Shown: one piece after another, positions 1 to 64,000 of the stretch
Position numbering within the stretch: position 1 is the stretch's first letter
Layout: every line of letters starts with the position of its first letter
NCBI GenBank assembly: GCA_973895155.1
Contig: OZ316897.1
Coordinates: 4,558,211-4,622,210, forward strand
Reading direction: 5' to 3'
DNA from: Marsupella aquatica
Lineage: Eukaryota; Plantae; Marchantiophyta
Length of the DNA: 64,000 nucleotides
Translations under genes and position numbers: made by a program
The notes under the pieces: model-generated
What the model was told of the DNA's origin: nothing
What the model saw: the letters and a program-made list of their open reading frames with translations, nothing else
Databases searched by the model: none

Positions 1-3000
1 ACTCAAAGCCAAGGTTCCATGACCTCTTGATTTTTAAGGTAGGGCCAGCACTCATGTTCAGGCTTTCTCTTCCTCAAAGCAAGGGAATCTAAGCTTTTTT
101 GCAAGCTGCACACTTTTCACATGGCCAGCCATCCCCTTGCTCAAAGTGTGCACATGCCTTGCAAATATAAGTTTCTGCACCTGTGTTCAAGGCAAACCAA
201 AGCTTTCCGTTTCCTCTGGTTGTTTCAAAACCATGGATCTACTAGTTTGCTTATACTAAAGGATCTCTTCATCCCCTTTGTGGTTTTTCTATTTGTAACT
301 TTCTGTGGTATATTGAAAAATGCACAGTCCATATTTGGATCAGTGAATCATGAAACCCCTCCTCTCCTTTTTTTAAACAGTCATGGAAATTAAAAATCTC
401 TTAGACCTTTTAGTGTATGTTAGCCCTATTATAAGGGCATTATGGCCCACAGTGCCCTGTTACCCAGGCTTTTATATTTACTTGAATACTCACTTTGGGT
501 TTTGGGATTCCCCTGAAAAATCTTACAACATTTATGTATGATTCTGATTCTGTGTGGACCTATGGAGAAAGGGAAGCAAGGCAAGCCACAAGCACACCAA
601 GGGAAAAGCAGCCCTCTAACAAGCAGAAACCACACTCCCAAGCATCAAAGTGCACCATACAAGCAGCAGCCGGCCCACCCACCCAAAAAGCCATTGTTAG
701 GGCAGCCAAGAACAACTATCAACAGACAAGCTCACATCCTAAGAAGGCGACACAGGCCACCAAAGCACAATAATCCAACCAAAGAAACCGAAACCCCTTG
801 AGTGGATATCACAAGGCCCTAACAGCAATCCCAATCCAAAAACAAAATGCAAGTTACCGTGTTTGTGACACACTACTCGTTCTCTGATGATGTACTCTTG
901 GGCCAAGCATAGAGCAGCTGGTAAAGTTTCCTACCAACCTTCAAAGTATCACCAACACCATGGAGATGATCAACAACCTCAGAGAGAAGCCGAGAGTCAT
1001 GTCAAACTTTTGCCTACCCTTCGGACTGAACATGTGATCATTCCTCCTGATCCGCAAGGTCCACAAAACTTAGTAAATCATGAAAATCTTAATAACATGA
1101 ACATGCTCCTTGCCAATGGCTGCTACTTCAATCAGCCCAACATTCACTCTGAACAATAACCCCCTTGAAAGCTCCTATGAATAAGACCCCAACTGCTTAT
1201 AGTGTGGGCACACTCGAAGAAGAGAGGTGGAATAGTTTCAACTACACCTCCACAAAGTTTGCAATCCCAGAAGCTCTACTCAGTATTCAAGGCCCTCTTG
1301 CCAGTGAAAATGACCCTAGCCAGCACACCCCATATAAAGTTTTGTCTTGCCCTTGTGTCAACCAACCTTGGATACACATAATCAAAGAGTTTAACTTGGA
1401 CATATGTGCTTTGCATTGCAGAATCTTCTTCTCTTTCTGCTCATGCAACTCAACAACAAATGGTTCTTTCTTTTGTTCAATTACAACACAAGGTTTGTTT
1501 AGGAGTCTACTTATCAGGGATTCTTTACCCCAGTCTTTACCCCTTGTATTTTAACTAGGAAAACACAACTAGGCCACTTGTTAGAGTTTAATTAAACCCC
1601 CACTATCCCCAAACAAAACCTGGTGGATCCAGGTAACTATAAGCAATCAATATTAATGTTGTTAACATATTAGAAAAGTACTATATATTGTCTTGCCATA
1701 GGTTTTGGGACAGTGGTGCTTCAAAACTCTTCAATGGTCCATGATTTGAACCTCGTTGTGGGTTTAGGTTACTTTATTTCCCTGCGTCACCAGGTATTTT
1801 GTGGTGGTAGATAGAAAGACACTGAAAGAAGAAAGGAACTATTGCTTTACACAACCCTTGTTGTTGTAGCTTGGGAATATCCATTCATGCCTACTGTAGT
1901 GTTTCCATGAAACATTATTAATGTGATCCCACCCAAACATTTTGTGTGGTCTGTTTTAGGAAATGAGTTTTGAGCAGGACTCAATCTTGGTATTTAAAAT
2001 GACTATTGGAGTGGCCAAAAACCCCTTGCTTGGCGCTAAACTTACCCACTCATTCTTGACAACACTTTGACATGACAACTTGGCCCGGATAATTGCATAG
2101 TTACAATAACACATTTTGATTCTCAAAGATGTCATTGTCTCACATGCATTCTCTGTCTTCCCTGACATCTTTTCTGCAATGTACGGGCATTGGACTAGTT
2201 TACACATAATATTAATATGTGTAACTTACATATGGGCTAATTGCATACATACATATTGAACTAATCATGTGCATTTTGATTACACACTTGATCATTCATT
2301 GTTAGCTTATTGAGAGAAGAAGGCCCAAATGGACCACAATATTTGACAAACAACCCACTCAAATGGACCATAATTGTAAACTGGGTGGACATCCTTCAAT
2401 CACTGTTTTCATTTCAATTCATCTTTTTATTTTGCATCAATGGTCAAATTTGTGTGACTGTCTTCTCGACTGTCTTAAAAATCTTTTAGGTCCATCTGAG
2501 TTGCATGGTTACAAATTGAGCCTCTTTCCCAATTTAGATCTTCCCTATTTTAAACACATCCTTCTTGTAGTAAACAACAAGGTTAAATTTCGTGGGTGAA
2601 TTTCATTTTCCACTTTTGGGAAGGAAGGATTGTCAAATAGGTGCCCTTATTCTAAGCTAACATGGTATGACATGTAAAGGATGGAACCCTAGTGTAAGTG
2701 CAAACCCTAGATAAGGCAAGGCAATCATGGCATCTTGATATATTGGTGACTTCCCCGGGTGACTTCTCCTGAAGAGCCACACCCAAACTCGTTGGACAAG
2801 TGAGTCACTTGGTGTTGCGAACCCATCGCAATACCGATTGCGATATCCCCTTAGGTCAAGAAAGCACCTTGACAAAGGTGGTCATGAGTGGTTGCTGGTA
2901 GCACCACCATGCCCCCGTGTCAACCTGAACACAATGCTATGTGTAGTGCTGCCAACCAAGTCACGGGCCGAGAGTTATGGTCCCGACTAGATACAAGTTG

Positions 3001-4650
3001 GGGGCCAAAAGTAGGGGACAGAAGCTGGTCCGAGGTGAACAGGTCCCCAGAAGCATATATGAGGAGAGTATTTCTTCTAACATCCTCATAAACAATCAGT
3101 CACAATCAGTCAAGATCCGTCACTACTTTTGGTAAGCCAAGGGACGAGAGTATCATACAAGTGGAGCATGAAGGAGGTTGTTTGGCTTTTAAATTGTAGG
3201 ACACCCTGGGGTGGTTGGTCCTGGCGTGCCATTCTGCGGCCCGTTAGACCGAGATGATTTTGTCACATGCCCATGGGTATGTTGCACCCTAGGTCGGAAT
3301 TGGTGAGTTACACTAGAGGATGAGAGCGACTGAGAGAGAAGGGACTTCCATGGCTTATGTGAGTAAGTGCATGCTCTCTCAGTTTCCTGTTGATGTAGTC
3401 TCGATCTAGAGGTGAACCATGTATATCTTGTGTCATTGTTTGAGCTTTGTGGATATGGTTACTACTTCTGTCAATTAGTACTTGTGATCATGTGTTTTCC
3501 ACTAGCACTATATACAAGATTGGTCCCAACAAGGAGGCCCCTCGAACAAAAAACCGGAGAGACTACAAGGACCCAAGCGAGAGGCAGGTTAAAGGGCAAG
3601 AAATTGGGGAAGCTGCCTAAAAGAACCTTGGGAGAGTAAAGGGCCAACTGATAAAGTGGTATTGTGCAAAAAGGACTATCATGCAATGGATGACTAGAGT
3701 AACTAATCTGAGATGTGCGGTGAATGTAATCATATACATAATTATCCTATATATGCTTTGCATGTATCCCAAATTGTAACTCTTTTCTTTTGGGGAAATT
3801 GGAAACTTTATTACCCACCAACAAGATAGGTACAAACACCAATGGCACAGGGTGAAGCAAGGAAAAACACCAATGAACACACTACTAACCAAGTTCACAA
3901 AACTTAAGAACACAAACCACACAGGTCTAAACCAAAGAACCAAAGATGGATGTCACACCATCGTGAGTAGTAGAATAACAAATCGTGCTATCTGGGTTTG
4001 AGGTTATCTGAGTAGTTTAGGGTTTGTATATGTTTGGGGACAGTTATCCCTTTGTGGTAGCTCAAAGGCCTTATCTTTCAATGTTGAGCCTTCGAGCATG
4101 ACCTCTAGTGGCTATGGTGTGGCCGGCCGATTGTGTGCATGGAACACGGATTCCTTGAAGCGCAAGGTACGTTTCAATTGACATTTGCGTGTGATTGCAT
4201 TGGAAAAAATTGACATTTGATTTGTTGAGTATTATTGTGGGTTTTGGGCATGTGTGGACATAACTTTCAATTGTGTTCTATTCTCTTTTGTTTGTAGGAT
4301 GGGATTGTGCTCATGCCTGGATGTTTGTGACAAACAATGTATGTTGTGCAATGATGTATATGTGCACGACATGGAATATGTGAGCAGAGCAAAATGATAT
4401 CCTTTTGTCAGTAGATCATTGTAGATAAGGCATGCCAGCCTGCCAGTTTTGTACAAAAGGATATTATGATGCTCTTCTCATCCATGTCTTTCCAAACATA
4501 CCCTTCTCAATTGGTAGTCCACAAAACAATTGTGACTCCCTTAAATACTGATACAAAACAATAGTTACTCCTATTAGCTATGCACCCTTGGACCCCTGCC
4601 ATTATTTGCAAACGATGGCTACTTTGCTCTACTCTAAATCCAATGATAAC

Positions 4651-4940
4651 CTCAGGGGTTTCCCTTCCATAAAAATGACATATCATGTGTGACGAAGGAT
4701 AGGGTCATTTTATTGCTTTGAATGAAAGACTTAAGAATTTTCTCAGAAGAACAATAGAGTCTTTTAAATCTAATTTTGAGACTTATAAGAACATTAGGGT
4801 GTTTAATTCTAACCCAATTTTTGGAATATTCCAACTTTATAGGGATTGAAAATACTATTTTTTTCTTCCATTTTAGAGGGTCCGAGGCCTAAAGACGTCG
4901 CAGGTGATGGGGGAGATATCCATATAGTGAGACCCCCGAG
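4651..4940. repeat. Dispersed ~290-bp repeat, inverted copy at 48991-49274
   Basis: The reverse complement aligns with 48991-49274, e.g. TTAGATTTAAAAGA..TATTGTTCTTCTGAGAAAATTCTTAAG, AAAGTTGGAATATTCCAA and GGGGTCTCACTATA. Non-coding; probably a TE fragment. Confidence 0.85.
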
Positions 4941-6020
4941 ATGATAACCGATCCCCTTGTTATACCACGCATTGGAAGTTACTAGATATACACTTTGGGA
5001 CAAAGTGTTTTCCTCTTGAATGTTCCTTGTTTAGACAATCCCATTGCATCTAGCTCTATGAAATCATCCTTAGCTTGAGTGTACAATGTGTACTCTTATA
5101 CATTCTCAAAGTATTCCAATTGTTTACAAAAGATAGCTGCCCCTTGCATCTAGTGCTCTATTGAATCATCACTTAGCTTTGTGTACAGCTTTAATTTGCT
5201 GCTACAAATCCCTAGAGCCCTCCAATTATTTGCACACATAGGTGGCACTTTAGTATGCTCACCTTCTGCAGACACTCTGCACCTCATTCAAAATTGTAAC
5301 ACCCCATTACACAAAGTTGCCATGCTCCCACTGATGATATAGCCGGCTCATCCTCAAACTTCAGTTCAATTTTTGTCATGTAGCAGCCAGCGCAGGCTTA
5401 TCCTTGTGTTTCACTTCATTTTTTGGTCTTGTTGTGTACAATATGTGTTAATGACCTCTTAGACAGCGCAGCCAGTTAGGGCGGCAAACGGCCAAGTTAG
5501 GGTGGCACAGCTCAAGAGATTAATTAGGGAACCAACACAAGCACAAAATATGTTGCTGGCTTTCAGTGGGATGACAGCAAGAGACTCACTACAAAGGTGG
5601 AGGGCGGTAACTGTGTGGACCAATTAGGGTTGAGTGGATGAGTTTCAACTGTTTGATTTGAAAAAGGTGCAAAAAGGTGCCAGATGACCATGGTCGGATT
5701 ATTCTAAGCTCATTCTAAGCTAACTTGAGTTGGTTCCCCTAGCCAATAATGAAAAACATTTGACAAAGTACGAATCTATTAGTAAAGCACAATTGAAAGT
5801 TATGCTAAGGGCCTAGTGTCTAGAGTGAAGTCTCCAGACTATGACTCTAGGGGCACAGGTGGGGTTGGGAGTGGAACTGGAAATGGGAATGATCATGCTC
5901 ACCATCTATTATTGAGCCAAAGTCAACCATTTAGGCTAGATAGACTACAAAGAGTGGCAAAGTATGTATTTTGACCCCCCAAAATGACAACCTAATAAAT
6001 TTTGTCTTTATGAATATAGT

Positions 6021-6131
6021 AATATCTTGGTTACATGACACTACATGGTCCATAATGCCCTTCAAAACAAGGACTTTCAGTCAAGTTTTGAGGGGCTATT
6101 ATTGCCCATAATGCTGTGGTAACAGGCCTTA
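6021..6131. mobile_element. ~110-bp hairpin MITE-like element (family A), decayed copy
   Basis: Imperfect palindrome ...ATAATGCCCTTCAAAAC / GTTTTGAGGGGCTATTAT..., similar to 11631-11740 and ~49708-49810. Confidence 0.5.
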
Positions 6132-6314
6132 CCACGTTGAAACCCTAAGAGATTTTCCTTTTTATTATTTTTACTAAAAATAGAGTCCGAGCAGTTTCAT
6201 AATGAGCCTATCTAATTTTTGAGTGTGCATTCTTAGTCTTCGTTGTTTTCCCTCTTTCTAGGTTTTCGGGTGTAACTCCCAAGTTTGGTGTTTGTCCACA
6301 TTGCCTTGTGAAGG

Positions 6315-6528
6315 GCAAGCCTGTCCTTGCACATAGCCTCTGCTTCTATCCTGTGTAGGGTGGTCGAAGTCACCTTGAGGGAGACCAGTTGTGCAATCAC
6401 TGGGTTTGGATGCAATGATAGCAAGCCTGTCCTTGCACATAGCCTCTGCTTCTATCCTGTGTAGGGTGGTCAAAGTCACTTTGAGGGAGACCAGTTGTGC
6501 AATCATGGGGTTTGGATGCAATGATAGC
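6315..6528. repeat. Tandem duplication, 2 x 106 bp
   Basis: GCAAGCCTGTCCTTGCACATAG...GGATGCAATGATA starts at 6315 and 6421, with few mismatches. Confidence 0.95.
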
Positions 6529-7820
6529 CATTGGATGTGAAGGAGCTAACCCACGTTAATTTTCTTAACCCACAAATAATAACAATGTCATTCTGATAAA
6601 TACAAAAAAATCCATTGGCAATGTAAGTATTATGCCAAAAGAGAGTGGCAATCTAGTAGGATGTTTCATATATAAATTAAAATGACACCACGTGGGCGGC
6701 CCGGGAGGCACTAGAGCACATTGCAACAGGGTACAACCAGGATATAATTTTATCGGGTACTGAAATATGAGTGGGGTCATGACACACTGTATGCTAGCTA
6801 TTGGGTTTCCTTCCAGATTTGGGACTGTAATCCTTCCAGATTTGGGACCTCTTACAGTTCCGGGCATGACTCGGTGGGCTTCAAATTCAGCGCCCAACCA
6901 GTCATGACCTTTGCCCTGACCCACAACAGTCCCTGGCACTGTCAAAGCTGGAAAAAATTGACATATTTGAGACTCCCTAATAAATATGAGACTAAGATAA
7001 CCACATGTTATATGTCAGTAAAAACTAAGCATCGTGTCAAAAGTTGTGGTCTATGGGAGTTTCAATGTCGGCATTTCACAGGCGATGGAAGTGAAAACGA
7101 AGCCACAGGTGATGTGCGTGGAAACGAAGGAGGGGTCCGCTTCACCAAATCCAAAGAGATAGAGAGGGAGAACCAGAACCACTCTGAGAACCACCGCAAT
7201 TGCTGGCGGGTCAGGCGAACTCAGGAGCAGAGAGAATTGGCATCTATCCGCACGGCGCACGCAAAGGACGAGGGGCCTCCAATTCTCGTCTCTACTTGCC
7301 TTACCCATCTCCCCCACCTCACATGCAGACATACAGATCCGCATTAGAAGAGCAGGAGCCACAAAAGAAACTCTACTCATCACGTCTGGACCCCGTTCTC
7401 CAATCGAGTTCCAGACAGAGAGAGACACAAACAGATAGACACAGCGAGAGAGAGCATCCAAATTCGCATTGTTGCTCACGCCACAGCTTGGTATCTACCG
7501 TATCCGCATAAGGAGGTACTTCTGTCTTCTCTGCCTCCGGTTGATGCATACAGAAGTGAGGGAGAGCTTGGTGAGAAAGCGGGTTGTGCTCTTAATTTCA
7601 TTTCCATTCGGACGAGTAAGGGAAAGAGCTCTCTCGGCATTCTGTGTGCAATGTGTGCTTTGCTCTGCTGGCAGGTTGAATTCCTCCGTCGCTGGTTGCC
7701 CTCACGGTCACTCTGATAGTTCTGTTCTCCACGTCGTGCAGAGACGGAAGGAAGGGGCCCAATTCACAAAGCTACTCTACGGTTGGCCGGTCGCCCCTCC
7801 ACAGGGACAGAGAGGGAAAG

Positions 7821-10729
7821 ATGGAATTGGGTCAGGCGCGAGTGGCTCGAATTGCTGCACACTTGCGGCCAGTGGTAAGTCGTTAAATCGATACATTTGT
7901 TTGGCACACAACTGCTGTTCTGAAATGTCAACTATGAATGCGAGTATGACCGTCAGCGTCGATTCATTTGGCCACTGTACATTGGATAGAAGTTGTAGTG
8001 GGTTTCAATGGCAGTCAGTTGAATGGAAGTAATTTTGTGACGTGGGTTTGCCTCTCTGATGAATGGCAGAGGCAAGATGAGTTTTCGTTGCGAAGGGAAT
8101 TGACGCGGGCGAAGGGAGCTGGACCTGGATTCAAGGTCGCAGTTCTAGGAGCTGCGGGAGGGATTGGGCAGTCTTTGTCGCTGCTCCTGAAGCTGAATCC
8201 GTTGGTGTCGACCCTCCATCTTTACGATGTTGTCAACACTCCAGGGGTTACGGCAGATATTAGCCATACTGACACCACCGCAGTGGTATGCTGAAGTGTA
8301 GAACTATGACATCAGTTACGAGCCCTTTGTTTTTTCCGTTCGTGAAATAATGGTTGGAGGAACTGACCCTCTGTTGCCGCTTGTGAAGGTTCGAGGATTT
8401 CTTGGCAACGCCCAGTTAGGTGCTGCATTGGAGGGGGTGGACCTTGTGCTCATCCCGGCAGGAGTGCCACGAAAGCCTGGAATGACTCGTGATGACCTTT
8501 TCAACATCAATGCTGGGATCGTGAAGACCCTTGTGGAGGGAGTGACCAAGAGCTGCCCGAAGGCCATCTTGGCAATCATCAGCAATCCTGTGAACTCCAC
8601 TGTCCCAATTGCAGCAGAAGTGCTCAAGAAAGCCGGTGTCTACGATCCCAAGCGGTTATTTGGTGTGACAACACTCGACGTCGTGCGAGCCAATACCTTT
8701 GTGGTGAGTTCACAGCATGTCTAGAAGCGCTTGTGCAGACAGCTTGGGGCCCTGAAGTCCAAACACTGATTGACATCACAACTCAGCACGATGCGTGTAT
8801 CTGCGCTTTATAATTTTTTCTCGCAAAATGGATCAGTCTCATTAAGGAACACAGTAGTAAGTCTGTGAGACATTGCGTAGCTTGTCTATATCTTCTTTGA
8901 CCAAACCATTTCTGTAGGGCTGTATTGTTTCTCTCCGGTCGTTAATACTTGACATTCTACTGTCAGTTACCATTGTCATTGAAACCTGTCTTCGTAACAA
9001 TCTTGCCAGGCTGAAACTCGGTTGCCTGTGTAGGCTGAAGTTATTGGGGTGGACCCAAAGACTGTTTCAGTGCCCGTGTATGGAGGACATGCTGGAGTCA
9101 CCATCCTGCCCATCCTATCCCAGGTATCCTTGAGCAGAGCGGTGGACTGTTTTTGGTAAATGACTCAGAATGGTTTGCTAGAAAAAACAGAGAGTTGGTT
9201 AACCGTCCTCTAAGGGATTGAAGCCCTGGATCTGGCCCAAATCACACGTACCACATTGCAACTCTCATGAATGGCGTTGGATAGGGACTCAGTGTACGAA
9301 TGTCTGAGGAGATCATGCACAGCAAGGCAATTGAGCGTATTGCAGAGTAGGCCAAGGGCTAGACATGGGGTTTTCGAAATTCTGGTTAGCTGGTCGGATG
9401 AATGTGCGTCTGAGCTACTCTTTTCCTATTTTAATCTCTGTTTTCGGTAGTGGGCACGCTCGCTGGCTTGGTTGTTCTGGATTCTGCTACTCGGTAGTCT
9501 GTCTTGGCTTTATGAAGCGGTGAGCTGCATCCTAAGACACAATTCTGCCATTTGCCTGTACAGCTCTGGTTTGACTCTTGTTTTGAATCATTGGATTGAT
9601 TTTTGTTTTCAGGTGTCTCCTCCGTTCACATTCTCCAAGGATGAAGTGGATTATTTGACAAACCGCATTCAAAACGGTGGCACGGAGGTCGTCGAGGTAG
9701 GGCAATGAGACTCTCAGTAAAACATGTAATGTTACTTGCCTTCCAACTTGGAAGATCTAGTGAACTGTTCTATTGACTTTGGTTGATCAGTGTGGATGAT
9801 AAGCGTTGTTTTAGTTTGCTCGGGAAACTTGTCCTTAGTCTTACGGAGGCGCTGTTGGACTTATTCTGTTGAAGGGTTTTTGATTCGTCTTTAGCTCTAT
9901 TTGTGCAACTTAGAAGAGAAGCTTGTACCTCTTCTCCCAGCGCAATTGTTCTGATTCCTTATTTTCTTCCGTTAAACTGCGACACAGGCAAAGGCCGGGG
10001 CAGGATCAGCAACTCTTTCCATGGTTAGTCCCTATCCGTTGTTGCATACGTTTTTCCTTGGATGACTATTGGGGTTTTTCTTTCAGGACATGTGTCCCGT
10101 GGTCTTAACTTAATCTTTACTGTTGCACTGGAACACAACCCTCAGGCCTATGCTGCTGCCAAATTTGCCGAAGCAGTTCTGAAGGGACTGAAAGGCGAAA
10201 CGGAGGTTGTTGAGTGTGCTTTCGTTGCGTCAACGGTATGATGCAGTATTTTTATTTGCTACTGCGCATTTGGTCTAATCAACTGGCATTGTTCCTAGAA
10301 AATCCAGAATACTGTCAGTCACAGCGAGATGTTTGCACATTTTACAACGTGGAGAATGCTTATCACAGGATGGCCTAACATGATTTGCTTTGCAGGTAAC
10401 TGAGCTTCCGTTTTTCGCTTCAAAAGTGAAGATTAGCAGAAATGGAGTGGACGAAGTGTATCCCTTGGGACCTTTGAATGAATATGAGAGGTGAGAGGGT
10501 TCACAAGTTAAGCTGAAAACTGTATAATTCTTGCACTTTGGATATAATCTTGCTGTCTTCTGTTTCACTTACTAATCTGCGTAATTGTCGCTGTGACTAA
10601 TGACAGTGCTGAATGACACTCTTGTTCTCGTGTTTTAGGCAAGGATTGGTGAAACTGAAGTCGGAGCTGAAGGAAAGTATCGAGAAAGGTGTCAACTTCG
10701 TACTAAACGGCCCCTCCAAATCCAAGTAG
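7821..10729 (+). CDS. PMDH: Peroxisomal/glyoxysomal NAD-malate dehydrogenase, 356 aa, with N-terminal PTS2
   Basis: Nine GT-AG exons with consistent phases: 7821-7874, 8070-8285, 8389-8703, 9034-9123, 9613-9696, 9988-10023, 10146-10235, 10396-10490, 10639-10729 (1071 nt). Motifs: PTS2-like [82 protein letters not shown]. Confidence 0.96.
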
Positions 10730-11630
10730 AGCAGTTTAGTACAGTCGAGAGTTTCCCCAGAACATGTTAACTAACGTAGGCACTAATGGTAGTGTTAGAA
10801 CTGTTGTATAGGTAATGGAGCAAAGTTTTAGTTCATGTCTGAAAGCGATCAAGCAAGGAAAGGAGCTGGTGTACATAAGGAATGAACCCCTCCAATTTGT
10901 CAGGCATGCCGAAAGGCTCCAATAATTTACTTTGGGTTTGTACAAATGTTTATTGTCCAATTAACGAGGGCCCAATACTTACGGGGCCACAAACATGAGG
11001 ACGCACTCAAGGCTACGACATTCACTCTGAACAGCATAGCCATGTCGATCTGTGTTTCCACGCTACGAATGTGATTATCAATCTTGGGCTTGCACTTTTA
11101 CCGGCACAAAGTTTTTTTATGCGTGATTTGGGTTGCCACGATCACGTTTGATATAGCCTTCTACTCTACTTGATGGACATTGAAATTGTTTTTTACACAC
11201 AGACCCTGCAGATCTTTTGTTCCAATTTCAAATAATGAGTGCAAATACATTTGTGTGAGTATAGTTCAATATTGTATGATGGGGGTCCCAAATTGGCCCA
11301 CCCAAACCATATTGGGCAAATTATTGTCCATTGTATTGTCAAAACTGTAAAGACTTGTGATTTTTGTATTGATATAGTCTCCTTTCTGTTGAGGAGGGGA
11401 TTATGTGAAAAATGTAAGAAAGGTAAAACCCAAATATAGTTTTATGATATAAAACAAAATAAAAAATTGTATCAAAGATCACAAAATTTGATTTTAACTT
11501 CTTTCATGTTTTTGGCCAATTGCATCGCAACCATTTCTAGCACGGCCCTTTAACTTCAATTTTCTATTTGATTCAGAGGTTCATTTTTATTTGTATGTTA
11601 TCAAAAAATTACTCAAATATTTAGGTATGT

Positions 11631-11740
11631 TAATGTCCTAGTTACAAGCATTATGGGAGTAGTGACCCTCAAAAATTGGGCTACGGCCCTCATTTTTGGG
11701 GGGCTACTACATCTCATAATGCACTCTAACCAGGACATTA
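11631..11740. mobile_element. 110-bp palindromic MITE-like element (family A)
   Basis: TAATGTCCTAGTTACAAGCATTATGGGAGTAGTGACCCTCAAAAAT pairs with ATTTTTGGGGGGCTACTACATCTCATAATGCACTCTAACCAGGACATTA. Begins and ends with TA, as in Stowaway/Tc1-mariner elements. Confidence 0.7.
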
Positions 11741-13429
11741 TCTTATTCATAAAACAATGTTCAGTGGTTCAGGATATTATGACTGCGTAGCTTTTGCCAC
11801 CCATCTGGTAAAAGTTGTAAAGTTTGATAGTTTTTGTGTGAGGGATGGACCCCTTATTGGAATTTCTGATGTGTAGCTTCTGATCTGCAGCATCGTACAA
11901 AATTTAGGGTTGTGACCCAAATCGCAAATGCAGGATCTTATCGTCAAGGAGAAAGGAAAGTTCCAAGTTTTGGCAATGGATCTCACTAGTGCCAAGAACC
12001 TCATCTCACGCATACACGAGAAGATAGTATCTCAGCCCAATAAGTAAAGGCTACAGGATTTAGCTCTCTCCCATGAAAGCTTGGGCTCATCTACAATTCT
12101 CTACTATAGATTTTTCTTCATTACCAAAAGTTGATGGTGGACATTGGACTTGCTTGTTCAACAAATACATGTATCTATGACTTTGGGTCAGAACAGGCGA
12201 AAAGCAGAAGCAATCAATACATTGACACACAAATTGCACAAGGATGGAGATCATCAAACACAAAATGACTAGAACTATTGTACCTTGTGTGTCTTGTATG
12301 TTCCTTATGTTCTGCTTATGCTCCCCAAGCAATGGTGTCCCCCTTCCAAGCAGGCAATTGATGCAGAGGACTGTGTCGTTGGGATAAAAGAGAAGACTGA
12401 TTCCAAGTGTGGAGGGACTTACCATACCTTGTGCCTAGACTGGTAGAGACCCACATTGACAAAACTTTTGTGAGCATGCACGTCTGCTTTTTTCATACAT
12501 CTGTGTTTGCCTAGTCTGTTTTCCATTTTGCTCTTTCCTGCGAGGTGTATCTAAGATGACAACTACTTTATTCAGGAAACATCATGAACTCCAAATTGAA
12601 TGTTAAATCATACCTTTTCATTTGTTACTAAAAGTGTATAGTGTTAATTATTTTTTAGCAAAGCAAGACAACTTCTACAGTTTAGGAGAATAACATGGTT
12701 GGAAAGACCCCCAAACTCACAACAAAGGTCCAACATTCATCTCTACAGTTTCCAAGCAAATCCACTAAGGTGTTGCCATACTAGCTTTTAAAAGGATTTC
12801 CTTTTAATCATGACCACACCCAGCTCCTGCCCACCTTGTGTTTGAAACTTTCTTCTTGGATACTCATTTTGGTCTCTTAAACTTGGATAGTATACTTTTG
12901 GGCTGCAACTTTTGCCTCTAGTCTGGATCACTCTCACAACCAGTGAGATGCTTATAAGAAGATAGCCAAGAGATGTCCAAACAAAATTTACAGTCAGACT
13001 TTGGTCCAGTTAACTTGCTTTGGTACCCAAAGTGGGCATGGCGTCAGGTTTAGAGACTTTGCCTCCCTGCTTATATAAAGTGCCTCTTCACGAGAGAAAA
13101 CTAGACTGAGTTTTTGTGGAGCCCATTTGAGGGAGACATCTCTACATGGCCAAGGGGGCAGAACTTTGGACCTCCTCTAGAGATGTTCTACTCTTTTGGC
13201 ACACAGTTCCCACCTTGTAAGCTTCAAGCTATGTCCCCACTCAATTCGAGATTGGGATAGGATAGGGATATATTCCCAAGCCTAAAGTGCCTCACATTTT
13301 TGTAAAGAGAAAGGTTGTTGCATGTTTGTAATGGACAGATCTTGGACAGATGAGACTTAATGGATCAAAAAAACCTTCCCAAACTGCTAGCTGCCTCCCC
13401 CACTATGTGGGATGCCCCTACCTTGTTTT

Positions 13430-13608
13430 GGTAACCACTAGCCTCAATGCCCATTCTTTGAATAGTTATAAATCAATAATAAAAACCATCATGCATGTCA
13501 TCATTTTAACATACATCGTTCTCTCCATGCACATAAATTTTGGTGGGGTCCTAGAGTCATGGTCTAGAGACTTCACTCTAGAAGCCTAGACACCAACTCT
13601 GGCTTCCC
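13430..13608 (-). repeat. Dispersed ~180-bp repeat (family B)
   Basis: The reverse complement matches 50354-50534 and 34528-~34710 (GAAGCTAGAGTTGGGGTCTAGGCTTCTAGAGTGAAGTCTC...GTATGTCAAAATG). Partial copy at ~5812-5856. Confidence 0.75.
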
Positions 13609-14529
13609 TTTGGGCTTTATAAATAAGATACTGGGGGATGGATTAGATTTGGATATGTTGACTCTATGTAAAGTGCCTATAAGCCAAGGGGACAGAGATA
13701 CATTGGTCAATTGAGTTGTACTGAAATACTATATAGTGAGTTCCCTTTGAGTGCACACTCCCCAGAAGACCCCTGTGCACTATTGATAAATGTAAGTTTC
13801 AAGACTTCTGCACTTATCAGTAAAATCAGCATTCAGGATCTTTGTCAAACTTAGAATCCCTGTTAACACTCTATCTATAATCTACTCAATATAATATACA
13901 ATCCTGCCTTTTTTTACTTATTGTCTGTTTACAAAATGCACTTTTGGAGGGAACTCATTAGACCCTTGGATTTAAAGCCTAAATATTCCTGTCCATGAGA
14001 TTTGGTGAAAAGAAGAATAAAGACTCTTTCCTAGCTTGGGACACAGATGCGCTTCCATCCACACCTAGACTATGGCATTAACATCTATAAAACTATTCTA
14101 ACATAACGTGATTGGAAATTGAATGTGAGTTGACATGTGGCTGTAATGGGTAGGTGGGTCTAACAAGAAAATCTAAGTAGACTCCACGGTCGCTTTTGGG
14201 CACATGCTTGCTCCATTCATGTAAAGTAAACTTATAGAAAAAAAACAATACAAATTAGAGTTTTGAGCTGAAAAGACATAATTCATAAATTGGAAAAGAC
14301 TATTGAGGGGAGAACTAAATTTCTTATATTTCCTATCCTCTCTATGAAGTATTTCTTCCAACTTAAATTAATCCTAAATTCTTTTTTGCAATAACCATAT
14401 TGACCAAGGACACATTGGCCCCAAACATAAAATGGACACAACCATGAAATGGTCACGATGATAATTGATTTGCAACATATAGCAATAATAAAATGGCTGT
14501 AAGTACAATTGTGCAGTGCATGGGCAATG

Positions 14530-14532
<3 letters not shown>

Positions 14533-14574
<42 letters not shown>
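14533..14574. repeat. (AT)21 microsatellite
   Basis: Perfect AT dinucleotide run. Confidence 0.98.
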
Positions 14575-14577
<3 letters not shown>

Positions 14578-14632
14578 AAATCAAATATTATAATAGCTAT
14601 CCTGCCTAAAAGCTTCAGTGCAATCAACTCTA

Positions 14633-14750
14633 CATCTTTTATCATCTCAATATCTTTTTCTCACCTCAAGGTTTTTTTATCACCTCAACATCTTTTATCA
14701 CCTTGACATCTTTTATCACCTCAAGATCTTTTTATCACCTTGACATCTTT
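14633..14750. repeat. Minisatellite, ~6 x 18-19 bp
   Basis: Consensus CATCTTTTATCACCT(C/T)(A/G)A. Confidence 0.85.
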
Positions 14751-16270
14751 CGTGCAATGCATGGGCATCCGGGAAGTGCAACATAATACACTCTGAAGAA
14801 TTGCAAATATTCATCCATAAGAGTCTAAGATCAGGTTTATGCATTCTCTTATAAGTTTGTCATCTAGTCCCTTATGCACTTAAAAATGTTAAAACAGTGA
14901 AAATGGTAGACAATGCAAAAGGTGCATAGGAAAGCCTCTCACAAGGACATTGTTCTGGTAGCCTGACGGCAGGTCAAGGTGTTTTCCAGGGGACTTTGGC
15001 CTCGTGGAAGGGCATTAGGCCCTGGGCCTCAACTCCTCATAAATCCTCAGAATCAATATGTGGGTACATTCAACCCTAGAGGGGTTTTATTATGTTAGCT
15101 TCAATTGTTTTTACCTTACTATATACAAAAATATTATATCACATAAACACCGTTCTATACATTGTAAAGATGAGTGAATGAATAAAGGTAGCCTTCATTT
15201 TTATAAAGAGCTGGCGCCAAAGTCATTCCCATTTGCAGACACGAAATCCAAGATCTTTCTGATTACTTAAAACATAATACACTACATGAGTTATTGACAA
15301 AAGTATATATTCCAATTTGGAAGGTACGTAGGAAATTGTTGTGTAAGGATTTCAATGTGAACATTGCCTCCAACTTCTCTCAAATAGGACATTTCTCAGA
15401 CAGAAGAAATGTCTAGACTCTCTAAAACTTTGGCTATCTCTATGCTTTTCTGATTTTGCAAAGAGTTTCCATTTCTATTGATCAGTATCATCACTTATAC
15501 CATGGGTGAGCACTTCCATCACCTGCCTTTGGTCTTCGGTTGCTCACTTTCACATAATTACATTATACTCACTGATTAGTAAATCACTAGACAGTTTATG
15601 ATAAAATAGCTAAATCTTAAAACTCACAATAGAGCTATCAAGTAGTTTTCAATGCAACAAGGGTCTTGTTTACAACGCAGCATTCCCATAGACAAATTTT
15701 GATGCTAGGCTAATTGTAAGCTACACATATTTAGTATGTGTTTTTGAACAAAGTTGCATGCTTTGTTAGTATTGATCCACTCAGGAAAAACTTTTCATTT
15801 CAAACACAGATTTTTAAGTACTTTGCCACTTAAAGGTATTCAAATTTACAACTCTGCCATTGTTTTTATTGTATTAACAAATATGTCACACTTTTTGTAT
15901 GTGGTTTCCTTGGTATTGTTGGTGACTGTTGTCCACATACAAATTTTTGGCATATTTATAAATTAATAAAAAATGCTGCAATATTGTTAATTAAAACATC
16001 TTTAGGGGCAAAATATTTAAGAGTTGTTTCTAAAAAAACTTCTGACTCTCAATTGTTTTGTTTAGTGGAACTCTAATGAGAAGAGATACACTAATCATGC
16101 TTGATTAAAGTCATTTATGGAGATGTTTTAAATATTGAATATCCCAATGTGTGTGCCTTGCACAACTTCACCAAGGGCTAGAGACATAGAAGACAAGGGA
16201 GGCCAAGGCACACATGGCGAGACCAGGCATATAGGGCAAGGGTGAGGTATGTGGAAATGTTTTTGTATAA

Positions 16271-16419
16271 GGTAATGACGATGTGGTCGTCCATTACCGG
16301 GGTGTAGCGGACCAACCAGGTTCTGACACAGCCACGACCGGCCGCAGCCGAGAGTGACTGTGGAGGAACTGGGGAGGACCAGTTCTCCCCGATAACGGAC
16401 GACACAGATCGTCATTACC
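16271..16419. repeat. Inverted pair of dyad sites enclosing two hairpins
   Basis: 16271-16302 GGTAATGACGA-TGTGG-TCGTCCATTACC-GGGG is inverted relative to 16387-16419 CCCC-GATAACGGACGA-CACAGA-TCGTCATTACC. Internal hairpins at 16327-16362 and 16366-16385. Confidence 0.85.
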
Positions 16420-16990
16420 GGACATAAATCCGGATTACTGATCCAGTTACTGGTTTGACCAATGAGAGCAGGGTATCAAAATTTCCAGGGGTAAAGCAAG
16501 GCAAGAGCGACAATTGCGGCACATTCAAACATTTTCAGTTTAGGTATCAAAATAGGAGAGACCTCTTGTCGATAGCGGTACTGGGATTGCAGAGGAATGA
16601 GGGTCAGTTGCACAGCAATGGAGGCTAGTTGCTGTGAGTGGGTCTGGCGGATGTTGAGATGTTGCGAGTTGCTCGAAGCGAGGAATGGCGGATGAAGATA
16701 TCTGCTCATTTTGGAATCTGTTTGTGCTCGCTTGCTGTTGTTTTGCCCGCTATTTTGCATTTTTGCAATGTCATTTTTGCAATGTCATTTTTGCATGTGA
16801 ATAAGTGCTGGTAGAATCTCCTGCTACTATGTGTTTAATGGCTGTGGCTGAGCATCAACTTGTCTCAATTTTGACCATTACTGAATCTGTGCAGTCGGTG
16901 TTGCAGGGATATGGGAGGATGGAGGAGTTGACCGAAGATGGAGCTGGAACGGAGTGGAGTGCTGGCGATATTGATTACCTATATGTCAAG

Positions 16991-17339
16991 TGTTGAGCAT
17001 AGACGACAATCGCAACGGCAAGCCCATGAACCATCCAACGCACAAGAGTTGACACAGAGAGAATGATACGTGGTTCACCTCCACATGAGGCTACGTCCAC
17101 GGGAACACACATGAACTTTACTGCACTCTAGGCCGACTGGCCATACCAAGCATCCACAACACAAGCTCTCTTCATCTCTCAACTAGCTTTGTAACAATGA
17201 GCTAGAGTTCCCCCTCTCCAAGCAAACACCGCTTGGTTATAGAGTGTGCACAGCATGACTAACCTAACCAAGTCTGCGACTAAGGTTAGCCTTAACTACG
17301 GTATATTCGTAACTCTAGACCTAAGAGTAAATCCTAATA
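16991..17339 (-). repeat. 3' LTR of the copia element (349 bp)
   Basis: Direct repeat of 23328-23672 with 19 substitutions and one 4-bp indel by hand count. Its inner terminal TG is mutated to TA. Confidence 0.97.
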
Positions 17340-17340
17340 A

Positions 17341-17350
17341 TCTCCCCCTT
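17341..17350 (-). other. Polypurine tract
   Basis: AAGGGGGAGA on the minus strand, 1 nt from the 3' LTR. Confidence 0.9.
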
Positions 17351-17532
17351 GACTCTGGTCTAGGGGAGGGTACAAAGACTGCTACCAATATGACTGCTCA
17401 GCGGGAAGTTCTGGAAAGAAAAACCAAACCGGTTTTTCCCTCTTTATACGAGAGTAGACCAGAACTAAGCTGTAGCCTATACAAGGAATGAGCAAGAGCA
17501 TATCTCAGTATCTACACAAATGTTAAGTAACC

Positions 17533-20500
17533 CTACTTGTGAGGCAATTGCAAAACCTGCAACGCATCACGGTGTCTAGAAAAACTCTCCAAAAGAATCA
17601 CTTTGGTAAAAGCGTCAGCCGGGTTGAGTTTACCGTCAATCTTGACTAGCTCAAACATATTATCAGACATAGCCTGCCTGATAAAATGGTACCTGACGTC
17701 GATGTGCTTCACTCTGCTGTCCATCACCTGGTTCATAGCAAGGTGGAGTGCACTCTGACTATCACAATGGAGCTTCACATTCCCCCGTGGCAATCCCATT
17801 TTAGTGATAAGTCTATCCAACCAAATCGCTTCCTTTGCTGCTTCCCCTGCTGCAATATACTCCGCTTCTGTAGTAGACTGAGCAATACACTTCTACAAAG
17901 TAGACCTCCAACTTATGCATCCATCTTCCAGTGTGAACACATAACCTGTTGTTGACCTCCTCCGATCCAAATCCTGTGCATAGTCAGCATCTACATAGCC
18001 CATCAATGATCTAGTATTATCAGCATGTGCATCAAACAATAGACCATGATCCACGGTACCCTTCAAATACCAAATAATCCACTTCACTGCTTCCCAGTGT
18101 ACCTTCCCTGGATTTGACATGTACCTGCTCACCTTGCCCATAGCCATGGCAAGATCAGGTCTAGTGCAAGTCATCAATACATGAGACTCCCCACTACCTT
18201 GTCATACGGAATCTTTGACATCAACCCCTTCTTTGTGTCATCTATAGGACAGAAAGCTGATGACAACTTGAAGTGTGGAGCCAACGGGGTACTTACTGGC
18301 TTGCTATCCCCCATGTTGAACCTTGCAATTACCTTCCTCGCATAACTGCTCTACGTCAATCATAGCTTGCCAGCCTCCAAGTCCCTAGTGATCTCCATAC
18401 CCACAATCCTCTTAGCTGGCCCTAAGTCCTTCATCTTAAACTCTGCACTAAGCAGTGCCTTGAGCTTAACAATCTCAGACCTATCCTTGGCCGCAATAAG
18501 CATGTCATCCACATAAAGTACTAGAACAATGAACCCAAAAACAACATTCTTCACCGGTTTAAGATACACACATGGGTCAAACACACTCCTGTGAAAGCCT
18601 TGTGCACGGATCCAATCATCAAACCGCTTATTCCACTATCTTGATGACTGCTTCAACCCGTACAAGGATCTCAGCAATCTGCAAACCAGATCCTCTTGCC
18701 CTTTCTTCACAAAACCTAGCGGCTGTCTCATGGAGATCACCTCTTCCAAGGTGCCATAGAGGAAAGTTGTGACAACATCCATCTGATCTAGCAGCAGACC
18801 AAGCATAACAACAAGCACACATAATAGCCGTATTGTTGAGTACTTAGCAACTGGTGAGAAGACCTCATTGTAATCCACACCTTTTTCCTGTGTGAATCCC
18901 TTGGCTACCAACCTAGCCTTGTAGACCTTCGATCCACATCCTGTGGACTGATCTTTCAGCTTGTATATCCACTTGCTGTCCCTCAGGCAGCTTGACAAGC
19001 TCCCAAGTTTTGTTGTCCTTCAGTGACTGCATTTCCGTTTGCATTGCTACAGCCCACTTCTGCTTCTCCTTTGAAGCACTTGCTTCTAAAGAAGGTTCCC
19101 CTTCTTCCAAAATCAATGTGTCACCCTCATCATCAGTAACAAAGTCCTCCTCTTGCAATTGAGATGAATCAACCCACTGTCCATACCTTGGTGGAGCGCG
19201 TACAGTGCGACTAGATGCTCTTCTAGCCGATGACTCTGGTTGATCTGCGTGTGCTGGTACAATTTGAAGCTCAGCAACATCCACTTGCTGCTCACCAGCA
19301 TCAACAGACTCCTCTGGTTCCTTTGGTATAGGAATCAACTCCATAATTGGAGCAACTCCTTCTCTCCGGTCATGCACCTTATGACCAATCTCCCCCTCAA
19401 TGAGATCCGGGATAGGAGATTTTTCTTTGTCAATATGGGAGACCTGAGTGTTCTCCCCCTCTTTCAATAATCTGGATTCATTGAAGGAAACATCTCTACT
19501 GACAACGAGCTTGCAGGCAATAGGATCCCATAGCCTATAGGCTTTCACATCACTCTGGTACCCAAGAAAAACACATTTCTTGGAGGTAGGATCCAACTTG
19601 GTCCTATTCTGCTTTGGTGTGAGAGCATATGCATCACTTCCAAAAACTACCAAGCCATGATAGTCTGCTTGTCGCTTATAGCGCATCTCAAATGACATTT
19701 TAAAATTGATAGCACTAGAAGGAGAAAGATTTACCAAATAAGTTGTGATATTGATAGCTTTTGCCCAAAATTCTTGTGGTAAACCTGATTGGCTCAACAT
19801 ACTCCGTGACCGCTCCAACAGTGTCCGATTGAGCCTCTCAGCGACACCATTCTGCTGCGGAGTATAAACTATGGTGAGATGGCGAGTCATCCCCTATTCT
19901 GAATAGTACTCTTCAAATTCCACTGAAGTTTACTCCCCGCCGTTATCTTACCTCAGACTCTTCACCCTTGTATCCAAACACTTGACCGTGTTCCCAGTCT
20001 GATTCTCCACCTGGGCCTTCCACTTCTTAAAAATGGACAAGACATCAGACTTATGCATCATGAAATAAATCCACACAAATCTTGAGTAATCATCAATAAA
20101 AAATACATAGTACAACTTTCTAGAGTGTAAGGGAGTTGGGGATGGATCCCATACGTCACTATGTATGTACTCAAGAACCGCTTTGGAATGATGAGTTCCA
20201 ACATCGAAAGCACGACGATGCTGCTTTCCAAGAATGCAATGCTCACAAAACTCTAATTTACAAGATTGCCAAACCCTTCTCACTCATGTGGCCTAGCCGT
20301 GAATGCCACAATCGAGTCATCTCCTCGTGAGACTTGGTTACATTGGCCTCTCCACATACAATATTGCCCTGTAACACATACAAATTCTTTTGTCTGCTCC
20401 CTTTCAAAATCACTGTCTCTCTCGACCTGACTTGAAGTTCACCATCAATAACGCTCCATTGATGACCATTTGAATCCAACACACCGAGTGAAATTAGATT

Positions 20501-21791
20501 CTTATGCATGCCAGCTACATACCTGACTCCGAACACTGTGCGCATAGCGCTATCAAACATTTGAATCTTCACAGACCCAATTCCTTCAATTTGACAGGAG
20601 TGATCATTTCCCATCAGAATTGAACTGTTTTGAAATAGAGTAAGAACTGAAAAACTCACGAATGTAACAAATATGAAAAGAGCAAGCACAATCAAGAATC
20701 CATACATCATCTGCTCTCCTAGATGACGTGCACAGGGCATATCCTTGGCTTCATAATACATACTCATCATTGAGTAAATCAACATCTCCATCAGCCCTAG
20801 CCACATTTGCCGATGAAGATTCAGCTGCCTTTTCCTTACAGTCTCGCTTGAAGTGTCCAACCTGGTTGCACTTCCAACATGTCACCTGCCTCCTCTGAGG
20901 GGATTTGCTCCTGGACTTAGATATGGATTTAGATCTAAACTGGGTTCTACGGTCCCCAGTTGGTCGCTGCATACTCCTCCCACGGTTAACATTGAGGGCA
21001 ACACCAGATGAAGAAGGCTGTGACGTGATGTGCATCTTTTGCTAAAGATCATCACTAAGCAAAGAACTTACAACGTCATTGTATGAAATGGTATCCCTAT
21101 CACGATGCAACAACACCCGTGATAGGGACTGGTAAGATGGAGACAATGAACTGAGAAGCTGCAGAGCCTTCATCTCATCATTCAAACTCTCCCCAAGGTT
21201 TTCCAAGTCAACGACCATGTCGTTGAAAGCATCCACATGGTCCTACAATTTTGTACCGGATTCCTTCATCCTGAAACTCATCAGTTTGTAGGAAGTATAG
21301 AGCTAGTTTGACAACTCCTTGCGGTGATACTTGCTCTGCAATTACGCAAACAAGGATATGCAATCCTTATGTGCACCCAACTGCTTGATGATGGGAGGCA
21401 TGAGATAGAGTGTAACACACCACACTCCCTGCTCCTGGATGCGGTCCCATTGTTTCTCATCAACATCGTCTTCACGAGGGCTCAGCAGTTGGCCCATCCC
21501 CGACGCATAGAGCACTCCCTTCATCTGCTTCTCCCACAGCAAGTAGTCAGAGCGCCCATCATACTTTGTCACTTCATACTTGGGGCCCCCAAGCTTGAAC
21601 ATCCCCATCTTCTTCTTTTGCACTACCGTGAGCTCCGGTAGTAGAACAACTTCCTCCACCACACGCCGCATCGGTGATGGTACCGGTATCACGTGCTTTT
21701 CCTCCTGCTCCTCTCTCTCCACCTCAAACCGTCGCAGTGATCCTCGTGCTTCAAGTTCCACGTCTTTGAAAATCTCCTCCGAATCACTCAT
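17533..21791 (-). pseudogene. copia gag-pol polyprotein, fragmented by frameshifts and stops
   Basis: KYEVTKYDGRSDYLLW (gag), CWKCNQVGHFKRDC (Zn knuckle), WILDCACSFHIC (protease, altered site), LWHSRLGHMSEKGL, CEHCILGK, FIDDYSR and TPQQNGVAERLNRTL (integrase), YKARLVAKGF and LYVDDML (RT), YVDADYA and HIDVRYHFIR (RNase H). Confidence 0.95.
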
Positions 21792-23313
21792 AAGAGAAAA
21801 TCACGAAAAAATGTCGTTTTTCACAACTTCTCAAAAAACTCAAAACTAAACACTGCCGCGTAGCCCACAAAGCTAGGAGTCCAACATTGAAAACCAAAAT
21901 TGAAATTGAAGTTCGATGGAAAAGTTATTCAAATTTTGGTTGAGGTGGATAAAACCTTGGGAAACTTCCCCGTTTTTACCACCTCAGGGAATAACCAAAA
22001 TGCCAAGTACAACCCATCTTCAAAATCGCAATTTGATTGGTGCGTCGCGTTGCTAACTTCAATGGCTACAACCTCACCGAAAAAGAACCAAAAAAATTAC
22101 CATTCGGTGCACGGAATCTTTGTTGGACGGCCAAAAAACAGCTCTCTGTTTTTTGGGAATATTCCCACACAGTTTGAAGGTCTCACAGGGGGCCGTTCCC
22201 CCTGTCTAAGCGGTTAAAACGGAGGGTCATAGGGCCCGGGATGCGGCACAACCAATGAGGAGGAGGACAGAAAAAAATTCCAAAAATGCACTTTAGAGGG
22301 GCCTTAAAGCCCCTGGAAAACGCGCACGTATTCGCGGCCATGCTCGCGTATTTGCGACCAGAATCGCGTATAATGTGCAAAAAAAACGTGAAAAAATGGG
22401 TTTAAAGGGGTCAAAATGCGCGTATTTTTGCGTATTTGGGCCATACAAGGGCGTTTTGGGCTGTATTTTCACCAGAAAGAGCACATTTTGGTGCTGAAAG
22501 GGGTATGGGAGGCCGGGGCGCACGCCGAGGCATATGGCGAAGTAGGTTTGTTGGGATTTGAAGGTATACAAGCCGTATGGAGGCATAAAAATGCCCTAAA
22601 CTAACCTTAAAATGTGTCAAAAATGACACAAAGGCCGTGTTACAAACCTCAGCTGCCTCCGCTTTGGTTTCCAAAGAAAAGTGATGACCGCCGACATGAA
22701 AATGTTGCCAAATTGCACCGGCACATCTGCAGCTCCACCAGAGAAGAGAAAACCTCCGCCGTGTCTTACTCTCTCCGTGTCAAGGGCCAATCCTAGACTC
22801 AAAACGATCGCCTCACCAGGATCTCTCCGTTGAGCCTCAGCACTTCGCGTTTCTTCCTCCGAGTCAAGCGTCACAACGAGTAATCCGGTTCAGGGAAAAA
22901 CAAGCATCATAGCTTGTTAAAAAACCAGAACTCAACTTTCACTCGTCACGACGCACTCACTCTACAAACGCCAGCAAACCAGGTACCAAAACGACCAGCT
23001 CTATTCAACCTTCAACTTGAGCTATAACATGCGATGTCTCCCGCACCGCACAGCTCACACCGTTGAAAACACGAGCTCTGGTCTCTCCCCCGAAAAACCA
23101 TCGAACACAAATAAATCCAGAACGACGCAAACTCCAGGTCCTCCGCACCACAGATACCAACCAGTGAGTTCTATACACCGATAGAAAGCCCTCTCACTAA
23201 TCTATCCGCTCAGTCACACACATTCAAGTTTCATGTGATGAAACTCCAAATGCAACACCGACACTGAACGTTGGAAAACTGTCACAAAAAAAACCTCGTC
23301 ACCTCCCAGGCAT

Positions 23314-23325
23314 GCTCTGATACCA
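23314..23325 (-). promoter_or_regulatory. Primer-binding site complementary to the 3' end of tRNA-iMet
   Basis: TGGTATCAGAGC on the minus strand, 2 nt downstream of the 5' LTR. Confidence 0.95.
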
Positions 23326-23327
23326 AT

Positions 23328-23672
23328 TGTTGAGCATAGACGACAATTGCAACGGCAAGCCCATGAACCATCCAACGCACAAGAGTTGACACAGAGAGAT
23401 ACGTGATTCACCTCCATATGAGGCTACGTCCACGGGAACACACATGAGCTTTATTGCACTCTAGGCCGACCGGCCATACCAAGCATCCACAGCACAAACT
23501 CTCTCTATCTCTCAACTAGCTCCGTAACAATGAGCCTGAGTTCCCCCTCTCCAAGCAAACACCGCTTGGTTATAGAGTGTGCACAACATGACTAACCTAA
23601 CCAAGTCTGTGACTAAGGTTAGCCTTAACTACGGTACATTCGTAACTCTAGACCTAATAGTAAATCCTAACA
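23328..23672 (-). repeat. 5' LTR of the copia element (345 bp)
   Basis: TG...CA termini, adjacent to the PBS and the TSD. Confidence 0.97.
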
Positions 23673-25658
23673 TCAAGGAGCTACAGAATGAGCAACCGTC
23701 TGAGCTTGAAGATATCAATTTACGCAGTGTTTTGGACAAAACTGCTAGAGAAGCTATGTCTGTTGAAGTTCTCTCTACTCTTTCCTGTGCAAGGCCTGTT
23801 AAGCAGTTGCAAGTAAGTATGCTAGGGTTACGGGCGCTTTCTGACCCTGCACTAGTTGAGGCAAGTAGAGGGGAGGAGAAGTTGGCCTCGCATAGCAACG
23901 ATCGATGGGCATTAAGATGTGTTGACAACCTAAGATTGGGTCTAGGCTGGGACATGACGATTCCTCTCGAGAATCTCCCTTTTCAGCAGCTTGACGAGCT
24001 GCTTAGCAATCTGTTTATGAGAGTTGTGAAGGTGGACGGTACTCCATATCCTTCAGCCACTCTTATGAATATGATGAATGGTTTTAACCAAATCTTGAGG
24101 CATGCAAGCGACATTCGATCACTGAGAGGTGAGGTAAACTTCTTGGAGAAAGATTTTAACATTATCGCTCATCCAGCTTTTGCTAGAACTTGCATGGTAC
24201 TCAATGTTGCCATCAAGAAGAGTGCCAAGGATGGAGTAAACAAAAAGAGGAAGAAGGTATGTATCTTGTTCTTATTTTCTGTCAAAGTTGATGTGCATTT
24301 GCTGTTTGTTCACATTTGACTGTGTTTTGAAACTTGCAGGTTGAAGTCTTGATAGAGGAGTGGAGAAGGCTATCTTAGCAGACATTGATCATCAGATGAC
24401 CTACAGCCATGGATGTCAGAAGCGATTGGCATTCTTTTGTCTTGTCAGGCTGGGTCTTCGAGGAGGAGGGAAGATGTACAACTTGCACCGTAATGACTTG
24501 ACCACTTGCCTAGACAAAGCAAGAAGAGAATATGTGATGTAAATACGTCATATTTGTTCGATTCAATAAATATATCAAGTTTCTTGCTGTATTGCTTGAC
24601 TGACCAAGTTTTATGTGGTCTCTATGGGGCAGGTTTGAAGAGAGGCAGAGCAATTAAGAACAATTCGTACACACTCCAGAGATACCAGGAGGAGCAATTT
24701 AAATGTTTTTCACAGTTATGACCAGGACTTTCTCATGATAGTGAAGCAATACAAGCGGCATTTGCCTTCTCAAGAAGAAACAGACAAACCTGATTTGTTT
24801 ATGCAGGCCATCACAAAACCAGCCGGGATTAACTGGTACAACAAGTCTCACAAGATGGGGGAGAGAAACTGTTGGTAAGTGGTTGAAAAACATGGCTTTG
24901 TTAATTGGATTGCCACCTGAATTGTTCACCAATCATAGCGGGAGAGCTACTCTTATCACCCAAATGAGTGCTTGAGGAGTTCCTGATGTTGTAGGTATGC
25001 TAATCAGCGGACACCATTCAACTGGGGGCTACTTGAGGTATGATCGTACTCAGAGACTTAAAATGGAAGCTGCCACTTTAGTGTCTGCTCATCCTGAACT
25101 GAGCTATGAGAAAGCCTTAACACATGTTTCTAAACAATTTGTCCAAGAGGAGCTGGTTGGCTTGTGCTCTGGTTTGAAGCCTCTTGTCAGCAGGGTGGGC
25201 GAGAATATGCAATTGACCATCACCAATCACTTGCCGGTAGGTAAACAGATCTCCTTCCTATAATTTGTAATCAGTTGCTCCTCATTTGGTTTACAGTGTA
25301 TGTTTTTTACTTCATTTCTGGTTTGAAATGACAGGTATGGGATGAAGGACGTGGGAAGGAGAACAATGGTATGCTGTTGGAGTCCACTGAAGCTTTGACC
25401 AATGTGTCCGACTGTTCAAACAACAAGAGATGAAGATGGGAGTCTACTGACAATTTTGATTGGGAGAATGAGATTATGACCAAGAATCCAGAGCTGTTTC
25501 AGAAAATGTCAAAGTTGCCGAAGTCTCGTTTGACTATAGGAACTAATCTGATAGGGAATTCGTTCCATAATTGTAGTGTGACAATAAAGGTTGTTCAGCC
25601 CAATACCGAGGATGACAAAGAGAATAGTTAGCTCCAGAGTAATTCTTTTTGAGATATT

Positions 25659-27239
25659 TTTATCTGGAACATTTTTTGGTCCTTTTCAAGTAAAACCCAC
25701 GAAACCCACGGGAAGGAGGCCAAAGCAGCCAAAACAACATCCAAAATGCCAAGCAACCACGGTCGAGGCCCCATGGGACAGAGCCGGCAAGGAGCACAAA
25801 GCACATGAGTGCTTGTAGGAGTGACAAAGCCTAAGGTAGAACTGTCTAACATCTAAAGGCCTTGTAAGTCACCAGACCACAAACCGATCCATAGTGGATG
25901 GCCACTACAGCCCTAAGAGTTGCTATCAAGAAAGTGGACAGGCAAAATAGAAAAACGTCAGTTGAATGAACTAGTCTAGAGAGCCAGAGCTCACTTCTAA
26001 GCCTAAAAGAGCCACTGCCTTCCCCTAGTAAGAGCCTAGTGAGAAAAAAGTGCTTCACCATGTCGCGAAGGCATCCTTCCTTCCGAGCCACCTCCTTCTC
26101 TCACTGAGCAATGCTTCCTTGGCCTGGAGGAGCCTCGCATGCTTGCAACAGGGGCCATAAGTTTCACACAACCCATGAATGTTGTCCGCCATTTCAGAGA
26201 GGACTAGATTAAAATTGAAGGAGCGTCTTATTAGGGGATTGAAAAATTGTTCATTTCTGGCATTCCACAAAGTCCACAAGACCTGATATACCATGAAGGC
26301 CACGATTGTGTGCGTAAAGCGGGGGCCTTTGAAAGAACCAAGCAGTTGCATAATATCCGCAAGAGGCTAGAGAATGATACCAGGAAAAGACTGAGATGCC
26401 AAACTCCAGCATTTACGTGCAAATTGACATTTAAAGAAGAGGTGAGGGATGGATTCTAGTTCCGTAGAGCAGATTTGGCACATACCATTGCTCTTCCCGA
26501 TTCTAAGAGCCCGCGTGCCTGTGAAAAGTCCTTGTGCAAGTATCCTCCATACAAAGGTGCGGGATTTCAGAGGTAAGTCCGAAGTCCATAGTGACAGCCA
26601 TATGTTATTCCATTCCGGCTCCGTGAGAGCAGTATGCCAAATCCCGTTTAGCCGTCTGTAGTCTGTTCCTTTGGGTGTGAGCAACTGGTACATGCGTGCA
26701 TTAGGTAGTGTAAAGCGCCTCAATGATTCGGGTTTGTCCGACCACCGCCTTTGCCCTGCAAAAGTGTGCCCAGACCGCATTTGATCTGTAAAATAGGTGA
26801 TTTTGCTTAAGAAGCCCAAGCTCAATTCTTTAGTCCTATCATCCAAGCCTTGCACTCTGGCTAATTTGCTGGAATAAAAAGCGAAGTTGCTTGGAGAAGG
26901 CTCTTTAAGATCTGCTACATCCCGGATCCCGATCCTGCCACAAGTCCTGTTGATGGCACAAATTGTGTCTTCCCCAAGATCTTGCAGGCCCTCCATGCAT
27001 CGGATCACATCCTCCACCCACCATTGTTTTGCCACTGCAGTGTCCCTAGGAGAAAAAATGAGATGTGTACGTAACGTCTCCCAGGAGTGCCAAAGACTTC
27101 CAGTGTAGCTCATTCCACTGAAAGCCCGAGGGGTAGCAGAGTAAGAGTCGATCCGTAAAGGAATAATTGTTCCGCCTGATTGTTTTGGCATTACGCCATT
27201 TAGCTAGACATAGGTTTGCTGCAAACAACCGGGCCCAGT
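25659..27239 (-). mobile_element. 5'-truncated L1-like LINE (ORF2 C-terminus with zf-RVT, plus 3' UTR), ~1.58 kb
   Basis: PLKSRTFVWRILAQGLFTG, CQICSTELESIPHLFFKC and LWTLWNARNEQFF. Identical 17-bp flanks ATTCTTTTTGAGATATT at 25642-25658 and 27240-27256 (TSD). Short A-rich 3' end. Confidence 0.92.
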
Positions 27240-28598
27240 ATTCTTTTTGAGATATTGATGCTCTACTAAGACATGATTGTCCAGTAACAATGTACTAGCT
27301 CTCGGGTTGATCAGTTTTTGGATCCCTTTTGAATAAATGGAAATATTTCACAGATCTGTGTCTTTTGTATCGAAACTGTGTATCCATGTTGCATTAAGCG
27401 TGTTCCAACAAATAGTTATTACAAGAAATTGCCCTCCCAAGTTTTGTCAAGAACACTCAGAAATTTGCTCTGATGAAAGAACCATTTCAATCCAGCCATT
27501 CATATATTTTTGTCACTGAAAAGATACTTGTGACATCCAGTCAGTGCGAAACATCCACACAAAAAGACTTTCTTGAGTTTTCCATCCAACCATTACGGGA
27601 ATCCAGAGGCGCATTATGTATTTCCATCCAACCATTATGAGATTCGGTAAGCACATTATGTTTTTCCGTTGTGTCAGGAGGTGAGATTATGGTAATTGGG
27701 ACCATGGACGGAAAACTTCACCCAACGGTAACCTGATCACTAACCTGGATTTATGGCCAAATAAAGAGATCCCAGGTTCAATCCTCCCTCCACACACAAG
27801 GGGTGTAAAGGGATGTGTGTGTGTGAGTATGTCTTATCCCCTTAGCCTCTGGATGACCTTTTTGGGGTTCTGGTTTAGTCTTCTCTTCCTCCTGTTCTAG
27901 GTCCCTGTCCCCATCTTTGGGTATTGTTCACTTGTGGCTACCCTAGCATGTTCCATAACAAGATATCTATCTTTGGATGGGCCTACTTTAGTTTTTAAAG
28001 GCAAAAAGAAGAAGATGTTCATTACAAAAATTAAAAATTCAGCCAACTACCAAGAATTCTCCCGGTCCAGTCCAGATGACAATTTGCCATGAGCTTCGTG
28101 GAAATTATAAGATGCTGGATTTTTACTAGGTTACACAGAAATCTTCGTGACTTTAGGGTAGGTGAAAATGGTCCCCTTATCTTTTGGGCGGGGAATCTTG
28201 ATTCTGCAGTACGCGGCGTCGGGATGGGTTCGGCCCCAAAGTCCCAAACCCTAAAAATCATTTTAACCTCTTCTGGTGCTGCTGAGTTTTTCCGCCGCTG
28301 TGTTGCGTGCCCTAAACTCATGACTTGCCTCATCAGCTGCTGGCGACACGCGCTTCTTGTGGGGCGAGCCACAGGTCGTTCATGATCTGCTGCTGACTGC
28401 ACTCCAGCGGTTGCTGAGGCTTCATATCTGGATCGGGAGCGATTGTCGACGCAGTGCGAAGGTTTTCTTGTTCGGGTTCGTCGCTGCGTCGGAGATTACT
28501 TGGTGCTGTTGGTGATTGCGGAGGGAGAGCTCGTCGGAGGTGCGTTTGTGACGAAGGACGAGCAAGGTTTTCGATCAGTCGACGTTTTTTTCGTCAAG

Positions 28599-29141
28599 AT
28601 GGCGGAGTACAGATGCTTTGTTGGTGGCTTGGCGTGGGCCACGACCGATACCAACCTGGAGCATGCGTTCCGGCCATACGGAGAGGTGGTGGAGTCGAAA
28701 ATCATCAGCGACCGAGAGACGGGACGGTCACGAGGGTTTGGCTTCGTCACATTCGCCGAAGAACAGTCGATGAAGGACGCCATCGAGGGAATGAACGGGA
28801 AGGAGCTTGACGGGCGGAACATCACCGTCAACCAGGCCCAGTCTCGAGGTGGAGGCGGAGGTGGTGGTGGCGGAGGCGGATTCCGCAGCGGAGGTAGCGG
28901 TTACGGAGGTGGAGGTGGTGGATACAAAGAGGGTGGTGGAAGCCGTTATGGTAGCGGCGGTGGTGGCAGCGGCTATGGTGACAGAGCCGGAGGAAGAGGA
29001 GGCAGTGGTGGTGGATATGGTGGTGGCTACGGAGGTGGTGGTGGTGGGTACGGTGGAAGCAGAGGAGGTGGTGGTGGAGCCTATGGTGATAACAGCTGGA
29101 GGCAAGACAGCCGTGGGAGCGGTGGTTTTGGGGAAACCTAA
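28599..29141 (+). CDS. Glycine-rich RNA-binding protein (RRM + Gly-rich tail, GRP7/8-like), 180 aa, intronless
   Basis: ATG in CAAGATGG context, RNP2 CFVGGL, RNP1 RGFGFVTF, and GGY repeats. A telo-box AAACCCTAA lies upstream at 28246-28254. Confidence 0.95.
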   Translation: MAEYRCFVGGLAWATTDTNLEHAFRPYGEVVESKIISDRETGRSRGFGFVTFAEEQSMKDAIEGMNGKELDGRNITVNQAQSRGGGGGGGGGGGFRSGGSGYGGGGGGYKEGGGSRYGSGGGGSGYGDRAGGRGGSGGGYGGGYGGGGGGYGGSRGGGGGAYGDNSWRQDSRGSGGFGET

Positions 29142-30536
29142 AAAAAGAATACCATCCATCGTTTTGAGATCATCAGTTCGGGAGCCCGTGCTCTCACGTG
29201 GCTCTCCGGTTCGGTTGTGTTCCTGCTCGTATCCGGTCCCGACTTTTTGATCCGGTCCTTTTATGGAGGCCCCCGCTGCCGCCGAGGCGCTCGCTGAAGT
29301 GATCGTTCTGCTCTAGAGGATCACGATGCTCTAGAGAGATTCTCTGTCCTTTGTTCGTGAGTTTTGACATATTTCTTTGCTTCCGTTTGGAGCAGGACGA
29401 CCGTCCTGACGTTTTATCTTAGCGATGCGACTCGTGCTCGATGTTACTTTGGGGCAGGCAGTGGCAAAGCACAAAGATCATTGGCGAAACACAATGATCA
29501 ATGCTATTAATGCTCGATGAAAGCTTCCAGAGTCCAGACTCAGATCATGCATGGATTTCTTGTGTGCTCTGCTTTCATATCTACAAAGAGGGCTTCAAAA
29601 AATGTCAGCCTGAGTTGCATTTGCAATGCAGGCCTTATTTGGGATAAGGAGGGTTGCTCCCCTGATGCAAGCATTTGGGAACCGCCATGCCCCTGGCCTC
29701 CAATCCCTTCCTAGTGCCTCGTCATGCCAGGTCTATTACTCTATTTCGCAGGCCATACCTTTACTTCCCCTCTCCTGGTGCTGTTCTATTTTCCTTGGAC
29801 CGTGTCTATGTAACTTATCGCGATGTCTAAATTGGGATGGTGATCATTTAACACGGCTCAAATCTGTGGTGTCTTCTGATCATGGGCTACTGGTATCATG
29901 TGTTCGGATCTTTCATTTGTTGTGACTCACTCTATATGGCTTTCTGTACAACGGATATTCTCGCCTTGCCCTGGAATGGAACTCTGCGCCACTTGAGTTC
30001 GTTTTGTAGTCTGGAACGGCAGGACCATCTGTCTCGACGTATTTGAGGAGTTCGGAATACATTATTCAAACATTTGTTGCCATGTATGTATTTGACGAGA
30101 CCTGGAGATTTGTCGAGCTGATGTGGGGGCGCTCGATATACAGTAGATGTTGATGTTTCGTAAAGTGTACATACGAATTCAAGTATGTGAATCATGTGCT
30201 AGAGTCGTTTGATATCACTCTGAGGAAGAAAGGAAATGTTTTGCTTGAAAAGAAGTATTGTCCAAACTTAGCCTGAACGGAATGAAAGTGACTGTTATTT
30301 ACCCAAGCAAATAAGCTATGATTTACCCATGCAAATGTTCCTCACTAAGAGTTGCCTAACCCGGGTAGATGATTTAGTGGACAACAGCTACTCTCAAGAA
30401 GTTGAGATTGAACCCAATATGTCGATATGCTATTTACTTTGATTGATCCGAGTCATCGAAAACCACTCAGAACACTAAGTAACAGTAGTTCATGCTCGGT
30501 GTATCTGCGTTTGATACTATTTTCTCAGTGTATCTG

Positions 30537-30831
30537 CGTGTTCTCGCGTTTTAACCATTAATGACCCTCTAGCAGAACCGAATGAACATTTTTCCTCCAT
30601 ACGGACCATTCTGAGCCTCTCAACCACGTGAAAGGGTTCTTTGAGATCAGTAAGTGCATAGCATGGCTCAACATTGAACGGGCCCGTGTTCTCGCGTTTT
30701 AACCATTAATAACCCTCTGGTAGAACCGAATGAACATTTTTCCCCAGTACGGACCATTCCGAGCCTCTCAACCACGTGAAATGGTTCTTTGAGATCGGTA
30801 AGTGCATAGCATGGCTCAACATTGAACGGGC
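30537..30831. repeat. Tandem duplication, 2 x 148 bp
   Basis: CGTGTTCTCGCGTTTTAACC...CATTGAACGGGC starts at 30537 and 30685. Confidence 0.95.
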
Positions 30832-31273
30832 AAAGGAGAACTTTGGATTTCGTACCCATTATCCAGCTCCTAACTAGCGCAGACGTGAAATGGTTCTCTG
30901 ATGTTGCCATTGAAGGCTGCTTGGCAGAGAACTTGTGGGTCGTTAAGGTCTGAGGTCGAGGGTTCAAGGCACGGCCGTCAACCCCACCCAAGTGGAGCAC
31001 ACCACCTGCTTCTTTTAAACCACACTTTCACTTGAAAATTTCCCTTTCGGGGTTACCCTTGGTTACTATCATAAGTATTTTTCTTCTTTAAATAGGGAAG
31101 CAAACTGGCGCGGTAGGTGGAGAAAAGGGAGGAAGGTGGAGAAAAGTGAATGGAATGTGAACCGTGTGTTTATTATGTTAATAATTTTTTTATCCAATGC
31201 GATAGGCGTGCAATAAAAAAATACATACAAGTCTCAAAAATTCATGGATGTTTAAATCTCAATTAAACTTGAC

Positions 31274-31542
31274 TATGTTAGGCTTATCAGAAAAATATTC
31301 CAGGCCAATTTTTTTGTGAACAATATGTTAGGTTTATCAGAAAAAAATTCCAGGCCAATTTTTTTGTGAACCTAAAACCATCAGATTCTATTTGCATATC
31401 GAGGGAAATACCCTTTCTAGTTTCTCAGAAACTTTTGGAAGTACACATTGAGAGAAGAAGTAGTCCGTAGAAATTCATGGCCCTCTCAATCCTTCATTCA
31501 TTAAAACATTCATGGCCCTCTCAATCCTTCATTCATTAAAAC
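31274..31542. repeat. Two small tandem duplications: 2 x 50 bp (31274-31371) and 2 x 35 bp (31473-31542)
   Basis: TATGTTAGG..GTGAAC occurs twice; ATTCATGGCCCTCTCAATCCTTCATTCATTAAAAC occurs twice. Confidence 0.9.
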
Positions 31543-31943
31543 CAGTGGTTTGGGTTAAAGAGATACTTCCAAGCCGCGCTGAGCTAGTCCAAAAAGAGCA
31601 AATTCAATATTAAAGTAAATATTGAATGTCAAACTTTCCTGTTCAAATTTTTGGAAACTAAAAGGGTGTTAATGAGTGAAGATAGGAAAGATGTCAAGGT
31701 CTATGGGGTTTACCTGTGACAGGCTGTTTTAGTGGGAGCATCATTGTCTTGGGCACCTTCTCGTGAGAGTAATATGCTATCCTGCAAACAGTATAATATG
31801 CTATCCTGCACAAGTGCTTCAATGAAGTCTCTTTACAAACTTGCAGAAAGGAGGGAACACCACATTCCCATGATATGTGTACCAGGGTTCTCTACACCCT
31901 TGCATTGACTCGAACTGTGCCCAACAAATATACTTGCTTTTAC

Positions 31944-33435
31944 AATTAATCCGTGGACCCCCATGTTTATCCAAGGAACGTGTGCGATGAAGTGAAATCA
32001 ATTTTCAGCAAGACAATAACTGATGGTTTTCAATCTCCCGGTGGTCTTGGTGTGTGCTCGTACAAAAAAGAATGCTCGAAAGATAGAGGAGATCGATCTG
32101 GTTAAGATGATCTCTCTGGTGTATCAAAAGGAAGGTCGAATGTGGAAGAATTGAGTTTTTGATGGTTTTTGCTTACATGTTAGAGAAATCGTGTTTCTAC
32201 CATTCCTGATGGATCGTTTGTGAGTTACGTTGAGCATTACCGTCACAAGACAGATTGGAGGATAACACTTAGCTATTGACAAAAGAGCACTTGTCATTTC
32301 AGTGGGAAGAACGCACAAAATGGATGAGCCATCACTTCACATGAAGGTTTTGTAATTTTTTTTATTTAAGAAAAGTATGGTATGAGGGGGAGACCAACCA
32401 TTGTTTCTTCGACATAGAGATTACATTTGGCATCAACTTGTGTTCAGAGTGAGCTTCAGTTGAAGACTGGAGGAACGCGAACAATTCAAGCCGAGAAGCA
32501 AGCGATGGCGACGTAATCAAAGAAATCAATTTGCAAAGGCTAAGTTCAATGTGACAATGACTAGATTGTGACATCTCTTAATCGAGAAAGGATTTCCAAT
32601 GAGCCTCAGATTGACAAATTTTGTCAAATTCCAATTGAGTTTTTGAATTTCTCTGCCTTCCAATAGTGCGACAATAAGAAATTTTTGATCATGAGTTGAT
32701 GAATTCTTTTAGCTTTCCAACATTGAGTCCGACATTGACAAATTTCATGTCAGATTTTGTCACGGTACTAAAGAGATCATGAGATTTTCAATCTCTGTAG
32801 CTTTCTAATGTGTGACATACATGTTGAGAGGATTCATCAAGAATTAGAGAGATCACGAGTATCCAAATTTCTCTAGCTTTCCAATGAATCTAACATTGAT
32901 AGATTTTGTCAAGTACTAAGGAGATGATGAGTTTCTAATTTTACTCTAGGTTTCCAATGAGTGTGACATTGAGATATTTTATCAAGACAGTACTAAAGAG
33001 GTTATGAGTTTCTAAATCTTGATCTTGAGCTTTCCAATGAATCAAACATTGATAGATTTCATCAAGTACTAAGGAGATTGATTATTTAGTTTTACAATGT
33101 GGAGCCAAAGGGGTTCTAACTATGTACATTTATTTTCAAACTTGCAAACAATTAAAAAATACAAGCATTTTGATATAAAATACTCATATATCATTGACAA
33201 ACATCATAATGGTAACTTTATTTCACTAAATGACATCTCTTCCTTTGTATTCTGGTTTTTTATGCTTAATACTTACGGCATGGTGTCCCAAAAATTACAT
33301 TGATTTTGTCACAAACATGAATGTGCACTTTTGTTACTATCAAAAATATGATTTTTCCTGTTTGTGACCGGATGTGCTGATGTGGTGCAACCTCGTGGCA
33401 GGGGATTTGCAAGATACCTCTCATGGGGGTCCGTA
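31944..33435. mobile_element. Non-autonomous 1.49-kb element, copy 1
   Basis: Colinear with 35058-36541 (17 mismatches in a 120-bp sample). Inverted motif GGACCCCCATG / CATGGGGGTCC near the ends. Internal array of 73-88-bp AGCTTTCCAATG repeats. No TSD seen. Confidence 0.75.
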
Positions 33436-34527
33436 TAAGTAGGTACAAAGTACTGATGACACTCAAGGTAGATCGACAACACCTAATGTCACCATAGAGT
33501 ATTTGACATAGAAAACATTTTGGCATGTAGCCCGACCCTAGACAAGAAGTGCATTGGTATGAGAGTTTTTTTTTCACTTTTTGCTCTTTGCTTTTTGACG
33601 TAAATTTTTTGTTTTCCATTGCGTTAAGTTTGTTTCATCCTCAAATTTTCTCTTTTTAAAATCATGGAGGGAAGAAAAGGGTGGGGAGAGGGAGCTGGTG
33701 GGGGTAGCAACGAGAGAGAGCAGAAGGAGAAAAAGGTAGGATGAGGTCTGAAGGAAAAGGAAGAAAGTAGAAAAGGAAATAAGAAAAATCCTTTCGCCTC
33801 TATATAGCCTGGAGTGATCATGCCTGGACCCTGCAATTTCTTTGCCTTGCTTACATTCCCTTTCCTCACCTGCATATCTTTACCTTTGCCTACATTTATG
33901 TGCCTCACTTACATTCCCTTTCCTCGCCTGCACATCTTTAGCTTGCCTACATTTCCTTGCCTTGCCTCAACATTGTTCTCTCACCTCCACATCTTTTCAA
34001 CGCACATGCATGGGCTAGTTTCTTCATTCAGCACTATATGGGATATATCACTTTCGAAAAGTTCCAAGTAGAGCTTTGAATTAATGAACTCACTGCACAA
34101 TCCTACTCCTGACTGTGACCACCAGTGTCTTGGGTCCGGCAATATCTGGGAGGAAATTGCACGCATTTTGAATGTAAAATGCATGTGCGTAGTTGAGGTC
34201 CTTCCAATCAGTTGGCCAAGTTACAAATTTTATTTTTTTAGTATTGTATAATCCTAGGGACTCTTGAATCTAATTTACACTCAAGTTAAGTCTATTACTA
34301 GTGTTATCTGACTGTACAAGGCCAGACTGTGGATAGTTAGATCTCCCGCTACTATTTTTGGGTTTCTTTTCATCTTTCCTACCCATACCCCTCAAAGTAG
34401 GTTGGAAGTTTATTCGGTTAATGTTCCGTTCATTTCCCATGGCCCTTACTTAGTATAATTGACATGCATTTTATGCTCAGAGAGTCAGGGCATTGCACGG
34501 CAGGCATCTATGTACCTAACTGGAATT

Positions 34528-34770
34528 GAGAAGCTAGAGTTGGGGTTTAGGCTTCTAGAGTAACTTTAGGGCCTCACCCAAATTTATGTGGATGGAAAGA
34601 AGTATACACATTATGTATGTCAAAATGTTCATCATTTGACTTTTGTCATCACTTCTATTAACATTCTCCAGGGCATTAGGCTTATTAACATGCAAAGAAT
34701 GGGCATTAACATTCTCTAGGGCATTCAGGGTATTAACATTCTCTAGGGCATTCAGGGTATTAACATTCTC
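34528..34770 (+). repeat. Family B repeat with an internal 27-bp tandem (ATTAACATTCTCTAGGGCATTCAGGGT)
   Basis: Matches 50354-50534 and the reverse complement of 13430-13608. Confidence 0.7.
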
Positions 34771-35057
34771 TTTAAAGATACAACAACTTTTAACTAAATG
34801 GCCACTACATGGCCACTATAGATGTTCTAATTTATAATAGTGCCACTCTTACCAAGGGAACTTTGTGCATGGACTACTACCATGAAAAATCTACTATTTT
34901 TCCCCTCATCTTCATATTCAAAACTATTCTAGTATGCAGCTCTCATACTTAAATAACTAAGGGGTCCTCAAACTAATTTTTGTATTTGGTTACATTGGTG
35001 AACTTGTCCTCTATATACAAAACTGTGACTTCTTCATAAATACAAAACACTTAGTGG

Positions 35058-36541
35058 AATTAATCCGTGTACCCCCATGTTCATCCAAGGAATGTGTGTG
35101 TGATGAAGTGCAATCAATTTTCAGCAAGGCGGTAACCGACGGTTTTGAGTCTCCCGATGGTCTTGGTGTGTGCTCGTACAAAAGAGAACGTTCAAAAGAT
35201 AGAGGAGATTAGTCAAACGGAAGGTTGAATGTGGAGGAATTGAGTTTTTTGACGGTTTTTGCTTACACATTGGAGAAATTGTGTTTCTACCATTCTTGAT
35301 TGATTATTTGTGAGTTACATTGAGCATTACCGCCACAAGATAGACTAGAGGACAACACTTAGCTGTTGGCAAAAGAGCGCTTGTTGATTCGGTGGGAAGA
35401 ACGCACAAAATGAACGAGTCATCACCTCACATAAAGGATTTGTAGTTTTTTTATTTAAGAAAGCTATGGTGTGAGGGAGAGACCAACAAATTGTTTCTTT
35501 GACATAGAGGCTGCATTTGATGTCAACCTGTGTTCAGAGTGAGTTTTAGTTGAAGACGGAGGGATGCGAACAATTCAAGCCAGGAAGCAAACATTGTGGA
35601 CAAGCGATGGCGATGTAATCAAAGAAATCAATTTGCAGCGGCTAAGTTTGTGACAGTGACAAGATTGTGATATCTCTTAATCGAGAAAGATTTTTCAATG
35701 AGCCTCAGATTGACAATTTTTGTTTTATTCCAAATAAAATTTTGAATTTCTTTGCCTTTCCAATGAGTGTGAGTATAAGAAATTTTGATCATGAGTTCAT
35801 GAATTCTTTTAGCTTTCGAACATTAAGTCCGACATTGACAAATTCTATGTCAGATTTTGTCACTGTACTAAAGAGATCATGAGGTTTTAAATCTCTCTAG
35901 CTTTCTAATGTGTGACATTGAGATTATTCGTCAAGAATTAGAGAGATGATAAGTATTTGAATTTCTCAAGCTTTCCAATGAACTTAACATTGATAGATTT
36001 TGTCAAGTACTAAGGAGATGATGAGATTCTAATTTTACTCTAGCTTTCCAATGAGTGTGACATTGAGAGATTTTATCAAAATACTACTAAATAGGTCACG
36101 AGTTTCTAAATCTTGATCTTGAGTTTTCCAATGAATCAAACATTAACATATTTTATCAAGTACTAAGGAGATTGATTATTTAGTTTTACAATGTGGAGCC
36201 AAAGTGGTTCTAATTACGTACATTTCTATCGATTAGTTTTTTGAAACTTGAAAACAATTAAAAAATACAAGCATTTTGATATAAAACATTGATATATCTT
36301 TGACAAACATCAGAATAGTAACTTTATTTTACTAAATGACATCTCTTCCTTTGTATTTTGGTTTTTTTAACGTAATATTTACTGCATGGCGAGCCAAAAA
36401 TTACATTGTTTTTGCCACAAACATGAATGTGCATGTTTGTTATTGTTAAAAGTAGGATCATTCCTGTTTGTGGTTGGTTGTGGTGATGTGGCGCAACCTC
36501 GTGGCAAGGAATTTGCAAGAGATCTCTCACGGGGGTCTGTA
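35058..36541. mobile_element. Non-autonomous 1.48-kb element, copy 2
   Basis: Same boundaries as copy 1 (AATTAATCCGTG...GGGGGTC(C/T)GTA) but unrelated flanks. Confidence 0.75.
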
Positions 36542-37479
36542 ACTATTGTCAATTGGAACATCTTTAGTGGTAGAAACTAAAGCCCAGATGGACCTCCACT
36601 TTGTCTATGAAGCCTAGATGGACTGGCAAAGCTTGGCCGGACTTGCTCAGAACATTCAAACTGACTCGGGTAACATTGTTTACACTTTTGATTGAAATGG
36701 GACCTATAAACAGTCTCCTTACATGATCAAACCGTTGTCAATCACCATATTGAACCGGTGTCCTTGGTAACTTGACGACTTGACAAGCTTGAACCTAAAA
36801 GACGTCAAGATGTCATGGCGTTACTTAGGATCACCATGACATCTTGAATACTTTCTCTCCAAGGTAGTCGAAGTCGTCAAGTGTGATCCGCTACCGGTCC
36901 CCTTTTCTTTTCGGTGTAAAAGTGAAAGTGACGATGGCTTTACGTGGTCCATAGGGATGGGCAAGGAGAATGTTTTGGGTCCATAGGGGCTTTTGTTTAG
37001 GGCGTCTCAAAGCTTGGCGTTAACAAGATAAGCCCTCCCATAACTCAAGTATTACGGGAACTCTTGTGAAAGTTATGGGAGCCGATCGTCAGCTACCGTA
37101 AGGAAAGCCCGTGGGCTCAACACTTAACCCGTAACTTTCCCACAACTTTAGGCTCTAATCCAAATACCCAAAAATTTAGGACTCCGAAATTCCAGAAACC
37201 CGCAACTGAAGGCACGTGGGCTTTGCACCCGACGTGGTGATGACTGCTGCATTTGAGGTGGCGGCTGATCAAGAATGGAGGGAAAAAGAATATAGGATAC
37301 AAGACAGGTGAGACCGTAACTCCTGCCTTATGGGGCGGGTCAATGCTACCTCCCCTAATTTTTAAAATTTAATAACTGGGTACTACAACCTGAGTTATGT
37401 GATATACCACAAATCAAGTAACTTTCACTAATGACCCACTTATGAGCCTCATGGGAAATAGTTAAAAGGGGTAAGATAC

Positions 37480-37797
37480 AAATTGGCAAGAAAATAAAAT
37501 GTGAACAAAAGGTGTTAGATGCAAATTGGCAAGAGAATAAAATGTGAAGGAGACAAACCGACAGAGACAAATTTGGCAACAGAATAAAATGTGAAGGAGA
37601 CAAACCGACAGCGTGCTACAGATTCACCACTCACACGACAGTCTCGGGTCCAAAAGATCCCGTGTCCATTGTTCAACGGTAGCCTTGGTCATGCGTTGAA
37701 CAACTCCACACAGCCCCATCGTCATGCTTCTGGAGGTCTTGGTTGGGTGGAACACACAGCCCATCGTCATGCTTCTGTTGGTCCTGGTTGGGTGGAA
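37480..37797. repeat. Short tandem repeats upstream of chorismate mutase: 3 x ~44 bp (37480-37611) and 2 x ~46 bp (~37707-37797)
   Basis: AAATTGGCAAGAGAATAAAATGTGAA occurs three times; CACACAGCCCATCGTCATGCTTCTG..GGTTGGGTGGAA occurs twice. Confidence 0.8.
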
Positions 37798-37890
37798 TGT
37801 TGCTGCATTCCACCACATTGCTCTCGAAGCGTTGTAGAAGAAGTAAATCCTTGCAAACGACGTGGAGAGCTGATTCAAAGTGTCTGAAAT

Positions 37891-40408
37891 ATGGCGTGCC
37901 GTGTCTGCGTACAGCCCACAAGCATCCTCCCCTGTCCTTCTAAGCTTAGCAGTGGTGTAGATCTGGCAGTGGCAGCAGCAGCGCCTCAAAAGCGACACTC
38001 TGGATCCCAGATTTTGAAGAACAGTGTGCAGATCTCCGTAGCCAGAAGAAGAGAACCGTCTAGACCCACATTGTTGCGGACGGTCAGGAGCATGGCTGCA
38101 ACCAGCAGGTCTCCCACTCACCCTCCAAACCCATTGCTTCGTTCTAGAGATTGACAATGACTCAGGTTGGCAAGTGCAGTGGAGTGGAGTGGAGGGCAGG
38201 TGGGTGTCTGACTCACCTCATGTAGTGATTCTGTAAGTCGCTGCTCCGTCCGATCTGTTGGTGGATGCATGAGGCTCAACTCAATTCACAGGGTTGGTCT
38301 CTACAGTGACCAACCCTGTGTACTGCTAGTCTATCTCCTTGACTACTTTCTGGTCAGTCAAGGTGCCAGGCTAGAAGGTCATGTGGTACCGTGGAGAGAA
38401 GGAGAATGACGCCCAGTTCGTTTATGCATTCACCGTTCAGCCTCTCGAAAAAACTCTTCCTGCGCGTGTTCTGTAATCGTCTTGCGTCAATTGTGCTATG
38501 CTTTGCCTGCAGTATTTTCTCATCCATATTCCAATACTGCACTGTCGAGTGTATTTTGTAGAACTCTCTTCTTTTGGTCTGGTATACAATCAATCAACGT
38601 ATTATTGCATTGAGCAGGGGAGGAAATTCTGGAGTTATAGACGAGACTATAAAGCTGACGCTGCCTACTATTCGAGAGTCGCTTATCCGGCAAGAGGACA
38701 GTATCATCTTCAATTTGCTCGAGCGGGCTCAGTACAAAATCAATGCGTCCACGTACGATGCGAACCGATTTACTATACCCGGATTTGAGGGCTCCCTTGT
38801 GGAGTTCTTGCTCCAAGAAACAGAGCGACTTCATGCTAAAGTAGGTCTGCCTAGTTTGGGTATGCGTTTCGAATTGAAACACTCAATATGAAGAACCAAT
38901 GCCTGCATGGATGCATTCCTTTGACGTCGATAGAGGAATCTTTCGTTCAAACTGCTACAGTTATTTCGATATAGTAAATGATTGTTTCTGACAAATCTGC
39001 CCTCCAAATGGGTATTTTTGCATAACAGGTAAACAGGTATAACAGCCCGGATGAACATCCCTTTTTTCCTGATGGCTTACCCGAGTCGCTCCTGCCTCAG
39101 ATGCAATATCCAAAGGTATGACAATGGAATCGAATCGGAGTCTGTTGAACTCATAAGGAGATTATCTCATGAAGATAGTTATTTCCAGTGTAAATTCTTG
39201 GTGTCCATCTGACCGGAATTTATTGGTGCTGAGAACAGTTTCTTCATAAAGCAGCAGACCGAATCAACATCAACCCACAAGTATGGAAGATGTATTTTGA
39301 TGACCTATTACCAGGGCTTGCCACCCCTGGTGATGATGGCAATTATGGATCTACAGCTACTTGTGACGTACTGTGCTTGCAGGTTTGTGACATAAATGCC
39401 CTCCCCCATACAATTCCCTCGATTTGCTTGGCAACGAAGAATACAATTGACAAGTTTTACTATTCCACATGTAGCTGTAGTCCGTCGTTTAAGCAAAAGC
39501 CTAAAGCTTTAACACAAATTTTCCTCCTTGCCTTACTGGCAGTGGACTCGCTTCCCTTGCTATCTCTTGGTTCGTTCTTGAACTTTCCTTGTCTCAACTT
39601 AACGCAGGTCCTGTTAAACCCATTTTAACTAAAATGAGAAGAACAAAGTGCCGGCAGGAACCTAGGTGGTCAATCTGTCAAAGTATGTTAAAGTCGTCGA
39701 GTAGAGTTTAATATTTTTCTAAGATTCATGGTGAGGACCACTGAATTCTACTTCAATTATGGGAAATAGCTTTCATGACTTACCTCGTAGTGATTGTAAT
39801 TTCACAGAGAGCATGCATGGTGCTTTACTTATTTTTAATGTCAATGCTCTTCGAACATGACAGTCTCTGTCGAAAAGGATACACTTTGGAAAATTCGTAG
39901 CAGAGGCGAAATACAGAGACACCCCACACGCCTTCGATCCCCACATCCGTGCCCAGGTACCATCACGATAACTCAGCCTTATATCCTGAAGATCTAAGAA
40001 AGGATGCCTTCTGTGCAGTTTGGTCTGTTAGAATTTCTAGTCATTCTGCATCGTCTGCTTTAGCTTCTGACAGCGGTTCCAAGTATTGAGGACTTTACTC
40101 CTAATTCGTGACTGGGCCATCTCTATGGTCTTTCAAGCCAATTCTTTGCGTTCCTCATCACAGTGTCTTGACTGCAGGATGCAGAGGCCCTCTACAAGCT
40201 CATAACATTTGAAAGTGTTGAAGTGAATGTGCAACGACGAGTGGAAAACAAAGCGGCTACATATGGACAGGAGGTAGTAACAGAGGGAACCAAGCCTCAA
40301 ACACTAAAGATAGATCCCAAGCTAGTAGGTAAGCTATATTGGGAATGGGTCATGCCTCTAACCAAGAAGGTTCAAGTAGAATATCTTCTGCACCGCCTGG
40401 ACAATTAG
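37891..40408 (+). CDS. CM: Chorismate mutase (eukaryotic AroQ), 331 aa, with putative plastid transit peptide
   Basis: Six in-phase exons: 37891-38108, 38618-38840, 39029-39115, 39239-39382, 39864-39956, 40178-40408 (996 nt). Motifs: IRESLIRQEDSIIF, SPDEHPFFP, GDDGNYGS, LSKRIHFGKFVAEAK, VMPLTKKVQVEYLL. Ser/Arg/Ala-rich N-terminus. Confidence 0.95.
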
Positions 40409-42067
40409 GTTGGAGTGACGCAGCCTACCCTTGATTCTAGGAGTATCAACCTCTTAGCATTGATATAAGACATTAAATAAGTTCTCCCAAGGAAGGATAT
40501 CATTCAGTTTTCTGGACCTTGGTTCTTGACAATCCATGGCATCGGTGAAAATGACGCACGTGCCTATTTGACATTATGTCTATTGGGAGAGCTCTTCTCA
40601 AAGCTTTTTTGAAACAGTGATAAAGTCTTCTTATCAAGGAAGCCCATAGTTCCAATGGAATGAGAGAATCTTGGTCTATATGGGACAACTGGGTTTGCTC
40701 GGGAACAGGCCATCCACCACCTCCCTGCCTGGACTTTCTCAGATTTCCATCTCTCGTCTTTATTCAGAGTCCTCGCCCCTTGTTTCAGGCTGCCGTGTAT
40801 GTTCCTCCTTTGGGTAATTAGACACCGTCTAAGCCCTGGAGCTGCAAGACTTTAGTCCCAGGTTTCCTTGTGTCTTCCTCCAATCCTTTGGCTTCCAGTA
40901 TATAGCCCAGTTGAACAGGTTACAGGGCTACCTTATACCGAGCTTCATTTCACTTGTGCTTGGGGCGATGGACAAATAAGATTGCAGATTTGAAATGCGA
41001 AGTGCTGCATAGGAGAGTAGTTGACCATCATATTAAAATCAGATGCTCTCCCTGTCTATATTTGAATCAGTAGCACCTTCGTTACTGTTGATAATACATA
41101 CCCGATTCGTCTTGTCAGTTCGTCAGTGATTGGAAGCATGACATGAATAAACTTGCCTTGCAACGTAGGACCAACTTATATTTTTGGCTATCTAGAGCCT
41201 CTTACAACCACCAAAATGGAGAGCATTTCCCCATACAAAGGGAAAAGCGTCATTTTCGGATCCCTATTTTCCCAAAAGTGTCAGATGACCGAGATCAATT
41301 CTCCTAAAGAGCCCCTTTGTGCCTTCATTGCTTTACCACCTACAGCCTTGGATAAAGAGAAGGCATCGCCAAGTTGCTTCTTCCATAGTGCCCACATTTT
41401 CCTGCATTTTGGTCATTGCACTGCCTGCTACATAGTGTTGGATTGTGGATGAATCACTCAAACTACGGTCATAGCCTAAGAACCCTTTCCCCCAACCTCA
41501 GTTTCTGCCAACGTCAATTTACATTCCCTTGGGGTCCTCTCCATCGCCATGTCACTACAGTTAAGGGGGCCTACAGTTTTGACCTACAGTTAAACCTTAA
41601 CTTTTGACCTTGCTTTTATCAGCGATCCTAACATTTTGACTTAAAACTTGTCAGGGTTCTTGGCCTTTTTTGACGTACCCGAGAGAATCCAAAAGTATTA
41701 TAAAAACGATACAAGGCCCCCATCAAAGACTCCACGGGGTAGATGGGATAGTGTTTTACTTTTGGGGTTTTCGGTTGTGCAGGCAAGGCAAAGTGCATTG
41801 CGAACCACAGAGTTTGTAGTCATATTAAAACTTGAATCATTTATCTCTCGAAGTAGTGGGAAGTTCAAAGATAATAATTACTCTTCTGCTGATGGAGCAG
41901 TAAATCAGGTATGGGAGGGTGGCGTACCCAGTAGAGGCACTATAGCCTTTAGTTTTGAGAAAGCATACCTTTTTAGAACAAAAGAATGAATCAATGCACA
42001 AATTTATTACTATCTACTATTCTCCTCTAGACAGAGCGACCACAGAAATAACTTCTGGAAGTGATCA

Positions 42068-45000
42068 TCAACCTCTTCGTCGTCTCACATCTTTTCGTCT
42101 CTCTGAAACATAACTATCAAAATTCGACCGCACCCACAGTCTTTTATTGATCAACTCTGCCTTTCCTTCCGAGCCTGTCAATGTCAGCCATCACCACGTC
42201 TGAGCTACAACTACGAGCTGTGCTTTCACTTAACGGGAAACTGCAATCAACTAGTGATGCAGGAGAATAACTAGTTGTCCTTAATATTCACAACATCAAA
42301 TCCAACATCAGAAGCCTTATGCACAGAACAAGAACTAACTATTTCATTAATGTCTAATTCCAGACGTTTAAAAGATAAGAACTTTAAAACAATTTCAATG
42401 GAGACTTGGCCAGACTACCCACTTGAAGAATCCCAAACTCCCATAGAACGCCCCAGGTTGTACTGAGTCAGGTACGCTGCATCCTCCCATGCATAGGGCA
42501 TCTGCATTATCCAATATCTCCACACCCAATTTGCTTGCCAGATTGCAAGCTGCATTTCCAGACCAACAATTTCAGAATTATAAAATATTGGTAGGTTCAG
42601 AGATGGGAACCGGAAGTCAATTGGCAGGTCCCTGCATATGTTGGATGTATAATGCATATGTTGGATGTATAATAAACAGATATCAGAGTTAAGACACCAA
42701 GCCCGCCATGACCTTGTACTGGAGAGGGCCAAGAAAGGAGACTACCTTCCCGGAAGTGTAAGGTAGCAAAAGAAACCGGATCCCAAGTAATCTCCAGACA
42801 GTCGGCTTCTCAGCTCCTTGAATTTGCAGATCCAATTCCTGGCTGAGTTCCTTCGAACTGTCTCCCCTGTCAAAATCACTTATGATCAATCGAAACAGGA
42901 AAGCATAAGCGGTGTTTTGAAAGCATCTCAAACCTAGGCTAAAAGGTTCCCATCGCAAATTGCAGTTAATATTGAACAGATCCATAAAACATGTCAGCAA
43001 ACATTTCACAGGCTGTTTTCGCAAGACCACGTTTAAATCAAAATAGAGCAAAAAGCATTTGCTGTATGCACCAAACTGGCCACCATTGCGCCTAAAGCTG
43101 AGAACTGGTTCTGGAAGGAGGGGAGAGATGAAAGGGGACCGCACGGAGGGGCGGGGTGTCAGGCGGATGAGGGCTGAGGCGGAAGATTGAGATCAGCCAG
43201 AGGGGAAAACAATTGTAAGGGGATATGGTTGAGAGAGGATTGGGCACCACTTTTGCTTTAAAGTATATTTCACACTTTGCTGAACTAATTTGATTTGCAT
43301 CGTTTGTGTCAATGGTAAAATTTGGACATCTAAAACAACCTTCAGAGTTTCCCTACAAAGCAGTTCGAAAGTTACAGCAAACTTGACGATGTGCTTGATT
43401 ATCTCTTGTTGACAATAAGAAATCTGTGATACCTCCTGTTATCTCAGTATCCTTCAGTAGCAACCTAACAAAGATCAGATCACTCACTTGCTCTTTAGCT
43501 TGGCGCCCTTCTTTCTGTTGGATACTGAACCATTGCGCTCAAGCTCCAAGGCTCTAAGCTTATTCTTATAAGCTGGGGTCTGCTTTACCATGTTCAGCAT
43601 CTACAAAGTCGTTGTGCAAAATTCGGGACATGACCACAAAGCCCAACAGCTCAGTTCAGTCTATAATAAAAGTACGACATATTTGACAGGAACAATATCA
43701 AATCTAAGGTGTCCATCTTTCTACTAAACAACTGAATGAGACAGGATAGGATATGGAAAGCAAAACTAGATGGTGGAGTTGGTTCTGTCTCAAAAATATT
43801 ATTACACACATTCACGTATGACGAAAATCTGTCAATTTGATTTTAGGACGTCAATTTTACGAAACTATGTGACAACTAAGCCAAGAATTAATGGATATAC
43901 TATCAAAGAAATGTGTTTGACAATGGACTCGTAAAAAACAACAGTTGACGGCAAGGCGTCCTTAGGTCAATACTGGACGAAGATGAAATAACTGTGCTCC
44001 ATCAAAACAAGCTCCCTTGTACAAATGACAGTACTTGGCGCACTTGATACGCAGGAGGAGGTAATAAAGACATCAGACCAAGTTCTTTCCTCTCACCTGA
44101 TTGTAATGCGTCCATTGATTCAGATACTGAAATCCTGAAAGAACTACTAACAAACCAACCAAAACAGCTCGCAGATCCTGTAAGAACATCCAGATAATGT
44201 CCAGTGAGTAACAGCAGAAAATCAAGTGAATACCAAAGCTGTTTAAAACGTAGCAACGCTAGTCATCTCCATTTGACTAAACCTTAATAGACAACGCTTA
44301 CTATACTGCTTAACTGTTGTCAGGTCTAAGTAACAGGATAGTTTAATCCCACTTCCTGGAATCCCAAACTAGACAAAATCCCTGAGCGTGTAACAATGTA
44401 GACTACACACACTATCCTTCGAACGAAAAATAGCATCACAGTTGACAAAAACTGATGCCAACAAAGCATTGAAGAGCTCTACATAATTGCAGCAAAGCAC
44501 ACTGGTGTAAACTAATACCAGATGGTGTTACTTACTGCTTGTGGACCATAGTAAGCTTGATAGTAACGAGCTGTGTTGTAGAATACCTATGACGAAGAGC
44601 ATAAGAAGTTTCAAAAGCTTATTCCAAAGCCAAGTGGCAGTCACACACTTAGAGCCAGGAAGCCAAGGAAATGCCAGATGATATCATAAAGACCACTAGG
44701 GAATTTAAGCAGGCATCGTCAGATGCTTCGAAAACGGCAGGATATACTCAAAAGCTTATGCTACTTTCAATGTCTTGCGACAATGGAAAACAAATTGCCT
44801 ATTGACAATGATATAGAACCATGACTCACTTCAGGACACCAAGTTATTGCGAGGACGAGTCATACATAACATGCCCAAAAAACGTTCACCGTGCAATACA
44901 AAATCTTTCTACAGAGATAAGCTGCTTAAACAACATTCTCATATTCTCATCCAGACATGAAATTGTGGAAAGAAGCCGGAACCTCCTCAGGATGAGCGAT

Positions 45001-47433
45001 AGCATAATCATACTGCTCACGTTTTGCTTCATCACTCAAAATCTGCACCACCAATCACAAATTCTTGTTTATCTGATGGACCTTTGTAAGAACGTAGTAC
45101 CCTGCTCTCAATTTCATTTAGCAAAACTATCCCGTGTGTGCAAAGCAAGGTGTTTTTGACGCAAATATTTGTGATTCTAATGTTTGAAGGAAATGACGCA
45201 GAAGTGGCATGTAATGGCAACTAGCACCTATATGTTCCCAATCATTGGTGAGGTACTAAATATAGCCAGTGCCTTCCAGATACTGTTGGTACAGTAGGAG
45301 GCACACCAGCTCTGGTATCTCTATTAATTAATTTGATTATTTTTATGCACACACTCTTGTACCCTCCTGCTCTTTTCAACTCTCCCAGTGTAAGCATTCC
45401 ACTGTCCTCTCTATTACTTTATTTGATCGTTTTCTGCACAAACTCTTGCACCTTCCTGCTATTTTCAACTCTCCCAGAGAAAACATTCCACCTGACCCAC
45501 ACATATCTTAACCCCCTTAGTTTTTGCGGATCTGTGGAGTTTCAGATCAATTCAATTCAGATAATTGATCCTGTTCTGCTAGACTACCCTGGGGCTGTTA
45601 AAGATTTAACCAAAAATATTGGTACAGAATCTCTAAAAAAATGAGATCACACAGGCAAAAGACTATCGCTGAAAACCCTGATCAAGTACTTTTTAAGATC
45701 AACATAAAACGCAAGGATCATTTGCCGCCGGATCCAGAAGTACTTACCTCATACGCGTTGGCAACTTTAATAAATTGCTTCTTTGCCTCCGGGTCAGGAT
45801 TTTTATCTGGATGACTGCAATTGATTTCCAACATTGTCCAAGTGAGTAATATGATATCTTCCATTCTCTTGTAGCTCAACCCCATTTATAGACTGATAGT
45901 TCCTCTACTTCACACATAGAATCTAGATCGTTTTGCATTATAATTCATTTTGCACAGATTTGTGTCGTTTTCATTCCGGTCCCTTGATGTGAGACTTTTT
46001 GCATAAACTATGGCGTGAAACAGTTGTCTTGAAGTGCTTTTGAATCACTCTACGGCTCAAACATTGACGTGCACTGCTAATCTGGCATTTGATATCTCTA
46101 TTATAAAACTTCATCTCATGCACACGAGACTTTGAAAAGATGTTTGGGTCCATCCTGACGTACGACCTAAGCACCTCAAGTCTATCTAACGCCTCTCTAA
46201 CTGGCCAGATTTCCTCAGAATCTAGCTTGCCAGCTTTAACTTACAGCTTCAAAGAAAGCTTGTAGTAAGCTTTCTTGATGTCTGATGATGTTGATGCCTG
46301 CGTCACCCTGTTCAAGAGCCGATTTCTATCGGTTAGAATTTTCTGGACAGGTCCCCACGACAAAGGCATAAGAACGCACATCAAGTGAGCAGCTAATCGT
46401 CAAATCGACACCGTTTGTTTTAATGCAGGTCCACAAACTGTCTGATTTCATTATGGGCTTCCCGTCAGCTTATAGTTAGGTTAATGATGGGCAAGAAAAT
46501 AATCGATGGACACATGACTCGTCGGCTCGTTGTCTACAATCGTATCAAAATTCGGAATTCTGAAATTATATGAATGAAGTCAAAAGAAAATCTGAGTGCT
46601 GCCACCTCTAAACCAGTAGAGCAACTGGAAGAACAAAATGATCTCTCTCCAACCATTCTTCTCCCAAAAGTCTAGAAAACTAAGTATACTTGTAGGCGTA
46701 AAGTACTTCCCTTAAAAGGCCTCTGGAGGAAGATGAGGTCATAAAGTTTGGACGAAGGGATGTGCTATTCTCAAGGGTCCTCCCCGACACGGATCAGACA
46801 AGCTGTGAGCACCGAGAACTACCCAGAATCATCGATAAAGTGAATGAAAGGACACGTCCATCATAAAACCTCTCGGGATAGCTCTCAAGCAAACAAAAAA
46901 AGGAATTGGACAGAAGAACCGAAAATACGAGCAGCTGGAAGGGATTCGGCTGCTACTTTGCTCTGCCTAGAAATTAGCTGACAAGTTAAGCCAGCCAGGC
47001 CAGCCTACAATGAGTCTGAGACGAGGGTGTCCACACTTGAAACGGACAAAAACTCGCCGCCTCACTCAGCTTCCTTGGCATCGCATCCACATAACAACAT
47101 CAAAGCAAAACACAACGGAGAAATTCTAGGTAGACTAGACAAGAAACCGAAGTAAGTCACTAGCAGTAGTAGTCCAGAACTGAACGAATAGGCAATGTGC
47201 TACATTGCACATGCTCATTGGAGGAATGGAGACACAAAGGCTAGAATGGAACCGCAGTGCAGGGCAAAGGGGGAAAATGCTGAAACAACAAACCCGAGAA
47301 CGTCGTAGCAGTCATCCTCATCGCAGTAAATGGCTGAGACAGAGGGCACTACGACAACAATCACCAATAGCAGCACAATGGCGAAAGCCCGTGACCCTCC
47401 AAGTCCCAACCTTCCACATTTACGGTCCGTCAT
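42068..47433 (-). CDS. DnaJ/Hsp40 membrane protein, DNAJC25 / Arabidopsis C50-like, 309 aa
   Basis: Ten in-phase exons: 47433-47294, 46307-46245, 45814-45748, 45042-44983, 44586-44536, 44177-44097, 43600-43488, 42866-42746, 42549-42423, 42174-42068. Signal peptide followed by IYCDEDDCYDVLGV, HPDKNP, ANAYEIL, YDYAIAHPEE, and a TM segment AVLVGLLVVLSGFQY. Confidence 0.93.
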
Positions 47434-47831
47434 TGCTTACATTCACCATAACATCTCGATTCACGACGCTCTACGCTCGTGAGCACGCCGTGACTGATAA
47501 TTATGTCTTTTCCAGCATCAAAGCAGTGACGAGCGGGATAGAAATTCGGCAGAGTTAGAATTGACTTGATGCCTCGATTCCTCGTGCGATCTGTCCCGAG
47601 TTCACGAATGCCGAAATCGGACCACTACCTCCGTTCTCCCACGTATTCCGTCCGTGAATTATCTAGCATTGCTTTCTTGTTCATCGATTCTCCTCGTGCG
47701 ATCTGTCCTGATTTGACGACGAATGGGCGAGTAAGACCTCGGCCTCCACTCTCGCACGAATAAACCACAGGGGCCTAAATGACGTTCCGTAGTGTAAATT
47801 AGGAAACGGTTTTTCTCTTTGAGATACCCGA

Positions 47832-47964
47832 AGTGAATATTTCACAGTGCAAATGGACAAAATAGTGAATACTTCACAGTGCAAAAATGGACAAAACACA
47901 AAACAGCTCAAATGGACAAAACAGTGAATATTTCACGGTGCAAATGGACAAAACACAAAACAGC
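47832..47964. repeat. Degenerate ~30-bp tandem repeats
   Basis: AGTGAATATTTCACAGTGCAAATGGACAAAA x3 plus partial units. Confidence 0.8.
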
Positions 47965-47965
47965 T

Positions 47966-48468
47966 TTTTACTCACTGTCCCCCAAGCTACCCAATATTAA
48001 CAAGGTGCCCCCTCAACAAAATGTTCTCAAAACAAAATCAATTATCAACCCCTCTTCATTTTGTATTTGGGTTAATATTAGCTCATACACTGGTTTTTCA
48101 TTGCCATGTGGTGAGTTATTACTGGCTAGTCTTAACCCATAGCCCTTGGCACCCTCTCCTTCCTCGATGTGGTTTCCTGAGTAAAATTAGGGCCGAAAGT
48201 GTCGGGTTCCCATGAGGGGAGTGTGGAGCAAATATGACATGATGTTTTCACCCCTCTTGGACTGGCGACTGTGACCTACAATGGGGAAGGGGAACAGAGG
48301 CCGAGGGGGGTCACGATGAGTTAAGGCTAGCCAGTAGCAACTTGCCACATGGCAACGGGAACCTGCATGTGAGCTAACAATAACCCAAATAAAGTAGGAA
48401 GCAGGTTGATATTTAATTGTTTAGGGGGCATGTTAGTAGTATAGGGTAGTTTGGGGAACAGGTAAAAA
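47966..48468. mobile_element. ~500-bp foldback/MITE with ~190-bp imperfect inverted arms
   Basis: TATTTGGGTTAATATTAGCTCA..TTGCCATGTGG..CTGGCTAGTCTTAAC pairs with GTTAAGGCTAGCCAG..CCACATGGCAA..TGAGCTAACAATAACCCAAATA. The pairing extends to TTTTAC..CCCCAAGCTACCC / GGGTAGTTTGGGG..GTAAAA. Confidence 0.85.
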
Positions 48469-48990
48469 TCTGAAGGCCCCTAGAAAACAAATTAGTTCAT
48501 GGACCCCATCTCCCTATAGAGATTCTTAGATTCAAATGAGAGACAAGTCATGGGAAATATTTTTAAGTGTTGTATCAAAGTTATTTGTACTGTTACATAA
48601 ATCCTAAGTGACCATCTATGATTATGTGAACAAAGTATCTGGGATCATGGAGTAACTTGGAAGCTGAAGGAATTTGCGTCTCTATATTAGTGCTTATCTT
48701 GCTTCCCCCTAATTTTGAATTGCTTGTACCTTCATGTGAAGCTAATTGTCTAGATCAACTTCAATCTTGAATTGGATCCTTTCCATGTTGCGACTCATTA
48801 TTTATCTCCTACATGTCTTTGAATCATTGTCTAATTATTAACCCAACCCATCATTGTTCCTGCTTGTGATGATATGGCTCAATGTGGTGCTAGTAGATTT
48901 TGGAAGGAGCTTCCCATGGGGCTATGTAAAGAGGTACACCAAGCCAAGGAGTCCCCCGCAATAAAAAAAGAAATACTAAGCCGAGATGGG

Positions 48991-49274
48991 CTCTCAGGGG
49001 TCTCACTATACGAGGGCCTCCCCATCACCTACAATGTTTTTAGGTCTCTGACCCCCTAAAATGTAAGAAAAAAAGTGTTTTTAAAACCCTACAAAGTTGG
49101 AATATTCCAAATCGATTAGAAGGACCCTAATGTTCTTATAAGTCTCAAAATTAGATTTAAAAGATCTTATTGTTCTTCTGAGAAAATTCTTAAGTATTCC
49201 CTTTAAACCAATAAAATGACTCTATCATTTTTCGCACGTGATATGTCATTTTTGTGGAAGTGAAACACTCAAGG
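48991..49274. repeat. Inverted copy of 4651-4940
   Basis: See 4651-4940. Confidence 0.85.
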
Positions 49275-49336
49275 ATGGGCTGAGGGTTTGTTCTGCCTAT
49301 CTTGGACCGAAGTCAATTGTCAATTTACACCAGGAA

Positions 49337-49610
49337 CTAGTGATCTAGTGTGCTTCATTTTTTTTTAAGGACTCAAGAGTGTTTCCAAGCACCCTGACCA
49401 AGTGTAAGCTGTTGTTTTTTTGGCAAATTTGTACATTTGTTTAGACAACTTTTGGGTCTTAGATTCATCTCCTAGTGATCTAGTGTGCTTCATTTTTTTT
49501 AAGGACTCAAGAGTGTTTCCAAGCACCCTGACCAAGTGTAAGCTGTTGTTTTTTTTGGCAAATTTGTACATTTGTTTAGACAACTTTTGGGTCTTAGATT
49601 CATCTCCTAG
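49337..49610. repeat. Near-perfect tandem duplication, 2 x 135 bp
   Basis: CTAGTGATCTAGTGTGC...GATTCATCTC starts at 49337 and 49472; the copies differ only in T-run lengths. Confidence 0.95.
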
Positions 49611-50046
49611 GTCCATCCGGGCTTTCTTCCTCTCCAAACTAGTCAAAATTACTAACATGCCCCCAAAATTAAGTTGATTACCATGTTGCCCCCATCTTAT
49701 GTATAGTAAGGTTTGGTTTCCAGGGCATTGTGGGCCATGACCCCCCTAAAACCTAGGGCTCTAGTTCTAGTTTTGAGAGGCTATTATGTCTTTGATGCTC
49801 TCCTAATTCCTATTTCCAGGAAGCATGGAATCCGTGGACCATGACACCTTTTACACCTTCACTTATTGACACCCTTGATTCCAAAGTGTTTGCAAAGTTT
49901 AATCTTCAACATACCTCCCTGACATCCAATGTGAAAATAGTCTCTCCTGCGGCTCGACTATGCTTGTGAGTAGAGATGAATCTTGGGAGTCTAGGTACAA
50001 TGAGCCCCACCTGTGCATATGCTTGGGTATTCTGGGCTACTAACTA

Positions 50047-50994
50047 AAACCCTAGTGTAGACTCTACTCAAACCCATATATTATACATGCCAATAGATGT
50101 GTAAATCTTAGTATAGACTCTGTACAAGAAAAAGATGTCAATCATCCTTTACAATCTTCCTGACTCTACACAAAATCCGGAAAAGATGCCAACAGACCTT
50201 TTAAACCCTCATGTAAACTCTACAAGAAACCCTTAAAATATGCCAAAAACCTTAACCAAAACCCTTGAAAAGATGCCAATAAACCCTTAAACCCTAGTAT
50301 AGAATGTACCAAAAAAAAACTTAAAAGAAGCCAATCTATTTAAGTATCGCAGTGAGAAGCTAGAGTTGGGGTCTAGGCTTCTAGAGTGAAGTCTCTACCC
50401 TCTAGGGCCCCAACAAAATTATGCGGATGGAGAGAAGGATGAGATATTAGGTATGTCAAAATGATAATCATGCATGATGATTTTTATCAACATTTCTATT
50501 AATATTCAAATAATGTGCATTTATGCTAGTAACCTGGAAACCCTCATGTAGACAGAGAACCCTTACAACATGCCAATAACCCTTAAACCCTCCTGTAGAC
50601 TTCACAGAAAACCCTTAACAGATGCCAATAAACCCTTAAATCGTAGTGTAGACTGTACCATAAAACCTTAAAAAATATGCCAATAAACCTTTCAGCCCTC
50701 GTGTAGACTCTACACAAAACCCTTCAAAGATGTCAATAAACCTTTAAACCTTCCCATCTGGTGGGGTGTCTGTTTGTGTTTGTGTTTTCACTGATTGTTA
50801 ATGGCTGGTTTGGCCTCCCTATCCGTGGGGCTTTCACGGTATTAAAATTTATAAAAAAATGCATTCGAGGAATAAACCTTTAAACCCTAGTGTAGTCTGT
50901 ACAAAAAAAACTTAAAAGATGCCCAAAAACCTTTCAACCCCCTCGTGTAGACTCGACACAAACCCACTACAACATGCCAATAAACCTGTAAACC
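50047..50994. repeat. Degenerate ~55-bp satellite (~11-12 units) interrupted by two insertions
   Basis: Consensus AAACCCTTAAACCCTAGTGTAGACTCTACACAAAACCCTTAAAAGATGCCAAT. Interrupted by a family B repeat (50354-50534) and a 120-bp insert (50751-50870). Confidence 0.85.
50751..50870 (+). mobile_element. 120-bp LINE/SINE 3'-tail insertion with 16-bp TSD
   Basis: Flanked by AATAAACCTTTAAACC (50735-50750, 50871-50886). TGGCTGGTTTGGCCTCCCTATCCGTGGG resembles the 3' UTR of the LINE at ~25700 (TGGCTGCTTTGGCCTCCTTCCCGTGGG). A-rich near its end. Confidence 0.7.
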
Positions 50995-51196
50995 ATCACA
51001 ACGCGTGCTGTGTTCTCTCTGTCCTCTGCGCGACCTGCAATTGCTCTCTACTGTAGGACCTCTTTCAACAGACCACTGCTGAGTAAAGCTCCAATTCATT
51101 TTCATCTTCCGTTCAACAGACCACAGCTAAGTAAGGGCTCCAATAGTTCATTTTCATCGTCCTTTCTCACCGCCTTTGCCGTTTCGTTTAGTTTTC

Positions 51197-51270
51197 GTTT
51201 AGTTTAGTTTAGTTTAGTTTCGTTGCGTTGCGTTGCGTTGCGTTGCCTTGCGTTGCGTTGCGTTGCGTTG
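51197..51270. repeat. Compound pentanucleotide microsatellite (GTTTA)n(CGTTG)n
   Basis: Read directly from the sequence. Confidence 0.95.
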
Positions 51271-51329
51271 AGTACAGTAGTGTTGTCCTGGTGGATCAAA
51301 ATCCCATTCTCGGTCGAGTTTGCCCAGTT

Positions 51330-51680
51330 TCTCAAGGTTTTTCTTCGACCCTCCATGTCGGAACTCTCTTTTCTCTTTCTTGTGCTTTAGCTCTCGTTGT
51401 GGTTGGGCTGTGTTTTTTCGTGACGTGAAGTAGTTGGTTTTGGGGTGTTTGATCTTGAGGCCTACGGGAGCATTGTTCTGGTTCGTTCATCTCATTTATT
51501 TTGTACATCCGCCGATTTATGTCTCAAGGTTTTTCTCGATCGCCGAATGCTCTTTTCTCTTTTCTCGTATTTGAGCTCTCGTTGTCGTTGGCCTGTGTTG
51601 TTTCGTCATGTGAAGTAGTTGGTATTGTGGTTTTCGATCTTCTGGCCTGCTGAGCATTGTTTTGTTTCGTTCATCTCATT
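51330..51680. repeat. Diverged duplication (period ~192 bp) upstream of the SNRNP40 start codon
   Basis: TCTCAAGGTTTTTCT...TCGTTCATCTCATTT starts at 51330 and 51522. Confidence 0.8.
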
Positions 51681-51738
51681 TCCAGTGCTGCTTGAAGCGC
51701 ATTTTGTAGGTCTGCCGCTTTGAAGTGCTGCTATCGCA

Positions 51739-53469
51739 ATGCAGGCTAAACGCGGTCCCGAGGAGTCGGACCTTCCTATCATTGCCTCTAAGCGTCCGCG
51801 CACCGACGGGACCCTCGTCGTCGCGGATGGAGAAAATGTGAGTGCCTGTCTGTTCACTGATTGTACAACAATTAGTGCTGTAATGTTTATGCGTGCTTAC
51901 TAGACATCTAGTCTACGTCTGACGTAGAAATGAACGACCAAATAGCCAGGTCTAGATCGATGATCTTCGCTTGCTTGCTAATGGAGACCAGTGACCGTAA
52001 GATTTTGCGGTCAATGTGCGCATTTTAGCTGTCTGGTGTGTCGTTGGTGAAGCTTTTGCATACGAATTGTTGCGGCATACAATTGTGAAACGTTCTTAAA
52101 GGGCGACCTTGATGGCAAGCTAGTATGACGTTTAGGCGCAATTGTAGCATCGTCAGAGTTTGCAGGTAAATATCGTCCTAGATTACGCATCAGTGAATGT
52201 AGCAAATATTCCGGTAATGCGTGGTAAGTTATGTGTTACATTCTAAACCGATTTAGGTCAAGGACTACATTTTGAACGACGAATTTTCGTAATTTGAAGG
52301 TGGTCCATCTGACCTCTTCTCGTGAAGGAGAGTTCAGCACTCCTCGAGTTAAGATATGCTTAGATGCCCTGTGTTAGGGTTTTAGCTAACATTTTCAGAC
52401 TTCGGTTTCAGTGGACGTGGACTACAATGGACTAATACCCCTGCTAGTAGCTCTTGACCTTGTTGACGTCGTTGGTATCTTGCAGGGCCTCCCCGAGAAG
52501 AAAGAACTGGGGTTCACTCGAGATGGCGTTAAGCGAACCTCCAGCCTTGATGCCCCTATCATGCTGCTCACAGGACATGGAGGGGCGGTCTTTAGTATGA
52601 AATTCAACCCTCAGGGAACGGTGATTGCGTCGGGAGCGCACGATAAGGAGATTTTTCTTTGGAATGTCCAAGGAGATTGCGATAATTTCATGGTCTTGAA
52701 GGGACATCGAAATGCTATTTTGGATCTTCATTGGACGAGCGATGGCTCTCAAATTATTTCTGCTAGCCCTGACAAGACTGTTCGAGCGTGGGATGCTGAA
52801 ACCGGCAAACAGATTAAGAAGATGGCAGAGCATTTATCATTCGTAAACAGTTGCTGCCCTGCTAGGAGAGGACCACCTCTTATAGTGAGTGGCTCTGATG
52901 ATGGGTCCGCTAAGTTGTGGGACATGAGACACCGTGGTTGTCTGCAGACTCTGCCCGATAAGTATCAAATCACTGCCGTAGGATTCTCAGATGCAGCCGA
53001 TAGAATCTACTCCGGAGGTATTGACAACGAAATTAAGGTGTGGGATTTGAGGAAGAACGAAGTTTCGATGAGGTTGCTGGGACATACAGATACCATCACA
53101 GGAATGCAACTAAGTCCAGACGGATCTTATCTTCTCACAAATTCCATGGATTGTACGTTAAGAATATGGGACATGCGCCCTTATGCACCCCAGAATCGCT
53201 GCGTGAAGATATTCACAGGTCATCAACACAATTTTGAGAAGAACCTTCTGAAATGCAGTTGGTCGGCAGATGGGAGCAAAGTTACTGCGGGTAGTGCTGA
53301 CCGAATGGTATACGTTTGGGACACAACCTCACGGAGAATTCTGTACAAGCTGCCTGGGCACTCTGGCTCTGTAAATGAATGTGTTTTCCATCCGAGGGAG
53401 CCCATTATTGGTTCTTGTGCTAGCGACAAGCAGATTTATCTAGGCGAAATCGACCCTGCTTTACGATAA
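51739..53469 (+). CDS. SNRNP40: U5 snRNP 40 kDa WD40 protein, 360 aa
   Basis: Exon 1 51739-51837 (MQAKRG..SKRPRTDG, donor GTGAGT) and exon 2 52486-53469. Motifs RTSSLDAPIMLLTGH, WDMRPYAPQNRCVK, HNFEKNLL and LYKLPGH; seven WD repeats. Confidence 0.95.
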
Positions 53470-54050
53470 GTTGTAAGGCCCCGTATGTTTCTAAGCAACT
53501 GTGTATTTCCCCTTCTGCCCTTCTTTGCCGGGTTTTGAGTGGTGGCAAAACAGATCTTGTGAACCATGCATGCTTTCCAAATTCGTCTCATAACGCTTTT
53601 TCTGAAAATATGAGAGACCCCTTCAAATAGAAACTGTGTGAGGTCATGCAATCACTGGTCATCCACGTCGAGATTCAAGTCAGTCGATGTATAGTGGTAC
53701 CTCATTTATACTACCCAGCCTAAACCCTGTTTCCACATGAGAGAAGCACTCTGGAGATGATCTTGCACGAAACCAGAGAGTGGGCTCAGAGATTTGACTT
53801 CGTGCTTGTACCTAAGGGAATCGTGTATACGGAGCTTGAAAGTAAAGTGGGTAGAGTCTTCTATCTTAGCAGCATTTCCTGACGTACACTATCGGTAACC
53901 GTCCTTCATGTATAATCTGAGTACACTCCCGACACCTTACCTTTCAGATAACGGCAATGGAAGAGATCGACCATGGCAAAATGCACTGTTAACTGTCATA
54001 CGCTTGTACGTTTGAGTGGTGTGTGATCTGAAGCGTGTTCCCATGAATTC

Positions 54051-54122
54051 GATCAAATCGATTATGCGAAAACACAAGCATCTACCCCTTATGGAATCTT
54101 AGGTGTCAAAGTGTGGGTTTCA
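54051..54122 (+). other. rps3: Small nuclear insertion of mitochondrial DNA (NUMT): rps3 C-terminal fragment
   Basis: Translates to DQIDYAKTQASTPYGILGVKVWVS, the conserved end of plant mitochondrial S3. The flanks are non-homologous. Confidence 0.8.
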
Positions 54123-55320
54123 CGGTAGGGTAGATTGGAACGGTCATCAATGAATTTTGCTGGAGCAGCTCACAATCTTTTCAAAAATTACCATTAAGGT
54201 TTGTTGAGTCCAAAATGACAATCGTCTAATCACATGACCTGAATTTTGGAAGTATGAAGCAGAGATATGTCGTAAAAAGGAGTTTTGTTGCAACTCGTAA
54301 GGAGTTCTGTTGCCACCAAATGTACTGTCAAGTTTTGCGGTAGGTAGAGATACTCATAGATACCATTTCGAACCTGTTTGAGACCGTCGGGCATTTTCAA
54401 AAAGTTACCTTGTATTTGCACGAGTTGCGTAGGTCATAAATCGCTTGTCACAGCAAACAGAGCGTCACGAAATCACGTACTCGGGCCTCCTCACCAATTA
54501 CCCAATGGCTGTACAGGATTGGAATATTTTGTGAAGTGCTGTGAAAGTTGGAAAGTCCCAACCATTTTATTCTAGACAAAAATTGGTCAAAAATCTTACC
54601 TGAAATCTTGGCCAAGATTATTTATAGTAGACATATCTTGTTGGTACATCATCTAGTGCTTTTTTTGAAAGAGTAATGTGAAATCTGATGCATTGCAGCC
54701 GTCAACTTTGGCCCAAAATAGTAAAATCGAACGAAAAATGATACCCATTTTTGACTCCAAATAAACTTTATTAGACCACTAACGCTCAGACGTGTGCTTA
54801 GAACTTAGGTCTGAGCACAATTTGCCTTGCGCACGGCTCCACGTCCTGCCGCCGGGTGAACAATTGAATAAAACAATGAAACAATGAGTAATAGCTGAAA
54901 GCTCGAACTGGAAACCATGAGAAACCCTAAACTACAGACCCAAACACACAAAAACTGGGACTACTTGGTGACCCGAGAATTCGTGAAGACAGTGTGTCCC
55001 ACGAGGAAATATTGCCTGCCAGTGACATGAACTATTATCAGCCAGGCTGATTTTGGAAGGCTTCCTGGTTCAAGCCGGTGATGGGTCACTCCTGAGCGCC
55101 AGTGTGGAAGTACCGCTGGTAACAATTCGGCAGGTTTCTTCCGAGGATGTATTCTGCAGTGAAAGAAATGCGGGAGCATTGCAGGCTCCTCTCCATCATG
55201 GGCTGCCTCAAGGTACCTCCAGATGTTGGTGGCGGATATCCTGAGAAGGCCTGCCTTCATAATTTCGGGTCTGGATCCCAGTGGAATTGAGTCAAACCAC
55301 CTTCCCGAAATGTTGTGTGA

Positions 55321-58300
55321 TCAGGCTATGTTATAGACAGGATCCAATCCTTCCCTTAACGACTCGTAAAGACTCTGAGCACGCTTGAAGGAGTAAATGT
55401 CATTAATTATCTTTGGTTCGTTTCTAGACTTCGGTGATTTCTGTGAGTCCTCTTTCGTATTACCATTATCCACTGCATGGACGCCATTACCATTACCCAT
55501 TTCACCTTCAACATGGATGGACTCCTTCCCGAGATCACTGGATACCCCCTTCGTCGCAGCCTCGTAATCTTTTCTGTGTATGCTTCCAAAAACTTGCAGG
55601 CTGAGTTTTTTGCGTTTAGGTGCATTTCGTTGAATATATTCCTTGAAAAAGGAAAGTAGAGTCAGCTTGTCAACTTGCTTTAATGCTGCAACCTGCAGAA
55701 CATCCAGTGTCAACTGTTTAGTTCAGAGCACGGTGACCGCCTGTAGCTGACCCTTACACATTGCAGTGCCCCAAGTAGACAAAACTGTTCTGTAAGGTTG
55801 ATGATCAAGAAAATCATGCCATCGTTTGCCACAAGTTTGAAGAACTGGTTTAATTTCTCCTTGTCTAAATTAAGACGGGAAATCACAATCTGGGCGGCAC
55901 TAATGTGGTAGCCTCCACCAGGGTCCTTCTGGTGTGCACGTGTTAGCATCACCCAGAGTATCTCTGCCAGAAATTCCAGTACATTACACTGACGCTTGTG
56001 CCCATAAGTCTTTTAGCAACACTAGTCAAAATAGGTCACAAGCTTAGAGATACTAGAAGAGCAGAAGGTACTCACTTCAATCATAGGTCTGTCAAATTTG
56101 AGAGTTCCATCATCGATTTCTCCCCAGAAGAAGCTGCTTTCTTCCCAGAGATTTTTGTGCTTCTCCAACTTCATTTCAATCAGTGCATCTACATGCCTCT
56201 GAAGAGCGACCACAGGAGATAAGCATGATTAGTAAATGAAGGAGATCCTAATAAGGCTGCCCATCCTTCCAACTGTAAAGTGTTTACTTCCACGAGTAAC
56301 CTGATGCTAATCACTCTCTTAACTATCAGTCAATGTTGAACACCCAAGCTGTCCTGCGATATCCACCTAGAGTAGAGGTTTTAACTAGGAAATTAAGCAA
56401 AGGTCCAACAAGGGCATACCTTGAATTCCTCATCTGTCATTTTGTTTAACGATTCTGAGTGCCTTTCAAGAAATGCTTCGACCCTTTCATCAAGATCTCC
56501 AGGGGCCTGACACAAAAATTTAATAGTCCAAGATAATCAGAAGACGACACGAGGTGTGATAAGAAATAATTTCATTGAACATTTCTAAACCACATTGATG
56601 ACGACCGGCTGACGCACAAGAAGCGATTGTTTGAGAGAACACAATATTTCCTTTTGGAGTACGATTTGGGAACACTGTTCCCTTAAACCTCCATGACACA
56701 GTAACAAAATTCAACTGGTTGCCTTCAAGGACATCCCGCGATCACCTCAGCTACATATTGAAAAATACCTATTTCCGAAAGGAAGTCTATTAAGATACTT
56801 CTTAGCGATAGCTTATCCAAGACGCCCAGCGACATGATGGTCCAGTGCTGGACAGTTGCACTGTCTGAAGATTGACACTTTAGGCCAAGCATTGCAGACT
56901 ATTGAAACCTTTCGTCTTGAATGCCTTTCTAACACTTCAGTCGATCAAAGTGCAGAAAATTTGACAACCAACCGGAACCTTAACGTTGAACAAATCTCAC
57001 ATGCTGATTTCCTGGGTACACTCTAAATCTGCGATAGTAGTTGACTCCCGAACAGGATAATTGAGCCTACTATGAAAGCTTTAGTGCTCTTCTTGATTTA
57101 ATTGTGACCAGAGCAACTAGACAGCCCTAATAACCAAACAGGCATATGGCAGCAGATACTACCTTTACAGTAGACTGAATGATAAACTGGATTCCGCGCA
57201 CCCCAAAATCATTTCTGGAATAAAAGTAAACGAAGTCAATTAGACAACATGCCACTTGAGGAAAGCATCCGAAGAACTACCTTTGAAGCTTGACTGACTT
57301 TACTGAAAACCTTACAACTAAGCAGAGTAGACTCTCGACCCCTACAAGTTTAACAAGGTTTGCAAAATTACTTCGGTGCAAGGAAGACCAGGTAGCCAAG
57401 TTGCTCCACTGTTCTGAGTTGGTGGAACGCACCCTCCTTAGCAGTTAAAACTAAGAGTTCAATGAGAATATTAAGCTCTGTGTTGTCGTGAGCAACCTAC
57501 AAGAACAGACAAAAATATGTATCATGGGCAGAACTAGGAAAGCCTCACTTTACCATGTGCAACATCAGGCTGAGAATCAACATCCACAAAGAAAATTCTG
57601 GACAGACTGTGATTTCCATCTGTTTCTGTGCTATGACTTGTATACCAACCAACACGAAAGAAAGATGCCGCCCCTTATCACTCCAACATACCTGAAAATA
57701 TACTTGCAAAGCAGAGTTCTCGTCTTGTGGATTCAGGCCGGTTGTCAAATATGAGAAATTGGCACCATCGCGCAGTCTCACAATTCTCTGCTCCATGAGT
57801 TGGGAACGGAATGGAGGTTTTGATCTCACAACCGGGCCCTGGGACAAGATGTTCTCAATATGGCTGAGTAACGTTTCGGCATCCTTGGATGCAATATTGC
57901 CTGTCCCAGTGTACAAAATTGCAGAACTTAGGGCCAAAAATGAAAACTAAGAACTTGACCAAATCATGTGTAACTCTTGCAAGCACATCCTCATTTCTGA
58001 ACGAATTTTAGTAGTAAAACGTTTATCTGTGGAATTTGTTCATGTTGTGGATGATAAATTCTAAAGTGCAGGGTTCTCTTACACTATGGCATATCTCGAA
58101 CATCAATATCCTTATAACTGGAGAGTTTTACGAGTCGTATTTCAGTGATTGTAGTCTACTGTCCCTGAATACGTCCATACGCCAGAAATAACTCCAAAGA
58201 ATTCACTCTAATCCAACGAGTGCGTCAATGTCTGTCACCCTTAGATGAGAAATTGGTGGGTAAGTTCAGTAGAGATCTAGTTGAATTCAAGACTGGATTT

Positions 58301-61300
58301 GAAGATTCTTGAGCTAGTCTGCTACATTCGCTGCCCAATGTACTGGGCTCATTGCGCACAGGAAGTCTAGTTGCAATGTTGCTCCCATCGCCCTATACGG
58401 TCCTTGCGGACCTGTTACTTCATAGACTCATTTTTGGTTTGGTCAGACAATCATTGTAAACAAACTGGAGGAGAGAAGGAGCCGAACCTGCAACATAACA
58501 CTCCATGAAAACCCTACAAAGAATGTGAGGAACCATCAGCCGTAGCTTGTCTGCCGTCAGTTCAGGGAGAACTTCAATGTACTCGTCTAAATGCCAGAGC
58601 TTATGCTCTAGGAGTAGCGAACAGTTGTAAAGTGCTTGCTGATAGGGTTGCTGGAACCGGAAATTTAGGTAGTCCTTCAAAGTCTTTTGCTGCATGCAAA
58701 CAACAAAAATTGAAGTGAGTCGATGACAAGCATAGTTCTAGGTAGGAAACGGGTATGGATCTTTTATCAAAGCCAGAAGTAAAAATCAGGAGCAAGGTGA
58801 ATTAACAAGACCTTCATGATCTCGAATCGATCATCATCCACTTCAAAGTTGACTATTTTTTCAATAATTTTCTCCACCAGCACGATGAGTTTGTCATTGT
58901 ATCCGGATACAGACACCTGCAAAGCAACCCAACTAAGTTCGATCAATGAATCTTCAAATGCCAGAAAATTAATCCTGGGACCTAGCTAGCAGCAGTGTTT
59001 CCTAGTGTCAATAACACAAACGATTGCAACTTCCCAAAGTCCTTGTAAACCAAGAAGAGTGCAACGAAAGCAACCAGAACAAGAAACTCTGTATTCTGAG
59101 AAAGGAGACAGAAGAGTTCGACAGCCTATTGCCCAATTGCTACCCCAATTTTTAGCATTCAACTTTTCTATACGACCCGAGAGGACCTTGGGAGTCGGCT
59201 ATGACAAATAGCCAAACTTCTCATGGAAATAAAATGCAGCCCATGTGCACAAATTTGTAATAAACGGTTTTGATGGCGGCAGGAAAAGTTCTGAAGCTGA
59301 AAAAAACACTCCTCGAAAAAGAGAGTGACACCCAAAGATGATCACAAACAATGCAAATTGTGTCCAACCTCCTTGATAGAGTACTGTACCTGGAAACCAT
59401 TCACAGAAGCCTGTATCTTGTAGCTTAGACCTGCTACTTCAGCATAGTAAGCTGCACATCAACAGTACACAGAAAACAACTAGAAGTACTTCAGTTACAA
59501 ATTATAGCAAAATCTTTTTAAGACAGTATGAACATCACATATGATGGGGTTCAGAATTGACAAGAAAGACACCGGTTTTAAAAAGTTGAAGAACACTTAC
59601 CATATTCATTCAAGTAGTCCACAAGCAACTTGGTAAAAAGTTTGGTCAAAACGTTGGCTTCAGGTGAGTAATTGGACTCTGGACAGTTAAAGTGGATTTT
59701 TATGCAGGCCTTTGGAGTGGAAAACTTTGTATCAGGCTTATACCAGAGCCTTGACATTGATGTTCTTCGAATTACACCTGGAAACTGCACCTGGAAGACA
59801 GCACAAGAAAGACCGTTTAACAAGCAGTATGTTTAAACTTTATTTTATAATTTATATTTATGCAATTGTTTTAATTCTAATCCGAACTCCAAATTTCGAC
59901 CAGGTATACGTGCAAGACGAGAATTTTCAGTGTTCCTAGTCACCTTAGGTTCTGTGACTTCGATGAGGCTGAAATCTTTGGGGATGAAAACATTGGCAGA
60001 TGGCAGGTGCAATCTTGGGTCAACTTGTGCTGATTGCCAACCCTGCAAATCATAAAAGGCCGTCGCTGCTCAGATTCAAGCATTCTGTTATAACCATAAT
60101 TGATGAGATAGCTGGGCCGAGGAATGTAAGGAAAAGCGTGTTTCCAGGTTGTAAAGATTGCTTTCGATATCCACCGAGACTCAAGAAAGACTTGTCCCCG
60201 TTCATCATCTCGTTTGCTCACAAAAATGCTCGCACTGATTCAACAACAAACGATGCAAATCCGCGTTCGTCCATTCTTGACGAAAACATTAAGAGATTTT
60301 GTATACGGATTCTGTTAACTCAACTCAACGATCTAACTTTTCCCTGGAGGGGCACGAAGCGGCGGAATGAAAACAACTCCACAAAATCAGTGCACATATT
60401 CTACTGGAGGCTCGTGTGTACCTTGATCAATCTCTCATCCATCTTCTCAACAGTGTAAGAGGTCCCATACCAGGGCTCAACTTCTGTTGCAACGGATTGA
60501 AATTGTTTCGAATGCCAGAATATCCTGCCCAGTTGAAGGATCACTTGATTCATCAGTTTCCAAAGAGAGCCTTTCAGAAGCATAGCTTCATCAAACGTTC
60601 AGGATGTGTGAGCATAATATTAGAGTTAATGAACAATATACAAAATCATGAGAGTAGAGAGAAGCCGTGGACATACCTCACATTAGGAACAGACAACTCG
60701 TTTATTGCTTTTGCGATGACCTCACTGTCGAACTTACGAGGCAAGAGAGGTCCTGCAAGCCAATCTGATGCAGGATAGAGCTGCAACGAAAAAGGGAGAC
60801 ACGAGGCTAAGCAATAAATCATCAACCACAGCCATAGAGAAGAAAATCAATCAAGAAACCGATTCGAATGAATCCCAAGAGTTAGTTCTAGAAAAAACGA
60901 TTCAGGCCGAACAAGTATACTTTCGGACTCCCATGGATGGAGAACGAGCAATGTGATAAGGAGCTGGGTCAATTCAAATCTTAAACTTTACATCTCCACC
61001 AGAGGGGCAACGAGTGTAGTAAGAATCGGGAAATACGTTACTCGAGAGATGCAATATTACCTGCATATTGTTTGCAAGGTTCGTGACATAACTGACTGGA
61101 GGCTTCTTGTCTTGGAAGTGGAACTTCATGTCACAGACAGCTTGCAGCTAGCAACAGTAACCATGATGTGAGCGACTGCGAATGATAATCAATGTGGCCG
61201 TACACCTGATGCTGTTCTCAAATATAATAAGAATAGCTATAAATTATATGAACATATCCTTCACATTACAGCATTGTCGTGTATCAGAGAGCAAAGGGTA

Positions 61301-63714
61301 GACATCCTATTGTTGTACCTCTTCGAATATCCAGCGCTCAATACCATCCTTTTTCAGAATGCTCAAATATTGGAATGCTAATCCAATAACCTCCTCCACA
61401 TGCTCTGCATTCCACCACTGATGTCTCAGGGTACGACGAAACAAAAACTGTTGATAACAAAAAATCACTGATCTCTACAATTAAACTCACGTTAAGCTCA
61501 AAAGTTTTTCTCCCTCCATCCACTCACACCCTCCACTCAACTAGAAGTAAAAGACACAACAGGTGCCAACTCAGACAACGAGATGGAAGAATGCTATACC
61601 TTGGCCGAAATCCGTGAGCTCAATATCCAGAACAAAAAATGCGAAGTCAATAGTACTCTCCACTTCACCTGCACTTAAACTATTGGCCCAGCCTGCACAA
61701 AAGACCACTTCAAAAGATGTGATAGTGGTTTGGAGCTGTGTGACTCCAGCCTGGGTGGTATGGCTTGAACGAAAAACATCTGGAGGAAGATTCTGAAACA
61801 GAAGCTCGTTTCTTCATTATCGACTCAAGGAAAACCACTAGCTATTTCTCTAAGGATGTCCAGAATAGCAAAGTTTCCTGTAAACCAAACGAATCTTATA
61901 TACCTCATTAGCCTTATTCCATTAACTTGAATTAATCATAATCTCATTCAAATCAAAACGGCACACATGGGGCCGCGAACAGCGCGGCAGACGGGAAATG
62001 AAATCAAATTGTGCACGCCATCCGTACACAGGCCATCTTTTCTCCACCTCTTTAATCAATTTTGTTCCAAACTTCTCGTACGCCCCGATGGCAAGGAGAA
62101 GAGAAACCACAATGTATCTGCCATAGCAAACTTCTACAAATAAGCACACGTAATCCTGTGATAAGTGAATGAAACAGAGGGATAGAGACCACAGCACAGA
62201 CCTTGCTGCTTGAGAAGGGAGAAAAGGGATCCATCTGCTTCATGACCAATAAGGTGTGCTAGGTACAATGAAGGTGCTGCATCATAGTTCTGAATCTCTG
62301 GTGTGATGGGCCACACTAGCATGAGAGAGTGCCCTTCTCGTACAGGAACAGCTTTGACCAATAACTGTAAAAACGAGAACGAGATGTCAAACCAAAGAGT
62401 GAGAGAGTTCAAAATGAAGGCATATCACACAGGGTGACTAGCTGACGTGAAGTCATACGAGGAAACCAATAGACTGACAATAGAGTCCGAGTGAGAATTA
62501 TTCGCATCTCGAATAAAGGACCATCAGCGGCAGAGCAGCACACTTTTAACGGTGCAGCCAAACAGAAACTATCAACGATATGCTTAAGACTTTACTTGCA
62601 AGTGCTCTTCTCCACATGGCAGGCCGGCAAAACGAGGAACGTCTTTTGCGGTGTTACGAACTTCACCGAACCTCTCTTCTATGAGTTTCTGAAGGCCGTC
62701 TAAACTCTCTGCACAGTAACAGCAAACAATTCGGTCATCAGATCATCCCCAAGTCACCGTGAAATGACGAATTCAAGCACATCATGGGATTATAAACGGT
62801 TGATAGCGCCACTGCCGACTTAAAATATTCACTCTCGAACACAAAACCTTACTGCCATCGACAGTAAAGAAGTCTGTGGATATATAATACTCAAGACTGT
62901 ATCAACTTTCTGCAGATCAAACTAGTCCGAGTCCTCTAGAATGGGTCTATCAAGTTCCAAACTGACAGCTTATTGACAAGAATATGGCCCTAGTTTGTCG
63001 AGTTCTTACCTCTGCCATAGATAGCTAGACACATCAAGTTCGAAGAGTATCGTGCCTCATAAAACTTAATTAGCTCTTCACGCGTGTCAACTCCCTGTTC
63101 TTTGGGTCTAACTTCTAGAGTTTCCAAATTTCCTGCAAAAAATTCGTAAGAAGTTCAGGGCCCATCCAGGTCTAGATGATCCAAAATTAATTAAAAACAC
63201 TAGACAGAAGTTTATAGACGGGCTTACCAGTCCCAAATTTGTGGAATGGATGATCTTTGGAGCTCAGATGTCTTGCTAACTGTAGGTCAATTCACACACT
63301 GCATCAATTAGTATTCCAAGCAATGGCATTAATACCGATGCGGTCCATAGGGCACCTACTTATAGCACTCAAATATCCTAATAAGTTGGAGGTAAAATTT
63401 TGTAATCTAAATGGCTACATAGAAGATAAGAACCCATCTGCTCATTTCCTTCACCTGAAAGAGGAAACCCTGCAATTATCTTACATATAGAACACCTCGC
63501 ATAGTGAACACGTTCACATCTGATCTGAACTCCTTCCCTCATTATACAACAAAAGCCTCCGAGGTCTCTATAATACTTTGTTGAATAATATTGATTGCGG
63601 GTTTCATGGAGTGAAGTAATTAGCTCTTCCAGGAAGCAATTAAAGTATGAGTTGCATCTGGCCTACGTACCTGGGCCATGCGCCAGACATCCACGGTGAG
63701 ATTCTTGCTGTTCT
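55321..63714 (-). CDS. Insulin-degrading-enzyme-like M16A zinc metallopeptidase (insulinase); 5' part lies outside the window
   Basis: 21 in-phase exons: 63714-63671, 63279-63228, 63132-63010, 62708-62596, 62364-62202, 61692-61600, 61404-61319, 61147-61061, 60780-60677, 60524-60422, 60042-59944, 59790-59601, 59451-59390, 58916-58812, 58689-58488, 57900-57692, 57496-57372, 57214-57163, 56506-56420, 56198-56076, 55692-55321. Motifs HPFHKFGTGN, EPWYGT, LWYKPD..F..PKA and FHQLRTVEQLGY. The HXXEH exon is beyond 64000. Confidence 0.93.
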
Positions 63715-64000
63715 CTGTTGAACAATGCACGACGCAAATCTTTCAGGTATTAGAAAATTCATCACAGAAATCTATTCAAACAGGCTTTTCTACTTTTCTG
63801 GGATCGAGGGTGCAGCATTGAGGCTCTACACTTCGTGATCGTCAGGGACGAGCCCTCCAAGCTAAAAACAATTAACTGTGACGTAATGGAACCACCTACA
63901 ATATTTAACCTACTTACAATTATGAGAAGCTACTATCCAATCCACTTTTGAAAAATACAATCAAGGTTAACCTAACGCGATAAAGACGGCCTTCACTGAA

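Follow-up and report, generated by a model that had tools for sequence, protein, structure and literature searches.

Probable remains of a CryptonA-like tyrosine-recombinase transposon, with inverted-repeat ends and a hairpin, in the liverwort Marsupella aquatica

For the Crypton DNA transposons, Goodwin 2003 is reportedly the work cited together with Kojima & Jurka 2011. According to reviews and two specialist papers, Cryptons and DUF3504 proteins are found in fungi, animals, stramenopiles and some algae, and the published Cryptons have no terminal inverted repeats (TIRs), only terminal direct repeats of 4-6 bp (PMC3212892, PMC13465315). In the CryptonA/DUF3504 Cryptons of animals and Glomeromycota (Glomhoppers; Kojima & Jurka 2011, PMC3212892; PMC13465315), the recombinase is the only protein and there is no reverse transcriptase (RT); an N-terminal QRICH1-type domain is followed by a DUF3504-type catalytic domain, introns are possible and domesticated host genes arise. 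The locus described here and its plant relatives are like CryptonA in these respects. Unlike CryptonA, the plant family has land-plant hosts, TIRs of about 33 nt (three copies) and a conserved hairpin of about 160 nt (four copies), and it scores below the Pfam DUF3504 cut-off. The inverted-repeat ends and the hairpin depart from the Crypton descriptions in the literature searched, in which short direct repeats and no TIRs are the rule that the plant family breaks. Since published Cryptons lack TIRs, the element is classed as a Crypton variant.

In the window, that is the whole stretch of 64,000 nucleotides analysed, we found what is probably a dead copy, of about 3.2 kb, of a DNA transposon whose sole gene contains introns and codes for a tyrosine recombinase of the DUF3504/QRICH1 (CryptonA-like) type. 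The unit spans 16265-27756 and measures 3207 bp once two later, nested insertions are removed: a copia element, which interrupts exon 1, and a LINE fragment, which lies 27 nt past the stop codon. It consists of a hairpin module of about 160 nt, a left TIR of about 33 nt, the four-exon recombinase gene, a 3' region and the right TIR. The coordinates given in an earlier note on this DNA held for the coding part and fell short of the whole unit. The features are as follows.

16265..16424, + strand: hairpin end module (long imperfect palindrome), about 160 nt; starts with GTAT and ends at the hairpin/TIR junction
16422..16455, + strand: left TIR (TIR-L), directly after the hairpin; inverted match to 27724-27756 at about 26 of 33 bases
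16456..16918, + strand: 5' non-coding region, between TIR-L and the first Met of the ORF
16919..16990, + strand: exon 1, first part (MEELTEDG..DIDYLYVK)
16991..23672, - strand: decayed copia LTR retrotransposon; LTRs 16991-17339 and 23328-23672; target-site duplication (TSD) TCAAG at 16986-16990 and 23673-23677
23678..24256, + strand: exon 1, second part, N-terminal QRICH1-type core-binding domain
24257..24339, + strand: intron 1, GT..AG; position of intron 271/272 of P0023
24340..24538, + strand: exon 2, with the catalytic Arg (GLRGG); frame broken near 24360
24539..24632, + strand: intron 2, GT..AG, phase 2; at column 550 of alignment A1, as the introns of P0023 and the Marchantia genes
24633..25236, + strand: exon 3, with Lys (ERQS/KNNS), NHSGR and GHHS..YLRYDR; frame broken near 24652, 24700 and 24857; in-frame TGA at 24973-24975
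25237..25334, + strand: intron 3, GT..AG; corresponds to intron 485/486 of P0023
25335..25631, + strand: exon 4, C-terminal tail (..FHNCSVTIKVV..); in-frame TGA at 25431-25433; stop TAG at 25629-25631
25659..27239, - strand: 5'-truncated LINE fragment; perfect 17-bp TSD at 25642-25658 and 27240-27256
27257..27723, + strand: 3' non-coding region, with a 42-nt tandem duplication at 27579-27662
27724..27756, + strand: right TIR (TIR-R), where similarity to the ends of other copies stops

The interruptions of the unit are explained by the TSDs of the copia element and of the LINE; the 17-bp sequence flanking the latter is found exactly twice in the window against 0 expected. The copia LTRs are 94.5% identical (K2P 0.058), end in TG..CA and have the 5-bp TCAAG on both sides. 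Bases 16988-16990 (AAG, K) form a full codon of ORF 16805-16996 and 23678 opens a codon of ORF 23579-24319, so that removal of the copia element and one TSD copy yields ..DIDYLYVK|ELQNEQ.. in frame. LTRs, TSD and codon positions thus agree with the rejoining of exon 1 that had been proposed from the letters alone. The join is also backed by homology, since the relatives have LY[VIL][DK]EL precisely at this point.

Of the remaining gene structure, the three GT-AG introns all coincide with introns of P0023, an annotated gene of Calypogeia fissa, and the position of intron 2 is common to the Marchantia gene as well. The gene was searched exon by exon. Over all exons, the window pieces are 57-62% identical to P0023 (tblastn E 1e-37 to 2e-38). 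The gene is dead, with at least four frameshifts (near 24360, 24652, 24700 and 24857) and two in-frame TGA codons (24973, 25431). A paralogue of about 92% identity, recovered from public sequencing runs of the same organisms, has one extra base after 24360 and differs exactly at the exon 3 lesions (-4, +2, -1, T>C). The present copy can no longer carry out recombination.

The catalytic set that had been claimed for this gene (GLRGG, ERQS/KNNS, NHSGR and GHHSTGGYLRYDR) was found in the translated pieces. Although the ORF that carries them is frameshifted, the window motifs GLRGG, ERQS/KNNS, NHSGR and GHHSTGGYLRY align with the family motifs IRGG, SKN, N[KH]SGR and GHKS..Y.RY, and the catalytic R, K, H-x-x-R, H/W and Tyr occur in canonical order and spacing, the Tyr lying 9 residues after H/W. 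The C-terminal tail was likewise recognised in the relatives, as NC-x-[VI]-x-[VIF] common to those from liverworts and ferns.

Identification of the recombinase came from relatives and profile comparison. The second part of exon 1 has 85 relatives among 1.84 billion representatives (best E 1e-49). Exon 1 matched the QRICH1-domain repeats of protein P0043 (BLASTP E 2e-8; phmmer E 7.6e-9 library-wide), which contains three PF12012 and three PF25561 domains above threshold (163 bits for PF12012, 109 bits for PF25561). The family profile A1 aligned with P0043 over both domains (hhalign 98.3%, E 1.3e-14, 265 columns), and the nearest ESM Atlas clusters were DUF3504, Phage_integrase and QRICH1. By these comparisons, the family is of the DUF3504/QRICH1 type. 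The Pfam models DUF3504 and Phage_integrase, through which the earlier note had hoped to see the gene identified, stayed below threshold on the relatives and gave nothing on the window: no Pfam match was obtained for the seven stop-free pieces at E up to 1, the best relative reached 24 bits (E 4.4e-5) for DUF3504 against a cut-off of 29.7, and 3 of 13 family members matched at all. Giant proteins with MucBP/Cna_B domains that phmmer returned (P0027, P0062 and similar) are bacterial adhesins and were taken as repeat-summed false positives.

At the level of fold, the AlphaFold model of the intact relative P0063 matched Cre (Foldseek probability 1.0, E 5e-5; VIA Z 11.8 over 276 residues). Roughly the top 20 Foldseek matches were all Cre, and the top 23 of VIA were all recombinases or topoisomerase IB; after Cre came XerA, IntI, XerD, Tn1549 Int, QRICH1 (Z 8.8; chain 9hjt_H) and topoisomerase IB. 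The model is weak overall (mean pLDDT 55) and of poor quality near HxxR and His; it shows two domains, a helical core-binding one and, after it, the catalytic one, the window copy itself being too broken to fold. In this predicted fold, the family is a tyrosine recombinase. The family profile found nothing among the PDB sequences at E up to 10. The family is like Cre/loxP and XerC/D, its best structural matches, in the order of catalytic residues and in having inverted arms around a short core. It is unlike them in that identity is 13-16%, the plant gene is eukaryotic and intron-bearing, and the arms are far longer than the 13-bp lox arms.

The hairpin module folds as DNA at -45.5 kcal/mol (z -5.9) and is homologous to modules upstream of the C. 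fissa recombinase gene at loci L004 (E 2.5e-15) and L001 (E 2.6e-12). In an alignment of four sequences, 32 of 60 predicted pairs show compensatory changes and 87.8% of the cells are paired, against 35-44% in slid controls; none of 500 shuffles reached this value. The hairpin was not detectable at the intact C. fissa copy P0092 (L002), and the 5' non-coding region (16456-16918) showed no detected similarity to other copies.

The TIRs of the window, L001 and L004 have a common design: they start with (A)CGTAA(T), and TTACCGG lies about 33 nt further inward. In L001 the two TIRs match at 91% over 35 nt (E 1.4e-8), and in L004 at 91% over 33 nt. The pair of the window is about 79% identical and, taken alone, not above shuffled controls; what makes it count is where it lies and that it follows the design of L001 and L004. 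A direct search for TIRs between 15900-16930 and 25600-26700 gave nothing above shuffles; the right end lies beyond the nested LINE. At the hairpin/TIR junction, the core is TTACGTAA in C. fissa and ACATAA in the window copy, a CG-to-CA difference. The same hairpin and TIR design is found in the window copy and in three C. fissa copies (L001, L003 and L004), while the remaining flanking DNA is unrelated. L004 is a deletion derivative, about 1.4 kb long, which has lost internal sequence but still has both TIRs. No tRNA was found in a scan near the right end. Mobility is something that we infer, since neither an empty site nor a polymorphic insertion or an excision product was observed.

The named relatives come from liverworts, a moss, a lycophyte and ferns. 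Homologue searches with P0063 or alignment A1 returned 8-10 close plant relatives, the word index of the search not reaching as far as animal or fungal DUF3504 proteins, and the metagenome contigs searched with alignment A2 held no related loci. At least five gene models are spread over several contigs of C. fissa, and Adiantum has three copies, at least 90% identical, on three chromosomes. For the subfamily of the window copy, only about two copies at 85% identity or more were found in the public runs. In Marchantia polymorpha and M. paleacea, one syntenic copy is collinear over more than 13 kb, with a dN/dS of 0.22 overall and about 0.05 over residues 4-374, indicating purifying selection. 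Its catalytic positions are altered (His to Ala, HxxR to RPGR), and no common hairpin was found at the Marchantia loci. This homologue (Mp5g04240) looks domesticated. Like the animal ZMYM2-4, QRICH1 and KCTD1, it is a homologous two-domain protein, syntenic, under purifying selection and changed in its catalytic residues; the window copy, unlike these, is a pseudogene that retains the catalytic set and the termini.

A host gene was to be known by a single, syntenic copy under purifying selection, and this picture applies to the Marchantia homologue and not to the window locus. The Marchantia gene is also what first speaks for a rival explanation, according to which the locus is the pseudogene of an immobile, Crypton-derived domesticated host gene (compare ZMYM/QRICH1), duplicated ordinarily and later struck by the copia and the LINE. 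An intron position common to the Marchantia gene and the window copy, the low copy number of the subfamily and the location among host genes (MDH at 8350-8721 and an RRM gene at 28443-29138, neither of them syntenic with the relatives' loci examined) would fit this history. We nevertheless hold it to be very unlikely: against it stand the ends common to the window and three C. fissa copies amid unrelated flanks, the retention of both TIRs by the deleted derivative, the Marchantia loci without this hairpin and the near-identical Adiantum copies on three chromosomes. Of the two origins put forward in the earlier note, the lost domesticated gene is therefore a misfit here and suits Marchantia, and the decayed member of a plant Crypton-like family agrees with the fold, the profile comparison, the conserved termini and the lack of a linked RT.

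The TIRs themselves open another possibility, namely that a DDE transposase mobilises the transposon in trans and that the recombinase gene is cargo or a partner. There is a precedent in MarCry-1_FO, a Crypton fusion that has TIRs and a TA TSD and is moved by a Mariner transposase (PMC3212892), and TA adjoins both ends of L004. The flanks of L001 and of the window differ from this, however, and no copy contains a DDE gene. Moreover, TIRs and hairpin diverge along with the recombinase subfamilies, and the ends are centred on a short palindrome, as recombinase core sites are. Such trans-mobilisation is thus very unlikely.

Finally, a DIRS/Ngaro-type retroelement remnant that lost its RT and RNase H is highly improbable. 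In its favour, DIRS elements likewise have a tyrosine recombinase and inverted terminal repeats, and there is a weak resemblance of the N-terminal domain to ALOG (Z 5.6). Yet neither the element nor the surroundings of the copies in C. fissa, Adiantum and Marchantia contained an RT or RNase H, whose constant linkage the earlier note would have taken as grounds to abandon a Crypton, or a methyltransferase. The sole RT-related piece is the separate opposite-strand LINE with its own TSD, different copies have retained introns at matching positions, and the nearest profiles are DUF3504/QRICH1.

For intact members of the proposed transposon family, the following mechanism may be envisaged. A two-domain, Cre-like recombinase, in which a core-binding domain at the N-terminus precedes the catalytic domain (R, K, H/K-x-x-R, H and a Tyr nine residues after the His), would bind the inverted arms flanking the short palindromic core and cleave through a 3'-phosphotyrosyl intermediate. 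Excision would turn the element into a circle in which the two ends, now joined, make up a long palindrome, and the circle would be re-integrated by site-specific recombination at a short matching target. It can be argued that the intermediate would be DNA and not RNA, because introns are retained at conserved positions.

We put at about even chances the broader reading that these copies represent an undescribed superfamily of tyrosine-recombinase transposons of non-seed land plants, with a long palindrome (TIRs plus hairpin, around a core like that of C. fissa) as its site, mobile in Calypogeia, Adiantum and Marsupella aquatica and domesticated in Marchantia. If this is true, the intact members would be a plant-native, Cre/lox-like pair of recombinase and site that can be tested. 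The occurrence of the family in liverworts, a moss, a lycophyte and ferns would extend the Crypton class to land plants, and with the hairpin and inverted-repeat ends that class would for the first time have a recombination site of clearly defined architecture. The conserved Marchantia gene would parallel the domestication of animal ZMYM/QRICH1, in a model species that is easy to knock out.

The present copy is a decayed example, and it is of value as an independent case whose two nested insertions can be dated. The gag, integrase and RT ORFs of the copia element lie fragmented on the minus strand, and a piece of the integrase matches Pfam SH3_retrovirus. The LINE fragment gave a Pfam zf-RVT match (E 1.5e-14) at 26367-27188(-).

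In the earlier note, a recombinase gene was described as split by a copia insertion, as rejoined exactly in frame when the copia element and one TCAAG are removed, and as continuing through three GT-AG introns; all three points were confirmed.

Features of the recombinase gene and its copia insertion (window coordinates)
16986-16990 and 23673-23677: copia target-site duplication (TSD), TCAAG (5 bp)
16991-17339 and 23328-23672: copia LTRs with TG..CA ends, from LTR comparison
24257-24339, 24539-24632 and 25237-25334: introns 1-3 of the recombinase gene, all GT..AG

The two copia LTRs are 94.5% identical (K2P 0.058; 17 transitions and 2 transversions), and this divergence of 5.8% marks the insertion as old. 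The copia gag, integrase and RT ORFs, read from the minus strand, are fragmented. By codon counting, a codon of ORF 16805-16996 is complete at position 16990 and one of ORF 23579-24319 begins at 23678, so that deletion of the copia element and one TSD copy joins ..DIDYLYVK to ELQNEQ.. in frame. In relatives, the motif LY[VIL][DK]EL is situated exactly at this point (e.g. FLYLDEL and ILYIDEL), which indicates that the join is more than a coincidence of frame.

The window recombinase gene is dead. Its frame is broken near 24360, 24652, 24700 and 24857, and in-frame TGA codons occur at 24973 and 25431. In sequencing runs, the same organisms were found to carry a paralogue of about 92% identity which differs exactly at the frame breaks: relative to the window, its contigs carry an additional base after 24360 and two after 24700, lack four at 24652 and one at 24857, and read C for T at 24973. 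The window gene was searched piecewise by reference.

When the exon 1b piece (window 23678-24256, 193 residues) was compared with 1.84 billion representatives, only 85 matches were obtained. Relatives occur in liverworts, a moss, a lycophyte and ferns, the named sources being the liverworts Calypogeia fissa, Marchantia polymorpha and M. paleacea, the moss Ceratodon purpureus, the lycophyte Diphasiastrum complanatum and the ferns Adiantum capillus-veneris and A. nelumboides. The closest full-length relative, P0023 from C. fissa, showed 57-62% identity with every exon aligned. By alignment with the family (hhalign 100%, E 2.7e-44), the lycophyte protein is clearly a member. Giant proteins from the ENA metagenome (P0027, P0041, P0044, P0053 and P0062) also matched exon 1b, with E down to 5e-13, in 5-9 repeated stretches; they were taken as false positives from summed repeats. 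Of these, the two scanned with Pfam, P0027 and P0062, carry MucBP and Cna_B domains and are adhesins of bacteria.

In an alignment of 13 family sequences, the N-terminal domain is conserved (W..R...WR and L..LL..FF..V.K.DG..YP) and the catalytic motifs read IRGG, ERLSKNYK, SN[KH]SGR and GHKS..Y.RYD. The final Tyr is placed nine residues past the His, a spacing that Cre, lambda Int and XerD share. The tyrosine recombinase catalytic set previously claimed for the window copy is present as GLRGG, ERQS/KNNS, NHSGR and GHHSTGGYLRYDR.

The proposed assignment to DUF3504 or Phage_integrase was not borne out by Pfam itself: seven stop-free pieces of the window gene gave zero matches, and the relatives gave only sub-threshold ones (DUF3504, 24 bits against a cut-off of 29.7; Phage_integrase, 18 bits). 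It was upheld by the fold and by a profile match. The AlphaFold model of an intact relative, P0063, has a mean pLDDT of 55 and is good over residues 190-430. Its top match was Cre (Foldseek probability 1.0; VIA Z 11.8 over 276 residues), followed by XerA, IntI, XerD, Tn1549 integrase, human QRICH1 (Z 8.8) and topoisomerase IB. Furthermore, the family profile matched P0043 over 265 columns spanning both domains (98.3% probability, E 1.3e-14), and exon 1b aligned directly with all three QRICH1-domain repeats of this protein. In Pfam, P0043 itself clears the threshold by a wide margin for both DUF3504 and QRICH1, each of which it carries three times. As a lead only, the nearest ESM Atlas clusters were DUF3504/Phage_integrase/QRICH1 proteins of molluscs and cnidarians. 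The conclusion was that the protein belongs to the tyrosine recombinases, in the DUF3504/QRICH1 (CryptonA-like) lineage, and has diverged below the Pfam cut-offs.

The ends of the element were recognized from a hairpin and a pair of terminal inverted repeats (TIRs), both of which recur in two C. fissa loci, L001 and L004.

Ends of the element in the window and in C. fissa
Window 16265-16424: strong DNA hairpin (z -5.9), about 500-650 nt before the start codon
Window 16422-16455 and 27724-27756: TIR pair, about 79% identical
L001 9633-9667 and 13823-13857: TIR pair, 91% identical over 35 nt (E 1.4e-8)
L004 9380-9411 and 10762-10794: TIR pair, 91% identical over 33 nt
L004 9219-10794: internally deleted unit in which the hairpin and the two TIRs are preserved

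Homologues of the window hairpin were detected in L004 (E 2.5e-15) and L001 (E 2.6e-12), where they precede the recombinase gene at a corresponding position; apart from the hairpin, all sequence outside the coding exons is unrelated between the window and these loci. An equivalent hairpin is also present in L003, a C. fissa locus of the other subfamily. In the alignment of the four hairpins, 32 of the 60 predicted pairs show compensatory double changes, and the share of paired cells is 87.8%, falling to 35-44% with the partners slid; none of 500 shuffles reached the observed values.

In the window, L001 and L004 alike, an inverted repeat directly follows the hairpin and its partner is located downstream of the gene. 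All six TIR arms fit one design, starting with (A)CGTAA(T) and carrying TTACCGG about 33 nt inward, and arms within one element are more similar than arms of different elements. Outside the elements, the copies have unrelated right-hand flanks. Taken alone, the window pair does not exceed shuffled controls; what gives it weight is where it lies and that it follows the shared design. At the junction of hairpin and TIR, the core is palindromic in L004 (TTACGTAA); L001 has TACGTA there, and the window has ACATAA, a CG-to-CA difference. The 3' subterminal region of the window element contains a tandem duplication of 42 nt with 79% identity (27579-27662), each unit of which includes CCATTA[CT]G and might offer extra recombinase-binding sites.

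The extent of 16919-25631 given in the earlier note was too small: the unit runs over 16265-27756, and the interpretation attached to it was supported.

Insertion and host genes at the right and left of the gene (window coordinates)
8350-8721, plus strand: MDH exon of the host, malate/lactate dehydrogenase NAD-binding domain
25659-27239, minus strand: nested 5'-truncated LINE fragment (zf-RVT, E 1.5e-14)
28443-29138, plus strand: RRM protein gene of the host

The right end is found 2.1 kb past the stop codon because the LINE fragment is nested there, beginning 27 nt past that codon and flanked by a perfect 17-bp TSD whose sequence occurs only twice in the window. With the two insertions subtracted, together with a single copy of each TSD, the element measures 3207 bp. 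Inside this unit no other gene and no RT was found, which answers the earlier reservation about a retroelement, and exons of host genes (MDH and RRM) are situated on either side.

That the gene might be a host gene, syntenic and under purifying selection, had been raised as an alternative, and the Marchantia homologue does behave in this way. The M. polymorpha (L005 10001-16984, Mp5g04240) and M. paleacea (L006 10001-17419) loci form a syntenic orthologous pair, collinear over >13 kb, with a dN/dS of 0.22 overall and of about 0.05 across the N-terminal two thirds (residues 4-374). Constraint is missing from the C-terminal part (dN/dS >1 for residues 442-536). Ala replaces the second catalytic His, HxxR reads RPGR, and no hairpin common to the two species was detected. 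The Marchantia homologue is thus likely to be a domesticated host gene, a parallel to ZMYM and QRICH1 of animals.

For the window element, the evidence points to a transposon. Its termini are conserved between unrelated flanks. The L004 unit of about 1.4 kb, short and with a truncated ORF (255 residues), represents an internally deleted derivative that still has both TIRs; a separate perfect 19-nt inverted repeat (L004 9190-9208 and 13711-13729) surrounds it. In C. fissa, several gene models lie on different contigs, and in Adiantum three copies of at least 90% identity lie on three chromosomes. Introns occupy the same positions in different copies, which supports a DNA over an RNA intermediate. 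Against a simple picture, the sequencing runs contain only about two subfamily copies at ≥85% identity, the copia LTR depth being near 10^6 in the same runs, no empty site was seen, and a hairpin was not detectable at the intact C. fissa gene P0092. With conserved ends, unrelated flanks, a recombinase fold and no RT, the proposed plant Crypton-like family is supported; the window copy is a decayed example of it, and the family is the interesting part.

Kojima and Jurka (2011, PMC3212892) listed no land plant among Crypton hosts and described Cryptons as without TIRs or long direct repeats, having only 4-6 bp terminal direct repeats. In the 2026 Glomhopper paper (PMC13465315), DUF3504 proteins are widespread in Opisthokonta and Cryptons are not tied to TIRs; a 2025 review placed Cryptons in fungi, protists and animals. 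Full-text searches covering Marchantia, bryophytes, ferns and plants brought up no description of Crypton/DUF3504-type elements of land plants. As the Marchantia protein is named "DUF3504 domain-containing protein" in UniRef, proteins of the land-plant family are already in public databases, but they were found undiscussed. Since the plant element has TIRs, unlike Cryptons as defined, it is not filed as a plain Crypton; it is classed as a structurally new variant among DNA transposons that encode only a recombinase.

Other copies were also observed. The C. fissa copy P0092 (L002 10001-12532) is an apparently intact 642-residue gene with all catalytic motifs, and no hairpin module was detectable across its 22.5-kb locus; either this copy is immobilised or its ends have diverged too far. 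In the window, a second hairpin module, shorter and decayed, was located at 11617-11753 on the minus strand by the covariance model (34.6 bits, E 2e-6), from whose training set it was absent. A TIR-like ACCTAAAT..GATAAC stretch follows this module, near which no recombinase-coding sequence survives; the module may be an end piece on its own or what is left of another element. The 790-aa gene model P0034 fuses PPR repeats with a fern-type recombinase copy, probably through run-on annotation or insertion beside a PPR gene. At the A. capillus-veneris P0046 locus, a Replitron_HUH-domain gene is found about 4.7 kb downstream of the recombinase copy.
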